Origin: a virus
Taxonomy: Duplodnaviria > Caudoviricetes
Virus record (IMG/VR): IMGVR_UViG_3300033420_000009
Coordinates: 1-49,687 of that record
Strand: one strand, 5' to 3'
Length of the DNA stretch: 49,687 nt
A program made the position numbers and the translations under genes. The notes under the pieces were generated by a model. That model did not search any database, was not told where the DNA came from, and saw nothing but the letters and a program-made list of their open reading frames with translations. Shown here one piece after another: positions 1 to 49,687 of the stretch; within the stretch, counting starts at the first letter, position 1, and each line of letters starts with the position of its first letter.

Positions 1-176
1 CCTCTGTCTTCCCATAGTTTTATGTGTTCTTTTAAATCTCCGAAAGTAAGAGTGCCTCTTAATCCTGTTTCATTACAATGTTTTCCAATAGTATCTGACA
101 ACCATTGAATCCAGAAATGCTGTCGACCTTTATCGTCCGGCATTTTATCTTCTATAAATATATAAGCTGTTTTCAT
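1..176 (-). CDS. small hypothetical protein, truncated by the window edge (MKQLIFIEDKMPDDKGRQHFWIQW...)
   Basis: ATG at 176-174, 2 nt after the stop of 179..538; frame open to position 1 (translated by hand). Confidence 0.6.
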   Translation of the reverse strand, partial: MKTAYIFIEDKMPDDKGRQHFWIQWLSDTIGKHCNETGLRGTLTFGDLKEHIKLWEDR

Positions 177-178
177 TG

Positions 179-538
179 TTATTCCTCTTTCTTCCACTCT
201 GGTACATCCATGTGTTCGGCTTCAAGTTGTTTTTTAAATAATTCCCTTCCTAAACATTCACATACATCATTCATTGCGCTTTTACCCCTGAAAGGAAATA
301 CTAATTTAGTTCTACATTTCCTCACAGATTTTACCATAATAGGAGTATTATGTAACACCCATTTGATAGCTTCTTTTTCTGTTTTGAAATTCCCATCTTC
401 CACAGGTCGGGGGGATTCGGATTCGAGTTTAGCAATCTTCTCACATAACACTCTGTACCCGTGATTCATGGTTGACGTATCAGATTGAAGCCTAAATGAT
501 AACTGTACATCTTTGAGTATTTCAAGTTCTGTTTTCAT
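179..538 (-). CDS. hypothetical protein; paralog/mosaic of 1118..1522
   Basis: ATGA overlap with 535..759; shares LESESPRPVEDG with 1118..1522 and MKTELE with 1620..1859. Confidence 0.75.
   Translation of the reverse strand: MKTELEILKDVQLSFRLQSDTSTMNHGYRVLCEKIAKLESESPRPVEDGNFKTEKEAIKWVLHNTPIMVKSVRKCRTKLVFPFRGKSAMNDVCECLGRELFKKQLEAEHMDVPEWKKEE
390..429. repeat. 40-bp exact direct repeat, copy 1 (copy 2 at 1344..1383)
   Basis: ttcccatcttccacaggtcggggggattcggattcgagtt at both places. Confidence 0.95.
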
Positions 539-759
539 TTCCGTTTTGTTTTAGTTTCGATTAGGTACATTTCAATAATTTCAATAGGTTCAGGTATATC
601 AAAGAATCTTGAATGCCACTTATTAAACGCAATCAACTCCTCCCTCCTCACCTCTTCAATAATTCTGAGAAAGGTTTCTTTTTTCATATAGGCATCGTTC
701 CAAGGTGACTTTCCGATGCTGTTGTTATCGAATAGCTCTGAAATCTGTTCGGTGGTCAT
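535..759 (-). CDS. hypothetical protein; paralog of 1524..1859
   Basis: ORF in tightly packed minus-strand operon; KETFLRII(E/D)EVRR and YL(I/T)ETKTK shared with 1524..1859. Confidence 0.75.
   Translation of the reverse strand: MTTEQISELFDNNSIGKSPWNDAYMKKETFLRIIEEVRREELIAFNKWHSRFFDIPEPIEIIEMYLIETKTKRK
630..681. repeat. 52-bp direct repeat, copy 1 (copy 2 at 1610..1661; 49/52 identical)
   Basis: caatcaactcct(c/a)cctcctcacctc(t/g)tcaat(a/g)attctgagaaaggtttcttt. Confidence 0.9.
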
Positions 760-847
760 GTTGTTATTGTATTAGTTATTTTCAGTCCTTACATACGCTT
801 TCAATAGATATTGTATGGGATTTTGTCGCTTAGCGGATAGTTAGCAG

Positions 848-1087
848 TTATTTAGATAACCGAACGAATCCACCTTTGTCTTGTGTAAGATATTCAACTG
901 AATCAACTTCAATGATTGAGTATCTATAACCATTAATAATTCTTACCTCTTTTAATCTAATCCTATTTTGTGAATCTTCATTAATTGAATTTGATTTTTC
1001 TTGTGTGCAACTAACTAATAAACAACTGCTAACAAGCAATATAAAAAATGCCTTAGTTACTGCTAAAATTGAAGTTTTTGTTTTCAT
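848..1087 (-). CDS. small putative lipoprotein
   Basis: basic N-terminus, hydrophobic stretch, lipobox-like LLVSC. Confidence 0.7.
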   Translation of the reverse strand: MKTKTSILAVTKAFFILLVSSCLLVSCTQEKSNSINEDSQNRIRLKEVRIINGYRYSIIEVDSVEYLTQDKGGFVRLSK

Positions 1088-1117
1088 ATTAAAATTGTTT
1101 TAAATTGATAATTTTGT

Positions 1118-1522
1118 TCATTTAATACGGCACTTTTCATATTGCCAACCGTTTGACGTACCATTGTGTTCGGCTACATAGGAATGTTCTAGTCCTATTC
1201 CAGCTTTTAGTACAAATACATGACCTGCATATTCCTGTTTTTCAAACTTTGTGGCTTTATGAATATCATTATACCAATTCTTATCTAACTCATTATACCA
1301 CTCAAAACAATGTTCGCATTTACGTTCAATCACCCAATAAGGCTTCCCATCTTCCACAGGTCGGGGGGATTCGGATTCGAGTTGATTCGATTCGGAATAA
1401 TACGCTTTAATAGCTTCGTATATATCACTTCGCCAATGATTAATAGCTCTTCCAGCTTCATCATAATGCTTTAAAGCATCATTCATCATGTCTGACTTTG
1501 CGCAATTTTTTACTGTATTCAT
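1118..1522 (-). CDS. hypothetical protein; paralog/mosaic of 179..538
   Basis: 134-aa ORF in operon; shared LESESPRPVEDG and AEH motifs. Confidence 0.75.
   Translation of the reverse strand: MNTVKNCAKSDMMNDALKHYDEAGRAINHWRSDIYEAIKAYYSESNQLESESPRPVEDGKPYWVIERKCEHCFEWYNELDKNWYNDIHKATKFEKQEYAGHVFVLKAGIGLEHSYVAEHNGTSNGWQYEKCRIK
1344..1383. repeat. 40-bp exact direct repeat, copy 2
   Basis: identical to 390..429. Confidence 0.95.
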
Positions 1523-1523
1523 C

Positions 1524-1859
1524 TCACTTAGTTTTAGTTTCGGTTAGGTATTGGTCAATTAAAATCTCCGTATCAATAGAGATGCATCCGTTTAATTTTA
1601 TACTAAACTCAATCAACTCCTACCTCCTCACCTCGTCAATGATTCTGAGAAAGGTTTCTTTGTCGATGAAAAGTTCAGTACTTAATCTCGGGTAACTTGC
1701 ATTCTCATCAAATAACGTACTATACGATTTATTCTCAGATGTAACAGTTTCATCTTTTTGAAGTATAGCAGCCAACTTATTAAAAGCAGAAAAGCTCATT
1801 TTTTCATTATATTCTGGATTTTTCCAGAATATTTCTGATAGTTCAAGTTCTGTCTTCAT
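1524..1859 (-). pseudogene. paralog of 535..759 interrupted by an in-frame TAG at 1620..1622
   Basis: after the TAG the frame continues ELIEFSIK...YLTETKTK to TGA at 1524, matching the paralog C-terminus; the paralog has GAG at this codon. Confidence 0.7.
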
Positions 1860-1861
1860 AA

Positions 1862-2272
1862 CTAATTATATCTTAAGTAATTCCAAAAGTATTCCGGTAA
1901 CCAAATGTTTTTATACAAATAGGCTTCCATAAATAATGGAGCTACATCATATACTTTTAATCCGGCTATTCCACACCCAATAGGTGTAACTAAAAAATCG
2001 TATTCTGGAAATTGTCCTGCCCAATCCATGAATTCATGGACATAGGTTAAGATTTCTCCAGTTGAGAGTGTTCTAACTACATTAGCATCAATAGTTGGAA
2101 TAGCATAAGAATTACCTTGTACTCCAACAGCTTGACCCCATTTAGCTCCAAAATTTAGATAAGCAGCTTGAGCAGCTCCACCTAAATGGTAACCAGAGAG
2201 ATTAGAACCAAATACGAATATCTGGTTCTTCTCTAAGATTGTAATGTGCTCTGGTGTTGTTCTATAATGCAT
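1862..2272 (-). CDS. macro-domain-like protein (A1S_2505-type phage family)
   Basis: IFVFGSNLSGYHLGGAA, SYAIPT and VTPIGCGIAG motifs typical of this family. Confidence 0.8.
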   Translation of the reverse strand: MHYRTTPEHITILEKNQIFVFGSNLSGYHLGGAAQAAYLNFGAKWGQAVGVQGNSYAIPTIDANVVRTLSTGEILTYVHEFMDWAGQFPEYDFLVTPIGCGIAGLKVYDVAPLFMEAYLYKNIWLPEYFWNYLRYN

Positions 2273-2438
2273 GATGCAGCTTTAATGATTGTATTTCTTT
2301 TAATACTCTAATAGCATACTGAATTTCAGTTACTTCATTTGTAAGTAGAAGCGTATTCCACCCATGTTCTTCGAATATTATTATCTTAAGATTGATTTCA
2401 AATATTCGATTGTGTAAAACTTTAATAGCTGCTTCCAT
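2262..2438 (-). CDS. small hypothetical protein (58 aa, MEAAIKVLHNRIFEIN...)
   Basis: hand-translated; TAATG overlap with 2438..2701, fills the gap to the next gene. Confidence 0.6.
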   Translation of the reverse strand: MEAAIKVLHNRIFEINLKIIIFEEHGWNTLLLTNEVTEIQYAIRVLKEIQSLKLHHAL

Positions 2439-2701
2439 TATGATGCATTTTCAAGTAAATTCTCCGCATCCACAGTATTGATATTCTCTATATACTTTTT
2501 TGCTATCTCAAGTGGGGTACCTTCAGTAATTCCGGTTTTGTTAATTGAGTATCCGAATAATTCATCCCAATCAAGAACAATATCTTCGGTGTCAGCATCT
2601 TTTAACTCTTCATCAAAGAGTTGTAAGAATTCACCTAATGCATGATCATCACCACGCACAATTGTACAGCGACCATCGTCGTAAAATTTGTTTCTACTCA
2701 T
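2438..2701 (-). CDS. hypothetical protein
   Basis: 87-aa acidic ORF with AT-rich leader. Confidence 0.7.
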   Translation of the reverse strand: MSRNKFYDDGRCTIVRGDDHALGEFLQLFDEELKDADTEDIVLDWDELFGYSINKTGITEGTPLEIAKKYIENINTVDAENLLENAS

Positions 2702-2723
2702 GATTTATGGGGTTTAATTAATT

Positions 2724-2836
2724 TGGAGAAGTGGAGAGATTCGAACTCCCGACCACACGTTCCTTTAGTAGGTTATAGAAACTTAATTCTAAGCCTAAGC
2801 CTACGCCATACGCTCTACCAACTGAGCTACACTTCT
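2724..2836 (-). ncRNA. tRNA-like RNA 1 with expanded, anticodon-less arm
   Basis: acceptor AGAAGTG/CACTTCT+CCA, D arm GCTC-AGTTGGTA-GAGC, T arm GGGAG-TTCGAAT-CTCTC; 61 nt between D and T arms (canonical 22-23). Confidence 0.8.
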
Positions 2837-2849
2837 CTTTGTCAAAAAG

Positions 2850-2940
2850 CATCAGGCAATGTTTATAGCCGGATTTAGCACCAATGGTACCGGTGCAGGG
2901 AAATATTTAATCTTCTTCCCTTCTTTTAAAGAACCTGATG
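2850..2940 (-). ncRNA. stem-closed multibranch RNA upstream of tRNA-like 1
   Basis: CATCAGG/CCTGATG closing stem; internal AGGGAA/TTCCCT and GCACC/GGTGC hairpins; ORF-free. Confidence 0.5.
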
Positions 2941-2942
2941 AG

Positions 2943-4106
2943 TTACTTAATACGGAAATCCTCTGGATCTCCTCGTTTAATGATTGATTTCAATACTGGG
3001 AATCTTGGTATGCCATCGGCTGTAAGACCAAAGAATGCTACTGTACCCACACAATTAACATAATCTAATCGATTAGTTAATAGTTCTTTGCGGGCTTCAT
3101 AATTCATCTTTGGAGTTGCTTTGAATTGCACCATTCCATTTGATGTTAGAATCTTACATGCTACAATACCACATTCCGGTTTTCTGTCCATGGGAACAAC
3201 ATCCACAATCACAAATTCAGCATCCTGGAAGTTTTTAAGTTTCAGAAGATCTGATGAGCGCTTGTCTTGTTGATATAGACTATTAGCATTCTTAACCATT
3301 GTGCCTTCGTATCCTTCAGATAGAAATTGCTCATGAAACTTCATTACTGATTCCTCACTCGTACATATAAATTGAGCATGAGCTTTAATAGATACAAGAG
3401 GTAAGTGTATAATCGTTGAGATTATAGTATTGTATCTCCCTGCTGCATTTTCATTCTCATCGATCAGTTCATACACATGGTAATTTACTAATTCAGAAAT
3501 TCCGGGACGATACTTTTTGATGGATTTCATTACTTCCTGGAAATTATCTGCATCTTTATCATGCACATATAGTTCACCATCCAGAATGCCAACAAATCCA
3601 GATTCTTGTAGTTTTTTACAATCAGCAATAATATGGGGCATAGTATCGATTTGTTTGCCTCCACGACTCCAGAGTACAATATCACCTACAGAAGGGATCA
3701 CTGCCATGCATCTCATCCCATCGAGTTTTGCTGATACCATTACACCATTGATGTAATCAGCATACTTGGGCTCATACACCTTGGCTAACATGGCTTGTGG
3801 TGCTTTAGTTACATTCATCTTTATCTTATCCATGATATTTCTATCACTTATAGACAAATCCCAATCAGATGCATCCACATATCCTTCATTGCATTTTTCC
3901 CTTACGGTACTCTCCATTTCAAGAATAGCTTGTTGTTCGCCGGTTGTTTCATTGCTACGTCCTATATTTTTAGGACCACACTGAGAAGATGATGGTATAA
4001 GATTTCCGTTCAATACACCGGTTTCACGTTTGATTATATCTTCTTCAGTCCAAATTTTGATTATTCGGATCTTATCCGTGGAATCGATTTTTAAGAGTGT
4101 CTTCAT
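2943..4106 (-). CDS. lig: ATP-dependent DNA ligase
   Basis: motif I KLDGMR, motif III LDGELY, motif IV EGTMVK, motif V LLKLK, C-terminal GIPRFP. Confidence 0.95.
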   Translation of the reverse strand: MKTLLKIDSTDKIRIIKIWTEEDIIKRETGVLNGNLIPSSSQCGPKNIGRSNETTGEQQAILEMESTVREKCNEGYVDASDWDLSISDRNIMDKIKMNVTKAPQAMLAKVYEPKYADYINGVMVSAKLDGMRCMAVIPSVGDIVLWSRGGKQIDTMPHIIADCKKLQESGFVGILDGELYVHDKDADNFQEVMKSIKKYRPGISELVNYHVYELIDENENAAGRYNTIISTIIHLPLVSIKAHAQFICTSEESVMKFHEQFLSEGYEGTMVKNANSLYQQDKRSSDLLKLKNFQDAEFVIVDVVPMDRKPECGIVACKILTSNGMVQFKATPKMNYEARKELLTNRLDYVNCVGTVAFFGLTADGIPRFPVLKSIIKRGDPEDFRIK

Positions 4107-4354
4107 TTAAAATAATTAGGATGTTTTTCTTTTATTCCTTTCATTGCTTGACTAAGATTAGTCACTTCCGGATGTCCATAAAAACAACCTGTGTAACTTC
4201 TATCACTATCGGCTCCTGCAGATACAGTAAATGTGAAGTTTGGTTCATCCATAAGGTAAATCGTTGTATTTTGACTAACTTTATAACTCCATACATCGCA
4301 AGTAACTACTTCACGATTATAGTAGTCGTTTGTTTTTACCCATTCAGTTTTCAT
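4103..4354 (-). CDS. hypothetical protein
   Basis: ATGA overlap with ligase. Confidence 0.7.
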   Translation of the reverse strand: MKTEWVKTNDYYNREVVTCDVWSYKVSQNTTIYLMDEPNFTFTVSAGADSDRSYTGCFYGHPEVTNLSQAMKGIKEKHPNYFK

Positions 4355-4572
4355 TAATTTATGAAGTCATACGCATTGGTTTCCTTAAACTTCTTCATGA
4401 ACTCTTCGTACTTTTCTTTATTCTCAAATTTAATTGAGATTGTACCGAGTTCATCACGAGGATTAAGCTCACTGCTAATAATTTCTCCTCCAGATTCTCT
4501 TACATCGTCTTCATAACTACCGAGATCTCCTGAGTGCTCACACTCATAGAATTCAAATGTTCTTGTAATCAT
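4354..4572 (-). CDS. hypothetical protein
   Basis: TAATG overlap with downstream gene. Confidence 0.7.
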   Translation of the reverse strand: MITRTFEFYECEHSGDLGSYEDDVRESGGEIISSELNPRDELGTISIKFENKEKYEEFMKKFKETNAYDFIN

Positions 4573-4612
4573 TTTGCTATATTTAAGTTAATATTTCAAC
4601 GAAATCAATTTG

Positions 4613-4677
4613 TGGAGAGGAATGGATTCGAACCATTATCACCTCGCGAGCTGCACTAACCCTTATGCTACCTCCCC
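4613..4677 (-). ncRNA. tRNA-like RNA 2 with truncated anticodon arm (65 nt)
   Basis: acceptor GGGGAGG/CCTCTCC+A, D arm GCAT-AAGGGTTA-GTGC, T arm AATGG-TTCGAAT-CCATT; only 15 nt between D and T arms. Confidence 0.8.
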
Positions 4678-4682
4678 AATTA

Positions 4683-4777
4683 GTCGTTGCCTACCGTGCC
4701 AACTGTGCAAAGTGCCCTAATGCATTGATATAATGCAAGATACAGGGACTTGGCACACTTGGCAACTCGGCAACGGC
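4683..4777 (-). ncRNA. long rod-like hairpin RNA upstream of tRNA-like 2
   Basis: nested stems CGTTGCC/GGCAACG, TGCCAA/TTGGCA, TGTGC/GCACA, AAGT/ACTT, CCCT/AGGG, TGCATT/AATGCA. Confidence 0.6.
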
Positions 4778-4782
4778 ATAGT

Positions 4783-4935
4783 TTAACTACCAGCTGATAC
4801 AGTATACTTCTCAGTATGCATCAGCTTAATAACGCGATCTGTTTCCATATCGGTTAGATCTCGTTCTCTGCTTATAGCCATTAGAGCTTTTAGCTCATCG
4901 ACTTCTCTTAAAAGAGATGGTGATTTTTCTTTCAT
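4783..4935 (-). CDS. small hypothetical protein (50 aa, MKEKSPSLLREVDELKALM...)
   Basis: hand-translated; ATGA overlap with 4932..5207. Confidence 0.55.
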   Translation of the reverse strand: MKEKSPSLLREVDELKALMAISRERDLTDMETDRVIKLMHTEKYTVSAGS

Positions 4936-5207
4936 CGTCTTAGAATTATGGTGTCACCTACTATGTAGGATTCTAACATTCTTCTACTTACTGTAACACC
5001 TTTAGCCAAATCTTTCAACCTGTATTCTCTGTATTCTTTGTAAGTATTATTCTCAACAGATAACACAACAGCTTTGAATTCAGGATGTTCTGCATTGAAT
5101 TGACTCTTTGAATTGCCACATGAGGATAAAAATCCTATTGCCATTAATACAATCAGTATAATGGCTATTGTACCGAAAAATCGGTTTTCTGAAATTGTTT
5201 CTTTCAC
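4932..5207 (-). CDS. putative lipoprotein
   Basis: hydrophobic helix followed by lipobox-like LSSC; GTG start. Confidence 0.65.
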   Translation of the reverse strand: MKETISENRFFGTIAIILIVLMAIGFLSSCGNSKSQFNAEHPEFKAVVLSVENNTYKEYREYRLKDLAKGVTVSRRMLESYIVGDTIILRR

Positions 5208-5211
5208 TTGT

Positions 5212-5503
5212 TTAGGGATTAAGGTTGATTAATTTTAATGCTTCTATTAGTCCAGCTTCAAGAGCTTCTTCGTATGATTTTTGTGGTGGAATACTTCCCC
5301 ATGTTAAAGCAGGGTTTAATAGTTCTACTATTATAGCTCCCATTGTTGGGCTTATAACAATATGAATATTATGATTTTCTCTTAACCATTTCTGAAGTAA
5401 GGATTGAGTTGGAGGTAATCCATTTTTTAAATGATTTATTAAATCAAATCCTTTCTCTTTAGACAGCTTGGCTGTTTCGAATGTGATAAGTTGATCTGTC
5501 ATA
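5212..5503 (-). CDS. conserved Bacteroidota-phage hypothetical protein
   Basis: start reassigned to MTDQLITFETAKL; PTQSLLQKWLRE and YEEALEAG motifs typical of a recurrent phage family. Confidence 0.7.
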
Positions 5504-5530
5504 TATAATAGTTTAATTGGTTTAAAAAGA

Positions 5531-5720
5531 ACTACCTGTCCACTCCAAGTGTGGAATACCTCAGCTACAGTTGGATTAGCTACATCAACTCCCACCCTGG
5601 GTTTGGTATCTGAAAACAAACAGCGCTCCTTGGAGAGCTATAACTTATGGGATCAATGGTATTCAAAGATCAGCACCAATATTTCATGGTCCGGTTATTG
5701 TTTATGATTCAGCAGGTAGT
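5531..5720 (-). ncRNA. ~190-nt multibranch RNA immediately 3' of tRNA-like 3
   Basis: closing stem ACTACCTG/CAGGTAGT; internal CTGAA/TTCAG, ATAAACA/TGTTTGT, ATAAC/GTTAT, ATACC/GGTAT, TCCAC/GTGGA. Confidence 0.55.
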
Positions 5721-5722
5721 AT

Positions 5723-5807
5723 TGGGATGAGTTAGGGAATCGAACCCAATCTTGCAGGAATGAGATAGATAAGAACCCTGCCGTGCCGTCTGCTACACTC
5801 ACTCATC
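5723..5807 (-). ncRNA. tRNA-like RNA 3 with 18-nt loop in place of the anticodon loop
   Basis: acceptor GATGAGT/ACTCATC+CCA, D arm GTGT/GCAC, stem GCAGG/CCTGC around GTTCTTATCTATCTCATT, T loop TTCGATT. Confidence 0.75.
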
Positions 5808-5814
5808 AATGTGG

Positions 5815-5934
5815 TCCAATCCTTATGTGGTATCAAACAGGGATTTTCAGAGCGCGACTTCTGAGCTTGCCTACCGTGTATCCACTCCAGTAGAACTGGA
5901 CTTATGAGTAGTTATCTCACTGTATAGGATTGGA
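5815..5934 (-). ncRNA. stem-closed RNA upstream of tRNA-like 3
   Basis: TCCAATCCT/AGGATTGGA closing stem; TCCAG/CTGGA and TCAGA/TCTGA hairpins. Confidence 0.55.
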
Positions 5935-5956
5935 TAATATTTTAAATAGAAAGTTA

Positions 5957-6265
5957 CTCAGTGATACGTCTATATAGACACAAACAAAATCAAAATCAAG
6001 GGCAAAGACCTTTCTCTGCAACAAAGGCAAAGGCGAAAACTCAGTCAGTTTTGTAGTCTAATTTGTTCCCGAAGGATAACCTATACTACGATGTGGTATT
6101 TTTTGAAATCCACTAAAACATTTGGTTTTCACAGAGAAAGCGATTGGTTTTCAAGATTTTCTTTTTGCAAAAGAACATTGCATAAGTTATTTGTGTAAAT
6201 TTAAAGGACGTATCACTGGGCATAAAGAAGAGTAAACTCGGCTTTTGCTTTGTTTACCCTTCACC
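5957..6265 (-). ncRNA. ~300-nt structured RNA with hexamer repeats, 3' of the 308-aa gene
   Basis: 11-bp stem 6252-6262/6227-6237, 12-bp stem 6207-6218/5959-5970, 9-bp stem 6132-6140/6010-6018, cUUCGg loop near 6070; YTTGNY repeats at 5977-6010 and 6020-6040. Confidence 0.7.
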
Positions 6266-6274
6266 TTTGTATTA

Positions 6275-7201
6275 TTACTCTTTTGGAAGAGTAAAGAGGA
6301 ACATATCAACTACCGGCTGAAAGCGCTCATCGATATTTATCCTGAGTGCAACAAGCTCACTGATCTTAGATTGTCTGTCAATCTCAAACTGAGTTTGGAT
6401 TGTGCGGACTCTCTCTTGAATGACTCTGAATTCTCTCTGATACTGTACCATTAACTCATTATTCGAAGTTTCGTTATTCACTTGAGTAGTTTTGTTAATA
6501 GAGGCAATACGGGAATTCTCTTCAGTTACAAGGTTCTTCACCTTGGCTTTGAAGTAGTTCACTCTTTGTTCATACTCTCTGTGCTTTTGAGCAAGAGATT
6601 CATGAATTTCCATCAGTTGTTTGCTTGTGTGATGAGTGGTTATTGTAACTGGAGATTTAGTCCCTTCAGTTACTACCAACCATTCAATCGCAGGAATACC
6701 GGGAAGTTCTTTTCTGAGTTTATCCAATGGATTACCAGAATGAATGAACTGTCCAATATGAGCAGCGTATGCTTCAGCTTCCAGGAATTCGTTTACCTCG
6801 GATACTGTTAGCTGTTCCCATCCCCAATCTTCACCTACATTAGGTAAATCATCTTCCTCATTAAGAGTAGGATAAGCTGGATAAACGATACCAGAAATAC
6901 CAGCTTTGGAGCTTTTAACCTGAGTGATTAAAGCATCTTTAACTTTTATGTTCTCCATCAAGAATGCCTGACATGCTGATAATCTTGCTTTCTCAAGCAA
7001 TAGAGCTGTCACATTCTCCGGTAATGGCTTAGCTGCTACAATTGTGTGTTTATCACCAGCTATTTTCACAGACTTAGAAGCGTTATTCACGCCTGTAAGT
7101 ATTGAGGTCAACTCTATTACTCTCTGATTACAGAGATTAGAGATGGACTGAGCTTGTGACATGCTTAATCCTTTTTTCGCGGTCAATGAATGTTTTCTCA
7201 C
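6275..7201 (-). CDS. 308-aa predicted coiled-coil/helical protein of unknown function
   Basis: long ORF, GTG start after AT-rich leader; heptad-like Q/E/K-rich C-terminal half. Confidence 0.8.
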   Translation of the reverse strand: MRKHSLTAKKGLSMSQAQSISNLCNQRVIELTSILTGVNNASKSVKIAGDKHTIVAAKPLPENVTALLLEKARLSACQAFLMENIKVKDALITQVKSSKAGISGIVYPAYPTLNEEDDLPNVGEDWGWEQLTVSEVNEFLEAEAYAAHIGQFIHSGNPLDKLRKELPGIPAIEWLVVTEGTKSPVTITTHHTSKQLMEIHESLAQKHREYEQRVNYFKAKVKNLVTEENSRIASINKTTQVNNETSNNELMVQYQREFRVIQERVRTIQTQFEIDRQSKISELVALRINIDERFQPVVDMFLFTLPKE

Positions 7202-7246
7202 AGTTATATTGTATTTGGTTTATAGAAATAACAATTTTAATAGGTA

Positions 7247-7286
7247 ACTACACTCCTGCCTGTTACAACAAGAGTGTAGTCTTTTT
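7247..7286. promoter_or_regulatory. intergenic hairpin (terminator-like on +, or 5' leader hairpin of the 308-aa gene)
   Basis: ACTACACTC/GAGTGTAGT 9-bp stem followed by CTTTTT on +. Confidence 0.4.
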
Positions 7287-7291
7287 GGTAA

Positions 7292-7807
7292 TTACTGAGG
7301 GTATTCCATTTGTGGTTCCCTGTTATCAACTTGAACCGGAGCATTAGCATTCCATGAGGATAAAGAGGTATAATCTGTATTTCTTTTAATACCCTGATAG
7401 AACTTCTTTACCACTTTGTAATCAATATCTTCCCAAGATTTAGAAATGCTGTTTTTGTATGACTCATCAGCAGTTGCACAAGAATCAGCATCTTCCTGAG
7501 TTTTGAAATACCTAACAACAAACTGATGGTAATCATATTCATACTGAACTTTATCAATCCACATATTGTACTCTTTGAATCGGGCAAGACCAATAATTTC
7601 AGAGTGTTTAATTTCACTCTCAAGAGCAACTTCTTCAGGTTCGTATATACCCAACAATACTTCCATTGCTAATGTAGCATTTGGAGTTGCATTGATTATC
7701 TGCATAATAGCTTGGATATTTACACCTGGCATTTTGGATTCTAATGCTATTGCCATAATACGATCAATACCTGTTTCTTTTTTGTCTATTACTTTTACTG
7801 TTTTCAT
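7292..7807 (-). CDS. hypothetical protein
   Basis: start reassigned to MKTVKVIDK (ATG 7807) with AT-rich leader. Confidence 0.75.
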   Translation of the reverse strand: MKTVKVIDKKETGIDRIMAIALESKMPGVNIQAIMQIINATPNATLAMEVLLGIYEPEEVALESEIKHSEIIGLARFKEYNMWIDKVQYEYDYHQFVVRYFKTQEDADSCATADESYKNSISKSWEDIDYKVVKKFYQGIKRNTDYTSLSSWNANAPVQVDNREPQMEYPQ

Positions 7808-7840
7808 TGTATTATTTGTTTGGGGATTAGTTATTTTGTT

Positions 7841-8900
7841 CAGGTATAACTGTTGACCTGTATATTTTATGTTCCGAGTTACGTATTCTACCAGCCAGCA
7901 CACGCATTCATGGTGCATCTAATAAGATAGTGAATATAGTTTCACTTGGATAGCTCGAACAAAATGTCCCCTTTGCGGTAGTCTTACCTGCATTGCCTAA
8001 TAAGGGGATAAAATAGGACTTATCGTATGTGTATCCATGATAGTTCGCTGACCAGGCTAAGTTTGAGGGATTTACATCACATTGTTAGGTCATAATATGA
8101 AAACCACTGTTAATAATAATATTGGATGCTTATGATGTTCTGCTTATCCCGTGGACCTGTTACCGGCATCACCGATATGGATTAATTATCTCCACTCATA
8201 CGGAATCCCACCGTAGTATATCCTGCTGTAATCCACAGGACTTAATCAGGGTTTTTCCCTGATCCATATTGTAACAATTACACCCTGGGCTGACTAAATC
8301 GCTTTGTACCAGCCTGCACGATCAGAAGTATTGGACTTTCTATTGTAGCAGTATGAGTAATTGTTATGTGTCCGACTATACGGTTCACCGAAGTGAGTTA
8401 TGAATTGCACAATAATTTCAATGTGATATACTATTTACTGCGGCACTGTATATCAGAGTAGTAACCGATCTTGTTTATGAGGAGAGCAACTGTCCTATGA
8501 GGAGTACCAAGGATTGATATTTTAGTCCTTGGATTTCATTGTCGTGTATATTTTAATACAAATTTACATAGCACTTATCAAATGCTAATGGTCATGCTGA
8601 GACCCAAATTGTATCGAGCAATTATGCTCTTTTAGTACCGTTACCACACGGTCAGCAATACATTGTTCATGGTAAATAGAACAATGGATTAAGGTTTTAA
8701 GCTACCTATTTCAGGATCATCACTTCCTGATGGACGCTTCGTAATTTTATACTCTGCACTAACTTTGTGTTCATCTCTGTTAAAGATGGTATCAAATACA
8801 ACTGATTAACAGTCAATTGTATTAACACAATAGTAGCCCCATACGATTGTCACCGATTGATAACGGTAAAGAGAGCAGTTTAAAGACATGCTTAGGTCAT
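7841..8900 (-). ncRNA. candidate large (~1 kb) structured ncRNA or ncRNA cluster
   Basis: no credible ORF; more than 15 hairpins and long-range stems; strand inferred from flanking genes and a cUUCGg loop at 8385-8396. Confidence 0.55.
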
Positions 8901-9085
8901 AGAACTATGAATTAGGATTCACAGTCCATTCAACGAAGGTCAAGATACCTGCGATGATTGCTAATCTTTTCATAATGTTGGGGATTATGAGGTTAAAAAG
9001 GTCATATAATAGTATGCACAAGAATATGCATTTGAGAGAAATGGGTGAATATGGAGTGTGAGTTGCTGGGCAACGTACACACACA

Positions 9086-9271
9086 CTATCCACGCACTTT
9101 ACGCAGTACGAATTGCACAAATATTGCAGACACAAACAATAGAACTGCGATCAGTACATTAGCTGATTGTTCTGATGCTGTAATAGCATTAAATGTGCGA
9201 ACAACACAGACTGCACTCATGCAGAGTAGCATGATAGTGCAGAATGTAAATGGGATATGAACAGGTTTCAT
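9086..9271 (-). CDS. small membrane protein
   Basis: two hydrophobic segments. Confidence 0.5.
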   Translation of the reverse strand: MKPVHIPFTFCTIMLLCMSAVCVVRTFNAITASEQSANVLIAVLLFVSAIFVQFVLRKVRG

Positions 9272-9292
9272 AGATTAATGTGTAGCACACAA

Positions 9293-9319
9293 TAAAAAAA
9301 GCACTGGTTAAACCAGTGC
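9293..9319 (-). terminator. Rho-independent terminator overlapping the stop of 9308..9607
   Basis: GCACTGGT-TTA-ACCAGTGC followed by T7 on the minus strand. Confidence 0.8.
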
Positions 9320-9607
9320 ACTTTCTACGATTGCTTCGTGCTCTTTGCCAAGGGCAACGAACTGCGCATTAATCTGTCCTTTCAATTTATTGAAAGGCTT
9401 ATCGAACTTGTTCGTAGGATCCCAAGGTATAATCTCACCAACGGCATACGATTCATATTCGATAACTGTTTCTTCTGCTTTAGCATTGTGAAACAATTCA
9501 ACACCATTTCTCAGGGTAATAACATTACCTTTACGAGTTTCACCTTTTTTGTTGGTATACTCGAAGATGCCTGATTGCATCTTAACTGAACTTCTCAATA
9601 TCTGCAT
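9308..9607 (-). CDS. hypothetical protein (99 aa)
   Basis: start reassigned to MQILRSSVK; own terminator. Confidence 0.7.
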   Translation of the reverse strand: MQILRSSVKMQSGIFEYTNKKGETRKGNVITLRNGVELFHNAKAEETVIEYESYAVGEIIPWDPTNKFDKPFNKLKGQINAQFVALGKEHEAIVESALV

Positions 9608-9698
9608 AATCGGGATTTTTAAACAGAGACCGGGTATTCGATCCTGTAAGATGAGGGTAGGGTGTTTTTGAGATGTGGTATCCCAACTCACATAAATC

Positions 9699-10055
9699 CT
9701 AAAATTTTTTAGAAAAAATTCTTTCCCTCTCATCTCTCTGATCCTTATCTCTCACGTAGATTAGAGTACCATCTCGATCTCTCTTCAAATCAGGATCTAT
9801 CACATGGAATAGTATAGCGTTGTAGACTTCTTTCAAGAAGTAGACCATAGCTTCATTAGTTACTTTAGATTTATTCCGTTCGTATTCAAAGGTTTCAATT
9901 TGGATTCGAGATCCAACTAAGATATAATAATACAATCCATCAGTGTGTTTTTTACGAACTTGCGTCCATAACTCTATTCCCTGGATTGTATAGTTTTCTT
10001 CTGCAATTGGAGGCAGTTCAATAAGTGCATAATCAGGAAATACTTTATATGTCAT
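9699..10055 (-). CDS. hypothetical protein
   Basis: ATGA overlap with 10052..10198. Confidence 0.65.
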   Translation of the reverse strand: MTYKVFPDYALIELPPIAEENYTIQGIELWTQVRKKHTDGLYYYILVGSRIQIETFEYERNKSKVTNEAMVYFLKEVYNAILFHVIDPDLKRDRDGTLIYVRDKDQRDERERIFSKKF

Positions 10056-10198
10056 CGGTTTCTATTATTAATAAATTTAGTACACCCTTCAGCTTCGAAC
10101 CAAGTGTAGGATTGAGTACGATCAGCTATAGCAGTTTGTCTGTAGCAATCTCTAATCCTCGGACACTTATTGTTTGTGCACAAAGATATGTCTGGCAT
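10052..10198 (-). CDS. small Cys-rich phage protein (48 aa, MPDISLCTNNKCPRIRDCYR...)
   Basis: hand-translated; MxDIxxCxxxxCPxxxxCxR pattern recurrent in phages. Confidence 0.7.
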   Translation of the reverse strand: MPDISLCTNNKCPRIRDCYRQTAIADRTQSYTWFEAEGCTKFINNRNR

Positions 10199-10203
10199 AG
10201 CGG

Positions 10204-10395
10204 TTATAGTATTGGTTTAACATCAATAATCTTGAACCATCCATTACCGAGACATCTGCATACGTTAGTACCGTTGAAGATGCAATCATTGTAAGCAATG
10301 TAGTTACCCATGAATACGAGATTCATACATTTAGAGCGATGGAACAGGAGATTGTAGTTCCTGTCCCACCATGGTATAGGGTTAAACTTTTTCAT
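10204..10395 (-). CDS. hypothetical protein
   Basis: overlaps the end of the upstream gene in the operon. Confidence 0.55.
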   Translation of the reverse strand: MKKFNPIPWWDRNYNLLFHRSKCMNLVFMGNYIAYNDCIFNGTNVCRCLGNGWFKIIDVKPIL

Positions 10396-10645
10396 AGGTC
10401 TTTTCGAATATGTCTGGTTTGCAAGGATAGAATTCTCCGTTTACTCCTTTGATGACCCAATCATTTACAGAAGCTTCCATAGTTCCTTCGAGAGTCTCGA
10501 TTAGAAGTTTGGTGTGCAATGGATCTTTATAGCTTACGATAAGATGAGTATTCATGAATGCTTGTATAGCGAGCACTGTGTTAGAATCATCTCTGAATTG
10601 AATAGCTTCAATTACTACTGGTTTCTTCCTGAACTTTAGTATCAT
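10382..10645 (-). CDS. widespread small phage protein (RKKPVVIEA...TLEG...GEFYPCKPDIF family)
   Basis: diagnostic motifs. Confidence 0.85.
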   Translation of the reverse strand: MILKFRKKPVVIEAIQFRDDSNTVLAIQAFMNTHLIVSYKDPLHTKLLIETLEGTMEASVNDWVIKGVNGEFYPCKPDIFEKTYEKV

Positions 10646-10907
10646 CTGTATTGGATTTAGATTGTTTCTTTCTGTATCTCACATTTGGTGATTCCCATGA
10701 ATTACGCTTATGCATTAGTCCATGTCTTCCTATGTTATTAGTTTCGCTTAGAATCCAGGCATCGACCTCGGAGCACTCTTCTATAGTAAAGAGAACTATT
10801 CCGCTCATGTGTGGATCTTCCATTACTCCGGTTCTATGCTGCTCGAAGAACTCGTATGTGCATAGTTCTTGTGAGAGCTTGCTTATTCTTTCTGTATCAT
10901 ACTTCAT
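10608..10907 (-). CDS. hypothetical protein
   Basis: ORF in operon. Confidence 0.6.
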   Translation of the reverse strand: MKYDTERISKLSQELCTYEFFEQHRTGVMEDPHMSGIVLFTIEECSEVDAWILSETNNIGRHGLMHKRNSWESPNVRYRKKQSKSNTDDTKVQEETSSN

Positions 10908-10908
10908 A

Positions 10909-11241
10909 TTATTGTGGTATTAATTCTAATTGTTCTTCATAATACCAAGCAGTCTTGTCAGGAATACCGTCAAGTGCATAGGTATTTTTTCCATCGTAAC
11001 GAGAGTTAATATCTCTTACTGTACCTACTTGTCCTACTATATCAGAACTTATATCGTATATAATGAGATTTTCAGTTTCTTCGATTATAGGAAATGAAAG
11101 AGTTTTCATATTTGATTTATGGTGCCAGTAAGGATGACCATATTTAATGACCTTTACTTTGTCCCCCAGATGGAATTTTGTTTTGTTTTTATCGTATAGC
11201 ATTAGCGTGAAGTTTATCGTATCCGATTGTTGCAGGTGCAA
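10909..11241 (-). CDS. hypothetical protein, possible SH3/KOW-like fold (start may be downstream at MLYDK)
   Basis: FHLGDKVKV...GQVGTV...YALDG...WY..EQLE pattern. Confidence 0.6.
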   Translation of the reverse strand: MHLQQSDTINFTLMLYDKNKTKFHLGDKVKVIKYGHPYWHHKSNMKTLSFPIIEETENLIIYDISSDIVGQVGTVRDINSRYDGKNTYALDGIPDKTAWYYEEQLELIPQ

Positions 11242-11388
11242 CTAATATTTTGTATATTTATGAAAAGTACCCGGAGTAAATCTCCAACCTCGATCCCCTC
11301 GACCCCGGGTTACTTTTTCAGAATTGATTTTTAATTTTCGCTTTATTGTTTATCAATACGTCAAAGAACATTCTTCTGTTTAATTCTA

Positions 11389-11420
11389 CAAACATATATA
11401 AAAAGTATATTTAAACCAAA
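11389..11420 (-). promoter_or_regulatory. Bacteroidota sigma-A promoter (leftward)
   Basis: TTTG (11420-11417), 20-nt spacer, TATGTTTG (11396-11389); fits TTTG-N19-21-TAnnTTTG. Confidence 0.65.
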
Positions 11421-11449
11421 TAATATTTCGTTTAAATTCAAAAAAGGTT

Positions 11450-11457
11450 TATATTTG
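11450..11457 (+). promoter_or_regulatory. Bacteroidota -7 promoter element (rightward)
   Basis: TATATTTG 23 nt upstream of ATG 11481. Confidence 0.55.
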
Positions 11458-11480
11458 TACTTCATCAATAGCAAAATCAT

Positions 11481-11942
11481 ATGGAAAAATTCGTAGATTA
11501 TTTTAGTCCTTTAGCAGTGAACTACAAGCGGTTGGATATGTATAATCCTGAGCTTGAATTGGACACAATCTTAGTGTTCGAAAAAATTACACTAATAGCC
11601 ATAAATTCTCGAACCAGAGTATTTAGAGCTACTACTCTCCAGTTAGAGAAATCGCTCAGACTTGGAAGAAGACGTGTAGAGAAGTCACTTGATTATCTTA
11701 TGGAACTTGGAATCATAGTTCGAGTAGGAACAAAGAAACACGCAGCAAGTCTGTATAGGTATGATCCTTATGCGTTGATTCGTCAGGTGAGTAAATTCTA
11801 TGACTACCAGCAAGAACCGGATGTGGTTATACGCCGGCAAATGCGTAATCAAACAAAAGCATATCTGTATAAGTCATTTAAGATAACCGGAGTTTCCTAT
11901 AAGAAGCAGCCGATAGAAGAATTTGAAGAGTGCGAATATTAA
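11481..11942 (+). CDS. winged helix-turn-helix DNA-binding protein
   Basis: TLQLEKSLRLGRRRVEKSLDYLMELGII wHTH pattern; first gene after the strand switch. Confidence 0.7.
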   Translation: MEKFVDYFSPLAVNYKRLDMYNPELELDTILVFEKITLIAINSRTRVFRATTLQLEKSLRLGRRRVEKSLDYLMELGIIVRVGTKKHAASLYRYDPYALIRQVSKFYDYQQEPDVVIRRQMRNQTKAYLYKSFKITGVSYKKQPIEEFEECEY

Positions 11943-11959
11943 TTTAAAAATCAATTACA

Positions 11960-12178
11960 ATGAAAATGAAAATCTTTATGGAAAATGATGGCGTTCTGGA
12001 AGAAGCTGTCTTCAGTGACCTGACTATGAACACAGTAGAAGCTGTTCTGAGTAATGAAACTCCTAAATTTGGTAAGGCTGAAAAAGCTCCGAAAACAGAC
12101 ACTATGGTGAATGCAGCTCAAACTGCTGATAGCCAGGCAAATGCAGAGGCTAAACCAGCTAAAAAGACCACTAAATAG
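11960..12178 (+). CDS. small hypothetical protein with A/K-rich tail
   Basis: 72-aa ORF, AT-rich leader. Confidence 0.65.
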   Translation: MKMKIFMENDGVLEEAVFSDLTMNTVEAVLSNETPKFGKAEKAPKTDTMVNAAQTADSQANAEAKPAKKTTK

Positions 12179-12186
12179 TGGAGGTT

Positions 12187-12285
12187 GTACAAATGTGCAA
12201 TATGGTATATCTGCGTACAACTATATATATATAGTATAATATAGTATACGTTTATACGTAAGGGGTCACCGTATTGCACTTGTAC
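12187..12285. repeat. inverted repeat enclosing AT palindromes
   Basis: GTACAA..GTGCAATATGGT / ACCGTATTGCAC.TTGTAC around ACTATATATATATAGT. Confidence 0.6.
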
Positions 12286-12302
12286 GAAACAAACTAAAGA
12301 TT

Positions 12303-12677
12303 ATGGAAGAACAAGTTACACAACCTACCCAGGAGCAAGATATAGCTCAAAGACTTCAGATGAGTATTAACTATTGTGCAAGAGATCTTCCTAAGATGGG
12401 AGTATGTCCCCGGTGCAGAAAGACGACGGATCTACGAGTTGTTTATTTGGAGGATGAATGCAGATGGGTATTCTTCTACCAATGCACCTGTAGGCAGATA
12501 AAGCATACCAATGGAACCTCAAAAGCAAGTATGGAATTAACCAAGTTGGTTAGAGGCAGACCAGATATTCCATCTACTACAGAAGAGATATCCCAAGAAC
12601 TTGAGACAGTTGATAGTAATAACCCTAAATCCAATTCAGATGGCAACAAAGAAAGCTGCACCGAAGAAGACCAGTAA
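12303..12677 (+). CDS. putative zinc-ribbon protein
   Basis: CPRC...CTC cysteine pairs. Confidence 0.6.
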   Translation: MEEQVTQPTQEQDIAQRLQMSINYCARDLPKMGVCPRCRKTTDLRVVYLEDECRWVFFYQCTCRQIKHTNGTSKASMELTKLVRGRPDIPSTTEEISQELETVDSNNPKSNSDGNKESCTEEDQ

Positions 12678-12700
12678 GAAATCTGGCAAATGCTAAACGA

Positions 12701-12731
12701 AAAAACCCAGACCTAAAAGACCTGGGTTTTT
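12701..12731. terminator. bidirectional intrinsic terminator
   Basis: AAAAACCCAG...CTGGGTTTTT. Confidence 0.7.
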
Positions 12732-12739
12732 GCATTCTG

Positions 12740-12935
12740 AATCTGCTTTAAAGCTGCTTTTTTCTTTCCGATTCTGTAACTACCTGTGTTACAAGCTACT
12801 CTGTAAGCGTTGGCGGTGCGGACGGGACTCGAACCCGCGACCCTCGGCGTGACAGGCATATCCCACGCCACGTCTATACTGCCGAAGTTTCAACAAAGCT
12901 AAAAAATTAAGTTTCAAATCTGCTTTAAAGCTGCT
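12740..12935. mobile_element. attP-like site: tRNA-Asp-derived core flanked by 19-bp direct arm repeats
   Basis: AATCTGCTTTAAAGCTGCT at 12740-12758 and 12917-12935; core 12811-12857; adjacent integrase. Confidence 0.85.
12811..12857 (-). other. 3' part of tRNA-Asp(GTC) (att core, not a complete tRNA)
   Basis: GCCTGTCACGCCGAGGGTCGCGGGTTCGAGTCCCGTCCGCACCGCCA; anticodon loop, T arm and CCA present; no D arm or 5' acceptor strand. Confidence 0.9.
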
Positions 12936-12972
12936 CTTTTTTAGTTTACATTTGTTTTTACATTTTAGCAGC

Positions 12973-14187
12973 ATGGGAAAATTTACTACAATAGCACAAC
13001 GTGGGTATATCTATGTGATATATTATCATGGCGGTGAGAAATTCCAAGTAACCACCGGATTTCAAGTATCAGATCCTAAGAATCCTATTCCGAATCTCAG
13101 ACCATCGGATCCTCAGTTTAAACCTAAGACCGATAAGATCAATCAAATGCTCCAAGATATGTTCACGGCTAACTCACGCTTAAGAACAGCCAATGTGTAT
13201 CCGGACGTACATGCTCTACGAAGAGAATACTTTAAAGTAACTGGAGTAACCCCAGATGACTTCGGTAAACCTGAGAGTCACTACAAACCATTCTGGGACA
13301 TGTTCGAGGAGTACCTCAATACTAAGAGAATATCCAGATCTCCTACTACGATCAACAACTATAATCAGTTTAAGAGTGGACTGCAGGAGTATTGTAAGAT
13401 GGACCAGTATGATATCACATTCAAAGGATTTGAACAAGTACAGTTCGGCAGGTACATTCAATTTCTTACACTAAAGAAAAAGAACCTGAAGGACGAGGAC
13501 AAAACCGAGATCAATGTATTTTCAGAGTCTACCATCAATAAACATGTCCGGTGCTTGACCGCGTTCTACAAGTGGGCGTATCCGGAACTACCAAGGACAC
13601 ATTTCAGTTACGAGTGGAAGAATGTGCATAACGTACACCCTCTGTATGAAGGGGAACTGAAATACTTAATTGAATCCGAAGATGTTCCGGAGTACCTTAG
13701 AAGAACTCGGGATCTATTTGTGTTCTGCTGCTGCACAGGAATGCGCTATTCGGACTCACAGAACTTCAAGGACTATTGGGTGGACAATGGAGTGATTGCT
13801 TACAACCAGATTAAAACCGGCGGAGATGCCATAGCCCCGCTTGTTAATGCAGCCAATATGGTCCTGGTTCGTTATGGAGCGACTACTCCAAAGATTCCGA
13901 ATCCGGTCTATAACTGGCAACTGAAAGAACTATTCAAGATCCTAAATATCATTCGGGCAGTAGAACTCTACGATTCCAAGACCAGACGTAGAACTCTCGT
14001 ACCATTCTTCGAACAGGTTACTACTCACACTGCACGAAAGACTTTTGTAACACTTGCCCTTGAGAAAGGAATAGCTGTCCAAGACGTAATGCTTATGTCC
14101 GGTCATCATGACTTTCGGGCAATGCGTCCTTACATTAAAATATCCAGGGAGCATCTTAGAGAACAGAGTAAGAAGCTTCAGTGGTAA
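12973..14187 (+). CDS. int: tyrosine integrase (Bacteroidota phage-integrase/SAM-like type)
   Basis: catalytic TGMRYSD, KT, HTARKTF, SGH, Y; likely start MGKF at 12973 with TACATTTG -7 element at 12947-12954. Confidence 0.93.
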   Translation: MGKFTTIAQRGYIYVIYYHGGEKFQVTTGFQVSDPKNPIPNLRPSDPQFKPKTDKINQMLQDMFTANSRLRTANVYPDVHALRREYFKVTGVTPDDFGKPESHYKPFWDMFEEYLNTKRISRSPTTINNYNQFKSGLQEYCKMDQYDITFKGFEQVQFGRYIQFLTLKKKNLKDEDKTEINVFSESTINKHVRCLTAFYKWAYPELPRTHFSYEWKNVHNVHPLYEGELKYLIESEDVPEYLRRTRDLFVFCCCTGMRYSDSQNFKDYWVDNGVIAYNQIKTGGDAIAPLVNAANMVLVRYGATTPKIPNPVYNWQLKELFKILNIIRAVELYDSKTRRRTLVPFFEQVTTHTARKTFVTLALEKGIAVQDVMLMSGHHDFRAMRPYIKISREHLREQSKKLQW

Positions 14188-14237
14188 CTTCCTAAGATCG
14201 ATTTTATATCCTATTTGCATATTAAACAGAATAATGT

Positions 14238-14269
14238 GTTGCATAAGCTATACTAATTATGTATATTTG
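14238..14269 (+). promoter_or_regulatory. Bacteroidota sigma-A promoter for the packaging/virion operon
   Basis: GTTG-N20-TATATTTG. Confidence 0.55.
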
Positions 14270-14294
14270 TGCTTTAAACAAAATATTATTCTGT

Positions 14295-14588
14295 ATGGTA
14301 TGCAAGAAAGAGGGTGTCGTATATGAACTGAAGAATTTCAATTCAGAAGATGGTCAACTTATTCAATTCACTTATAAGAACGAGAAGGGCGCATATGAGC
14401 CCGGAACTACAAATGAAGAAGTGGTTGATATGCTTATTGAAAGGATGTACAGTCTTCAGAAGAGTAGATTCTCCACAGAGAACGAAGTCATGATCATGAT
14501 GCTTAAAGATGTACGAAGACTCTTAAAGAAGAGATTAAGCAACAAAATACAAACCGTAAAAAATTCGCATGAAAAATATCCAGTTTAA
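14295..14588 (+). CDS. hypothetical phage protein
   Basis: likely start MVCKKEG downstream of the promoter; IQF...GTTNEEVV..LIERM pattern. Confidence 0.7.
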   Translation: MVCKKEGVVYELKNFNSEDGQLIQFTYKNEKGAYEPGTTNEEVVDMLIERMYSLQKSRFSTENEVMIMMLKDVRRLLKKRLSNKIQTVKNSHEKYPV

Positions 14589-14913
14589 AATAAAGCAGGA
14601 GGATTACATTAAGACTTATGTAACTCTTATGAATGGCATATTCAATCTTACGGATATGGAGATCTCGATTTTAGTAGCGTTTATTAAGTATAATCCAGAT
14701 CTAATAGGAACAACACTTTCCAGAAAGGTAGTATCTGAACAGCTTGGCATTGCCAATGTAGCGGTTCTTAATAATTATATTAAGAAGTTAAAGTTGAAAT
14801 CGGTGATCATACCGGCTAAATCTAAGTACGATCTGCACCCGATGCTTCATCCAAATCATTATAAAAAGGGGATACAATTTACTTTTAACTATGGCGAAAC
14901 CGAAGTACTATAA
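14569..14913 (+). CDS. wHTH-like protein (crAss-like, upstream of terminase)
   Basis: LTDME...SEQLGI...LNNYIKKLKLK.VI pattern; gene position. Confidence 0.65.
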   Translation: MKNIQFKIKQEDYIKTYVTLMNGIFNLTDMEISILVAFIKYNPDLIGTTLSRKVVSEQLGIANVAVLNNYIKKLKLKSVIIPAKSKYDLHPMLHPNHYKKGIQFTFNYGETEVL

Positions 14914-15187
14914 GGATCTATCGACTGTCTTGATGAAAGAGATAGCAAAGGATATGGGTACTTCCTTTGAGGAGATTTATTCTATAGTAAATACCCAAAG
15001 TAAGTATACGGCGCATATGATTGAGCACAGTGGATTCGAGGCAATATCTCTTCCGTACCTGGGTAAGTTTATGGTAAACCCATTCAGACTACAGAAGATC
15101 AATCAAAGTATGGCAGAACGAAAAATTAAAAAATATGAGTCTATTCCAAGAAGAGAAGTACAAAGTGACAGTGACTCCGGAGATTAA
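14891..15187 (+). CDS. HU/IHF-like protein
   Basis: KEIAKDMG...ISLPYLGKF resembles the HU LxGFGxF motif. Confidence 0.65.
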   Translation: MAKPKYYKDLSTVLMKEIAKDMGTSFEEIYSIVNTQSKYTAHMIEHSGFEAISLPYLGKFMVNPFRLQKINQSMAERKIKKYESIPRREVQSDSDSGD

Positions 15188-15722
15188 ATTAATCCCCGAA
15201 TTCTCTGTTATCTGGACCCGGGACAAGGACTCTCACAAAAGAGTAGCTGTCCAGGAGTTCTCTTATATTTATTTTATTACAGACTACAAAAGTCCTTACA
15301 CCATCTACAGTGGCGAGGAGAGACTTGGTGTAGTAAAGAAAGATTTGGGGTTTGACCCAGACTGGATTCCGGACCAAGCTATCATCAACGCAGTAGCTAA
15401 GTACGAACAGTTAATGGAAACTCCATCTGTAAAGAGTCTTAAGGCAATCAAAGAGTCCCTTCTCACATCAACGAAGGTTATTAAACTAATGCAACAAAAC
15501 ATCGAGGACATGATGCAAGCGCAGAGTGATCCGGAAGATGGAGATGCCGATCTGGATATACTGTCCGCACTTGCTGACAACATAGACCGGCTTCTAAATT
15601 TATCGAGTAAACTTCCAAAAGCAGTCTCCACTATTGAAGAGTTGGAGGAAAAAGTCAAGAAAGAGCAGAGCAACGAACGCAGAATCAAAGGAGGGGGTGG
15701 AGCTACCCATTTCGAAGACTAA
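15135..15722 (+). CDS. conserved crAss-like protein upstream of TerL (possible small terminase)
   Basis: position; DKD..K..A..EFSYIYF..D.KSPY motif; helical C-terminus ending RIKGG...FED. Confidence 0.6.
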   Translation: MSLFQEEKYKVTVTPEIKLIPEFSVIWTRDKDSHKRVAVQEFSYIYFITDYKSPYTIYSGEERLGVVKKDLGFDPDWIPDQAIINAVAKYEQLMETPSVKSLKAIKESLLTSTKVIKLMQQNIEDMMQAQSDPEDGDADLDILSALADNIDRLLNLSSKLPKAVSTIEELEEKVKKEQSNERRIKGGGGATHFED

Positions 15723-15731
15723 TGTAATTAG

Positions 15732-17780
15732 ATGTTTGTAAACACGGAACTATTTAGAACCGAGGCAAAACATTTTTTAAAGTACGGGTACTACTGCCCG
15801 GATCCAGCTGGGAGTCTTCCATGGATGGATTATTGGAACGAACAGAACATTCGTATCCGAGAAGGATACTCTGTCGGCGGTGTAAAGATCACCGGTCATC
15901 ACTATGCATATTTGAATTTCGGTCAGATCCGACTTACTCAAACTGAGAACGAAGAGGCAACTTTAGTTAAGAACCGAGTTAAGACCGGACGAAAGATTCT
16001 CACCTTCCCGGATTTTTGGGATGGAGATTACGACTACTTCTGGAATTTTGAGATCTGTAGGTTCGGAATGGCTGCAGATAAGGTAAAGGATCTTAACCTG
16101 ATCAATACTCCTACTCTTCTAGATGGCGGACATCACATGCTGATAGCCAAGTCTCGTCGTAAAGGGTTCTCTTACAAGAACGGTAAGATCTGTGCTAACA
16201 CTTACAATACGGTCCGGAATTCAACCACACTGATTGGAGCTTTTGAGAAGAAGTACCTATATCCAAAAGGTACGATGACCATGGCGATCAACTACATGAA
16301 CTTCTACAACGAGCACACAGCTTGGGTAAAACGTCGCCAGGGAGTAAACAAACAAGAACATGTCAGGGCATCTTACTTCGAATACATCAATGGACAACCT
16401 ATTGAAAAAGGATATAAGTCCGATGTTATAGCCATTACCTTCAAAGACAATCCGGATGCTGCCCGCGGGAAAGACTCCGAGCTTATACTTTTCGAAGAGG
16501 GTGGAAAATTCAATAACCTGAAGGATTCGTTCATGGCTACAAAACCTACTGTAGAGGATGGATCTGTAACAACAGGAATGATCGTAATATTCGGAACCGG
16601 TGGAGATATGGATGGCGGTACCATCGATATGGAAGAGATGTTCTATAATCCAGAACCCTACAATATCCTTCCGTACAACAATACTTGGGATGAAGGAGCG
16701 AATGGTTCTATATGCTCATTCTTCTTCCCGGATAAACTTAACAAGATCGGATTCATCGATGGAGATGGCAACTCTCTTCAGGATGAAGCAGAGCAGTACG
16801 AATTAGAGAAAAGGGAAGTTATCAAGAAGAGCGCCAAGAGCAGCGCTGTATATGATAAGCATATCACGGAGTATTCTAATTGTCCCCGCGAAGCTTTCTT
16901 ACGTACAAGCAATAACATCTTCCCTACCATCCAACTTAACGAGTGGAGAGGATACCTACAGAGTAAGAATCTATACTCGAGTATGGGTGTTCCTGGATAC
17001 CTATCCGAAACAAAAGATAGCGGAATTAAGTTTCTTCCATCCCAGAACGTGCACATTATCACCAAGTTCCCGCATAATAGACTCGAGGATCTGACCGGTG
17101 GATTGGTAGTTTACCAAGTCCCATATAGAAGCCATGACGGTTCTATACCCGATGGAATGTATGTGATCTTTCATGACCCGTATGGTAACGACACCGATGG
17201 AGGATCTTCCCTTGGTAGCGCATTTGTGTATAAGAAGATCAACAATATATCTGGTCCGGATGACATGCTTGTTGCAAGTTACGTCGGTAGACCAAAGACT
17301 CAGGATGAGTATAACATGAATCTGTTCCTACTGGCAGAGTATTACAATGCCAAGATCGGATTTGAGAATGACCGCGGAGACGTTATCGGATACGCAAAGA
17401 GGTTCAAGAAACTTGGATGGCTAAAGAGCGAAGTTGAAATTATCGATAAGACTCACAACATCAACATTCGAAAACTCGGACGTAAGTACGGGATGAGTAT
17501 GGGTTCCGAAGAGAGAAAAGCTCAGGCAGAGATTTATCTCAGGGACTGGTTGGTAACTCCAAGAGGAAAAACAGAGGACGGAAAACAATCGCTCAATCTA
17601 CATTTTATATATGACATTCCACTGCTGGATGAACTTATCAGATACTACCGGAAAGGTAACTACGATAGGGTATCCGCACTACTTGTGGGTATGTATTATA
17701 TCAAAGATGAGATGTTAAGACCGGTTGTGGAGAATAATTATGTGGAGCAGGACGATTTTTTCTCCCGGGATTTCTTCTAA
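15732..17780 (+). CDS. terL: terminase large subunit
   Basis: Walker A-like KSRRKGFSYK, Walker B LILFEEGG, FGTGG, RNase H-like HDPY and ENDRG, GNYDRV. Confidence 0.93.
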   Translation: MFVNTELFRTEAKHFLKYGYYCPDPAGSLPWMDYWNEQNIRIREGYSVGGVKITGHHYAYLNFGQIRLTQTENEEATLVKNRVKTGRKILTFPDFWDGDYDYFWNFEICRFGMAADKVKDLNLINTPTLLDGGHHMLIAKSRRKGFSYKNGKICANTYNTVRNSTTLIGAFEKKYLYPKGTMTMAINYMNFYNEHTAWVKRRQGVNKQEHVRASYFEYINGQPIEKGYKSDVIAITFKDNPDAARGKDSELILFEEGGKFNNLKDSFMATKPTVEDGSVTTGMIVIFGTGGDMDGGTIDMEEMFYNPEPYNILPYNNTWDEGANGSICSFFFPDKLNKIGFIDGDGNSLQDEAEQYELEKREVIKKSAKSSAVYDKHITEYSNCPREAFLRTSNNIFPTIQLNEWRGYLQSKNLYSSMGVPGYLSETKDSGIKFLPSQNVHIITKFPHNRLEDLTGGLVVYQVPYRSHDGSIPDGMYVIFHDPYGNDTDGGSSLGSAFVYKKINNISGPDDMLVASYVGRPKTQDEYNMNLFLLAEYYNAKIGFENDRGDVIGYAKRFKKLGWLKSEVEIIDKTHNINIRKLGRKYGMSMGSEERKAQAEIYLRDWLVTPRGKTEDGKQSLNLHFIYDIPLLDELIRYYRKGNYDRVSALLVGMYYIKDEMLRPVVENNYVEQDDFFSRDFF

Positions 17781-17839
17781 AATAGTCTCTATAATAAGGA
17801 AAGCAGTAAAATAACTAAAAAAAGTATAAGGCATATAAA

Positions 17840-20176
17840 TTGGCATTCATGAAAACTTCCACGATTTTACCACAACAACGGCTTCCAAGATCCAAGAAAG
17901 ATAAGGATTGGGGAATTGCCTGTATGGAGGGACTTCTATCAGAAGCCAAATTCCCTTCTACCTCTTCCAAATTTGGAAAATATTACGATGCCTATAATGG
18001 TACCCTGAACCTGATGGAGTACGATTATGTGACGGATCCATATAAATCCGAAGAGTGGAAGACAAAGAAATTCCCGGCTAAGATCCGAAATTACAATATC
18101 ATCAAACCGGTTATTGATATTCTCCTTGGAGAGAAATCCCGCAGACCTCTTAACTATCATGTGGTAGCTAAGAATCCGGATACGGTTATCAAGAAGAACG
18201 ATGCGCAGAAGCAGGAAGTTATTCGAAATGTATACCAACAGTATATAAATGAGCTTAACGCACAGGGAGTAGATACCCAGAGTCCATCTCAAGAAGTTCC
18301 TCCTCCAGAGAAAGTGGTACGCGAATTCAATGAGAAGTACAAGGATACCCGGGCTATTATGGGTGAAGAAGCCATAGAAATCATGATGGCGGATCTCGAC
18401 ATAGAAGACAAGTTCATGCTTGGATTCTTTGACTGGTTGGTAACTGGATATGTCTTTACCTACAAAGGAGTTTCATTTGATGATGTTGAATATGAAATTA
18501 TTAACCCACTTGATCTTGCGTATGACAAATCTCCGGACGTGGTATTCATTGAGGATGGCAGGTATGCTATTCGTAGGAATAGGCTTACTACTAACGATAT
18601 CCTGGATAAGTTTCATGATATACTATCTCCAGAAGATATTGATTATCTGGAAGGTGGATCCAGAACCAATAGTACAACAAGCTTCAATTTACCTGGCGTA
18701 GCTTCAGCATATGCAAATGCTTCCGATGCAGAGTACCATGATGTATTTCATTTTACTTGGAAGAGCATGACCAAGACCGGATTTGTAACCTATCCTAATC
18801 CTGTTACAGGTGAAATGGAAGAAATGGTGGTATCGGAATTCTACAAGCTGGCTGAAGAAGAAAAAATTAAATGGGAATGGTTGAATGAAGTATTCGAAGG
18901 ATATAAGATAGGCGGAAATATTTATACCGAATCTGCTCCTATCAAAGCTCAGAGGACCACTATGAATAATCCTTCGAAGTGTAAGATTCCTTACAACGGA
19001 AGAGCGCTTAGTGATCGTAACTCAGAAAATATATCGGTGGTATCTCTCGGACTTCCATATCAGGTGCTGTATAATATATTCCACTATAGAATGGAACTTT
19101 CTGTAGCCAAGAACAAGGATAAGATTATGCTTATGGAAATCAATATGATTCCTAAGCGCCATGGATGGACTCATGATAAGTTTATGTATCATGCTGATGC
19201 TCTTGGATTTGCATACGTCGATTCTACAGCTGAAGGAAATGCCGGAGAGAAAGTAGGGTTCAATGGATTCCAGGTATTGGATATGTCACTCGGAAAATAC
19301 ATCGAGTCTCAGCTAAATCTTCTCGAGGTAATCAAGATGGAGTGGGAAGAGTCACTTGGTATCAATCGTCAACGCAAAGGACAGGCTCTGGCATCTGATG
19401 GAAAAGGAGTTACCGAACAAGCGCTGACCCAATCTTCAGTTATTACAGAAGAGATCTTCCGGAAATTTGAGACCGCCGAACAGAAAGATCTTCAGGGACT
19501 TCTGGACGTTTCACAAATCGCATGGAGTAAAGGAAAGAAGGGATCGTATATCAATTCGGAATATAAAACAATGTTCTTTGATATTAATCCCGATGAGTTC
19601 TGTTCTTCTGAATTAGGACTGTTTGTGGTGAATTCCGCTAAAGAAGTTGCCAAACTTAATAACCTTAGATCACTCGCACTCGAGTTTGCACAGAATAAAG
19701 CTAAGCCTTCTACTATTGCAGAGATACTCGAGGGATCCAATTTTGCCCAGATCAAGCGTAAACTCCGTGAGGTAGAGGAAGCAGAACAAGCTATGCAAGC
19801 AGCTTCTGAACAGGCTCAGCAAGAACACGAACAACTCTTACAGCAGATGGTACTTGCGCAGCGCGAGGACGAGCAAGCACATGAGATGGAACTTAAGCGT
19901 GTCGATATCGACGGTAAAATAATGGTAGAGCAGATGAAGATCGATGCTACACTCTTTGGATCCGACATAGACGGGAATGGAGAGATGGATATCAACGAAC
20001 TTGAGAAGAGAAATCTGGACAGGGAGAAATTCTACATGGATCTATCCGAGAAACGCTCCGCCAGAATGGACCAGGTTAATCTTAAAAAGCAAGAACTTCA
20101 GCTTAAAGATAAGCAGATCGATACCCAGCTTAAGATAGCCAAAGAGAACAAGAACAAATTCGACAAGAAAAAATAG
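17840..20176 (+). CDS. portal protein
   Basis: 778 aa directly after TerL; YNIIKPVIDILLGE and GINRQRKG motifs, coiled-coil C-terminus typical of crAss-like portals. Confidence 0.88.
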   Translation: MAFMKTSTILPQQRLPRSKKDKDWGIACMEGLLSEAKFPSTSSKFGKYYDAYNGTLNLMEYDYVTDPYKSEEWKTKKFPAKIRNYNIIKPVIDILLGEKSRRPLNYHVVAKNPDTVIKKNDAQKQEVIRNVYQQYINELNAQGVDTQSPSQEVPPPEKVVREFNEKYKDTRAIMGEEAIEIMMADLDIEDKFMLGFFDWLVTGYVFTYKGVSFDDVEYEIINPLDLAYDKSPDVVFIEDGRYAIRRNRLTTNDILDKFHDILSPEDIDYLEGGSRTNSTTSFNLPGVASAYANASDAEYHDVFHFTWKSMTKTGFVTYPNPVTGEMEEMVVSEFYKLAEEEKIKWEWLNEVFEGYKIGGNIYTESAPIKAQRTTMNNPSKCKIPYNGRALSDRNSENISVVSLGLPYQVLYNIFHYRMELSVAKNKDKIMLMEINMIPKRHGWTHDKFMYHADALGFAYVDSTAEGNAGEKVGFNGFQVLDMSLGKYIESQLNLLEVIKMEWEESLGINRQRKGQALASDGKGVTEQALTQSSVITEEIFRKFETAEQKDLQGLLDVSQIAWSKGKKGSYINSEYKTMFFDINPDEFCSSELGLFVVNSAKEVAKLNNLRSLALEFAQNKAKPSTIAEILEGSNFAQIKRKLREVEEAEQAMQAASEQAQQEHEQLLQQMVLAQREDEQAHEMELKRVDIDGKIMVEQMKIDATLFGSDIDGNGEMDINELEKRNLDREKFYMDLSEKRSARMDQVNLKKQELQLKDKQIDTQLKIAKENKNKFDKKK

Positions 20177-20244
20177 TCTATAGTATATAACACATAACGC
20201 TAAAATAATAAAACATCACACATTAACTTAATTTCAACGCAACA

Positions 20245-21324
20245 ATGACAACAAAAGCTGAAAATTTACTCGACAAAATGTCCTTCATGGACATGATTAC
20301 TGAAGGCGATAATTTGCCTCCAGCAAAACCTTCTGGGGATGATGGTATAGATGATCCGGAAAGAATAGATGATTTGGATGATAAACCAATTCCTCCTGTT
20401 AAGCCGGCTGATAAGCCAAAGGATACTACTAAACCTGTAGAGGATGAAGTAGAAGACGATACCCAAGCAGACGACGAACCAGGAGAAGGATTGATTGGTA
20501 CCATGGCTAAAACCTTCGGGATCAATTTTGAAGAAGGAGAAACATACGAAGACACTGAAGATGGTCTTATAAGTTTCACTAAGAAGGCAGCAGAGCAAAT
20601 GGCAATGCAGAATCTTGAAGAGCTCTTTGAAAAACTTCCTGACGTTCAGGAATACTTGCAGTACAGAATGGACGGAGGAGATCCTTCTAAATATCACACT
20701 GCTCAAGCACAAACTGATTATGTATCAGCTGAACTTAAAGAGGACGATGTAAGAACCCAGAAAGCTGTTCTATCGGATCTTCTTAAAAGACAGGGATACG
20801 ATAAAGCTGAGATCGATGAGACTCTACAGGACTACGAGGATACCGGAATTCTCTTCAAGCAGAGCAAGAAAGCACAGACTAAACTTTCTACTTTGGTAGA
20901 ATCAGAAAGAGCTCAGGTAGTTCAGTCTCAAGCTAAAGCAGCAGCTGAAAGAGAAAAAGAGAATGTTGCTTATTGGTCAACAATTCAAAAGACGATTGAA
21001 AGTGGAGAACTTAAAGGAATAAAGATTCCTGAAACTGAAAAGAAAAAGTTCTACGATTGGATTAATAAACCTGTAGACAAACAGGGAAATACAGCCAGAG
21101 CAGTAGCTCGAAAAGAAATGGATACACAGACCGTACTCGCTTTGGAGTACATGTTCTATAAAAATCTTGATTTGGGAAGTTTGGTTACAGCTAAAGCTAA
21201 AACCATTCAGGCTCAAACTTTAAGAGATAAACTTAATACCGGGAGTACCGGAAACAGAATGGGTAAGTCAGTTACTAAACCTACAAGACAGGTTCAGTTA
21301 CCGAGCACCGAGAGTATCTTCTAA
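20245..21324 (+). CDS. capsid scaffolding-type protein
   Basis: acidic, low-complexity N-terminus; helical; lies between portal and MCP. Confidence 0.7.
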   Translation: MTTKAENLLDKMSFMDMITEGDNLPPAKPSGDDGIDDPERIDDLDDKPIPPVKPADKPKDTTKPVEDEVEDDTQADDEPGEGLIGTMAKTFGINFEEGETYEDTEDGLISFTKKAAEQMAMQNLEELFEKLPDVQEYLQYRMDGGDPSKYHTAQAQTDYVSAELKEDDVRTQKAVLSDLLKRQGYDKAEIDETLQDYEDTGILFKQSKKAQTKLSTLVESERAQVVQSQAKAAAEREKENVAYWSTIQKTIESGELKGIKIPETEKKKFYDWINKPVDKQGNTARAVARKEMDTQTVLALEYMFYKNLDLGSLVTAKAKTIQAQTLRDKLNTGSTGNRMGKSVTKPTRQVQLPSTESIF

Positions 21325-21415
21325 GGTATTCATTAGCACACATAAAGAGTTAAGCATTGTTTGCCATGGTACTTGGCACAAATAAATTTTATTAATAATT
21401 TAAAAACCAAGTACA

Positions 21416-22846
21416 ATGGCTTCTGACAATGTTTCAAAATTGCGTCTTTACGAAGACACCTGGAACGCGGAGAGCATGACAGACGAGAATTCCCTGGCGA
21501 ATGCGTTGCTGACTCAACCCGATGTTCTTTCTCCTGTACTTACTCATCTCGCAGGTCGCGAAGACAAGAGGTTTCCTCTTTCCTTCTTGACTGAAGGTAT
21601 GGGTAATGTAAAACAGATCAATGGTATCGAATATGATTATCCAGTAATGGGTCGTCTAAACAAAGCGGTAAAAGCTATCGCTGTATCAGGTACCGGTCTG
21701 GGATTCTCTATTTTCGAAATCACTTTCGCTGAAAAGTGGTTCGTAAGACAGTACATTATCGAGAACCCCGCTGGAAAGCAGGCTCGTATCGTGGCTGATC
21801 CTATTCCTGTCCAAGGTGGTTACAAATACCCTGTTCAGATTGTAAGTAATGACCCAGCAGATTTCTTTGCTTCCGCCGACGTTATTGGTAGAAACTTCGT
21901 ATCTCTGTTTGCTCCTGTTGCTGCATCTGGATCAAGAGGTAATGAATCACATTGGGTTGCTCCTTCCAAGATGCGTAACCAGATCACACACATCAGGAAA
22001 TCCTATCGTTATGAAGGAAACATTCCTAACCGTGTTGTGAACGTAGAGTTCAACATCGATGGAAAGAAAACTACCTTATGGTATGATTTCGAAGAGTACC
22101 AGCACATGCTTCGCTGGAAAGAAGAAGTAGAATACAATCTTTGGTATTCCAAGTACAACAGGGATTCCGCTGGAGCAATCCACTTAAAAGATGAAAACGG
22201 GAACGTGATTCCTTTGGGTTCAGGTCTTATCGACCAAATTCCTAATACTGATCAGTATGCAATCCTGACAGCTAAAAAACTGAAAAATGCTGTAAGAGAC
22301 GTTCTCTACGGTGCTTCAGATGCTTCACAGATGAACATCCTGCTTTATTCAGGTATCGGTGGATTAGAAGAATTTGATAATGCTATGAAGAGCGAATTGG
22401 GCGCTGGAGCATACATCAAAAACACTGATCCAAAATCTTTCGTAACTGGTAGTGGAAGAAACCTCACCCTTGGTGGATTCTTCACAAGCTATCAGCACAT
22501 CGATGGTCACACTATCACAGTGAGACATCTTCCTCTTCTGGATCACGGCGCTCGCGCTTTGAACTCAGATAAACACCCTATCACCGGTCTTCCTTTGGAA
22601 TCGTACAAAATGATCTTCGTTGACCATTCTGTATATGATGGTGAATCAAACATCAAGCTCGTAACACAGAAGGGTCGTGAGATGCTTCGTTGGGCTGTTG
22701 CAGGTTCTACTATTCCTCCAGGATTCTCTGGAAATGCTCTTCGCGCTACTGACGTTGACGGTGCATCCGTACACTTCATGAAAGCTGCCGGAGTTGCAAT
22801 TCGCAGAGCAACCAATTGCTTAACCCTTGATTGCGTAATGTCGTAG
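21416..22846 (+). CDS. major capsid protein (crAss-like)
   Basis: 476 aa; TDENSL, MRNQITHIRKS, G.GLIDQI, GGFFTSY.HIDGH motifs; followed by a strong terminator. Confidence 0.88.
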   Translation: MASDNVSKLRLYEDTWNAESMTDENSLANALLTQPDVLSPVLTHLAGREDKRFPLSFLTEGMGNVKQINGIEYDYPVMGRLNKAVKAIAVSGTGLGFSIFEITFAEKWFVRQYIIENPAGKQARIVADPIPVQGGYKYPVQIVSNDPADFFASADVIGRNFVSLFAPVAASGSRGNESHWVAPSKMRNQITHIRKSYRYEGNIPNRVVNVEFNIDGKKTTLWYDFEEYQHMLRWKEEVEYNLWYSKYNRDSAGAIHLKDENGNVIPLGSGLIDQIPNTDQYAILTAKKLKNAVRDVLYGASDASQMNILLYSGIGGLEEFDNAMKSELGAGAYIKNTDPKSFVTGSGRNLTLGGFFTSYQHIDGHTITVRHLPLLDHGARALNSDKHPITGLPLESYKMIFVDHSVYDGESNIKLVTQKGREMLRWAVAGSTIPPGFSGNALRATDVDGASVHFMKAAGVAIRRATNCLTLDCVMS

Positions 22847-22862
22847 TCAATGTTCTTATAAA

Positions 22863-22894
22863 AAGTAGCTCTCTTCGGAGGGCTACTTCTTTTT
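22863..22894 (+). terminator. intrinsic terminator
   Basis: AAGTAGCTCTC-TTCG-GAGGGCTACTT then T-run. Confidence 0.9.
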
Positions 22895-22926
22895 GTTAAT
22901 ACTCACATCAAAAAACAACAAACACA

Positions 22927-23733
22927 ATGGCACAAGATTTAATCTACATCAAACGCAAATTATCAAAAAAGAATTTACCAAAAGAGTTGTTCACCGATAG
23001 TCATGAGAAAATCGGAGCAACCTTTACAAAGACCGGCGAAATAAACAGCGGTCTGACTTTGAAGGAAAAGAAAACCCTTCTCCCCTCTCTGCTCGGTACC
23101 AATGATACCGATCCTTTGTTTTACAATAAGGTTAACGAGTTCTTCGCTAATCTTTCGATCAATGTGAAACTCGATGAGCCGGTTATCCTGGATGTTACCA
23201 TGGATGACGACATTCCGCAGAACCCTCTGGATTACATCAAATGGAAATTTGCAAAAGCAAACCCAAAGGTTTCATCTACTAAAGAAACAGAAAATGACTG
23301 CCAGTTCATCATGGAGAATCCTAAACTCATTATGGACGCGAAGAAAGAAACCTTAAGCAAGAAAAAAGGTGCTTACAAGGAATTCATTAAACTGTCAGCT
23401 TCAGAAAGTAAGATGAAACAGGTTATGGTTAACGCCGGAATCTTTGATGCTAAAAGAGATCAGTCCGAGTGGGAACTTATCCTTGAAGAATACGTCGAAA
23501 AGAATCCTACCGGATTTATGGAGATTCTTGCAGATGCAAACCTGGAGACCAAGTTCTTTATTAACAGCTGCATCACTGCAGAGGTCTTAAGAAAAGTTGG
23601 AACTGCTATTTTGAATGGCGACCAGACCATTGGTAATACAATGGAAGAAGCTGTAATTTTTATACAGGATAAAGCTAATAGTGATGTTTTTGCAACACTA
23701 AAAGCTCGTCTTGCTGAATTCGAAAAGAAATAG
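22927..23733 (+). CDS. conserved crAss-like virion-module protein downstream of MCP
   Basis: position; P.NPLDYI and IG.TMEEAV.F motifs. Confidence 0.65.
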   Translation: MAQDLIYIKRKLSKKNLPKELFTDSHEKIGATFTKTGEINSGLTLKEKKTLLPSLLGTNDTDPLFYNKVNEFFANLSINVKLDEPVILDVTMDDDIPQNPLDYIKWKFAKANPKVSSTKETENDCQFIMENPKLIMDAKKETLSKKKGAYKEFIKLSASESKMKQVMVNAGIFDAKRDQSEWELILEEYVEKNPTGFMEILADANLETKFFINSCITAEVLRKVGTAILNGDQTIGNTMEEAVIFIQDKANSDVFATLKARLAEFEKK

Positions 23734-23740
23734 TAATAAT

Positions 23741-23770
23741 ACCCCCGGGATTAACTCGGGGGTTAATTTT
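23741..23770 (+). terminator. intrinsic terminator
   Basis: CCCCCGGG-ATTAA-CTCGGGGG then T-rich tail. Confidence 0.7.
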
Positions 23771-23777
23771 ATACCTC

Positions 23778-24356
23778 ATGCAATACCACTGGATACTGGA
23801 CAACGGACATGGAGAAGATACTCCTGGTAAGAGATCCCCGATATGGGTCGACGGAAGTCAACTATTTGAATGGGAACTAAATCGAGATATAGTAGAAAGA
23901 GTAGCCAATTTTCTTACATGCCGAGGGATAACTCATACAGTTCTGGTCCCAGAAACAAATGATATCTCTCTTAAGGAACGAGTTAAACGAGCCAACACGA
24001 TATTCATTACGGATCGGAATTCCATTCTAATTAGCGTTCATGCTAATGCAGGTGGTGGAGAAGGATGGGAAATATTCACAACAAAAGGTGAAACAGCTTC
24101 TGATAGAATAGCTACTAAATTCTACAAAGTATTCAAAGCTGAATTCCGGGAAGAGAAATTCAGACTGGACATGTCTGACGGGGATCCTGATAAGGAAGAA
24201 GACTTTTACATTATTAAAAATACAAAGATGCCGGCTGTACTTATAGAGAACTTCTTTATGGATACTCTTGGAGAATCCAAGAAACTCCTGAATAGTTCTT
24301 TCAGGCAGCGCATTGCCAATGCTATCATTAAGTCAATATTAACAATAGAACAATGA
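23778..24356 (+). CDS. N-acetylmuramoyl-L-alanine amidase (Amidase_3 endolysin)
   Basis: LDNGHG, E, ISVHANA, PAVLIENFFMD zinc/catalytic motifs. Confidence 0.93.
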   Translation: MQYHWILDNGHGEDTPGKRSPIWVDGSQLFEWELNRDIVERVANFLTCRGITHTVLVPETNDISLKERVKRANTIFITDRNSILISVHANAGGGEGWEIFTTKGETASDRIATKFYKVFKAEFREEKFRLDMSDGDPDKEEDFYIIKNTKMPAVLIENFFMDTLGESKKLLNSSFRQRIANAIIKSILTIEQ

Positions 24357-24667
24357 AGCGTATAATTATTTTAACTCTTGTGCTTGTCTTCTTTATCGTA
24401 CTGCTTCCGAATGTTCATAAACCTCCTACGGATATGGATCCTTGCAAATTCATTAGGGATTCTCTTGAATTGAGAATTAAACAGGACAGTGTTATACTGG
24501 ATTCCTTAAGTAAAGTAACCAAAGAACTATGGTATTTAAGAGATTCTTTAGAGTCTAAAAACAAAGAAATAAATTCAAAGTATGAGAAAGTTGTTGGTGC
24601 TATGGGCACTTGGTCTGATGATCAACACGCTGTGTTTTTCTCAGCTGAAACAGATGACAAACGATAG
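24353..24667 (+). CDS. putative i-spanin-like membrane protein
   Basis: N-terminal TM plus coiled coil, next to endolysin. Confidence 0.55.
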   Translation: MKRIIILTLVLVFFIVLLPNVHKPPTDMDPCKFIRDSLELRIKQDSVILDSLSKVTKELWYLRDSLESKNKEINSKYEKVVGAMGTWSDDQHAVFFSAETDDKR

Positions 24668-24998
24668 TATCAAAGGATACTTTGTACCATCTGAAAATAT
24701 TAAGAATGCGAATCTAAAATTCGTGGAGCTATCGCGTCTTCAGAAGCAGTCTGTACTTAAGGACTCTCTAATTGTAATATGCTATGGGCAGGTAGATAAC
24801 TATAGAAATATGTTAGAAGTATCCATGGAAAACGCTTTAGCGGAGAAGGCAAAAAATATAAGTCTTGAGAAAGTAAATCAAGAACTCGAACTTAACTTGG
24901 ATGATACAGAAACGAAACTTAAGGAGACTAAAACTAAGTTAGCTCTTTGGAAATTAGGATATATACCTGTTGTAATTCTACTATTTTTAATAAAGTAA
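24582..24998 (+). CDS. putative o-/u-spanin-like protein
   Basis: overlaps the previous gene; signal peptide with Cys, coiled coil, C-terminal hydrophobic tail. Confidence 0.55.
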   Translation: MRKLLVLWALGLMINTLCFSQLKQMTNDSIKGYFVPSENIKNANLKFVELSRLQKQSVLKDSLIVICYGQVDNYRNMLEVSMENALAEKAKNISLEKVNQELELNLDDTETKLKETKTKLALWKLGYIPVVILLFLIK

Positions 24999-25002
24999 TA
25001 CG

Positions 25003-25899
25003 ATGACTATCAGTGAAATGCATATCGCTATCGATCAGAAAATACAGAAGATTAATGCTTTTGTAGTAGATGATGTGCGCCCGGAAGAGAAAGACATGTT
25101 TCTTAATGATATGGCTGAGCGCTTTATCAAACAGAGATTCTTTGCTTTTAGTAATTCCAAGCAAGTTGGATTCGAAGAGACTCAAAAGAGATTGATGGAT
25201 CTCCAGACTCTTATTTCTACAGCCAGAATTCTACCAGATGATCCTGATGGATTGGATAATATTACTTACCAATTTCCTACAAGTGAGGATGTTATGTTTC
25301 CTGTTAGTATAAGCGGGTCTATATTCGAAGTAAATCGCGAGATACTAAAGACCAGCAAGTTTGAACTTAAATACAGAGGTACTAAAGATCCAGCTTCTGC
25401 TGCTTTGGCAAATCCAGAACTTGGAGACTTCATACTTATAGGAGCAAAAGGAGATTTTGCAAATTACCCAATGGCACTTGCAACTCCCAATACCGCTACT
25501 ATTAATGACGTGCTTTATTATAATGGGACTTTCTGGACCAAGATTTCCGGAAGTCTATTCAATAAAACCAGACTTAATGTTCCAGTTAGAGTACTTGAAC
25601 ATGAGTTTTTGATAAAACTTCTCGATAATCCGTTTGCAGAAAGCTCTAAATCTTCTCCTGTTTGTGTGATTAGAAACAATACAATTATAGGATACTCTGG
25701 TAAAAGGTTTCTATTAAAAGAGCTGAATATGTTCTTTATTAGGAAACCGGAACCCATGAGTTTATCTTCAAGTTCTGATTGTGAATTACCTGCACACACA
25801 CATTCTGAAATCGTGGATATGACAGTGAAACATATACTCGAAATTATAGAGTCGGGAAGGTACCAGGGAAACTCACTTGAAAATAAAGAAACTGAATAA
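25003..25899 (+). CDS. tail ring/head-tail adaptor protein (crAss-like)
   Basis: GFEETQKR..DL and CELP.HTH.EIVD motifs. Confidence 0.7.
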   Translation: MTISEMHIAIDQKIQKINAFVVDDVRPEEKDMFLNDMAERFIKQRFFAFSNSKQVGFEETQKRLMDLQTLISTARILPDDPDGLDNITYQFPTSEDVMFPVSISGSIFEVNREILKTSKFELKYRGTKDPASAALANPELGDFILIGAKGDFANYPMALATPNTATINDVLYYNGTFWTKISGSLFNKTRLNVPVRVLEHEFLIKLLDNPFAESSKSSPVCVIRNNTIIGYSGKRFLLKELNMFFIRKPEPMSLSSSSDCELPAHTHSEIVDMTVKHILEIIESGRYQGNSLENKETE

Positions 25900-25917
25900 T
25901 AATTTAAAATTTACACA

Positions 25918-26754
25918 ATGAAACAGTTTATGGTCGCCTTTCCAATTGGAGTTACTGCAACTGCAATAGGATCATTAGCAAACTCCACCACCTCTTTCGT
26001 AGGTCGTGGGGCTGCAACTTCTCTTCATGTTATTTCTTCATTTACCAAATCTCCATATCAGTTATGGAATAAAAAGGCAAATGGTGTCATCGAAACTTCT
26101 TTTGAGTTTACCAACAACGAGATTGTTAAAGTATCCAAATTACTTTACAATGCTGGAATTCAACAGGTAACAACTATCACTCCAGGAACTTTCCCTGCTG
26201 TACAGAAACTTGGTGATGAGTACATATTGAAAATTATCAATACTACTCCTGGAACAATGAATTTACCTACAAAAACTTTTGTAGCTGTACGTAAAGGAGT
26301 TGATTTTACTGCTACCACTTTATGTGATGCTTTCAGAGCTCTCATTGGAACAAATGCAGATCTTAAAGTTGTTTCTTCTGGTACTACTACTTTGGTTCTT
26401 ACAGGTCAAACTGCCGATAACCATTTCAGAGTAGCTGTTAATGGAAACTTTGTAAATGCAGGTGTAGTTTATACAAATGCCAATACTCCTTCTCAAGGTA
26501 CTTCTGCAAAAGTAAAAGCCCTCGAAGCTGAGTGCATGTCATGGGGTAAAGGTGTTACAAACAAAGTTCAGTTTGCCGATATTCCAGCTACTGAAGTTGG
26601 TACTGGTAACTATGACATTACTGTAATTGAAATTGCCCAGTCCGGTGGTGTTGATGCTTCAGGAATGAAGAATCAGAAAGTAGAGCGTAAAATGCTCTAT
26701 ATAGCTGAGACCGCAGGTACTTCTCCTATTGGAACTCTATTTGCTGCGTTGTAG
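25918..26754 (+). CDS. virion structural protein (auxiliary capsid-like)
   Basis: T/A/G-rich beta protein; own terminator; position. Confidence 0.55.
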   Translation: MKQFMVAFPIGVTATAIGSLANSTTSFVGRGAATSLHVISSFTKSPYQLWNKKANGVIETSFEFTNNEIVKVSKLLYNAGIQQVTTITPGTFPAVQKLGDEYILKIINTTPGTMNLPTKTFVAVRKGVDFTATTLCDAFRALIGTNADLKVVSSGTTTLVLTGQTADNHFRVAVNGNFVNAGVVYTNANTPSQGTSAKVKALEAECMSWGKGVTNKVQFADIPATEVGTGNYDITVIEIAQSGGVDASGMKNQKVERKMLYIAETAGTSPIGTLFAAL

Positions 26755-26773
26755 TTTTAGTTAGTGTTGATGT

Positions 26774-26802
26774 GAGGGGGACGGGAAACCGTCCCTTCTT
26801 TT
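26774..26802 (+). terminator. intrinsic terminator
   Basis: GGGGGACGG-GAAA-CCGTCCCTT then T-run. Confidence 0.85.
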
Positions 26803-26813
26803 AAAAAATTAAT

Positions 26814-27539
26814 ATGACAAGTCTAACATTTAATTCGAATATCTGGGGCGGAAAAGCTTTACTCCTACAATACTCTGTAGTATATGGTGGTGGTGAATCT
26901 GGTTATGTTCCTAAACTGGAAGTATTATTTCCAGATAACTCGTTACTAACTATTAACGTGTTAGCATTCGCTGCTAAATTCGGTACTCTTGACGATTGGA
27001 ATACAGCTGCTGATCCTGAGTACTGGTCGAATATGAAGTTAGATTTAAGCAAGTGGAACTGGTTAACTATACCAGAATCCACTGCAAGTATTCTTCTTCT
27101 TCCATTGGAAGACCTAAAGGATGCAAATAGATATCCAGGCGGATCCTTAACAGAGTACTTTACATATGAAGATGCAGATGGAATTCCAATTGAATTTCCT
27201 GATGTTCCTTCATTCCCTGTAGGTATCTATAAAGTTACAATGAAAGGTACAGTTACCGGAACTACTGACAGAAATGACTCACGAAGAGTAATGTGCTTAT
27301 CCGAGATCGAGGACCATATTGCAAGGTACATTAATATGTACACTGATTTGAGATCTGATGAAAATGCAACTCGATCTGAAATAGAAACTCTTCGCGATAT
27401 GGTAATGAAACTTATGATGATTGAGTATACAGCCAGATATGACTTCTCTCGTAACAAGTACGAGGACTCAAATGAAAAAATTCAATCCCTTAAATTAATA
27501 TGTGAATCAGGAGAATATTCCTATAAATCCGGACACTAA
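26814..27539 (+). CDS. putative tail ring protein
   Basis: helical C-terminus ...YEDSNEKIQSLKLIC typical of crAss-like ring proteins; position. Confidence 0.5.
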   Translation: MTSLTFNSNIWGGKALLLQYSVVYGGGESGYVPKLEVLFPDNSLLTINVLAFAAKFGTLDDWNTAADPEYWSNMKLDLSKWNWLTIPESTASILLLPLEDLKDANRYPGGSLTEYFTYEDADGIPIEFPDVPSFPVGIYKVTMKGTVTGTTDRNDSRRVMCLSEIEDHIARYINMYTDLRSDENATRSEIETLRDMVMKLMMIEYTARYDFSRNKYEDSNEKIQSLKLICESGEYSYKSGH

Positions 27540-27820
27540 TGAGTATCTCTTTAAACATAAAAGATTATAATTCTGAAGCAGAATTCCTACCTGTTCTGGA
27601 CGGATGGTTGTCTAGGAACTCCGGAAGTATGGCTAAGATGATGTCTTTGAATATCGAGCATAAGGATTTATTTGATCTTATTACAGACCAATTCTTTAAT
27701 AGGTATTTATACGAGATAGAATTTGGAGCTTCATATATCCTTGATTCGAATTCTTCTCCTGTTACAATTCCGCTTACTGCGGATATGACTTTTATTACGT
27801 CCGATCAAATACAGTTATAA
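27539..27820 (+). CDS. hypothetical structural-module protein
   Basis: translationally coupled (TAATG) on both sides. Confidence 0.65.
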   Translation: MSISLNIKDYNSEAEFLPVLDGWLSRNSGSMAKMMSLNIEHKDLFDLITDQFFNRYLYEIEFGASYILDSNSSPVTIPLTADMTFITSDQIQL

Positions 27821-30800
27821 TGATTCAGTATGTCAACATAGGGGGTCAACCGAATGATGGATCTGGTGATCTTCTAAGGACGGCGTTCGCTAAAATAAAT
27901 GAATCCATTCTCCATTTATCAGAATTGGCGGATGCTTCTATAGTTGATATAAAGAATATGATCAGTTCTCCAAATGATCTGGCTCATATATTCATTGGTA
28001 ATTCTGATATAACTACACTGTTTTCTCCTATTTCCCACGACCATAATTCTGTATATTCTCTTCTTGGACATCATCATAACTCTGCATATGCCTCACTTGG
28101 GCATAATCATAACGGTGTATATTCTTTATTAGGTCATGACCATGGTGGATTATATTCATTGGATACTCATATTCATGATGAGAGATACTCTCTATTAGTA
28201 CATGCACACCCAGAATATGAAGGTGGTGGTACTGTAGATACAAATGGATGGTTTGAGTTAATGAATCCCGGACTTCCAAATGAATACCTAAGAGTAAAAA
28301 AACCGCTTTCTGGTGATTACGATATTCAAGCTTTTGGGTTTTCTGGTATGCTCCCTTCTCCATTAATAGACAATCTACCTATTGCGAGTGCTACTGTATT
28401 TGGAGTAATAAAGGTTGGAGCAAACCTTACAATTACAAATGGTGTTTTATCAGCCGATGCAGTTGGTGGTGGTGGATCTGTTAATATTTCAGGTGTACCA
28501 GTAGCAAATCAATTAGCTGTTTGGCATACTGCCGATACGATAAAAGGACTTCCGGGAATAACATTCGATGGTACAACCTTATTCGTTCAGGGTAATGTAG
28601 TTGCTCAGGGTGAGATTTCAGCCTTTCAAGGTACAGCTCCGGGATCATGGTGGGATTCCATGCCTGTAGCAACAGATACAACTCTTGGTGGTATTATGTA
28701 TAATGCCTCTCAATTTGAAGTTGTTTTAGGATCATTTCAAATAAAAGCAGGTGTATTAGTTCCCGCATCACATCAGCACTCTTGGGCTGATATAACTTCA
28801 GGTAAACCAACTACAATTTCTGGTTACGGTATTACAGATGCATTCAATGGTGCTTTTAGTTCTTTAACTGGCAAACCTACCACAAAAGCTGGTTACGGTA
28901 TTACCAATGTTCCAGATATATCTGGCACTCCATTAGTAGATCAGGTTGCAATATGGACTGATGCCGATACTCAGAAAGGTTCTCCTAATATGAAATTTGA
29001 CGGAACTACCCTTTCCATTGTAGGTAATATAATTGCTACAGGGGAGATTTCCGCATTTCAGGGAACAGCACCCGGCAATTGGTGGGATAGTATGCCTTGG
29101 GCTACTTCTACTACTTTGGGTGGTATAAAGTATGATCCTGCGATATTCGAAAGAAATGTAGGAGATCAACTCACCATTAAGCCTGGGGTAGTATCAGGTG
29201 CATCACATGATCATAATACTTTATACTTCCTTAAAGCAGAAACAACTTCTGCTATAAGTGTTGCAATAGCTAATCTTGTTGCATCCTCACCAGCAACCCT
29301 TGATACTCTTAATGAGCTTGCAACTGCATTAGGTAACGATCCTAACTTTGCTACAACCGTTTCAACCTCAATAGGGTTGAAAGCTCCAATTAATAACCCG
29401 ACATTCACCGGTACTGTATCAGGTATTACAAAGACAATGGTTGGTCTTGGTAATGTCGATAATACTTCCGATGCAAATAAACCAGTTTCCTCAGCACAAC
29501 AGACAGCTTTAAACTTAAAAGCTACCATTGGTGTAAACCCAGCAATTTCAAGGTTGGCTATATGGAGCAATGGAACAACCATAAAAGGAGATACTAATCT
29601 TACTTATGATGGTTCATACTTAAATGTTACAGGTGAAATAAGAGCTACAGCAGATGTAGTAGCTTATGCATCAGGAGCACCTTCAGGTTCATTCTGGGAT
29701 ACTATGCCAGCTGCAACAACCACAACATTAGGTGGAATTATAGTTGGTCCTAACTTCTCTATTCTTGGTGGAGTTCTTAGTATTGCAGGTGGAGTAGCTT
29801 TTAACTTATCAGCAAATTACTCACCTACAGGATTATGGAATTTTACACAGATTCCAGAAGTAGGTGGTATTGATGTTTCTTTAGTAAATCATAATCATAC
29901 TTTCGCTGCATTAATAAGTAAACCTACCACATTATCAGGGTATGGTATTACCGATGCAATGAGCACATCACATGTTGCCAATGCAATTACAGGAACTAAT
30001 ATTTCAAATTGGAACACAGCTTTTGGTTGGAATAATCATGCTTCAGCTGGTTATGCACAGGCAAATCAAACCATGTATCTTGGAACTACTGCGGTTGCTA
30101 TTAATAGAGGTTCAGGAGCATTAACACTTGCAGGTGTTAGTGTTGATTATGCTTATGGATCATCAAGAGTCGCCAGTGTGGATAGCGATAGAACATTAGC
30201 TACATATATTCCTACTTATGAAGGAGGACAACATGTTAGATTTTTCTTTGCTAATGCATCGGCAGTAGGTACAGGCGGTAGTTACGCAGGAGTAATGCAC
30301 TTTGCTCCATATACAGGAACTTCAGTATCAACAGGAGATGCTTCTTATCAAATGGCATTTGGAAGTACAGCAGTAAATGGTGGTGGAGTTCCTTCGTTGA
30401 GAATAAGAAAAGGAATAGATTCTACTTGGAATGCATGGTATGATATTCATACAGAATCATCGCATCCTGATAGTGGATATGTTCATATAGCAGGAACAGA
30501 AACCATCACTGGAGCTAAGAGGTTTGCAACTGACATATCAATAGGAAGTAATGGTACTTATACTCTAATAAAAACACCTGTTGCTGGTGCAGCTATTCAG
30601 TTTGGTGCTAATAGTGGTACTTGGGATAGAAATTTGCATCTTGGGTTTGTCGATGGTTTAGGTGCATTTAATGCAAATCTCAGTATTATTCATGCAACAG
30701 GTAATGTAGGTATTGGAACTACTTCCCCACAAACTACTCTTCATGTGCATAATACAGCATCCAATTCTACTGTATTAATTTTATCTGATGGTTCTGGATA

Positions 30801-31353
30801 TGTTGCTGATAATGGTCCTACTTTATTATTTAGACATGGAGTAGCTGTTGAAGATTTAGCAAGTATTAGAGGAGGATTTGAAGCATCAGATAATGATAAT
30901 TTTGGAAACTTAGTTTTTGGAACAAGGACATCAAATGCCTTGGGGATCCAAGAAAAAATGAGGATTTCCTCTTCTGGTAGAATTTTTATAGGAATAGCAT
31001 CTTCAACAAGAGATTTTATACTCTCTAAATCAGTAGCCGGTGATGTGGTTTCAGAATTTGCAAATACAAATACCGCTGGAACTACAGCAAGAAACATTCT
31101 ACTATGCAATACTGATGCAAGTGGATCAGCTTTAGGACTTTATTCCTATGGAACAGCCAATACAGGTAGTCTCTTTGGTGAACCTATGACCAAAGGATCA
31201 GCTCTTATTTTCGGTGGAAACAATTCAAAAGCAATAATAGGAGTAAGTAATGCTGCTATTCCTTTGATGTTTGCAACAAATGGCGATGTAAGAATGACAT
31301 TAGCAACAAGTGGAAATTTAACAGTCACGGGAGACGTAATCGCATACGGATAA
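27820..31353 (+). CDS. long tail fibre protein
   Basis: NIGGQPNDGSGDLLR start, HxH repeats, PATLDTLNELATALGNDPNFATT, GLGNVDNTSD, GNVGIGTTSP fibre motifs. Confidence 0.88.
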   Translation: MIQYVNIGGQPNDGSGDLLRTAFAKINESILHLSELADASIVDIKNMISSPNDLAHIFIGNSDITTLFSPISHDHNSVYSLLGHHHNSAYASLGHNHNGVYSLLGHDHGGLYSLDTHIHDERYSLLVHAHPEYEGGGTVDTNGWFELMNPGLPNEYLRVKKPLSGDYDIQAFGFSGMLPSPLIDNLPIASATVFGVIKVGANLTITNGVLSADAVGGGGSVNISGVPVANQLAVWHTADTIKGLPGITFDGTTLFVQGNVVAQGEISAFQGTAPGSWWDSMPVATDTTLGGIMYNASQFEVVLGSFQIKAGVLVPASHQHSWADITSGKPTTISGYGITDAFNGAFSSLTGKPTTKAGYGITNVPDISGTPLVDQVAIWTDADTQKGSPNMKFDGTTLSIVGNIIATGEISAFQGTAPGNWWDSMPWATSTTLGGIKYDPAIFERNVGDQLTIKPGVVSGASHDHNTLYFLKAETTSAISVAIANLVASSPATLDTLNELATALGNDPNFATTVSTSIGLKAPINNPTFTGTVSGITKTMVGLGNVDNTSDANKPVSSAQQTALNLKATIGVNPAISRLAIWSNGTTIKGDTNLTYDGSYLNVTGEIRATADVVAYASGAPSGSFWDTMPAATTTTLGGIIVGPNFSILGGVLSIAGGVAFNLSANYSPTGLWNFTQIPEVGGIDVSLVNHNHTFAALISKPTTLSGYGITDAMSTSHVANAITGTNISNWNTAFGWNNHASAGYAQANQTMYLGTTAVAINRGSGALTLAGVSVDYAYGSSRVASVDSDRTLATYIPTYEGGQHVRFFFANASAVGTGGSYAGVMHFAPYTGTSVSTGDASYQMAFGSTAVNGGGVPSLRIRKGIDSTWNAWYDIHTESSHPDSGYVHIAGTETITGAKRFATDISIGSNGTYTLIKTPVAGAAIQFGANSGTWDRNLHLGFVDGLGAFNANLSIIHATGNVGIGTTSPQTTLHVHNTASNSTVLILSDGSGYVADNGPTLLFRHGVAVEDLASIRGGFEASDNDNFGNLVFGTRTSNALGIQEKMRISSSGRIFIGIASSTRDFILSKSVAGDVVSEFANTNTAGTTARNILLCNTDASGSALGLYSYGTANTGSLFGEPMTKGSALIFGGNNSKAIIGVSNAAIPLMFATNGDVRMTLATSGNLTVTGDVIAYG
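28036..28209 (+). repeat. 33-nt/11-aa His-rich tandem repeat (HxH...YSLLG) x5
   Basis: HDHNSVYSLLG HHHNSAYASLG HNHNGVYSLLG HDHGGLYSLDT HIHDERYSLLV HAH. Confidence 0.85.
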
Positions 31354-31356
31354 ATT

Positions 31357-32766
31357 ATGGCATTAGGACAAACAAACATATCGATAACTTCTGTTAGAAA
31401 CCTTATAGGTTCTACCAGTTACAATCTATTTTTACTTGGCACATCTGCTCTTGTCAATATGTGGAGTAAGTATAAACCTGTTCGGGGTACTTATCCTGCT
31501 TCATCAAATGGTAAGTATGGATACGATATTCCATTACGATCAGGGAGTAGTTATACTCCTACTAACTGGGCTTATCTAAAACCTCAAGGGGGTTCTCCCG
31601 GTGGCGTACCTGATGAACCTGTTCGATTAGGCGATTTCAGAGGATACGAGCATAATCCGGATTTAACTTATCCACCTGTATATGCTAATAGTGCAGAGCA
31701 AAACGAATATGCTGCATTGCATCCGGCTGCTCCAAATGGATATTCTGCTTCCGGTTCAGTTATAGCAAGATTTGTTACTGCTACAAATGCATTAAGACCT
31801 TCCATGATAGAGCTGGGATTTGGAGCTTATTACTTTGGTCTTATTTGCAAAGTTGGAATATCATCATATTTTATTAAAACTCTTACTACAGCAATATCTA
31901 CTTATGCTGATGGGGCTCAAAAAACAATTGGGTATAGTGCATCATTAGTAAATAATACCTTATGGGATTCTACCTATTCAGACCTTCCTTTTGGAACAGG
32001 TGCGTATGAAATGCAATTTATTATATGTAGTAATTCTCATGCATCTTGGACTTCAAGTATTACCGGAACAATATATAAGCTTCCTTCGGGATCACAGGGA
32101 AGTATTTCATTTAAAAACACATTTTCATTTATAGTAAAACCTTGGTTAGTTGTTGTTGGAAGTATAGCGTTAGCCCACAATGCTAATACCCGTGCTTTAG
32201 CTAAAGAAGTTCAAGTATTCTTATCCAATCCTTCTTTACCATATACCGTAACTATGCCTAATGCTGATTTTACGTTTGAAGTATGGACCGATTCAATTGC
32301 TAATGGAGGAACTAAAACAAGTACTGTGGCTCAATGGGTTCATGGTACATGGATACGTGTATGGGTGGAGATAGAGAGACTTGCTGGTTATAATGGACTA
32401 TTTGGTGTAGATGCAGCCAATTGCGCTACATTTGCGGTTGGTTTAGTCAGAGCTGCTGCTCCTGCTGTTGTTCTTCCGGAATCATGGGACTCAAATCTTA
32501 CATTGTCTGGGACTATAAGTGGTCATACTACAAGTGGAATACATATAACTTTTACAGCGAATTTCGAATACCCAAAAGTGCCTATTGGATATATTATTAA
32601 TGTAAATGGAGTTGATCAATATTCATCAGGATCATCAGGTATTGATGCTGATACAGGAGCGCAAATGACAGGTGTGGCGTTAACTTATTCAGGAGTAACA
32701 TATACTTATGGAGATACCATCATAGTGAAAATGTATAGAGGTGCAGCTCCAAGCTTAGGAACTTAA
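31357..32766 (+). CDS. tail fibre-associated / receptor-binding protein
   Basis: VNMWSKYKPV and RLGDFRGY N-terminal motifs seen in Bacteroidota phage fibre partners. Confidence 0.65.
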   Translation: MALGQTNISITSVRNLIGSTSYNLFLLGTSALVNMWSKYKPVRGTYPASSNGKYGYDIPLRSGSSYTPTNWAYLKPQGGSPGGVPDEPVRLGDFRGYEHNPDLTYPPVYANSAEQNEYAALHPAAPNGYSASGSVIARFVTATNALRPSMIELGFGAYYFGLICKVGISSYFIKTLTTAISTYADGAQKTIGYSASLVNNTLWDSTYSDLPFGTGAYEMQFIICSNSHASWTSSITGTIYKLPSGSQGSISFKNTFSFIVKPWLVVVGSIALAHNANTRALAKEVQVFLSNPSLPYTVTMPNADFTFEVWTDSIANGGTKTSTVAQWVHGTWIRVWVEIERLAGYNGLFGVDAANCATFAVGLVRAAAPAVVLPESWDSNLTLSGTISGHTTSGIHITFTANFEYPKVPIGYIINVNGVDQYSSGSSGIDADTGAQMTGVALTYSGVTYTYGDTIIVKMYRGAAPSLGT

Positions 32767-32795
32767 TTTAATATCAACCAAATAAAAACAACACA

Positions 32796-32948
32796 ATGAA
32801 AACAATCTTAGTAGTAGTAGTTCTTGCAGTAATCGCAGTAGCTTTTATTGCATTCGCAGTAAAGAAGAAAAGTAACACCGACAAGCTGGTAAACAAATTT
32901 CCAGCGAATGAGAGTAAAGAAAAAAGACACAACGAAAAACCTGTTTAA
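32796..32948 (+). CDS. small membrane protein (50 aa, MKTILVVVVLAVIAVAFIAFAVKKK...)
   Basis: hand-translated; single TM, AT-rich leader, stop 2 nt before the next ATG. Confidence 0.65.
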   Translation: MKTILVVVVLAVIAVAFIAFAVKKKSNTDKLVNKFPANESKEKRHNEKPV

Positions 32949-32950
32949 TT

Positions 32951-33265
32951 ATGAAAATGCAATTATCAGTACTTGACAGATTAATATTTTCATCATTACT
33001 CCCTAAATCTGGGGGTATGATGGAAATGGAATTAGTAGCTGTAGTGAAGAGTAAAGTAGCTTTCACAGCTAAAGAACATACCAAGTTCGAGTTGAAAGAC
33101 TTGCAGAACGGTAGTGTTTCTTGGAACCCGAAAGCACCGGAGGTAGAATTCGACTTTGAGGAATCAGAAGTTAAGCTTCTCAAAAAAGGAGTTGAAATGA
33201 ATGATAAAGCCGAATCCATCAACGAGCAGAACTTGGAGCTGGCTAAAAAGATCATGAAGTTATGA
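32951..33265 (+). CDS. hypothetical protein (possible fibre chaperone)
   Basis: LSVLDRL...LLP..G pattern; position after fibres. Confidence 0.6.
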   Translation: MKMQLSVLDRLIFSSLLPKSGGMMEMELVAVVKSKVAFTAKEHTKFELKDLQNGSVSWNPKAPEVEFDFEESEVKLLKKGVEMNDKAESINEQNLELAKKIMKL

Positions 33266-33699
33266 ACCCAGCAATCTATTCCATATTAGTATTCACCCCA
33301 TATTTATTTGGGTGTTACTTTCTTTTTGGTATCCTTAAATCAGTATCAGCGAGTTACTATGAGATAAAGCATAAAGCAATTTTCACTTTTGTATTGTGGG
33401 GATTTGCTTTACCAGTAATGATAGCAGGGGATTCCGCTTGGTTTTTCCTTGCTGGTTCTGCTATATTCTTTGTCGGGGCTGCTCCAGAGTATAAGTATAA
33501 ACTCGAAGGCGATGTTCATTATGTGGCTGCGGTATTAAGCATACTATTTGGATTAATTGGAATAGTGGATAAAGGAGACTTGGAAATTGCTTTAGGTTTA
33601 GCGGTTGGAATAGCTCTTCTAAGACTGGTAAAGAATTACACCTACTGGCAGGAACTTCTTGCTTTCTATGGGATAACACTTTATATAATTTTACGGTAA
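33262..33699 (+). CDS. multi-pass membrane protein
   Basis: several TM segments; S.SASYY, FVGAAP, H...A motifs. Confidence 0.7.
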   Translation: MNPAIYSILVFTPYLFGCYFLFGILKSVSASYYEIKHKAIFTFVLWGFALPVMIAGDSAWFFLAGSAIFFVGAAPEYKYKLEGDVHYVAAVLSILFGLIGIVDKGDLEIALGLAVGIALLRLVKNYTYWQELLAFYGITLYIILR

Positions 33700-33980
33700 T
33701 GCAAAAAATATCATTCATCTACCCCTCTGATCTTGGAGGCTTAAAGACTGACGAGAATGGGAACTATCTTGTACCAGAGGGGTTCGAGATATACAAGATT
33801 CCTACAGCCGAAGAAGTACGGTTGCAAAGGATAGCAGAACTTCAAGCACAGATCGACCAGATACAGTTGATGCCTGAGCCGAGTGATCAGGAGTACTTGG
33901 AGTTTGGGAAGATGATGCACCCGTACCGTACTGAGAAAATGAGATTGGAAATGTTAAATCAAGAGTTAAATACTTTGTAA
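33699..33980 (+). CDS. hypothetical protein
   Basis: coupled ORF. Confidence 0.6.
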   Translation: MQKISFIYPSDLGGLKTDENGNYLVPEGFEIYKIPTAEEVRLQRIAELQAQIDQIQLMPEPSDQEYLEFGKMMHPYRTEKMRLEMLNQELNTL

Positions 33981-35971
33981 TGGCTATTAGAGTATATAGA
34001 TGGAGGAAACCTGAACTTACTGTTACACCAACAGTGGGAGGTACTCTTCTTGCCAATACTACATATTATCTTACAGGGTACTTAGGAAAACGACAGAACT
34101 CCTATAATGAATGCGATGGACCATTTGCTGATGTAGTATCTTTTACAACTGACACAGTAAATAAATCTATTTCAGTATATTGGAAGGTAACAGTACCTAT
34201 TCAAAGTTTTGCTGATGCTGGTAGCGGAAGAATAAGAGTAACAGCTACTAATCATTGTTTAACAGCTGCAGATACTTTAATAATTGAAGGTGGAGTTCAT
34301 GCAGGTACTTATACCGTAACTACTTGGGAGAATTACAATCAATTTTTAATCACCCGAGCTTTTGTTAGTGATTACACAACTACATTTAGAGTTGAAACAC
34401 CTCATAATAGGTGCACAGATAATGCTAATGGTACGGTTTGGTTGAAGCTATATTTAGACACAACGACGCCTTTTAATGGAACAGCATGGCAAGGACTCTC
34501 GTCAAGGTTTTCTCACATCTACATTGCTGACGGTTACACGACTAATAATATAGTAATTACAGCTCCTTTTAATGTAAGTTATAATGCAGCCCAACATCCA
34601 CAAGTTTACGCTGATGGGTATACATTTCCAAGTTGGTGTAAGGTTAAAGAAAAAGGAAAGATTTATATTGAAATTACAGCATCCACGGAAACTGTAGCAA
34701 CATTAAAACAGGCATTAATAGATGCTGATGTTCAGGATGTTGCTTATTGCACCTCTAAGGAATTTGTTCTTTTTGGTACTTTGTATGTTTATTCAGGGTC
34801 TATTACCTTTACTGATTTTATTATAGTATGTCATTGGGGAAATATGGATTCTGCAAGTTTTGGCAATTTGCTTGTTTATGTAAGATGTTCCTTAAATTTT
34901 ATACAAACTTGGTATAAGGCTTATCTCAGGAGCAATGCGAGTTACTGCAATATCATAATTCAAGTATTTTATGGAGTAGCCTTAAGCGGTAGTGGAGCAA
35001 ATAATATACCGACTGGTTTGAATAATACGTACCTAATGTCGCCTGGATTATCAGGAGAACAGGTAATTTTAGTTGGTTATACTAATATGACTATGACTAT
35101 TCCGGGAAATGGAGTATGGCTGCATTTCTCGAATATAGGTAAAGAATTAATCAACTGTAAATTATATCAAGGAGCTATGATGCTAAACCTATCTGTTAAT
35201 GTTTTAGAGTATAGAACAGTTAGGGGATTATATATTGAAAGTCCGTATGGTTATGATATTATTCACATGAGTAATTATGAATCCCATTATGATAATGTGG
35301 ATAATAACAGAGCTTTAAATCGCAAAACTGTTTATGCTCATTCTTCATATTATGGTTTAGGGGTTGGTAAAGTTTACTTTCATAGAACAGGGATTATTTT
35401 AGTTAAGACTTCTGACGGAGTTGCAATACAATCCGCACAAGTGATTATCACAGATAATGTTGGTAATGTCTATACTTATACAACGGATGTAAATGGTAGC
35501 GTGAGTTATGACGTTTTGGAGCAAGTAAGCACATCGCCCGCACTGGTGAATAATTATTACACAAATATATTTTATGAAAACTTTGAGATTACGGTTTCAA
35601 AGACAGGGAGCCAAACAAGTAAGGAAATTCACGCCACTTTAAATGGTAAGACCGTTATCGACATCGCCCTCCTCAAACTCCCCTTGCAAATTACCTCAGT
35701 TGACATAACCGACTGCTCAGCTCCGGGAGTGAGTGACGGAAGTCTCGCAATTACAGCCGAAGGAGGAACTTCCCCGTTTGAGTATTCTTTGGATGGGAGT
35801 ACTTGGCAGATAGGAAATACTTTTACTGGACTTAGTTCTGGTAGCTATTCTGTATATGTTAGAGATTCCGCTCTTGCTATTACTGAAATGACCAATGTTG
35901 AAATAGAAGAACCAACATATGCTATCACATACGTGGAAGGAAATATTCAAGGTTATATCCAAAAGGTCTAA
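33980..35971 (+). CDS. putative tail/structural protein with beta-rich body and C-terminal SprB-like repeat
   Basis: DGSLAITAEGGTSPFEYSLDG..WQ..NTFTGLSSGSY.VYVRD; preceding carboxypeptidase-regulatory-like segment. Confidence 0.65.
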   Translation: MAIRVYRWRKPELTVTPTVGGTLLANTTYYLTGYLGKRQNSYNECDGPFADVVSFTTDTVNKSISVYWKVTVPIQSFADAGSGRIRVTATNHCLTAADTLIIEGGVHAGTYTVTTWENYNQFLITRAFVSDYTTTFRVETPHNRCTDNANGTVWLKLYLDTTTPFNGTAWQGLSSRFSHIYIADGYTTNNIVITAPFNVSYNAAQHPQVYADGYTFPSWCKVKEKGKIYIEITASTETVATLKQALIDADVQDVAYCTSKEFVLFGTLYVYSGSITFTDFIIVCHWGNMDSASFGNLLVYVRCSLNFIQTWYKAYLRSNASYCNIIIQVFYGVALSGSGANNIPTGLNNTYLMSPGLSGEQVILVGYTNMTMTIPGNGVWLHFSNIGKELINCKLYQGAMMLNLSVNVLEYRTVRGLYIESPYGYDIIHMSNYESHYDNVDNNRALNRKTVYAHSSYYGLGVGKVYFHRTGIILVKTSDGVAIQSAQVIITDNVGNVYTYTTDVNGSVSYDVLEQVSTSPALVNNYYTNIFYENFEITVSKTGSQTSKEIHATLNGKTVIDIALLKLPLQITSVDITDCSAPGVSDGSLAITAEGGTSPFEYSLDGSTWQIGNTFTGLSSGSYSVYVRDSALAITEMTNVEIEEPTYAITYVEGNIQGYIQKV

Positions 35972-36047
35972 GTAATCTTATATATAGAATCTCCATTCTA
36001 CCTGTTTTTTATTTCCAAATGTATCTTGGTAAATAAAAAATCATATC

Positions 36048-36248
36048 ATGAAAGCATCTGCTAAACATTTTTACAAGCCTACTCCTATTATCTGGAGAAA
36101 AATCGGCGACTCACTACTCGCAGTGGGCGGACTACTTGGTACTTATGCTATTACAGAAGATCTGAAATGGCTGGGTATAACACTTATCGCTTGTTCGATA
36201 GTTGGAAAGTTCCTTACCAATTTCTTTAAAGAGGATCCTAAATCATAA
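36048..36248 (+). CDS. putative holin
   Basis: 66 aa, two TMs, PTP..WRKIGD motif, charged C-terminus. Confidence 0.6.
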   Translation: MKASAKHFYKPTPIIWRKIGDSLLAVGGLLGTYAITEDLKWLGITLIACSIVGKFLTNFFKEDPKS

Positions 36249-36342
36249 CCCATGTCTAATTTGGAAGGAACTATAGAAACCATTGAATTATATGGTGTTA
36301 TAGATACTCAAGAAATTATTGGTTACATAGAATAATATTAAT

Positions 36343-36660
36343 ATGGATAACAATATAAAATTTTATCAAGGGAACTCATTTGACGCACTGATACCCGTCA
36401 TAAATAAAACTACTGGATTATCGGTGGATATTTCTGCCTATACTGCATCAGTTACAATCAGGAAGAAACTTAAGGATCCGGAAATTGTACTTACAAAAGC
36501 GCTTGCAATCGCAGCCAACAAGATACAGTTATCTTTTATTTCTACAGAAACTCTGCTCCCAGCCGGTTCATATGTTTATGATGTTGTTATTGTTTTGAAC
36601 GGAGATGTTAAAACTGTTATCCAGGCTTCCATAAAAGTTATGGATTCTGTAAAATATTAA
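36343..36660 (+). CDS. BppU-N-like structural protein
   Basis: YQGNSF...DISAYT...L...ET..L..G.YVYDV pattern. Confidence 0.6.
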   Translation: MDNNIKFYQGNSFDALIPVINKTTGLSVDISAYTASVTIRKKLKDPEIVLTKALAIAANKIQLSFISTETLLPAGSYVYDVVIVLNGDVKTVIQASIKVMDSVKY

Positions 36661-36751
36661 TTTAAAAAGCACACGTAACCGATCAATATAATAAACCTTT
36701 TTATCATATACTTTTTCAGCGTGTATCTTTAAACTCATAATACGAATAAAA

Positions 36752-37054
36752 ATGCCAAGAATAATTTTAATGCCTAAAGACGCTCACGGACTTCCAGTTC
36801 CAATTATGTCCTTGAACGATTCTCACGATGTAGATGGAACTGCAGTATCAGCTCAGAGTAATGCTATTGATGGTCAGATAGCAAGGATATGCGCAGTAGG
36901 ATCTGATATTAGATTCTTATCTGGGGTTAATCCTACAGCAGTAGCAGTATCGAATTTCCTTGCTGCAAACTCAGAAATATGGATTCCTGTAAATGTTGGG
37001 GATAAAATAGCTGTTTTAGGTGGTATTGCAAATATAGCAACCGTAGGTGTTTAG
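36752..37054 (+). CDS. small beta-rich structural protein
   Basis: ORF in virion module. Confidence 0.6.
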   Translation: MPRIILMPKDAHGLPVPIMSLNDSHDVDGTAVSAQSNAIDGQIARICAVGSDIRFLSGVNPTAVAVSNFLAANSEIWIPVNVGDKIAVLGGIANIATVGV

Positions 37055-37079
37055 TAAACTTTGAGCAATACATAAAATT

Positions 37080-38192
37080 ATGACTATAGGAAAACTAGGA
37101 AAGTTGCACGTAGGTTTGCAGAATAGTGGCAGACAGAACTTGACTTTACTATCAATGTCAGATAAGATATTGTTTTATGGTAAAAATTCCGAAATAGCTG
37201 ATGGGAAGATGCCTAATATATTGGGAGATGATTGGTTGACCGTTACAGGTAGTGCAGGAAGTGAGACATTTCAATGTCCGAATACTGCTCCATATATAGC
37301 TGCCGATACGGATAACATTTGGTTTACTAGTATAGCAAATCAAAGAACAGTAACATTTTCAGAGGCGATAGGTTATGATTTTCAAAGAACAATTTTTAAA
37401 TATGATAGTTACGACCCGTTCCATATAAGAGAGATTGTAATATTAAAAGAAGATGCGATACTTACTAAACGTGCTATTAATATTTTAATGGCAACTATGG
37501 ATATAAATCCTTGGTGGTTGGGGGTATGGAATAATTATGGAAGTATTAAAGAAAATAGAGCATTCGAACAAACATTATGGATGAAAAAATCACTTCATGG
37601 TAGGCTATATAATTGGTATGCTATAGCTGAACTTGCACCTGCTGGTTGGCATGTTCCTAGTCAAACTGAAATTACTACTATGCGTACTTATTTAGGTGGT
37701 ATTAGTGTATCATTACCTAAAGTAAAAGAAGTTGGGTTAGAGTATTGGATAGATCCTAATACAGGAACTAATGAAAGTGGATTTACTGCTTTAGGTAGTG
37801 GGACTAGAAGTAGTAGTGATTTTGAAACATTAAAAGAAACTTTATTTTTATGGACAACTACTAATGGTACTATAGGCGGAACTAAAAAAGTATATAGTAT
37901 TTCTAGTTTATTTGTTTCTACAGACTATGCACCTACTGATGGTTGTTCCATACGTTTAGTTCGCGATAATCTTACTGGTTATGTTTCAGAAGAACAATTG
38001 ATTGATGATGACGGTAATATTTATGATACAGTTCAAATAGGTACTCAAGTTTGGTTAAAACAAAATTGGGCATGTACTAAGTTAGCAAATGGAACACCAA
38101 TACCTAATGTTACAGATAATACTGCTTGGACTCAATTAGTAACAGGTGCTTATTGTAATTATAATAATGATGAATCATATGTATTCCAATAA
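37080..38192 (+). CDS. protein with circularly permuted Fib_succ_major (FISUMP) domain
   Basis: GRLYNW, PAGWHVPS, NESGFTAL, SIRLVRD followed by DGNIYDTVQIGTQVW and YCNY. Confidence 0.8.
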   Translation: MTIGKLGKLHVGLQNSGRQNLTLLSMSDKILFYGKNSEIADGKMPNILGDDWLTVTGSAGSETFQCPNTAPYIAADTDNIWFTSIANQRTVTFSEAIGYDFQRTIFKYDSYDPFHIREIVILKEDAILTKRAINILMATMDINPWWLGVWNNYGSIKENRAFEQTLWMKKSLHGRLYNWYAIAELAPAGWHVPSQTEITTMRTYLGGISVSLPKVKEVGLEYWIDPNTGTNESGFTALGSGTRSSSDFETLKETLFLWTTTNGTIGGTKKVYSISSLFVSTDYAPTDGCSIRLVRDNLTGYVSEEQLIDDDGNIYDTVQIGTQVWLKQNWACTKLANGTPIPNVTDNTAWTQLVTGAYCNYNNDESYVFQ

Positions 38193-38207
38193 ATAATAAA
38201 ACAACAA

Positions 38208-39761
38208 ATGAAAAAACTAATTCTAACATTGTTCCTTATTCCATTAAGTTTGGGATTATTCAGTCAGGTATGGACTATAGGAATGACACCAGCTCAGACA
38301 AGAAGTGCTGTTAATGCAAAGTTTACTGCTATCATGGATAGCCTAGGAAGTCATTATAATGCACACACTCTTAATTATAATGGAATCAGGCTACTTAGCG
38401 ATTCCATTACTGTTCATCGAGGTAGATTAGATAATTTAACAGATAGTATTTCTGCTCATAGAGTTAGATTTACAACTATTGTTGGAGATGTATCCACAGA
38501 AATGTTATCTGATAGTTTGTCAACTAAACAGAATACTCTTGTTTCAGGTACGACAATTAAGACTATTAATACTCAATCTTTACTTGGTAGTGGAAATATT
38601 ACAATTACAGGAGGAACCGGTACATTTGATACTACCTATATTTATCAACAATTAAATAACGATATTCTATTACAACCGGGAGCTGGAATTACTCTTACAC
38701 CATCAGTAGGTGCTGTAACTATATCCGCCACAAACGCTTCAGTTGATAGTAGTATTTATATTACAGTAACAAATTTACGCAATCAAGTAAATATATTATT
38801 GGATTCATTATCTGCTCATAGGTATGAAATACAAGCGTTATGGGATTCTCTAGGAGTAACTCAACCAGCTCCACTTAATCAAGTTCCTTTTGCTTCTGCT
38901 GTAAATGTTACAGGCACTATGGAAGTAGGTAATTTGGCAACGGTAAACTATACGTATAATGATAATGAATTAGATGCTCAAGGAACTTCTACTTTTAGGT
39001 GGTTTAGAGCCAATACTTCAGATGGTTCAGGACAAACTGTAATAGCAGGTCAAACATCTAATACTTATACTCTAGCAGCTGGTGATAATACTAAGTATAT
39101 AGGGGCTGGTGTTACTCCTGTAGCTTTAACAGGAAATTCTCCCGGTGATGAAGTTATTGCATATAACAGCACTCAGATAACAAGCCCATCAGGACTATAT
39201 AGCGATAGTGTATTTATTAATTTTTCATCTCCAGCCAATTTTTATTATAGTTCTAATGATCCTTATGGTAGGACATGGGAAAATGCATATTTGACTGGAT
39301 ATAATGCTGATGATACTTTAAGCAACAATTGGATTATTAGAGCCACCAGCAGTACAGTAGGTAGTACTTTAAATTCTACAGGGTATTTATCACAAAGTTT
39401 AGTTCCTGATTCTGTAGCGATCACTGGATTAACTTACGGAGATGATAGTATTTCATATCATTTAATAGATTTTATAGGAGTTCCCACAGGTACATATGAT
39501 ATTAAAATATATAGTGCTTATTGGAATACCAATACAACAAGATCATTGGTTTCCACATTCAAAGTCATTAGTCCAACTTCATCGGATAGTGTAATAATTA
39601 ATTCCTACAATAATACAACAACATGGGCTACATTTAACAATACTGTTATATCTAGCAGCCCGTTTAAACTTTATGCTAAAGGTGGAAAGCGGACTGATGG
39701 TGTTTATTATAACGGAGATTGGCACATAAGAGGTATAATGTTTTATAGAAGACAAGAATAA
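38208..39761 (+). CDS. signal-peptide-bearing fibre-like protein with Ig-like domain
   Basis: MKKLILTLFLIPLSLGLFSQ; DS(L/I)xxH repeats; Y.YND.E.D..GTSTFRWFR...TYTL...VTPVA Ig-like module. Confidence 0.65.
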   Translation: MKKLILTLFLIPLSLGLFSQVWTIGMTPAQTRSAVNAKFTAIMDSLGSHYNAHTLNYNGIRLLSDSITVHRGRLDNLTDSISAHRVRFTTIVGDVSTEMLSDSLSTKQNTLVSGTTIKTINTQSLLGSGNITITGGTGTFDTTYIYQQLNNDILLQPGAGITLTPSVGAVTISATNASVDSSIYITVTNLRNQVNILLDSLSAHRYEIQALWDSLGVTQPAPLNQVPFASAVNVTGTMEVGNLATVNYTYNDNELDAQGTSTFRWFRANTSDGSGQTVIAGQTSNTYTLAAGDNTKYIGAGVTPVALTGNSPGDEVIAYNSTQITSPSGLYSDSVFINFSSPANFYYSSNDPYGRTWENAYLTGYNADDTLSNNWIIRATSSTVGSTLNSTGYLSQSLVPDSVAITGLTYGDDSISYHLIDFIGVPTGTYDIKIYSAYWNTNTTRSLVSTFKVISPTSSDSVIINSYNNTTTWATFNNTVISSSPFKLYAKGGKRTDGVYYNGDWHIRGIMFYRRQE

Positions 39762-39762
39762 T

Positions 39763-41136
39763 ATGAAAAAGACAACATTGTTAATAGCTGCAATATTTGT
39801 AAGTATTATTATATATTCGCAAATACCATCGGGTTTACCATCATGGATAACCAATGTGGTGTATATTGAAAACAATTCTCAACTTAATCGGTATCCAAGC
39901 ACTCCAACTAATAATACTGCTTATTTGTTTAGAGCTGGGCAAACCTTCAATATTAATTATATATTAAATAGTACCGCAACTGATTTTTATGTAGGTTCTA
40001 CCGATGTTTCAGGGGATAGTCTAGCTTATATAGTTTCAACCCTAGCCACTGATAATGGAAAGATATTTTCAGGGTCATCCTATAGAAATGCATGTTTTAA
40101 GAATTTAAGTCTTAGAGCAAGTTTTTATACTAGTGGTCTTAGTGATTTGAGTGGGGTTGTTCAAATAAGTCATAGAAATAAAAGAGTTACTAGTGAACTG
40201 GATTCCGATCTTTATATTGAAAATGTTCATATGTATGGCGGTTTATCAGGTATGAGGTGTGGTAGTTTTGGTGATGCAGTAGAGTTAAGAACAGATGTCC
40301 ATATTACTAATTCAACAGTAAGAAGGTGCTGGGGTGATAATATATATTTGGATTACTGTGATTCTGTTTTTATATATAATATTCGAACAGATAGCGTAAA
40401 TCTACTTACTTCTATTAACCCTGCATGGATTGGTGGAGATGCCTATCAACAAGAATATGCTGAATATGTTTCAATAAAAAACTCAGAATTCAGCCACGCT
40501 AGTCATTCTGGAAAATTTGCTTTTATAGCTAATGGAACAAAAGTAGTAGATGCTAGAAATAGTCGTTTTATAGGATGGACTCTTTCAGCAACTATTTATG
40601 GTGGCGGATTAGGTCCAACAGCCATAGATGAATGGAGTTTTAAAAATTGTATTATAGAAAATTCAGCTAAAGGTTTTTGGAAACATTCTGATTCTCTAGA
40701 TATTTATAATTGTGTATTTAAAGGTCTTACAGAATATGCATTTAATAATGTTACAAATTTTGATAGTATTACTATTATTAATTGCGATGAAGGGTTTTCA
40801 GGAACAATATCTACATCTAAAGTTATAAATAGGTGTATATTTGATAATGTTACTACTCCTGAAAATTCTAGTCATACTTTAGGTAATAATTACATTGGCA
40901 CTCCAACATATTTGGACGCTGTTTATAATACTACCCTACCATATGGAGCGCATATAGATATAAATAATTTTGGATATGATCCATCATTTACAGGACTTCC
41001 ACCTGATCCAGATCCAGATCCAGATCCAGATCCAGATCCAGATCCAGATCCAGTTTCGGTAAACCCTATACTTAAGTTTAGTGGAAGCAACTTACGTTAT
41101 ACTGGTAAAATCTTAAAATTTAATCTTAACCCTTAA
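39763..41136 (+). CDS. signal-peptide-bearing right-handed beta-helix protein
   Basis: repeated I.N...F / GD..Y beta-helix turns; C-terminal (DP)8 linker. Confidence 0.65.
   Translation: MKKTTLLIAAIFVSIIIYSQIPSGLPSWITNVVYIENNSQLNRYPSTPTNNTAYLFRAGQTFNINYILNSTATDFYVGSTDVSGDSLAYIVSTLATDNGKIFSGSSYRNACFKNLSLRASFYTSGLSDLSGVVQISHRNKRVTSELDSDLYIENVHMYGGLSGMRCGSFGDAVELRTDVHITNSTVRRCWGDNIYLDYCDSVFIYNIRTDSVNLLTSINPAWIGGDAYQQEYAEYVSIKNSEFSHASHSGKFAFIANGTKVVDARNSRFIGWTLSATIYGGGLGPTAIDEWSFKNCIIENSAKGFWKHSDSLDIYNCVFKGLTEYAFNNVTNFDSITIINCDEGFSGTISTSKVINRCIFDNVTTPENSSHTLGNNYIGTPTYLDAVYNTTLPYGAHIDINNFGYDPSFTGLPPDPDPDPDPDPDPDPDPVSVNPILKFSGSNLRYTGKILKFNLNP
41005..41052 (+). repeat. (GATCCA)8 microsatellite encoding (DP)8
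   Basis: direct reading. Confidence 0.95.
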
Positions 41137-41147
41137 CAATAAATATT

Positions 41148-41381
41148 ATGAAGACAAAAGACATATTTCAGTATTACTTAGCAGGATTAATCGTATTGGT
41201 ATTTTTCACGCTAATTTATATAGTGTTCAAATTTGCCTTGCCTGACACTAACAAAGAAATTGGTTATATGGTAATCGGGGCGTTAACAATGAAGTTTGGG
41301 GATGTGGTTGCGTATTTCTTTAATTCAACTAAAGGAAGTGCTGAAAAAACTGATATAATCAGTAAGCTACCTCCAATTTAG
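41148..41381 (+). CDS. putative holin-like two-TM protein
   Basis: two TMs; IGAL...F..VVAYFF.S..GS..K motif. Confidence 0.6.
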   Translation: MKTKDIFQYYLAGLIVLVFFTLIYIVFKFALPDTNKEIGYMVIGALTMKFGDVVAYFFNSTKGSAEKTDIISKLPPI

Positions 41382-41447
41382 CTTCATCTCAACTCGGAGC
41401 AACAAAATATAAAATATAAAACACACTCTCATTAAAAATAAATAAAA

Positions 41448-41822
41448 ATGTCTTCCCTACTCTATATCATCGTCATTTCCATATCAGTCGTTGGACTTGT
41501 GATTACCATCGCCAGTTTTTTAGTAAGTAAAATCTGGAGGGATTCTGAAAGTAACAATGCTAATATACGAAATTCTCTTCTTACTTTGAATGAGCAAACG
41601 AATTCCAGTAATGCAGAACTCTCCAAACAACTGATCTTACTTAGTAATGCTGTAACAGGACTTACTGTAACAGTTGGAGCTCAAGGTAAAGTGCATGATG
41701 ATTTTAAATTTAATTGTAATGAGCACAAATCAAATATATTTACAAGATTGAATGCTCACAGCGAGACTCTTAAAGAGCATGAGAAAGACATCACGATAAT
41801 AAAAACTAAGATTCAATTATAA
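41448..41822 (+). CDS. membrane-anchored coiled-coil protein
   Basis: N-terminal TM plus heptads. Confidence 0.6.
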   Translation: MSSLLYIIVISISVVGLVITIASFLVSKIWRDSESNNANIRNSLLTLNEQTNSSNAELSKQLILLSNAVTGLTVTVGAQGKVHDDFKFNCNEHKSNIFTRLNAHSETLKEHEKDITIIKTKIQL

Positions 41823-42466
41823 TGTCTACTTTAAAACAAATTGTATACAACATAGCTGATGCTCTCTATAAAGAGAAGGATCCACAATTTGTTGCCCGGG
41901 TACAATTTAATGTACTACATTATAGATCTATGTTTATTCGTAGAGATCTTCAGAAGAATGGGTTTTTTGCTCCTCACTTTATCCAGCGTATTGGTGGACT
42001 TGCAACCAAATCAATTGATCAATCGGAAGTTTATCAATTGGATATAGGAAAGAATGTTACTCGGAGCATTGAACCCATTCCTTCTGTAGTTAGATTGAAT
42101 AATCGTAGCGCTTTCTTCTACGTTGGTTCTGTTGACAAAATGGTATCTTATTCGTATATTGCACCCAGAGAAATTCCTTACATGAAGTACAACCAGTACA
42201 GTAAGCGAATGCCTCGGTACACTTACCTGAACGGGTATTTGTATTTCATAAATGTGAATCCGGAGAAGGTAACTGTTGAAGCAGCATTTCAAGATCCAAC
42301 ACAGTTAGCATCCTACCTTGATGATTCCGGACAGTTAGCATACACAGACGATTCTGAGTTCCCATTACCTGACGATATGATCGAAGGTATTACTCTTGGA
42401 TTGATTAGTGGTATATACAAAATGTTGGGCGATGGCGAAGCTAACGAAGTAAACATCAACGAATAA
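41822..42466 (+). CDS. tail ring protein (crAss-like)
   Basis: MSTLKQIVYNI, NGYLY, A.FQDP, D.EFPLP motifs. Confidence 0.7.
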   Translation: MSTLKQIVYNIADALYKEKDPQFVARVQFNVLHYRSMFIRRDLQKNGFFAPHFIQRIGGLATKSIDQSEVYQLDIGKNVTRSIEPIPSVVRLNNRSAFFYVGSVDKMVSYSYIAPREIPYMKYNQYSKRMPRYTYLNGYLYFINVNPEKVTVEAAFQDPTQLASYLDDSGQLAYTDDSEFPLPDDMIEGITLGLISGIYKMLGDGEANEVNINE

Positions 42467-42900
42467 TGGTAAACCACACAGCAGTAGACATGTATGAGTT
42501 CTATAAAAAGAACAACCCGGGAACTGAAGTAACTTACAATCAGTTCAAGTATATCTTAAGTGAGTATAACAAAAGAGCAGTAGCACACATTTTAAATGGT
42601 GAGACTCTCAATCTTGGAAATCGAATGGGAAGAATTCGGATCAGAAAAGTAGCGAGGAACTTCGATAAGCCAAGAATAGATTATAACGAAACAAAAAAGC
42701 TTAGAGCCAGAGGGCTTGATAAGACGGCGTACTTCACAGACGAGTTCTGGTTCAAATGGTATTGGGAGAAAAGACTTTGCCATATACCAAACAAGAGTGC
42801 TTATAAGTTTAGACCCACTGGTGGTGACGGCGGAAACAGAAAGAAACTGGTGAAGCTGCTCAGACAGGATGAGTTCGCTCAATTAAATTATAAAGTATGA
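42466..42900 (+). CDS. IHF-like protein of the crAss-like tail module
   Basis: LGNRMGRIRIRK, ID...T, F.WYW, YKFRP motifs; position. Confidence 0.7.
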   Translation: MVNHTAVDMYEFYKKNNPGTEVTYNQFKYILSEYNKRAVAHILNGETLNLGNRMGRIRIRKVARNFDKPRIDYNETKKLRARGLDKTAYFTDEFWFKWYWEKRLCHIPNKSAYKFRPTGGDGGNRKKLVKLLRQDEFAQLNYKV

Positions 42901-43655
42901 TAACCAATTACATTCCATCCAAAGCAATCATAGGTAAGATCTACAAGGATCTCAAACCGTCGTCTCCGGATTTTGAAGCTGATGCGATGGATTGGATTGG
43001 TGAAGCATTAGAGTTCATTGGCTATACTGGACCAGGAATGCCAAAGACCGTAGAACTCACAGTTAAAAACAATCGCGCAATTCTTCCGGGGTCTATACGA
43101 GAGATTCGTTCTGTATGGTACGAAGGAAGTAAGCTTGACCTTGGTAATGATATTCAGAAGCGTGGTAGCAATTACAATACCGATGTGTACGTTTCCAAAG
43201 CAGATAGTGTTCTGGATCCATCGATCAATAATGTAACTCGATACGGATATGCTAAAGTAGGTTCAGGAGCTTCAGGAGAGTATTATCTTCTTGCAGCAGG
43301 TTATGTACTCACTTCTTTCGAAAGTGGCACAATACAGCTTAAATACGTCTCTAATCCAGTCGACGAAGAAGGATATCCAATTGTACCGGATTCTCCTTAT
43401 TTCAAACAGGCATTGTTCTGGTATGTACTGCGCCAATTAGAAATGGGTGGGTTTAATCATCCACAGTTTAATTTCGCATATTGCGATCAACAATGGAAGC
43501 ATTACTGTATAGCATCCGGCAACGATGCTATGATGCCATCTCCTGCTATGATGAAACGATTTGGAGATTCTTGGGTATCATTCTTTACAGATAATGAATC
43601 AGAGAATGATGAGTTTTGGGATCTCGATTTAGATACTTCTCCTGATACTGCATAA
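42897..43655 (+). CDS. tail tubular/ring protein (P22 gp4-like)
   Basis: WIGEALEFIG, TSFESG.I.L.Y, DEEGYP.VPD, W..YC motifs. Confidence 0.75.
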   Translation: MITNYIPSKAIIGKIYKDLKPSSPDFEADAMDWIGEALEFIGYTGPGMPKTVELTVKNNRAILPGSIREIRSVWYEGSKLDLGNDIQKRGSNYNTDVYVSKADSVLDPSINNVTRYGYAKVGSGASGEYYLLAAGYVLTSFESGTIQLKYVSNPVDEEGYPIVPDSPYFKQALFWYVLRQLEMGGFNHPQFNFAYCDQQWKHYCIASGNDAMMPSPAMMKRFGDSWVSFFTDNESENDEFWDLDLDTSPDTA

Positions 43656-43656
43656 T

Positions 43657-46600
43657 ATGAAATTTGATAAAGGGATATACCGTGATTGTGCTCCTACTGA
43701 TCAACCGGCAGGATCATACAGACATGCAAATAACGTAGTATACAACCGGAAGAACGGAGCATATTCCACTGAAGGAGGAACCCAGAGTATATTATCTACT
43801 ATAGAAAACTCTGTCCCAATCGGATCGGCTCCTATCAGTGCTGATAAGCAAGTACTTTTCTATAAGAATACAGTAACCGGTATGTGCTACATCTCGGTAT
43901 TTACAGAACCTTCCACGATAACTGTAATACGATCTGCAGTTAGTCTTGGGTTTTCTACACAGTATCCTATAAAAGCAGTAGTAATTAAAAATCAGAAGGG
44001 AGAAGATATTGTTACCTGGGTGGATGGTAAGAATTCTCCTCGAATGCTTAACTTGAATAATCCCGGGTTTACAGATGGAGAGTTGGAACTTTATCCTTAT
44101 TTGGTAAATCTTTTCCCAAGTGGTAAGATGCCAATACTTGAATCTGTATCCATGCTCGAGGACAGTGGTAATGTTAGGACAGGTACTTATTACTTTACTG
44201 TTGCTTACGAACTCGATGGCGGTGGGATTTCTAATTACATGGCAATCTATAATCCGGTAGCTGTTTCGAAATACACTTATGCAGCTGGAATAGATGGTAT
44301 TGTAGGAAGTGATTCTGATTTGAACTCTTTAAAGAGTATCAAACTCTTATTTACAAACTTGGATAATCAATACTCTAAAATGCATCTTGCTGCTGTTAAA
44401 GTTATCGATGGTATAACTACAGCAACCAAGATAGGAGAATATCATATTCCTCCCAGTAAACAGTCTATGACTATTATATATACTGGAAATGAATTTGAAG
44501 AGGATGTACTGGTTGAGAGTTTACTCATCAACACAAGTTATTACTCCGGGGCTAAGGCAATATCGTATCACAATAGGAAATTGTATTTAGGAAATTTGTC
44601 AAAAGATCCTTTTATCGATTGGCAACACTATGCAAATCAGATAGGAGTTAAATGGAACTTCGATAAAACTGTTTCCGTAAATGGAGTAAAGGGTAGCTTT
44701 AAGGATAATGCTATCTCTTATAAGTTCAAAGGATTCATGCCAGATGAAGTCTATGCTTTCTATGGCGCATTCAGATTAAAAGATGGCGGACTGTCTACGG
44801 CGTTTCATATTCCTGGTCGTTCTGCTCTTACTGGAGATACAGATTTACTTCCGGCAGGTACCGATTATACTCAGGATAGAATAGTTTCTGCTAACGTAAA
44901 GAAATTCCAAACACGCAGTACTTCTTTAATAGATGGTACAATGGGTTATTGGGAAAATGAAGATGAGAAATATCCAGAAGACTTTCCAGACTTTAAGGGA
45001 CAGAACGTAAGACATCATAAATTTCCGGGTATTCCTGATTTACTATCATGGAGTAGAGAGTATATTACAGCTACATCCGACTCACCAGAAGTACAACCTG
45101 CTTTTGCAGGAGCAAGAACTTTGACTGTTGGTAGTTCCGGAGGATCTTCTCAAGGAAGATTTACTGTGCAATCAGCTCAGACATCTCCATTAACTTTCTC
45201 ATCCTTCAATACAACCACTAAGCAATTAGAGATAAACAATTCTGGCTACGTAGATATTGTTATGACCAATATCAGTTGTGACTCAACTACTCCTTCTCCC
45301 GGGCAAGCAGGATTCGAAATGAAGCTTGTTAAGATAAATACTCAGAATGTAACTACAGTAATACATGCTCAAGATCCTGTAAGTGTAGAAGAGAGAATAG
45401 AAGATATGCCGTTCATGGCTCCTATTGCTAATGCTTTCGATATATTTAGTAAGACTATACTACAGGTGCGTGTTGATCCTGGAGATCGATTTGAATTTGT
45501 TGGAACTGGGTATGGAGCATTACAAGTGTATAATGGATCAATATCTTTTACATTCTCTGAAGCTAAGAGTTTGACGGATTACATCGGAACTAAATTCGCG
45601 CATATGCTCGGAGTAGAATTTAGTAATGTTACTATACCAGACGAAATAAAAGATCTTGTTCAAGGACTCGAGATATTCTATGCTAAAAGAGGATTTGAAA
45701 ATTCCACCGTATTATCACAAGGAGTTATTTTAAATACTGTAACTAATAAGCCAGCAGCGCTTACTTGGGCTAATCCGGTTTGGTCTTTTGCACAAGGAAT
45801 GAGATTCTATTCTCCTGATCTTCTTGCTAATGAAGCTCCGCCGAGTATCAATCCAAATTATATAAAGATACAGAGTGAGGTATATCGATCAAGTGGAACT
45901 GCTAATGTACTTAAGAATGGATTTACGTTTGCTACTCCAGCTTCTGGAACATTAAGTGAGCAGATAATTCCTGTTGAATCTTACAAGTATGATCCACAGA
46001 CTCCTGATGATTACAGAGAGACAGCTCTTAGTCTTACTGTTAGTAAGACTTTTCAAGGAGCACCTGGAGCAGATCTCATATTTGCCAATCTTTGCGCATA
46101 CCGTAAAAACGTGTATGAGAAATTTTATGAGCAGGAACTCGTATCAACCGGGTTCATTATTCTTATAGAACAAGGAATCGCATCACTCCCAGAAGTTATT
46201 TTTGGGGGAGATGTGTACAACTCTGATTTTGGGTTCTTCACCAATTTCGATAATGGTACCCCTGCTACTCAATTACTATGGTCTTGTCCAATGTTCTCTG
46301 TGGTTAATGCATCTCTTCGTAAGAGAGGAGAAGAGTATGGACAGGTTATCTATCCTACTGATTACAATGGTATCGACGTATTGAATTTTGTAGGTACAGG
46401 TACTAAAACTCATATGGACAATTATATCTGGATCAATCCGGATATATGTAAACTTAATGATCTGAATCCTGCTTATGTCGATATTGATAGAGATTCCAAC
46501 TTAGAAAGATTTCCTACTCGAATTATAGAGTCGGATATCCAAACTAAAGAAGGAGATTCTATTTCAATTAGAAAGTTCAGCCCTCTGAACTATTATGAGA

Positions 46601-47874
46601 TGACTAAGGATAAAGGAGAGATTGTAAATCTAGAGTCCGCCGGACAAATACTTCTTATTCATACTACAGAATCATTATTCAAAACGATGTCTCAGGTTTC
46701 TATGAAGGGGGACACTACAAATATTATCCTTGGCAATGGAGAGATCTTCGCTGTTTCTCCTGAAGAGATCATGGCAGTTCCTGGTGGGTACGCCGGCACG
46801 CAGGATCAACAATCATGTTTCTATAGTAAAGCAGGATATTTCTTTGTAGACCGTAAATACGGTAAGGTGTTCTTGCTTAATCAAGAGCTGAAGGAGATTT
46901 CTAATAATGGACTCAGAGAGTTTTTTAAATCAAATGTCGGATCTGAATTGGATGCGCAGTTAATAGCTGCTGGTCAAGGAGCACTATCATATCCCTATAC
47001 TAATGTAGGTCAGTTTGGATTCTTAGTAACTTACGATGAGGATAATTATAGGATAGTTGTTACTAAGAAAGACATTAAAGCAAAAGCTGGATTTCTTGGA
47101 GACCATACTTATTATGATACGAACAAGTATTTCAATTACAAAGGAAGTCTTAAGAAGTATACTGGGGTTCATATTGCTTTAGTATTGGATAGTCCTCCTC
47201 CTGAAGGAGTCAGTGTTTATATTGATGATCACATGATTGACATCCCTGCAAATGAGTACATCAATTTCGAGGAGCATAGTTTTACAATCAGCTATTCTAT
47301 AGTTAATCAAGCTTGGGTTTCAGAACATGATTATTATCCTAACCTGCTATTCTCTACAAAGAGAAATATGTATGGGATCGTTGGTAATACTTTGTACAAG
47401 CACAATGTTGACTTCTCCCCTTCTATATATGCTGGAGTAAGAATGCCATGGTTTATTGATTTTGTTTTCCCAACAGGTAAAGATTCTCTTCTGTCCAATG
47501 TCAACTGGCAGAGTGAGTATATCGCAGCTTCTGGAAACACGGATCACTTCTTAACCTTGGATCGCGCTTTAATCTACAACTCTTTCCAATGTAGTGGAGA
47601 GAAGATAGTTAATAGCGCAGTGGGTGGAAATACTCGCATTACTCGTAAAGTATGGAATTTCAATGAGTTCAGGGATCTTGTGATCGATAATAAGATTCCT
47701 TCTATGGTCGACTTTCAACCGGTTCTATCGAATATAGATTTGTACCTTGATTGGTATAAACAAAAAAGGTTCATAGACAAGTACCATATTATTCGACTTG
47801 GGGATAGCAATTCACGTAGTAATGTACTATATTTGTATGAGATAGATATCTCAGCACGCCTTACTTTCCGATAG
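43657..47874 (+). CDS. tail stabilisation / muzzle protein (P22 gp10-like)
   Basis: 1405 aa after ring protein; KG...D...YRHANN, WVDG.N.PR.LN, F..DEVYAF, VRHHKFP, TISYS...W.S.HDY motifs. Confidence 0.8.
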   Translation: MKFDKGIYRDCAPTDQPAGSYRHANNVVYNRKNGAYSTEGGTQSILSTIENSVPIGSAPISADKQVLFYKNTVTGMCYISVFTEPSTITVIRSAVSLGFSTQYPIKAVVIKNQKGEDIVTWVDGKNSPRMLNLNNPGFTDGELELYPYLVNLFPSGKMPILESVSMLEDSGNVRTGTYYFTVAYELDGGGISNYMAIYNPVAVSKYTYAAGIDGIVGSDSDLNSLKSIKLLFTNLDNQYSKMHLAAVKVIDGITTATKIGEYHIPPSKQSMTIIYTGNEFEEDVLVESLLINTSYYSGAKAISYHNRKLYLGNLSKDPFIDWQHYANQIGVKWNFDKTVSVNGVKGSFKDNAISYKFKGFMPDEVYAFYGAFRLKDGGLSTAFHIPGRSALTGDTDLLPAGTDYTQDRIVSANVKKFQTRSTSLIDGTMGYWENEDEKYPEDFPDFKGQNVRHHKFPGIPDLLSWSREYITATSDSPEVQPAFAGARTLTVGSSGGSSQGRFTVQSAQTSPLTFSSFNTTTKQLEINNSGYVDIVMTNISCDSTTPSPGQAGFEMKLVKINTQNVTTVIHAQDPVSVEERIEDMPFMAPIANAFDIFSKTILQVRVDPGDRFEFVGTGYGALQVYNGSISFTFSEAKSLTDYIGTKFAHMLGVEFSNVTIPDEIKDLVQGLEIFYAKRGFENSTVLSQGVILNTVTNKPAALTWANPVWSFAQGMRFYSPDLLANEAPPSINPNYIKIQSEVYRSSGTANVLKNGFTFATPASGTLSEQIIPVESYKYDPQTPDDYRETALSLTVSKTFQGAPGADLIFANLCAYRKNVYEKFYEQELVSTGFIILIEQGIASLPEVIFGGDVYNSDFGFFTNFDNGTPATQLLWSCPMFSVVNASLRKRGEEYGQVIYPTDYNGIDVLNFVGTGTKTHMDNYIWINPDICKLNDLNPAYVDIDRDSNLERFPTRIIESDIQTKEGDSISIRKFSPLNYYEMTKDKGEIVNLESAGQILLIHTTESLFKTMSQVSMKGDTTNIILGNGEIFAVSPEEIMAVPGGYAGTQDQQSCFYSKAGYFFVDRKYGKVFLLNQELKEISNNGLREFFKSNVGSELDAQLIAAGQGALSYPYTNVGQFGFLVTYDEDNYRIVVTKKDIKAKAGFLGDHTYYDTNKYFNYKGSLKKYTGVHIALVLDSPPPEGVSVYIDDHMIDIPANEYINFEEHSFTISYSIVNQAWVSEHDYYPNLLFSTKRNMYGIVGNTLYKHNVDFSPSIYAGVRMPWFIDFVFPTGKDSLLSNVNWQSEYIAASGNTDHFLTLDRALIYNSFQCSGEKIVNSAVGGNTRITRKVWNFNEFRDLVIDNKIPSMVDFQPVLSNIDLYLDWYKQKRFIDKYHIIRLGDSNSRSNVLYLYEIDISARLTFR

Positions 47875-47927
47875 CACATAAAAAGAGTATATAGCACGGT
47901 GAACATACACTTCAACTATATACTGTT

Positions 47928-48902
47928 ATGGCTGTCAAATCTTCCCTTAAAAATTATAAGTTTAAGAATTCTCCGCCTAAGTTAGGATACGGAGCCGATA
48001 TTCTTTCCGGTGCAATGAATGGTACTTCTATGGGAGCTTCACTTGGTCCTTTGGGAGCTGCAGGTGGAGCTATCGTTGGTGGAGTAGCCGGACTCTTCAA
48101 AGCGAAAGCAGATAAAGAACGTCAGGACGCTTTGGACAAAGAGATGGCAACAAACAAAGCAAGAAATCTACGTCAAGTAAACGACATCGCATCTCGCGCA
48201 ATTCTACAGAACTTCCCCTCCCAAGGGATTGAAAGACCTATGATGGGTAAAGGTGGAATCGTAAAGAAGAAACCTACTGTCGATGCTATAAGTGGACCCG
48301 ATGTGAAAAAGTTCGCTAAAGGCGGAGAAGTTCCTGATCCTCCTATTGAACTGGAAGACTGGATGATGAAACCAAATCCTAAGAACGGATGGTTCGGAAG
48401 TACAAATGCATATGATTCTTTTGGAATCGATGATATACGTGGGATGAAACGCTATCCAAAAGAATCTTTACCTGAAGTAATGAAAGCTCCTGTAGATAGT
48501 AAGTACAATCTTCTTTTGGATGAGTACACTGGTCCTTCTTTAACCGATGAAGAGCGCACACGATTAATTAGAGCTTGGGGACAGATGGATGAGTCCACTG
48601 CTAATGAAGGGTTAACCTCGTGGTTTGATTCTTTATCTAAACCTAAAGAGTACGGTAAAGGTGGAAATGTTTCCCCTGACTACATCGCAGAAGGTGGAGA
48701 AGTAGTTTCACACAGTCCTTTTAGGACTCCTATGACAGATAAATCTGGTTCTTTAAAAAGACTATCTGCAGGACTATCGAAAATAAATGGATCCAAACAT
48801 TCAAGTGATACCGGTGGAGTTGCAATGAAAGGTGGAGAACGAGTGTACTCCGATCAAGTTCCAGTGCCTAAACATTTACTCAGAGTATTAAAAAAATTAT
48901 AA
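47928..48902 (+). CDS. cargo/ejection protein, N-terminal part
   Basis: Gly/Ala-rich TM-like segment, xKGG repeats, AEGGEVV...G.KH...GGV...RVYSD motif; position after muzzle. Confidence 0.65.
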   Translation: MAVKSSLKNYKFKNSPPKLGYGADILSGAMNGTSMGASLGPLGAAGGAIVGGVAGLFKAKADKERQDALDKEMATNKARNLRQVNDIASRAILQNFPSQGIERPMMGKGGIVKKKPTVDAISGPDVKKFAKGGEVPDPPIELEDWMMKPNPKNGWFGSTNAYDSFGIDDIRGMKRYPKESLPEVMKAPVDSKYNLLLDEYTGPSLTDEERTRLIRAWGQMDESTANEGLTSWFDSLSKPKEYGKGGNVSPDYIAEGGEVVSHSPFRTPMTDKSGSLKRLSAGLSKINGSKHSSDTGGVAMKGGERVYSDQVPVPKHLLRVLKKL

Positions 48903-48903
48903 T

Positions 48904-49687
48904 ATGAAAACAATAGCTGATGCCATGACTACTCTTGGCAAGAAGAAAGCGAAATACGAAAAGTATTCCAAGGGAACTCCGCGGGATAAGCAGACAGTTG
49001 CTCATATGATTGGAAGACTTAATCAGATGGAAGACGAACTGTTCGAATATCAGCAGTCTGTAAATGGTGGTGAGACTGCTGAAGGATCGGTTGTTAAAGC
49101 TGGTAAGGGTGTAAACGTATTAGATCAATTTAAAGATACGCGATTTGGGGGATCTAAAATACCTGAATATAATTCTTTAGTTGCTACTAATCCTAACTCT
49201 ACATTTTCTCCTCCTTCTCCTCCTTCTCCTGCTAATTCTGTAGCTAAAGGATTTGATTTTGTTGGGGCAGGACAGACAGCTATGAACTTTCTTCCTACTG
49301 CAGCTAACTGGCTGCAAGGTCGAAGTGCAATCAATAAGCTTAAAGCTCCTGATGCACCTATACTTACTCCCAATGTAAAATTGAACAAGACTTTGGATGT
49401 GTCCAGTCAGATCAACGCTTCAAATCGTGCTAAGCTTGGTGCTGATGCATTCGCCGATAGAAACTTTGCAGACAATCAAACCAGTATGGCGCTACGTCAA
49501 CAATCTAAGGTTGATAATATCAATCGTCAAGGAGAACTATTTAATGCGCAGACCAACTACAGAACCCAAGTTGGTAACCAGGAATCTATGATGAATGCGG
49601 AAATTACAAATCGTAATGTAAATGCCGGGAATAACTACCGGGATTCTTTAACTGATTTCAGAAATAATAGAACACTTGCCTTAAGTA
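48904..49687 (+). CDS. cargo/ejection protein, second part, truncated by the window edge (MKTIADAMTTLGKKK...)
   Basis: hand-translated, open to the window end; N/Q/A-rich helical segment. Confidence 0.7.
   Translation, partial: MKTIADAMTTLGKKKAKYEKYSKGTPRDKQTVAHMIGRLNQMEDELFEYQQSVNGGETAEGSVVKAGKGVNVLDQFKDTRFGGSKIPEYNSLVATNPNSTFSPPSPPSPANSVAKGFDFVGAGQTAMNFLPTAANWLQGRSAINKLKAPDAPILTPNVKLNKTLDVSSQINASNRAKLGADAFADRNFADNQTSMALRQQSKVDNINRQGELFNAQTNYRTQVGNQESMMNAEITNRNVNAGNNYRDSLTDFRNNRTLALS

Follow-up and report, generated by a model that had tools for sequence, protein, structure and literature searches.

A phage gene for a 308-aa protein predicted to be mostly helical and the folded non-coding RNA downstream of it are inherited as one unit. 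The module is compact (~1.25 kb), with neither the protein nor the RNA belonging to a described family in the literature and databases searched. Two tracts of the RNA are built from unpaired hexamers, four in one and six in the other. The reading favoured here, to which a probability of about one half is given, is that the RNA acts as a scaffold for around ten copies of the protein, one per hexamer. The module lies in the window, by which is meant the whole 49,687-nt stretch of viral DNA that was analysed (completeness estimate 59%). The window carries terminase, portal, and major head genes, and the closest matches of its head protein are crAss-like phages at ~33% identity. Both the gene (6275–7201) and the RNA (5951–6267) are on the minus strand, surrounded by small genes.

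Inheritance of the gene and the RNA as one unit

The protein gene was called with a GTG start and homologue alignments begin at residue 1 of its product. A homologue search returned at least 2511 relatives at E ≤0.001, and no Pfam domains were found in the 120 of these that were listed. Family members are 299–350 aa long. The AlphaFold model of the 308-aa protein (pLDDT 86.1, pTM 0.77) predicts two helix-β-hairpin-helix units followed by C-terminal helices, and hence not the plain coiled coil that the first-pass annotation had named. In the family alignment the helices are rich in invariant or near-invariant Ser, Asn, Gln, His, Lys, and Arg residues. An internal duplication was not significant by sequence (hhalign E 0.26–0.3). 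Stand-alone half-length forms were considered on the basis of 107 short matches, mostly on short contigs, which were taken as fragments without individual check.

The 308-aa protein has no Pfam family at E 0.1, and none was returned by PHROGs, NCBIfam, a PDB sequence search, or the ESM Atlas. A Foldseek search of the PDB with the predicted model gave nothing with E <0.001. In the VIA fold search the best Z was 6.9 with the whole model as query and 8.5 with the N-terminal unit, and every match was a generic helical hairpin. The sole BFVD match was an uncharacterised homologue. There is thus no match in Rfam, Pfam, or PHROGs and no clear match in the PDB.

The pairing of gene and RNA first noticed in a single sequence extends to homologous genes. 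The first-pass annotation had named homologous genes without the stems and hexamers as a refutation, and this outcome was not obtained, as the two parts occur together in both directions of search and in two distant lineages. Four overlapping scans, which included the window's own contig, yielded 172 loci, 16 of which are too short to judge, leaving 156 whose flank beyond the stop codon measures 300 nt or more. The full RNA follows the gene in 155 of these 156 and the remaining locus has the start of the RNA, then the contig end; the RNA profile was seeded with 35 of the counted loci and many loci recur between scans. A non-redundant set at 90% identity holds 107 loci with a median pairwise identity of 46%. 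In the reverse direction, the two-tract pattern matched 84 viral stretches, with the gene upstream on the same strand in 78 and an upstream flank of ≤300 nt in the other six. The loci found all come from phage contigs or from environmental contigs and MAG scaffolds whose nature is uncertain. Protein and RNA distances correlate over 103 loci (rho 0.65; 0 of 500 permutations), as shared descent alone would produce. The pair has no conserved third member, and even the most frequent neighbour family is present at only 19 of 107 loci.

The stop-to-RNA gap is 120–1470 nt in nine distinct loci, therefore the RNA is independent of contact with the stop codon. Two of the inserts (L064 4895–5050 and L086 4919–5040; 157 and 123 nt) are non-coding in appearance and have no Rfam match, and in L033 the protein gene and the RNA are separated by an inserted RHS-repeat gene (5014–6417).

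The module also reaches beyond the main family. A distant homologue family at 21% identity (hhalign probability 97.7) led to 33 full-length loci on gut phage contigs of 47–102-kb scale. In this gut lineage, 25 distinct downstream sequences share the plan of the RNA, with five units in the second tract (13 aligned), and in a third lineage the plan was recognised by eye. A head protein related to that of the window is encoded by all three gut-lineage genomes tested and is absent in two jumbo phages of the main family, therefore the module spans unrelated phage groups.

Genes for tRNAs flank 24 of the 107 loci, a count taken over flanks of unequal length and without a background control. In the gut lineage, a tmRNA gene lies a few hundred bases ahead of the module at three of seven loci scanned, and a tRNA or tRNA-like gene closely follows the RNA at three of seven by ARAGORN and at more by eye, often within ~10 nt. 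The tRNA-like gene found right after the RNA in L176–L208 has constant acceptor and T arms and an exchangeable anticodon arm. Examples are a tRNA-Pro in L180 (4156–4242) and genes that could not be assigned in L188 (4159–4227) and L198 (4148–4217). At two loci (L032 3849–3926, L034 3659–3736) ARAGORN calls stop-codon-reading tRNAs immediately 5′ of the gene, and it is possible that these phages are recoded.

The window itself has no tRNA call by ARAGORN. Rfam tRNA matches occur on the minus strand at 4613–4677 and 2726–2836 (47.1 and 44.5 bits), the second being 111 nt long, neither of which ARAGORN calls. A Hatchet ribozyme (8739–8873, minus strand; Rfam, 73.4 bits) lies ~1.5 kb upstream of the 308-aa gene on the shared strand, and a second one is found in L064 (1407–1544), ~2.5 kb upstream of the homologue gene. 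Downstream of the ribozyme in the window, ~1 kb (7920–8900, minus strand) contains no ORF of 60 aa and may have room for further structured RNAs. An AdoCbl-II riboswitch match within it (8359–8435, 20.8 bits) is weak and below the cut-off. The 90-nt gap immediately 5′ of the 308-aa gene contains a 12-bp hairpin (7247–7280, 92%).

Architecture of the RNA

The RNA begins 8 nt past the stop codon of the 308-aa gene and is ~317 nt long. The folding energy of the region is −83 kcal/mol (z −4.73), and none of 100 shuffles was as stable. It is larger than earlier described because its 5′ and 3′ ends pair (P0, 6267–6265 with 5953–5951, covariation helix 1). Hairpin P1 (6227–6262) consists of a 10-bp stem, an internal loop, a 2-bp stem, and a four-base loop that is usually ANAA, and 12 of its 12 pairs change on both sides. 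The long-range closing stem P2 joins 6207–6221 to 5956–5970, both strands being identified by repeat search and covariation, and all 15 pairs change on both sides. The same is true of the ten pairs of the inner stem P3, whose 5′ strand (6131–6140) has a conserved CG ahead of it and whose covarying 3′ strand (6010–6019) is inside the 11–13-nt linker between the tracts. A further stem, P5 (6054–6088; covariation helices 6–7), has a CUUCGG cap in the window, and the shortest members of the family (L087 and L107 among them) lack this stem or have it in reduced form. RNA length across the family is 254–445 nt including margins.

The helices described in the first-pass annotation are all present in the window. 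These are the hairpin just after the stop codon (11-nt arms 6227–6237 and 6252–6262, 91% complementary), the long-range stem with a perfect 12 bp (5959–5970 with 6207–6218) enclosing 236 nt, and the inner stem with a perfect 9 bp (6010–6018 with 6132–6140). Its smaller motifs fared differently across the family. The cUUCGg hairpin is found at ~6074–6069, but CUUCGG occurs anywhere in the RNA at only 34 of 107 non-redundant loci, and the repeated TGAAAACCAA, present in the window, occurs at one of the 107, which is the window itself. Neither TGAAAACCAA nor CUUCGG belongs to the conserved core.

Covariation among 105 sequences recovers P0, P1 with its 2-bp tetraloop cap, P2, P3, and P5. When 59 of the 107 sequences were tested against the named structure, 91.8% of cells were paired and 45 of 47 pairs changed on both sides. 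The structure score was 0.759 versus ≤0.21 for slid controls in the same sequences, a test biased in favour of the structure as it was derived from the tested sequences themselves. The 105-sequence alignment shows no pseudoknot and no loop-tract covariation. Pairings of a loop with a tract and of a tract with the A-rich strand, which came from a single-sequence fold and the repeat search, were rejected because covariation is absent. The RNA matches no Rfam family, including ROOL, GOLLD, and tmRNA.

The linkage of gene and RNA would also be expected if the RNA bound a host factor or acted alone within a shared operon. It could then be an RNA-only assembly, a binder of a host protein, or a 3′ element with a stabilising or regulatory effect on the message. 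In the accessible part of the source, ROOL and GOLLD are structured phage RNAs that form RNA-only cages, often near tRNA islands, and ROOL has no known protein partner (10.1101/2024.12.08.627333). The present RNA is likewise a structured phage RNA, with tRNA genes in the flanks of 24 of 107 loci in a count without background control, but differs in lacking an Rfam match, in being shorter, in having no detected pseudoknots, and in keeping a constant partner gene. A shared operon can yield linkage, yet no other neighbour is kept and this pair persists at 21% protein identity in both jumbo and crAss-like phages. The absence of pseudoknots and of loop-tract covariation also speaks against such a role, and an element tied to the stop codon is hard to reconcile with the tolerance of insertions up to 1.47 kb. 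A role for the RNA away from this protein is given a low probability.

Hexamer tracts and their possible readings

The two tracts flank the 3′ strand of P3. Tract 1 (6022–6046, minus strand) is 25 nt long with four hexamer units of consensus R-N-Y-N-U-U (period 6, permutation p 0.002). Tract 2 (5974–6009, minus strand) is 36 nt long with six units and a near-invariant CUA(U) end (period 6, permutation p 5e-5). Both rows of hexamers in the window are exactly as quoted in the first-pass annotation. At other periods, tract 2 gives p 0.69 for period 3, which is not significant, p 0.13 for period 5, and p 0.003 for period 4, a signal that is weaker than that of period 6 and found in tract 2 only. 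Information per hexamer phase in tract 2 is 1.47, 0.53, 0.85, 0.56, 1.57, and 0.86 bits. The lengths of the tracts are fixed, save for an extra base at one locus, whereas the strands facing them vary by tens of bases, and no tract position is paired with a distant column within the top 60 covarying pairs. The tracts are read as a putative protein-binding array because they combine the lack of distal covariation with a fixed length and a period of 6.

The hexamers follow two rules. Either C is at position 3 or U is at position 4, with both missing in 17 of 385 hexamers from 55 thinned loci (Fisher p 5e-19, a statistic in which thinning does not fully remove relatedness). Similarly, U is at position 6 or G is at the next position 1 (55 thinned loci, p 0.005). 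The strongest couplings within the hexamer are between positions 3 and 4 and between 6 and 1 (z 18 and 17). The constraint on the tracts acts at the nucleotide level. A hexamer-phase matrix for the 3′ tract scores 31–35 bits in the window and two further phage sequences (G001, G002) versus 9–17 bits in shuffled genomes, the matrix being built from the family and hence including the scored tracts. Each of the three sequences carries a single hexamer array. An array that is fixed in length, unpaired, phased, rule-bound, and tied to one gene would most simply serve the product of that gene as a binding track.

VIPR offers a precedent for the binding of one subunit to each short repeat. In the accessible parts of the reports, it consists of a Vipr protein and a vrRNA (10.64898/2026.04.26.720927; see also 10.64898/2026.04.26.720920). 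As far as those parts describe it, VIPR shares with the present module a viral gene adjoining a non-coding RNA in which fixed and variable bases recur with a short period and, on the reading proposed here, one protein copy per repeat. The same parts give VIPR a period of 5 in the form GGY/NN, in contrast to the period of 6 found here with U-U-G plus a pyrimidine. The present RNA differs further in having two short tracts caged between covarying helices, with one array per genome, and in the lack of a target found by contiguous pairing (three phage sequences, 88 loci), and the protein model consists mostly of long helices. As to a Vipr fold, this mostly helical model had no clear PDB match (library to April 2026). 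The module fails the defining motif of VIPR.

A non-contiguous guide of VIPR type would have the protein clamp the fixed bases and display positions 2 and 4 for pairing with a DNA or RNA target, as VIPR filaments do in the accessible text (10.64898/2026.04.26.720927). The alternation of fixed and variable positions fits this, with positions 2 and 4 holding only ~0.55 bits in tract 2, as does tract sequence that is largely uncoupled from protein distance (rho 0.16 versus 0.65 for the whole RNA). However, each genome scanned holds a single array, and the variable positions keep position-specific biases across the 107 loci and are coupled to their neighbours. By contiguous pairing, own tracts matched their own genome at 24, 24, and 21 of 36 across the three phage sequences scanned, versus 21–26 for foreign tracts. 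They were also no better than foreign tracts against their own gene and leader (mean rank 0.48–0.55, 88 loci). Neither an antisense target nor a second copy of the tract was found in the own gene (88 loci) or genome (three phage sequences). A guide of this kind is considered improbable.

The tracts could instead be rows of triplets directed at the translation machinery, with the protein as their carrier. They would then bind tRNA anticodons or runs of codons, or, being U-rich, act as a decoy that diverts the anticodon nucleases of the host. The two strongest couplings lie within a single triplet frame. In the complement of this frame, codons for Lys/Arg/Met alternate with codons for Ser/Thr/Ala, preceded by a near-invariant UAG. 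The setting of the module in tRNA clusters and soon after a tmRNA gene would suit such a role. Synonymous triplets are, however, not interchangeable (ACG 34 versus ACA 4; AGG 83 versus AGA 16) and period 3 is not significant. An anticodon loop needs an invariant U33, then a purine at 37 three bases on, and the hexamer misfits it. No matching coding stretch stands clearly above the shuffled background (best 15.5 versus 9–17 bits). Such triplet rows are an unlikely explanation of the tracts.

A short peptide encoded by the tracts, either as a tmRNA-like tag in the sense direction or as a small antisense gene, is largely refuted and can be given only a very small probability. The sense frame would alternate small and hydrophobic residues and the antisense frame would give Lys/Ser-rich repeats. 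In-frame stops nevertheless interrupt the sense frame at three loci in tract 2 and two loci in tract 1, and the antisense frame at two loci in tract 1. Codon use is not synonymous, and as the linker varies in length (11, 12, or 13 nt at 36, 67, and 4 of 107 loci) there is no common frame across both tracts. The RNA has no tmRNA match and differs from tmRNA in having neither a tRNA-like domain nor a conserved reading frame.

Type III toxins are endoribonucleases of the ToxN/AbiQ, CptN, and TenpN families, accompanied by an antitoxin encoded upstream as a tandem array of pseudoknotted repeats of ~35–50 nt. A system of this type was among the options in the first-pass annotation. The protein would act as a toxin on the host or on a competing phage, kept inactive by the RNA until the latter is cleaved. 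The strict two-part linkage, with zero orphans among loci with enough flank, fits such a system, and the U-rich single strands may be easy targets for nucleases. Against this, the protein has no Pfam family at E 0.1 and its predicted helical model has no recognisable nuclease domain. The RNA lies downstream of the gene as a single caged array, in contrast to a tandem series of pseudoknot repeats upstream, no long repeats were found in 6700–7500 or 5600–6300 of the window, and the loci are all phage contigs or contigs and scaffolds of uncertain nature. This version of the earlier proposal finds little support and is considered unlikely.

Possible relatives and a proposed assembly

Other proteins that read short phased repeats as oligomers, one repeat per subunit, are TRAP on the trp leader, HutP, and Hfq. 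These are small β-rich regulators acting on leaders or sRNAs, whereas the present module pairs a 308-aa helical protein with a self-contained downstream RNA with paired ends. Ro60, a TROVE protein, binds Y RNA, which has paired ends and a pyrimidine-rich single strand. The RNA described here shares both features, but a TROVE match is missing from its partner protein. Among the neighbours (78 of 1077 ORFs scanned, one per cluster) are genes for RNA ligase and peptide deformylase and a single TROVE gene, which accounts for one of the 78 proteins. This Ro60-like gene lies directly 3′ of the RNA in L001 (4339–5916).

Proteins of the DIP1984/DUF6847 family (NF038048, PF20935; structure 3kdq) resemble the present one in being helical and, at some loci, in having a periodic tract within a helix-closed RNA downstream of the gene. 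At five DIP1984-type loci, a closed downstream RNA was seen by eye at three (L213, L214, L174) and not clearly at L215. Foldseek places 3kdq at rank 28 with a weak score (probability 0.60, E 0.5, TM by target 0.38). One helix motif aligns with DIP1984 (hhalign E 0.003–0.09; reversed control 0.31), and the main family alignment gives E 0.49. The 308-aa protein matches neither NF038048 nor PF20935. DIP1984 is not among the 25 families listed of 76 for 65 members, nor among the 20 listed for ten gut members. 3kdq is likewise not among the top 50 VIA matches in three runs, where absence is not exclusion. DIP1984 proteins are single-domain with 150–152 aa, and the present family is twice that length. 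A tentative kinship between the two families is suggested by the weak Foldseek match, the one aligned helix, and the closed periodic RNAs behind three of the five loci.

In L213 and L214, canonical bacterial DIP1984 genes have helix-closed RNAs behind them (downstream of 1950), which have a GUACAAGUGAC motif and U/G-rich tracts in common. The jumbo phage G001 carries its own module plus the DIP1984-like gene L174 (169975–170406), which precedes a helix-closed RNA with 7-nt periodic motifs.

On the scaffold reading, the protein may oligomerise and bind its own RNA, as the first-pass annotation had also proposed. The RNA would be a discrete molecule cut from a longer phage transcript, which is inferred from the pairing of its ends, from the genes that may intervene after the stop codon, and from the tRNA or tRNA-like gene that often follows in the gut lineage. 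Processing of that following gene would set the 3′ end of the RNA in this lineage. The six units of tract 2 and the four of tract 1 would be kept open by P2 and P3. The bases recognised by each subunit would be U at hexamer position 5, U-G across positions 6 and 1, and a position-3 pyrimidine, whereas positions 2 and 4 would remain free. If one subunit sits on each hexamer, the RNA would fix the size of the oligomer, giving a particle of fixed size, and may keep the protein assembled or stored. The weakest step is that this particle aids phage takeover of host translation, a rather doubtful guess made from the tRNA and tmRNA gene surroundings alone.

A bolder reading would have the protein polymerise on the fixed bases of the hexamer, with the free positions forming a new gapped code to be matched to the anticodons of tRNAs, to runs of codons, or to some conserved nucleic acid of the host. 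The module would then be a period-6, all-helical counterpart of VIPR, and a branch of a superfamily in which DIP1984-like helical proteins read RNA rulers of their own period. This combination is a long shot.

The literature searched, with subscription journals outside its scope, holds no description of the gene-RNA pair. Sections 2.3 and 2.5 of a survey of intergenic elements do not mention it, and the accompanying database may list the RNA as an unnamed cluster (10.64898/2026.10.21.760802). The accessible part of that survey names clusters with a period that is a multiple of 3 and a lag-3 peak, which are apparently set aside. The present analysis adds the extension of the family to gut crAss-like phages at 21% identity, tests of coding and of contiguous targets, and the nucleotide rule of the repeat.

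The module is found in jumbo phages as well as in crAss-like phages from the environment and the gut. Should the RNA act as a ruler for an oligomer of the protein, phages would have a novel mode of RNA-templated assembly, which would also be a simple means of building particles of programmable size. Should the free positions pair with a target, the module would be a new RNA-guided system.

Follow-up and report, generated by a model that had tools for sequence, protein, structure and literature searches.

A hatchet ribozyme cassette with a covarying, predicted second cut site in an ORF-free tract of a crAss-like phage

Introduction

What does a phage encode in about 1.05 kb of DNA that holds no credible open reading frame? 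The question is raised by positions 7841-8900 of the 49,687-nt viral record analysed here (the window, meaning this whole stretch of DNA), a tract that sits amid small minus-strand genes of a presumed early region. An earlier note had proposed that the tract specifies a new RNA of the size class of the large phage RNAs GOLLD and ROOL, or else a cluster of RNAs. The tract is very probably not one giant RNA; it starts with a hatchet ribozyme cassette, followed by 660 nt that appear to be separate. For hatchets themselves, no established biological role was found in the available text of the two main descriptions of the class (PMC4604424, PMC6561176).

Results

Setting and coding content of the tract

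The phage is assigned to the crAss-like group by a crassvirus-type capsid protein encoded at 21416-22846, which matches the Pfam family Crass_capsid (PF23898) with an E-value of 1.8e-80; a terminase and a portal protein are also present in the 49.7-kb window according to PHROGs matches. The terminase is 25-39% identical to the matches found in 27 of 50 other virus records, and the three loci with the closest terminases (100%, 94% and 94%) lie on contigs that stop short of the tract. A tyrosine integrase gene (12952-14187, plus strand) adjoins the terminase gene in this crAss-like phage. The genes nearest to the tract are the following:

6275-7162, minus strand: 295-aa conserved gene of unknown family, with 2458 homologues
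7292-7810, minus strand: 172-aa gene of unknown family, directly downstream of the tract
8905-8973, minus strand: 22-codon ORF just upstream of the cassette, the C-terminal part of ORF 8905-9135

The absence of a credible gene from the tract is confirmed, the longest ORF wholly within 7841-8900 being 46 aa long (table 11), and alternative codes open no gene there either, with stop-to-stop frames of at most 63 aa when TAG is read as glutamine and at most 71 aa in table 4. A 208-aa ORF (7292-7918, minus strand) extends 78 bases into the tract by way of an upstream ATG, although its true start is likely at 7810, given the A-rich leader. The description of the genome as otherwise compact applies less uniformly, as further gaps exist, for example at 5620-6275. 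The 172-aa gene has no relative among the viral contigs, ORF 8905-9135 has no Pfam match, and a sigma-70 promoter scan was uninformative (8 sites versus 11.6 expected).

A tRNA search with ARAGORN finds none, and Rfam gives atypical tRNA-like elements that ARAGORN missed. On the minus strand these are 4613-4677 (47.1 bits), which has no anticodon loop, 2726-2836 (44.5 bits), which has a long anticodon arm and an extra arm, and a weak match to the tRNA-Sec model at 5725-5808 (E 2.3). The loop-less element is immediately preceded by a near-perfect long hairpin at about 4683-4770 (minus strand; TTGCCGAGTTGCCAAGTGTGCCAAG ... CTTTGCACAGTTGGCACGGTAGGCAA).

Folding of the tract and matches to known RNA families

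All nine helices that had been named in the tract are found in their places; one of them, TCAC-TTCG-GTGA, reads so on the minus strand, the plus strand being TCACCGAAGTGA. Perfect helices of at least 6, 7 and 8 bp are, however, no more numerous over the tract than in shuffled sequence, their counts being reached by 11, 12 and 9 of 60 shuffles, respectively. The folding energy of 7841-8840 does exceed that of shuffles (z -3.6 on the plus and -3.0 on the minus strand, 20 shuffles), but the excess is confined to 8501-8869, where z is -3.7 on the minus and -5.0 on the plus strand and none of 60 shuffles is equally stable. In 7841-8500 the respective values are -0.25 and -1.4, with 23 and 6 of 60 shuffles equally stable. 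Windows near but outside the tract fold as well or better, with z down to -5.2 at 9281-9400. On the upstream side, the minus-strand region 8900-9340 equals the cassette in folding strength (z between -3 and -5) and contains a terminator-like hairpin (9319-9301) and two small hydrophobic ORFs.

Rfam was searched at gathering scores over the whole window and at E<=5 over 4400-9400. There is no match to GOLLD, ROOL, OLE, RNase P, tmRNA or introns, and the one family found in the tract is Hatchet, at 8873-8739 on the minus strand, which was absent from the earlier reading of this DNA. Besides it, the tract shows at E<=5 only a sub-threshold match to AdoCbl-II (E 0.31). The proposal of a new RNA of GOLLD or ROOL size is thus not borne out, since no large-RNA family appears at E<=5 and the first part of the tract is a self-contained hatchet cassette. 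As for a cluster of RNAs, the upstream 370 nt are indeed a structured minus-strand RNA, whereas the 660-nt remainder has neither a folding excess nor a homologue.

The hatchet ribozyme core

The following elements make up the ribozyme (arrows mark predicted or potential cut sites here and below):

8739-8869, minus strand: hatchet core with P1 (UUACCG/CGGUGA), P2 (UCGUA/UACGA), P3 and a long P4, from RF02678 and inspection
8869-8870, minus strand: predicted 5′ self-cleavage site CUCU↓UUACCG, with U1 at 8869, from the Rfam alignment
8874-8892, minus strand: P0 hairpin with a weak 4-bp AGCA/UGCU stem, before the 5′ cut site, from the sequence
8777-8812, minus strand: P4 hairpin loops CUGUUAA (8812-8806) and UUAACAG (8783-8777), a predicted kissing loop with 7 complementary bases

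The match to RF02678 scores 73.4 bits against a cut-off of 51 and covers the full length of the model (1-133). The stems P1-P4 are present, P1 being 6 bp long and P2 being UCGUA/UACGA, and by eye all of the conserved bases C20-A22, U28-G31, G63-G66 and A73-A75 (numbering of PMC6561176) are in place, from which the core of the cassette is, with near certainty, a hatchet ribozyme. In published hatchets the cut lies at the base of P1 (PMC4604424, PMC6561176); the stems are defined as P0-P4, P1 has either 3 or 6 bp, P0 is found before about 90% of hatchets, and cleavage leaves a 2′,3′-cyclic phosphate and a 5′-OH (PMC4604424). In the window, P0 is found at 8892-8874.

The stem of this P0 lies within a hairpin motif, CCTRAGYAWG...AAACTRCTC (window 8874-8896), of which 39 copies occur in 29 of 121 loci (L121-L241), between early genes. 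The motif serves as P0 here, yet it also occurs without a hatchet and is possibly a promoter or processing signal. Complementary P4 loops are present in 7 of 22 clusters with a long P4, as six different word pairs, and arise in 1 of 30 shuffles of the P4 of the window.

A guide loop and a distal site

Beyond the core, the unit continues to a second site that resembles the first:

8750-8754, minus strand: guide loop GAGU(A), corresponding to env10 G66-U70, from covariation across five guide words
8498-8506, minus strand: distal second target UACUC-C↓UCA, the sole such site in 448 downstream bases
8507-8532, minus strand: terminal hairpin CCAAGGA...UCCUUGG, which precedes the distal site as P0 precedes the 5′ site
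8501-8869, minus strand: predicted excised RNA of 369 nt, possibly circular, from the two sites

The UACUC of the distal site pairs with the guide, GAGU at 8754-8751 facing ACUC at 8505-8502. C8501 remains as a free base at position -1, and the UCA that follows can pair with the UGA of the P1 3′ strand, replacing the first three pairs of P1. At the 5′ site, bases -2 to -4 can also pair with the guide; the match there is 3 bp, compared with 5 bp at the distal site. The distal end thus copies the 5′ cut site, the preceding hairpin included. A third look-alike, GCTCTCC↓TCA (8476-8485, minus strand), lies 20 nt past the distal site and, like the 5′ site, matches the guide over 3 bp.

Comparative survey of hatchet units

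Hatchets were gathered from viral contigs by pattern (120 and 39 loci) and by synteny with the 295-aa gene, the homologues of which have a hatchet upstream in 4 of 80 viral loci (L139, L173, L176 and L178). Rfam confirms Hatchet in 15 of the 17 collected loci that were checked. In nearly all units the downstream region closes with a hairpin and then NNTC(C/A/G)T, in which NN tracks the two bases after GUGC(A/G)GA. In a loose test on 179 distinct regions, CGTC was found in 90 of 100 GACG units and in none of 75 GACT units, and ACTC in all three GAGT units; for AGTC (as AGTC[CAG]T) the counts were 71 of 75 among the GACT units and as many as 62 of 100 among the GACG units.

A stricter rule was applied to 143 distinct units from other phages, each with at least 330 nt downstream; it requires four Watson-Crick pairs with the guide, then a single free base, a U, and a triplet able to pair with the 3′ strand of P1. 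The 143 units are related, the largest clusters holding 20, 22 and 13 near-copies. A distal site is found in 141 of them, all except L015 and L079, compared with a mean of 9.4 and a maximum of 16 in shuffled downstream sequence. The site follows the guide when guides are swapped. GACG scores in 80 of 81 GACG units and in 0 of 57 GACT units, and GACT in 56 of 57 GACT units and 3 of 81 GACG units, although other wrong guides give a higher background in the GACG units (GATT 36 of 81, GAGT 13 of 81). Altogether five guide/target pairs are seen, GACG/CGUC, GACU/AGUC, GAGU/ACUC, GACA/UGUC and GAUG/CAUC, spread over 36 clusters of units with a site, defined at 70% passenger identity; two of these clusters contain double changes. 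The P1 pairing varies likewise in L235, which has UUA at the 3′ end of P1 and, correspondingly, UAA as its distal triplet.

The GAGU/ACUC pair of the window is rare, the window being one of four such lineages seen, and its terminase is at most 39% identical to those of the hatchet-bearing phages compared. Retrieval with the GAGU word of the window alone gave 77 loci, of which 71 were dropped for want of a hatchet 5′ half; three of the six kept are one chance sequence, two are repeats of L003 and L049, and the one new locus, L294, has the predicted UACUCC↓UUA after a hairpin. Among held-out genome contigs (120 loci, 115 of them not hatchets), the strict-rule site is present in all five hatchets, with 0.22 expected; two of the five are new sequences.

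Several further properties relate the two ends of the unit. The 5′ flanks share the register of the distal site, with U at -3 in 137 and C at -2 in 128 of the 143 units, whereas a full guide match is present at the distal site in 141 and in the 5′ flank in 44. Position -1 of the distal site is occupied by A or G in 46 of the 141 units, while 5′ flanks never have G there. A hairpin stands before 61 of 101 distinct distal sites, compared with 365 of 2020 random passenger positions (18%). Units are 162-479 nt long with a median of 305, a range that includes the 369 nt of the window. After the distal site a gene often begins within 20-55 nt, and otherwise tRNAs or other small modules are found; long non-coding trailers occur in L207 and L210.

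Other elements were noticed in these loci. About 380-560 nt past the distal site, L207 has a hatchet-like variant in which P1 and GGCTTATGTC/GCATTAGTGTC are present and the CAA and TGGGGC of the core are missing. L139 (5400-5590), L178 (3990-4200) and the trailer of L210 share an element GCACTA ... GAGCAGTTGTAA ... TTACAACTGAGTGC that encloses variable inserts and has no Rfam match at gathering score. Past the hatchet units of L018 and L042 lies a tRNA gene that by eye is interrupted by an ORF and a nested tRNA; the ORF has in-frame TAG codons and, also by eye, an HNH-like motif.

The passenger and a second allele

Between the core and the terminal hairpin lies a passenger, and both are spanned by an interval that differs in a second allele:

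8533-8738, minus strand: structured passenger with several hairpins, from folding
8497-8902, no strand assigned: interval that differs in the second allele of run X1 (microbial mat), spanning P0 and the cassette

The region 8495-8745 folds with z -3.5, none of 200 shuffles being as stable. Loop A of the passenger, UUACCA (8675-8670), is complementary to loop B, UGGUAA (8646-8641), and UCAGCA (8600-8595), the loop of hairpin C, is the complement of the strand UGCUGA (8657-8652). Relatives have UCCAC/GUGGA, AUUCCA/UGGAAU, CUCAC/GUGAG and ACCACA/UGUGGU at a similar place, although BLAST shows no link between the passenger and those of the relatives. With a loose descriptor, which has a false rate of 27%, the A-S-B-C layout is recovered from 10 of 16 long passengers and from 52 of 192 shuffles, which lends moderate support to a shared layout.

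In run X1 the second allele departs from the window at 8496 and returns at 8903, with a depth of 10.9 compared with 25.3 for the window allele and 36.2 for the downstream flank, and it is not a clean join of 8870 to 8500. The joint of this allele was recruited at 80% likeness with 30-base sides, at which other organisms could enter, and X1 is possibly the source of the window itself.

The 660-nt remainder

7841-8500, minus strand: ORF-free remainder of 660 nt, from the distal site to the hairpin at 7860-7841

The second cut would make the 5′ end of this stretch, which is closed by the hairpin 7860-7841, 30 nt before the ATG at 7810. It contains several helices of 7-10 bp, and its best-folded part, 8170-8365, has z -1.5 on the minus and -2.5 on the plus strand. 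No homologue of the remainder was found by blastn among 50,697 phage records, nor by blastn or nhmmer in the fetched loci. BLAST against 50 whole virus records gave only chance-level matches of 15-30 bases, in 14 of the 50, and two single-sequence covariance models, a weak type of model, matched only their own record among the 50. Rfam has no match here at E<=5. A second ribozyme was also sought in the remainder (HDV-like, twister, hammerhead, pistol or a degenerate hatchet) and rejected, with none at E<=5 and, by eye, only look-alike words without the core bases. Searches for relatives of the locus gave two weak loci by way of the 98-aa upstream gene, two distant loci by way of the ligase and, in a metagenome scan, 14 loci at 41-59% besides the contig of the window itself. 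In X1, a relative present at low depth (3) has 7260 joined to 7834, so that the 295-aa gene's leader meets the end of the tract and the 172-aa gene is missing. The simplest reading of the remainder is a long leader, or else one further module or several; that it is a new large RNA is a minor possibility.

Discussion

A model for excision and circularization

On the sequence evidence, it is fairly probable that the 369-nt cassette cuts itself at both ends and then closes into a circle, the next 660 nt being separate. The parts of this model differ in strength. Docking of the distal strand on the guide is very probable, a second cut at the distal site is likely, and the chances that a circle is a main product appear to be even.

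In the model, the early transcript would first be cut between U8870 and U8869, leaving a 5′-OH as in all hatchets assayed. The distal strand would then dock on the guide, its UCA displacing U1-A3 of P1, and would be cut between C8501 and U8500, leaving a 2′,3′-cyclic phosphate. Finally, U1-A3 would pair again, and the 5′-OH and the cyclic phosphate, both held in one active site, could be ligated. The junction of such a circle would rebuild a cleavable site with the terminal hairpin serving as P0, and the circle would carry the kissing-loop passenger. The cuts would also punctuate the early transcript of the phage and give the downstream RNA a 5′-OH end.

Published data bear on the model in several ways. 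In the hatchet crystal, A67-U70 pairs between two molecules (PMC6561176), which shows that the loop is exposed and able to pair; we infer that the loop of the crystal dimer is the guide and that the crystal construct stops before its natural partner. The rule that P1 has 3 or 6 bp fits an exchange of three P1 pairs. Hatchet 3′ products also remain active and cut off ligated adapters, according to the available text of PMC8782182. On the other hand, mutation of A67-G69 to UUU leaves 5′ cleavage of a minimal construct intact (PMC6561176), which indicates that the first cut does not depend on the guide, whose pairing could be structural only.

Other readings of the two sites

Both sites may be cut while the 369-nt piece stays linear or is degraded, its role being to punctuate the early transcript and to provide a defined downstream 5′-OH. 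The sequence evidence for this is the same as for the circle, a gene start lies within 20-55 nt of the distal site in many units and a tRNA in others, and no report of hatchet self-ligation was found in the available text of PMC4604424 and PMC6561176. However, a single cut would already free a downstream 5′-OH, the full guide match at the distal site (141 of 143 units versus 44 for the 5′ flank) would keep the end with the cyclic phosphate positioned for ligation, and the layout of the passenger appears to be kept, all of which make a linear fate unlikely.

Alternatively, the distal strand could dock on the guide and P1 and stay uncut, acting either as a clamp for a stable linear RNA or as a competitor of the 5′ flank that regulates the first cut. 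Such a role would agree with the dispensability of the guide for 5′ cleavage (PMC6561176) and with the -1 base being more variable at the distal than at the 5′ site, and the covariation is explicable by pairing alone. Yet it would leave superfluous both the exact register of a cut site, with four pairs, a free base, U and three pairs competing with U1-A3, and the P0-like hairpin, and it is considered quite improbable.

Splicing in the manner of a small self-splicing intron, in which the upstream piece with its cyclic phosphate would be joined to the downstream piece with its 5′-OH held in P1, is highly improbable. Both flanks would indeed use the same active site and guide register, and the crossing of guide and P2 would resemble the P7/P3 pseudoknot of group I introns. 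The 5′ flank, however, pairs weakly with the guide (3 bp here, in full in 44 of 143 units) and would lose its tether once the first cut is made, the tract matches no group I or II model, and the second allele of X1 shows no clean 8870-8500 join; the better guide match of the distal site (141 versus 44) favours a circle over exon joining.

Equally remote is a single large ornate RNA of the GOLLD/ROOL class over the entire 1.05 kb with its 5′ end made by the hatchet, as the lack of an ORF, the whole-tract z of -3.0 to -3.6 and the several 7-10 bp helices in 8500-7841 stand against the lack of a large-RNA family at E<=5, a remainder at z -0.25 and -1.4, cassettes of relatives that end at the distal site, often right before a gene, an X1 second allele that differs over the cassette only, and the lack of any homologue joining cassette and remainder.

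Returning to excision with circularization, the model may be extended tentatively, at somewhat less than even chances, to the class as a whole. Rather than minimal motifs with a single cut, hatchets would then be self-excising and self-circularizing cassettes in which a four-base guide chooses the second site, and crAss-like phages would produce with them small RNA circles whose kissing-loop passengers can be exchanged. In the present phage, a further 660-nt RNA absent from the catalogues would then begin at the second cut.

Comparison with known systems

The cassette belongs to the hatchet class and carries an extension for which no published description was found. It shares with the published hatchet (RF02678; PMC4604424, PMC6561176) the P0-P4 layout, the core bases and the predicted cut at the base of P1, which here has 6 bp. 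P2 is where the published model stops, whereas the unit described here is about 240 nt longer and ends in a covarying second target. In the crystal (PMC6561176) the loop that forms the dimer is palindromic, while GAGU is non-palindromic and has an intramolecular partner. A literature search covering main texts found none that describes hatchets with a second site, with pairing to a guide or with a circular product; the words "pseudoknot", "downstream" and "phage" are absent from the available main text of Li et al. 2015 (PMC4604424). The class model would be enlarged by a guide with a covarying second target, which would also offer a reason for both the palindromic crystal dimer and the 3-or-6-bp rule of P1. 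A further difference from the published hatchet is that P4 here bears two complementary loops.

Next, group I introns carry an internal guide sequence, and the excised intron circularizes; they contain a P7/P3 pseudoknot and react by guanosine attack, with a terminal G at the 3′ site and a U-G pair at the 5′ site. The likeness lies in a guide loop that reads the bases before the cut, in one core with two sites and in a possible circle. There is, however, no Rfam match, group I and II models giving none in the tract at E<=5 and one of chance level (E 4.1) at 7673-7717, inside a gene, and the sites here are U↓U and C↓U, with no terminal G or U-G pair. The chemistry also differs, as hatchets leave a 2′,3′-cyclic phosphate and a 5′-OH (PMC4604424) in place of a guanosine attack.

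The tract resembles GOLLD, ROOL and OLE (available text of Kretsch et al. 2025, PMC12286853) in its phage location, its ORF-free size and its predicted kissing loops, and tRNA-like elements lie 2-5 kb from it. It differs from them in that no model matches at E<=5, the tract is in two parts and the covariation support is limited to the 369-nt cassette.

Finally, the proposed reaction is akin to that of the ribozyme pairs and the hairpin or hammerhead ribozymes that circularize satellite and viroid-like RNAs by cleavage and then ligation of cyclic-phosphate and 5′-OH ends (available text of PMC6765202). In contrast to those systems, one core would here serve two different sites in the transcript of a DNA phage, and no rolling-circle replication is implied. 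If the model is correct, a single small ribozyme that excises and circularizes itself from a DNA-phage transcript would offer both a new way to circular RNA and a compact tool with which to produce RNA circles.
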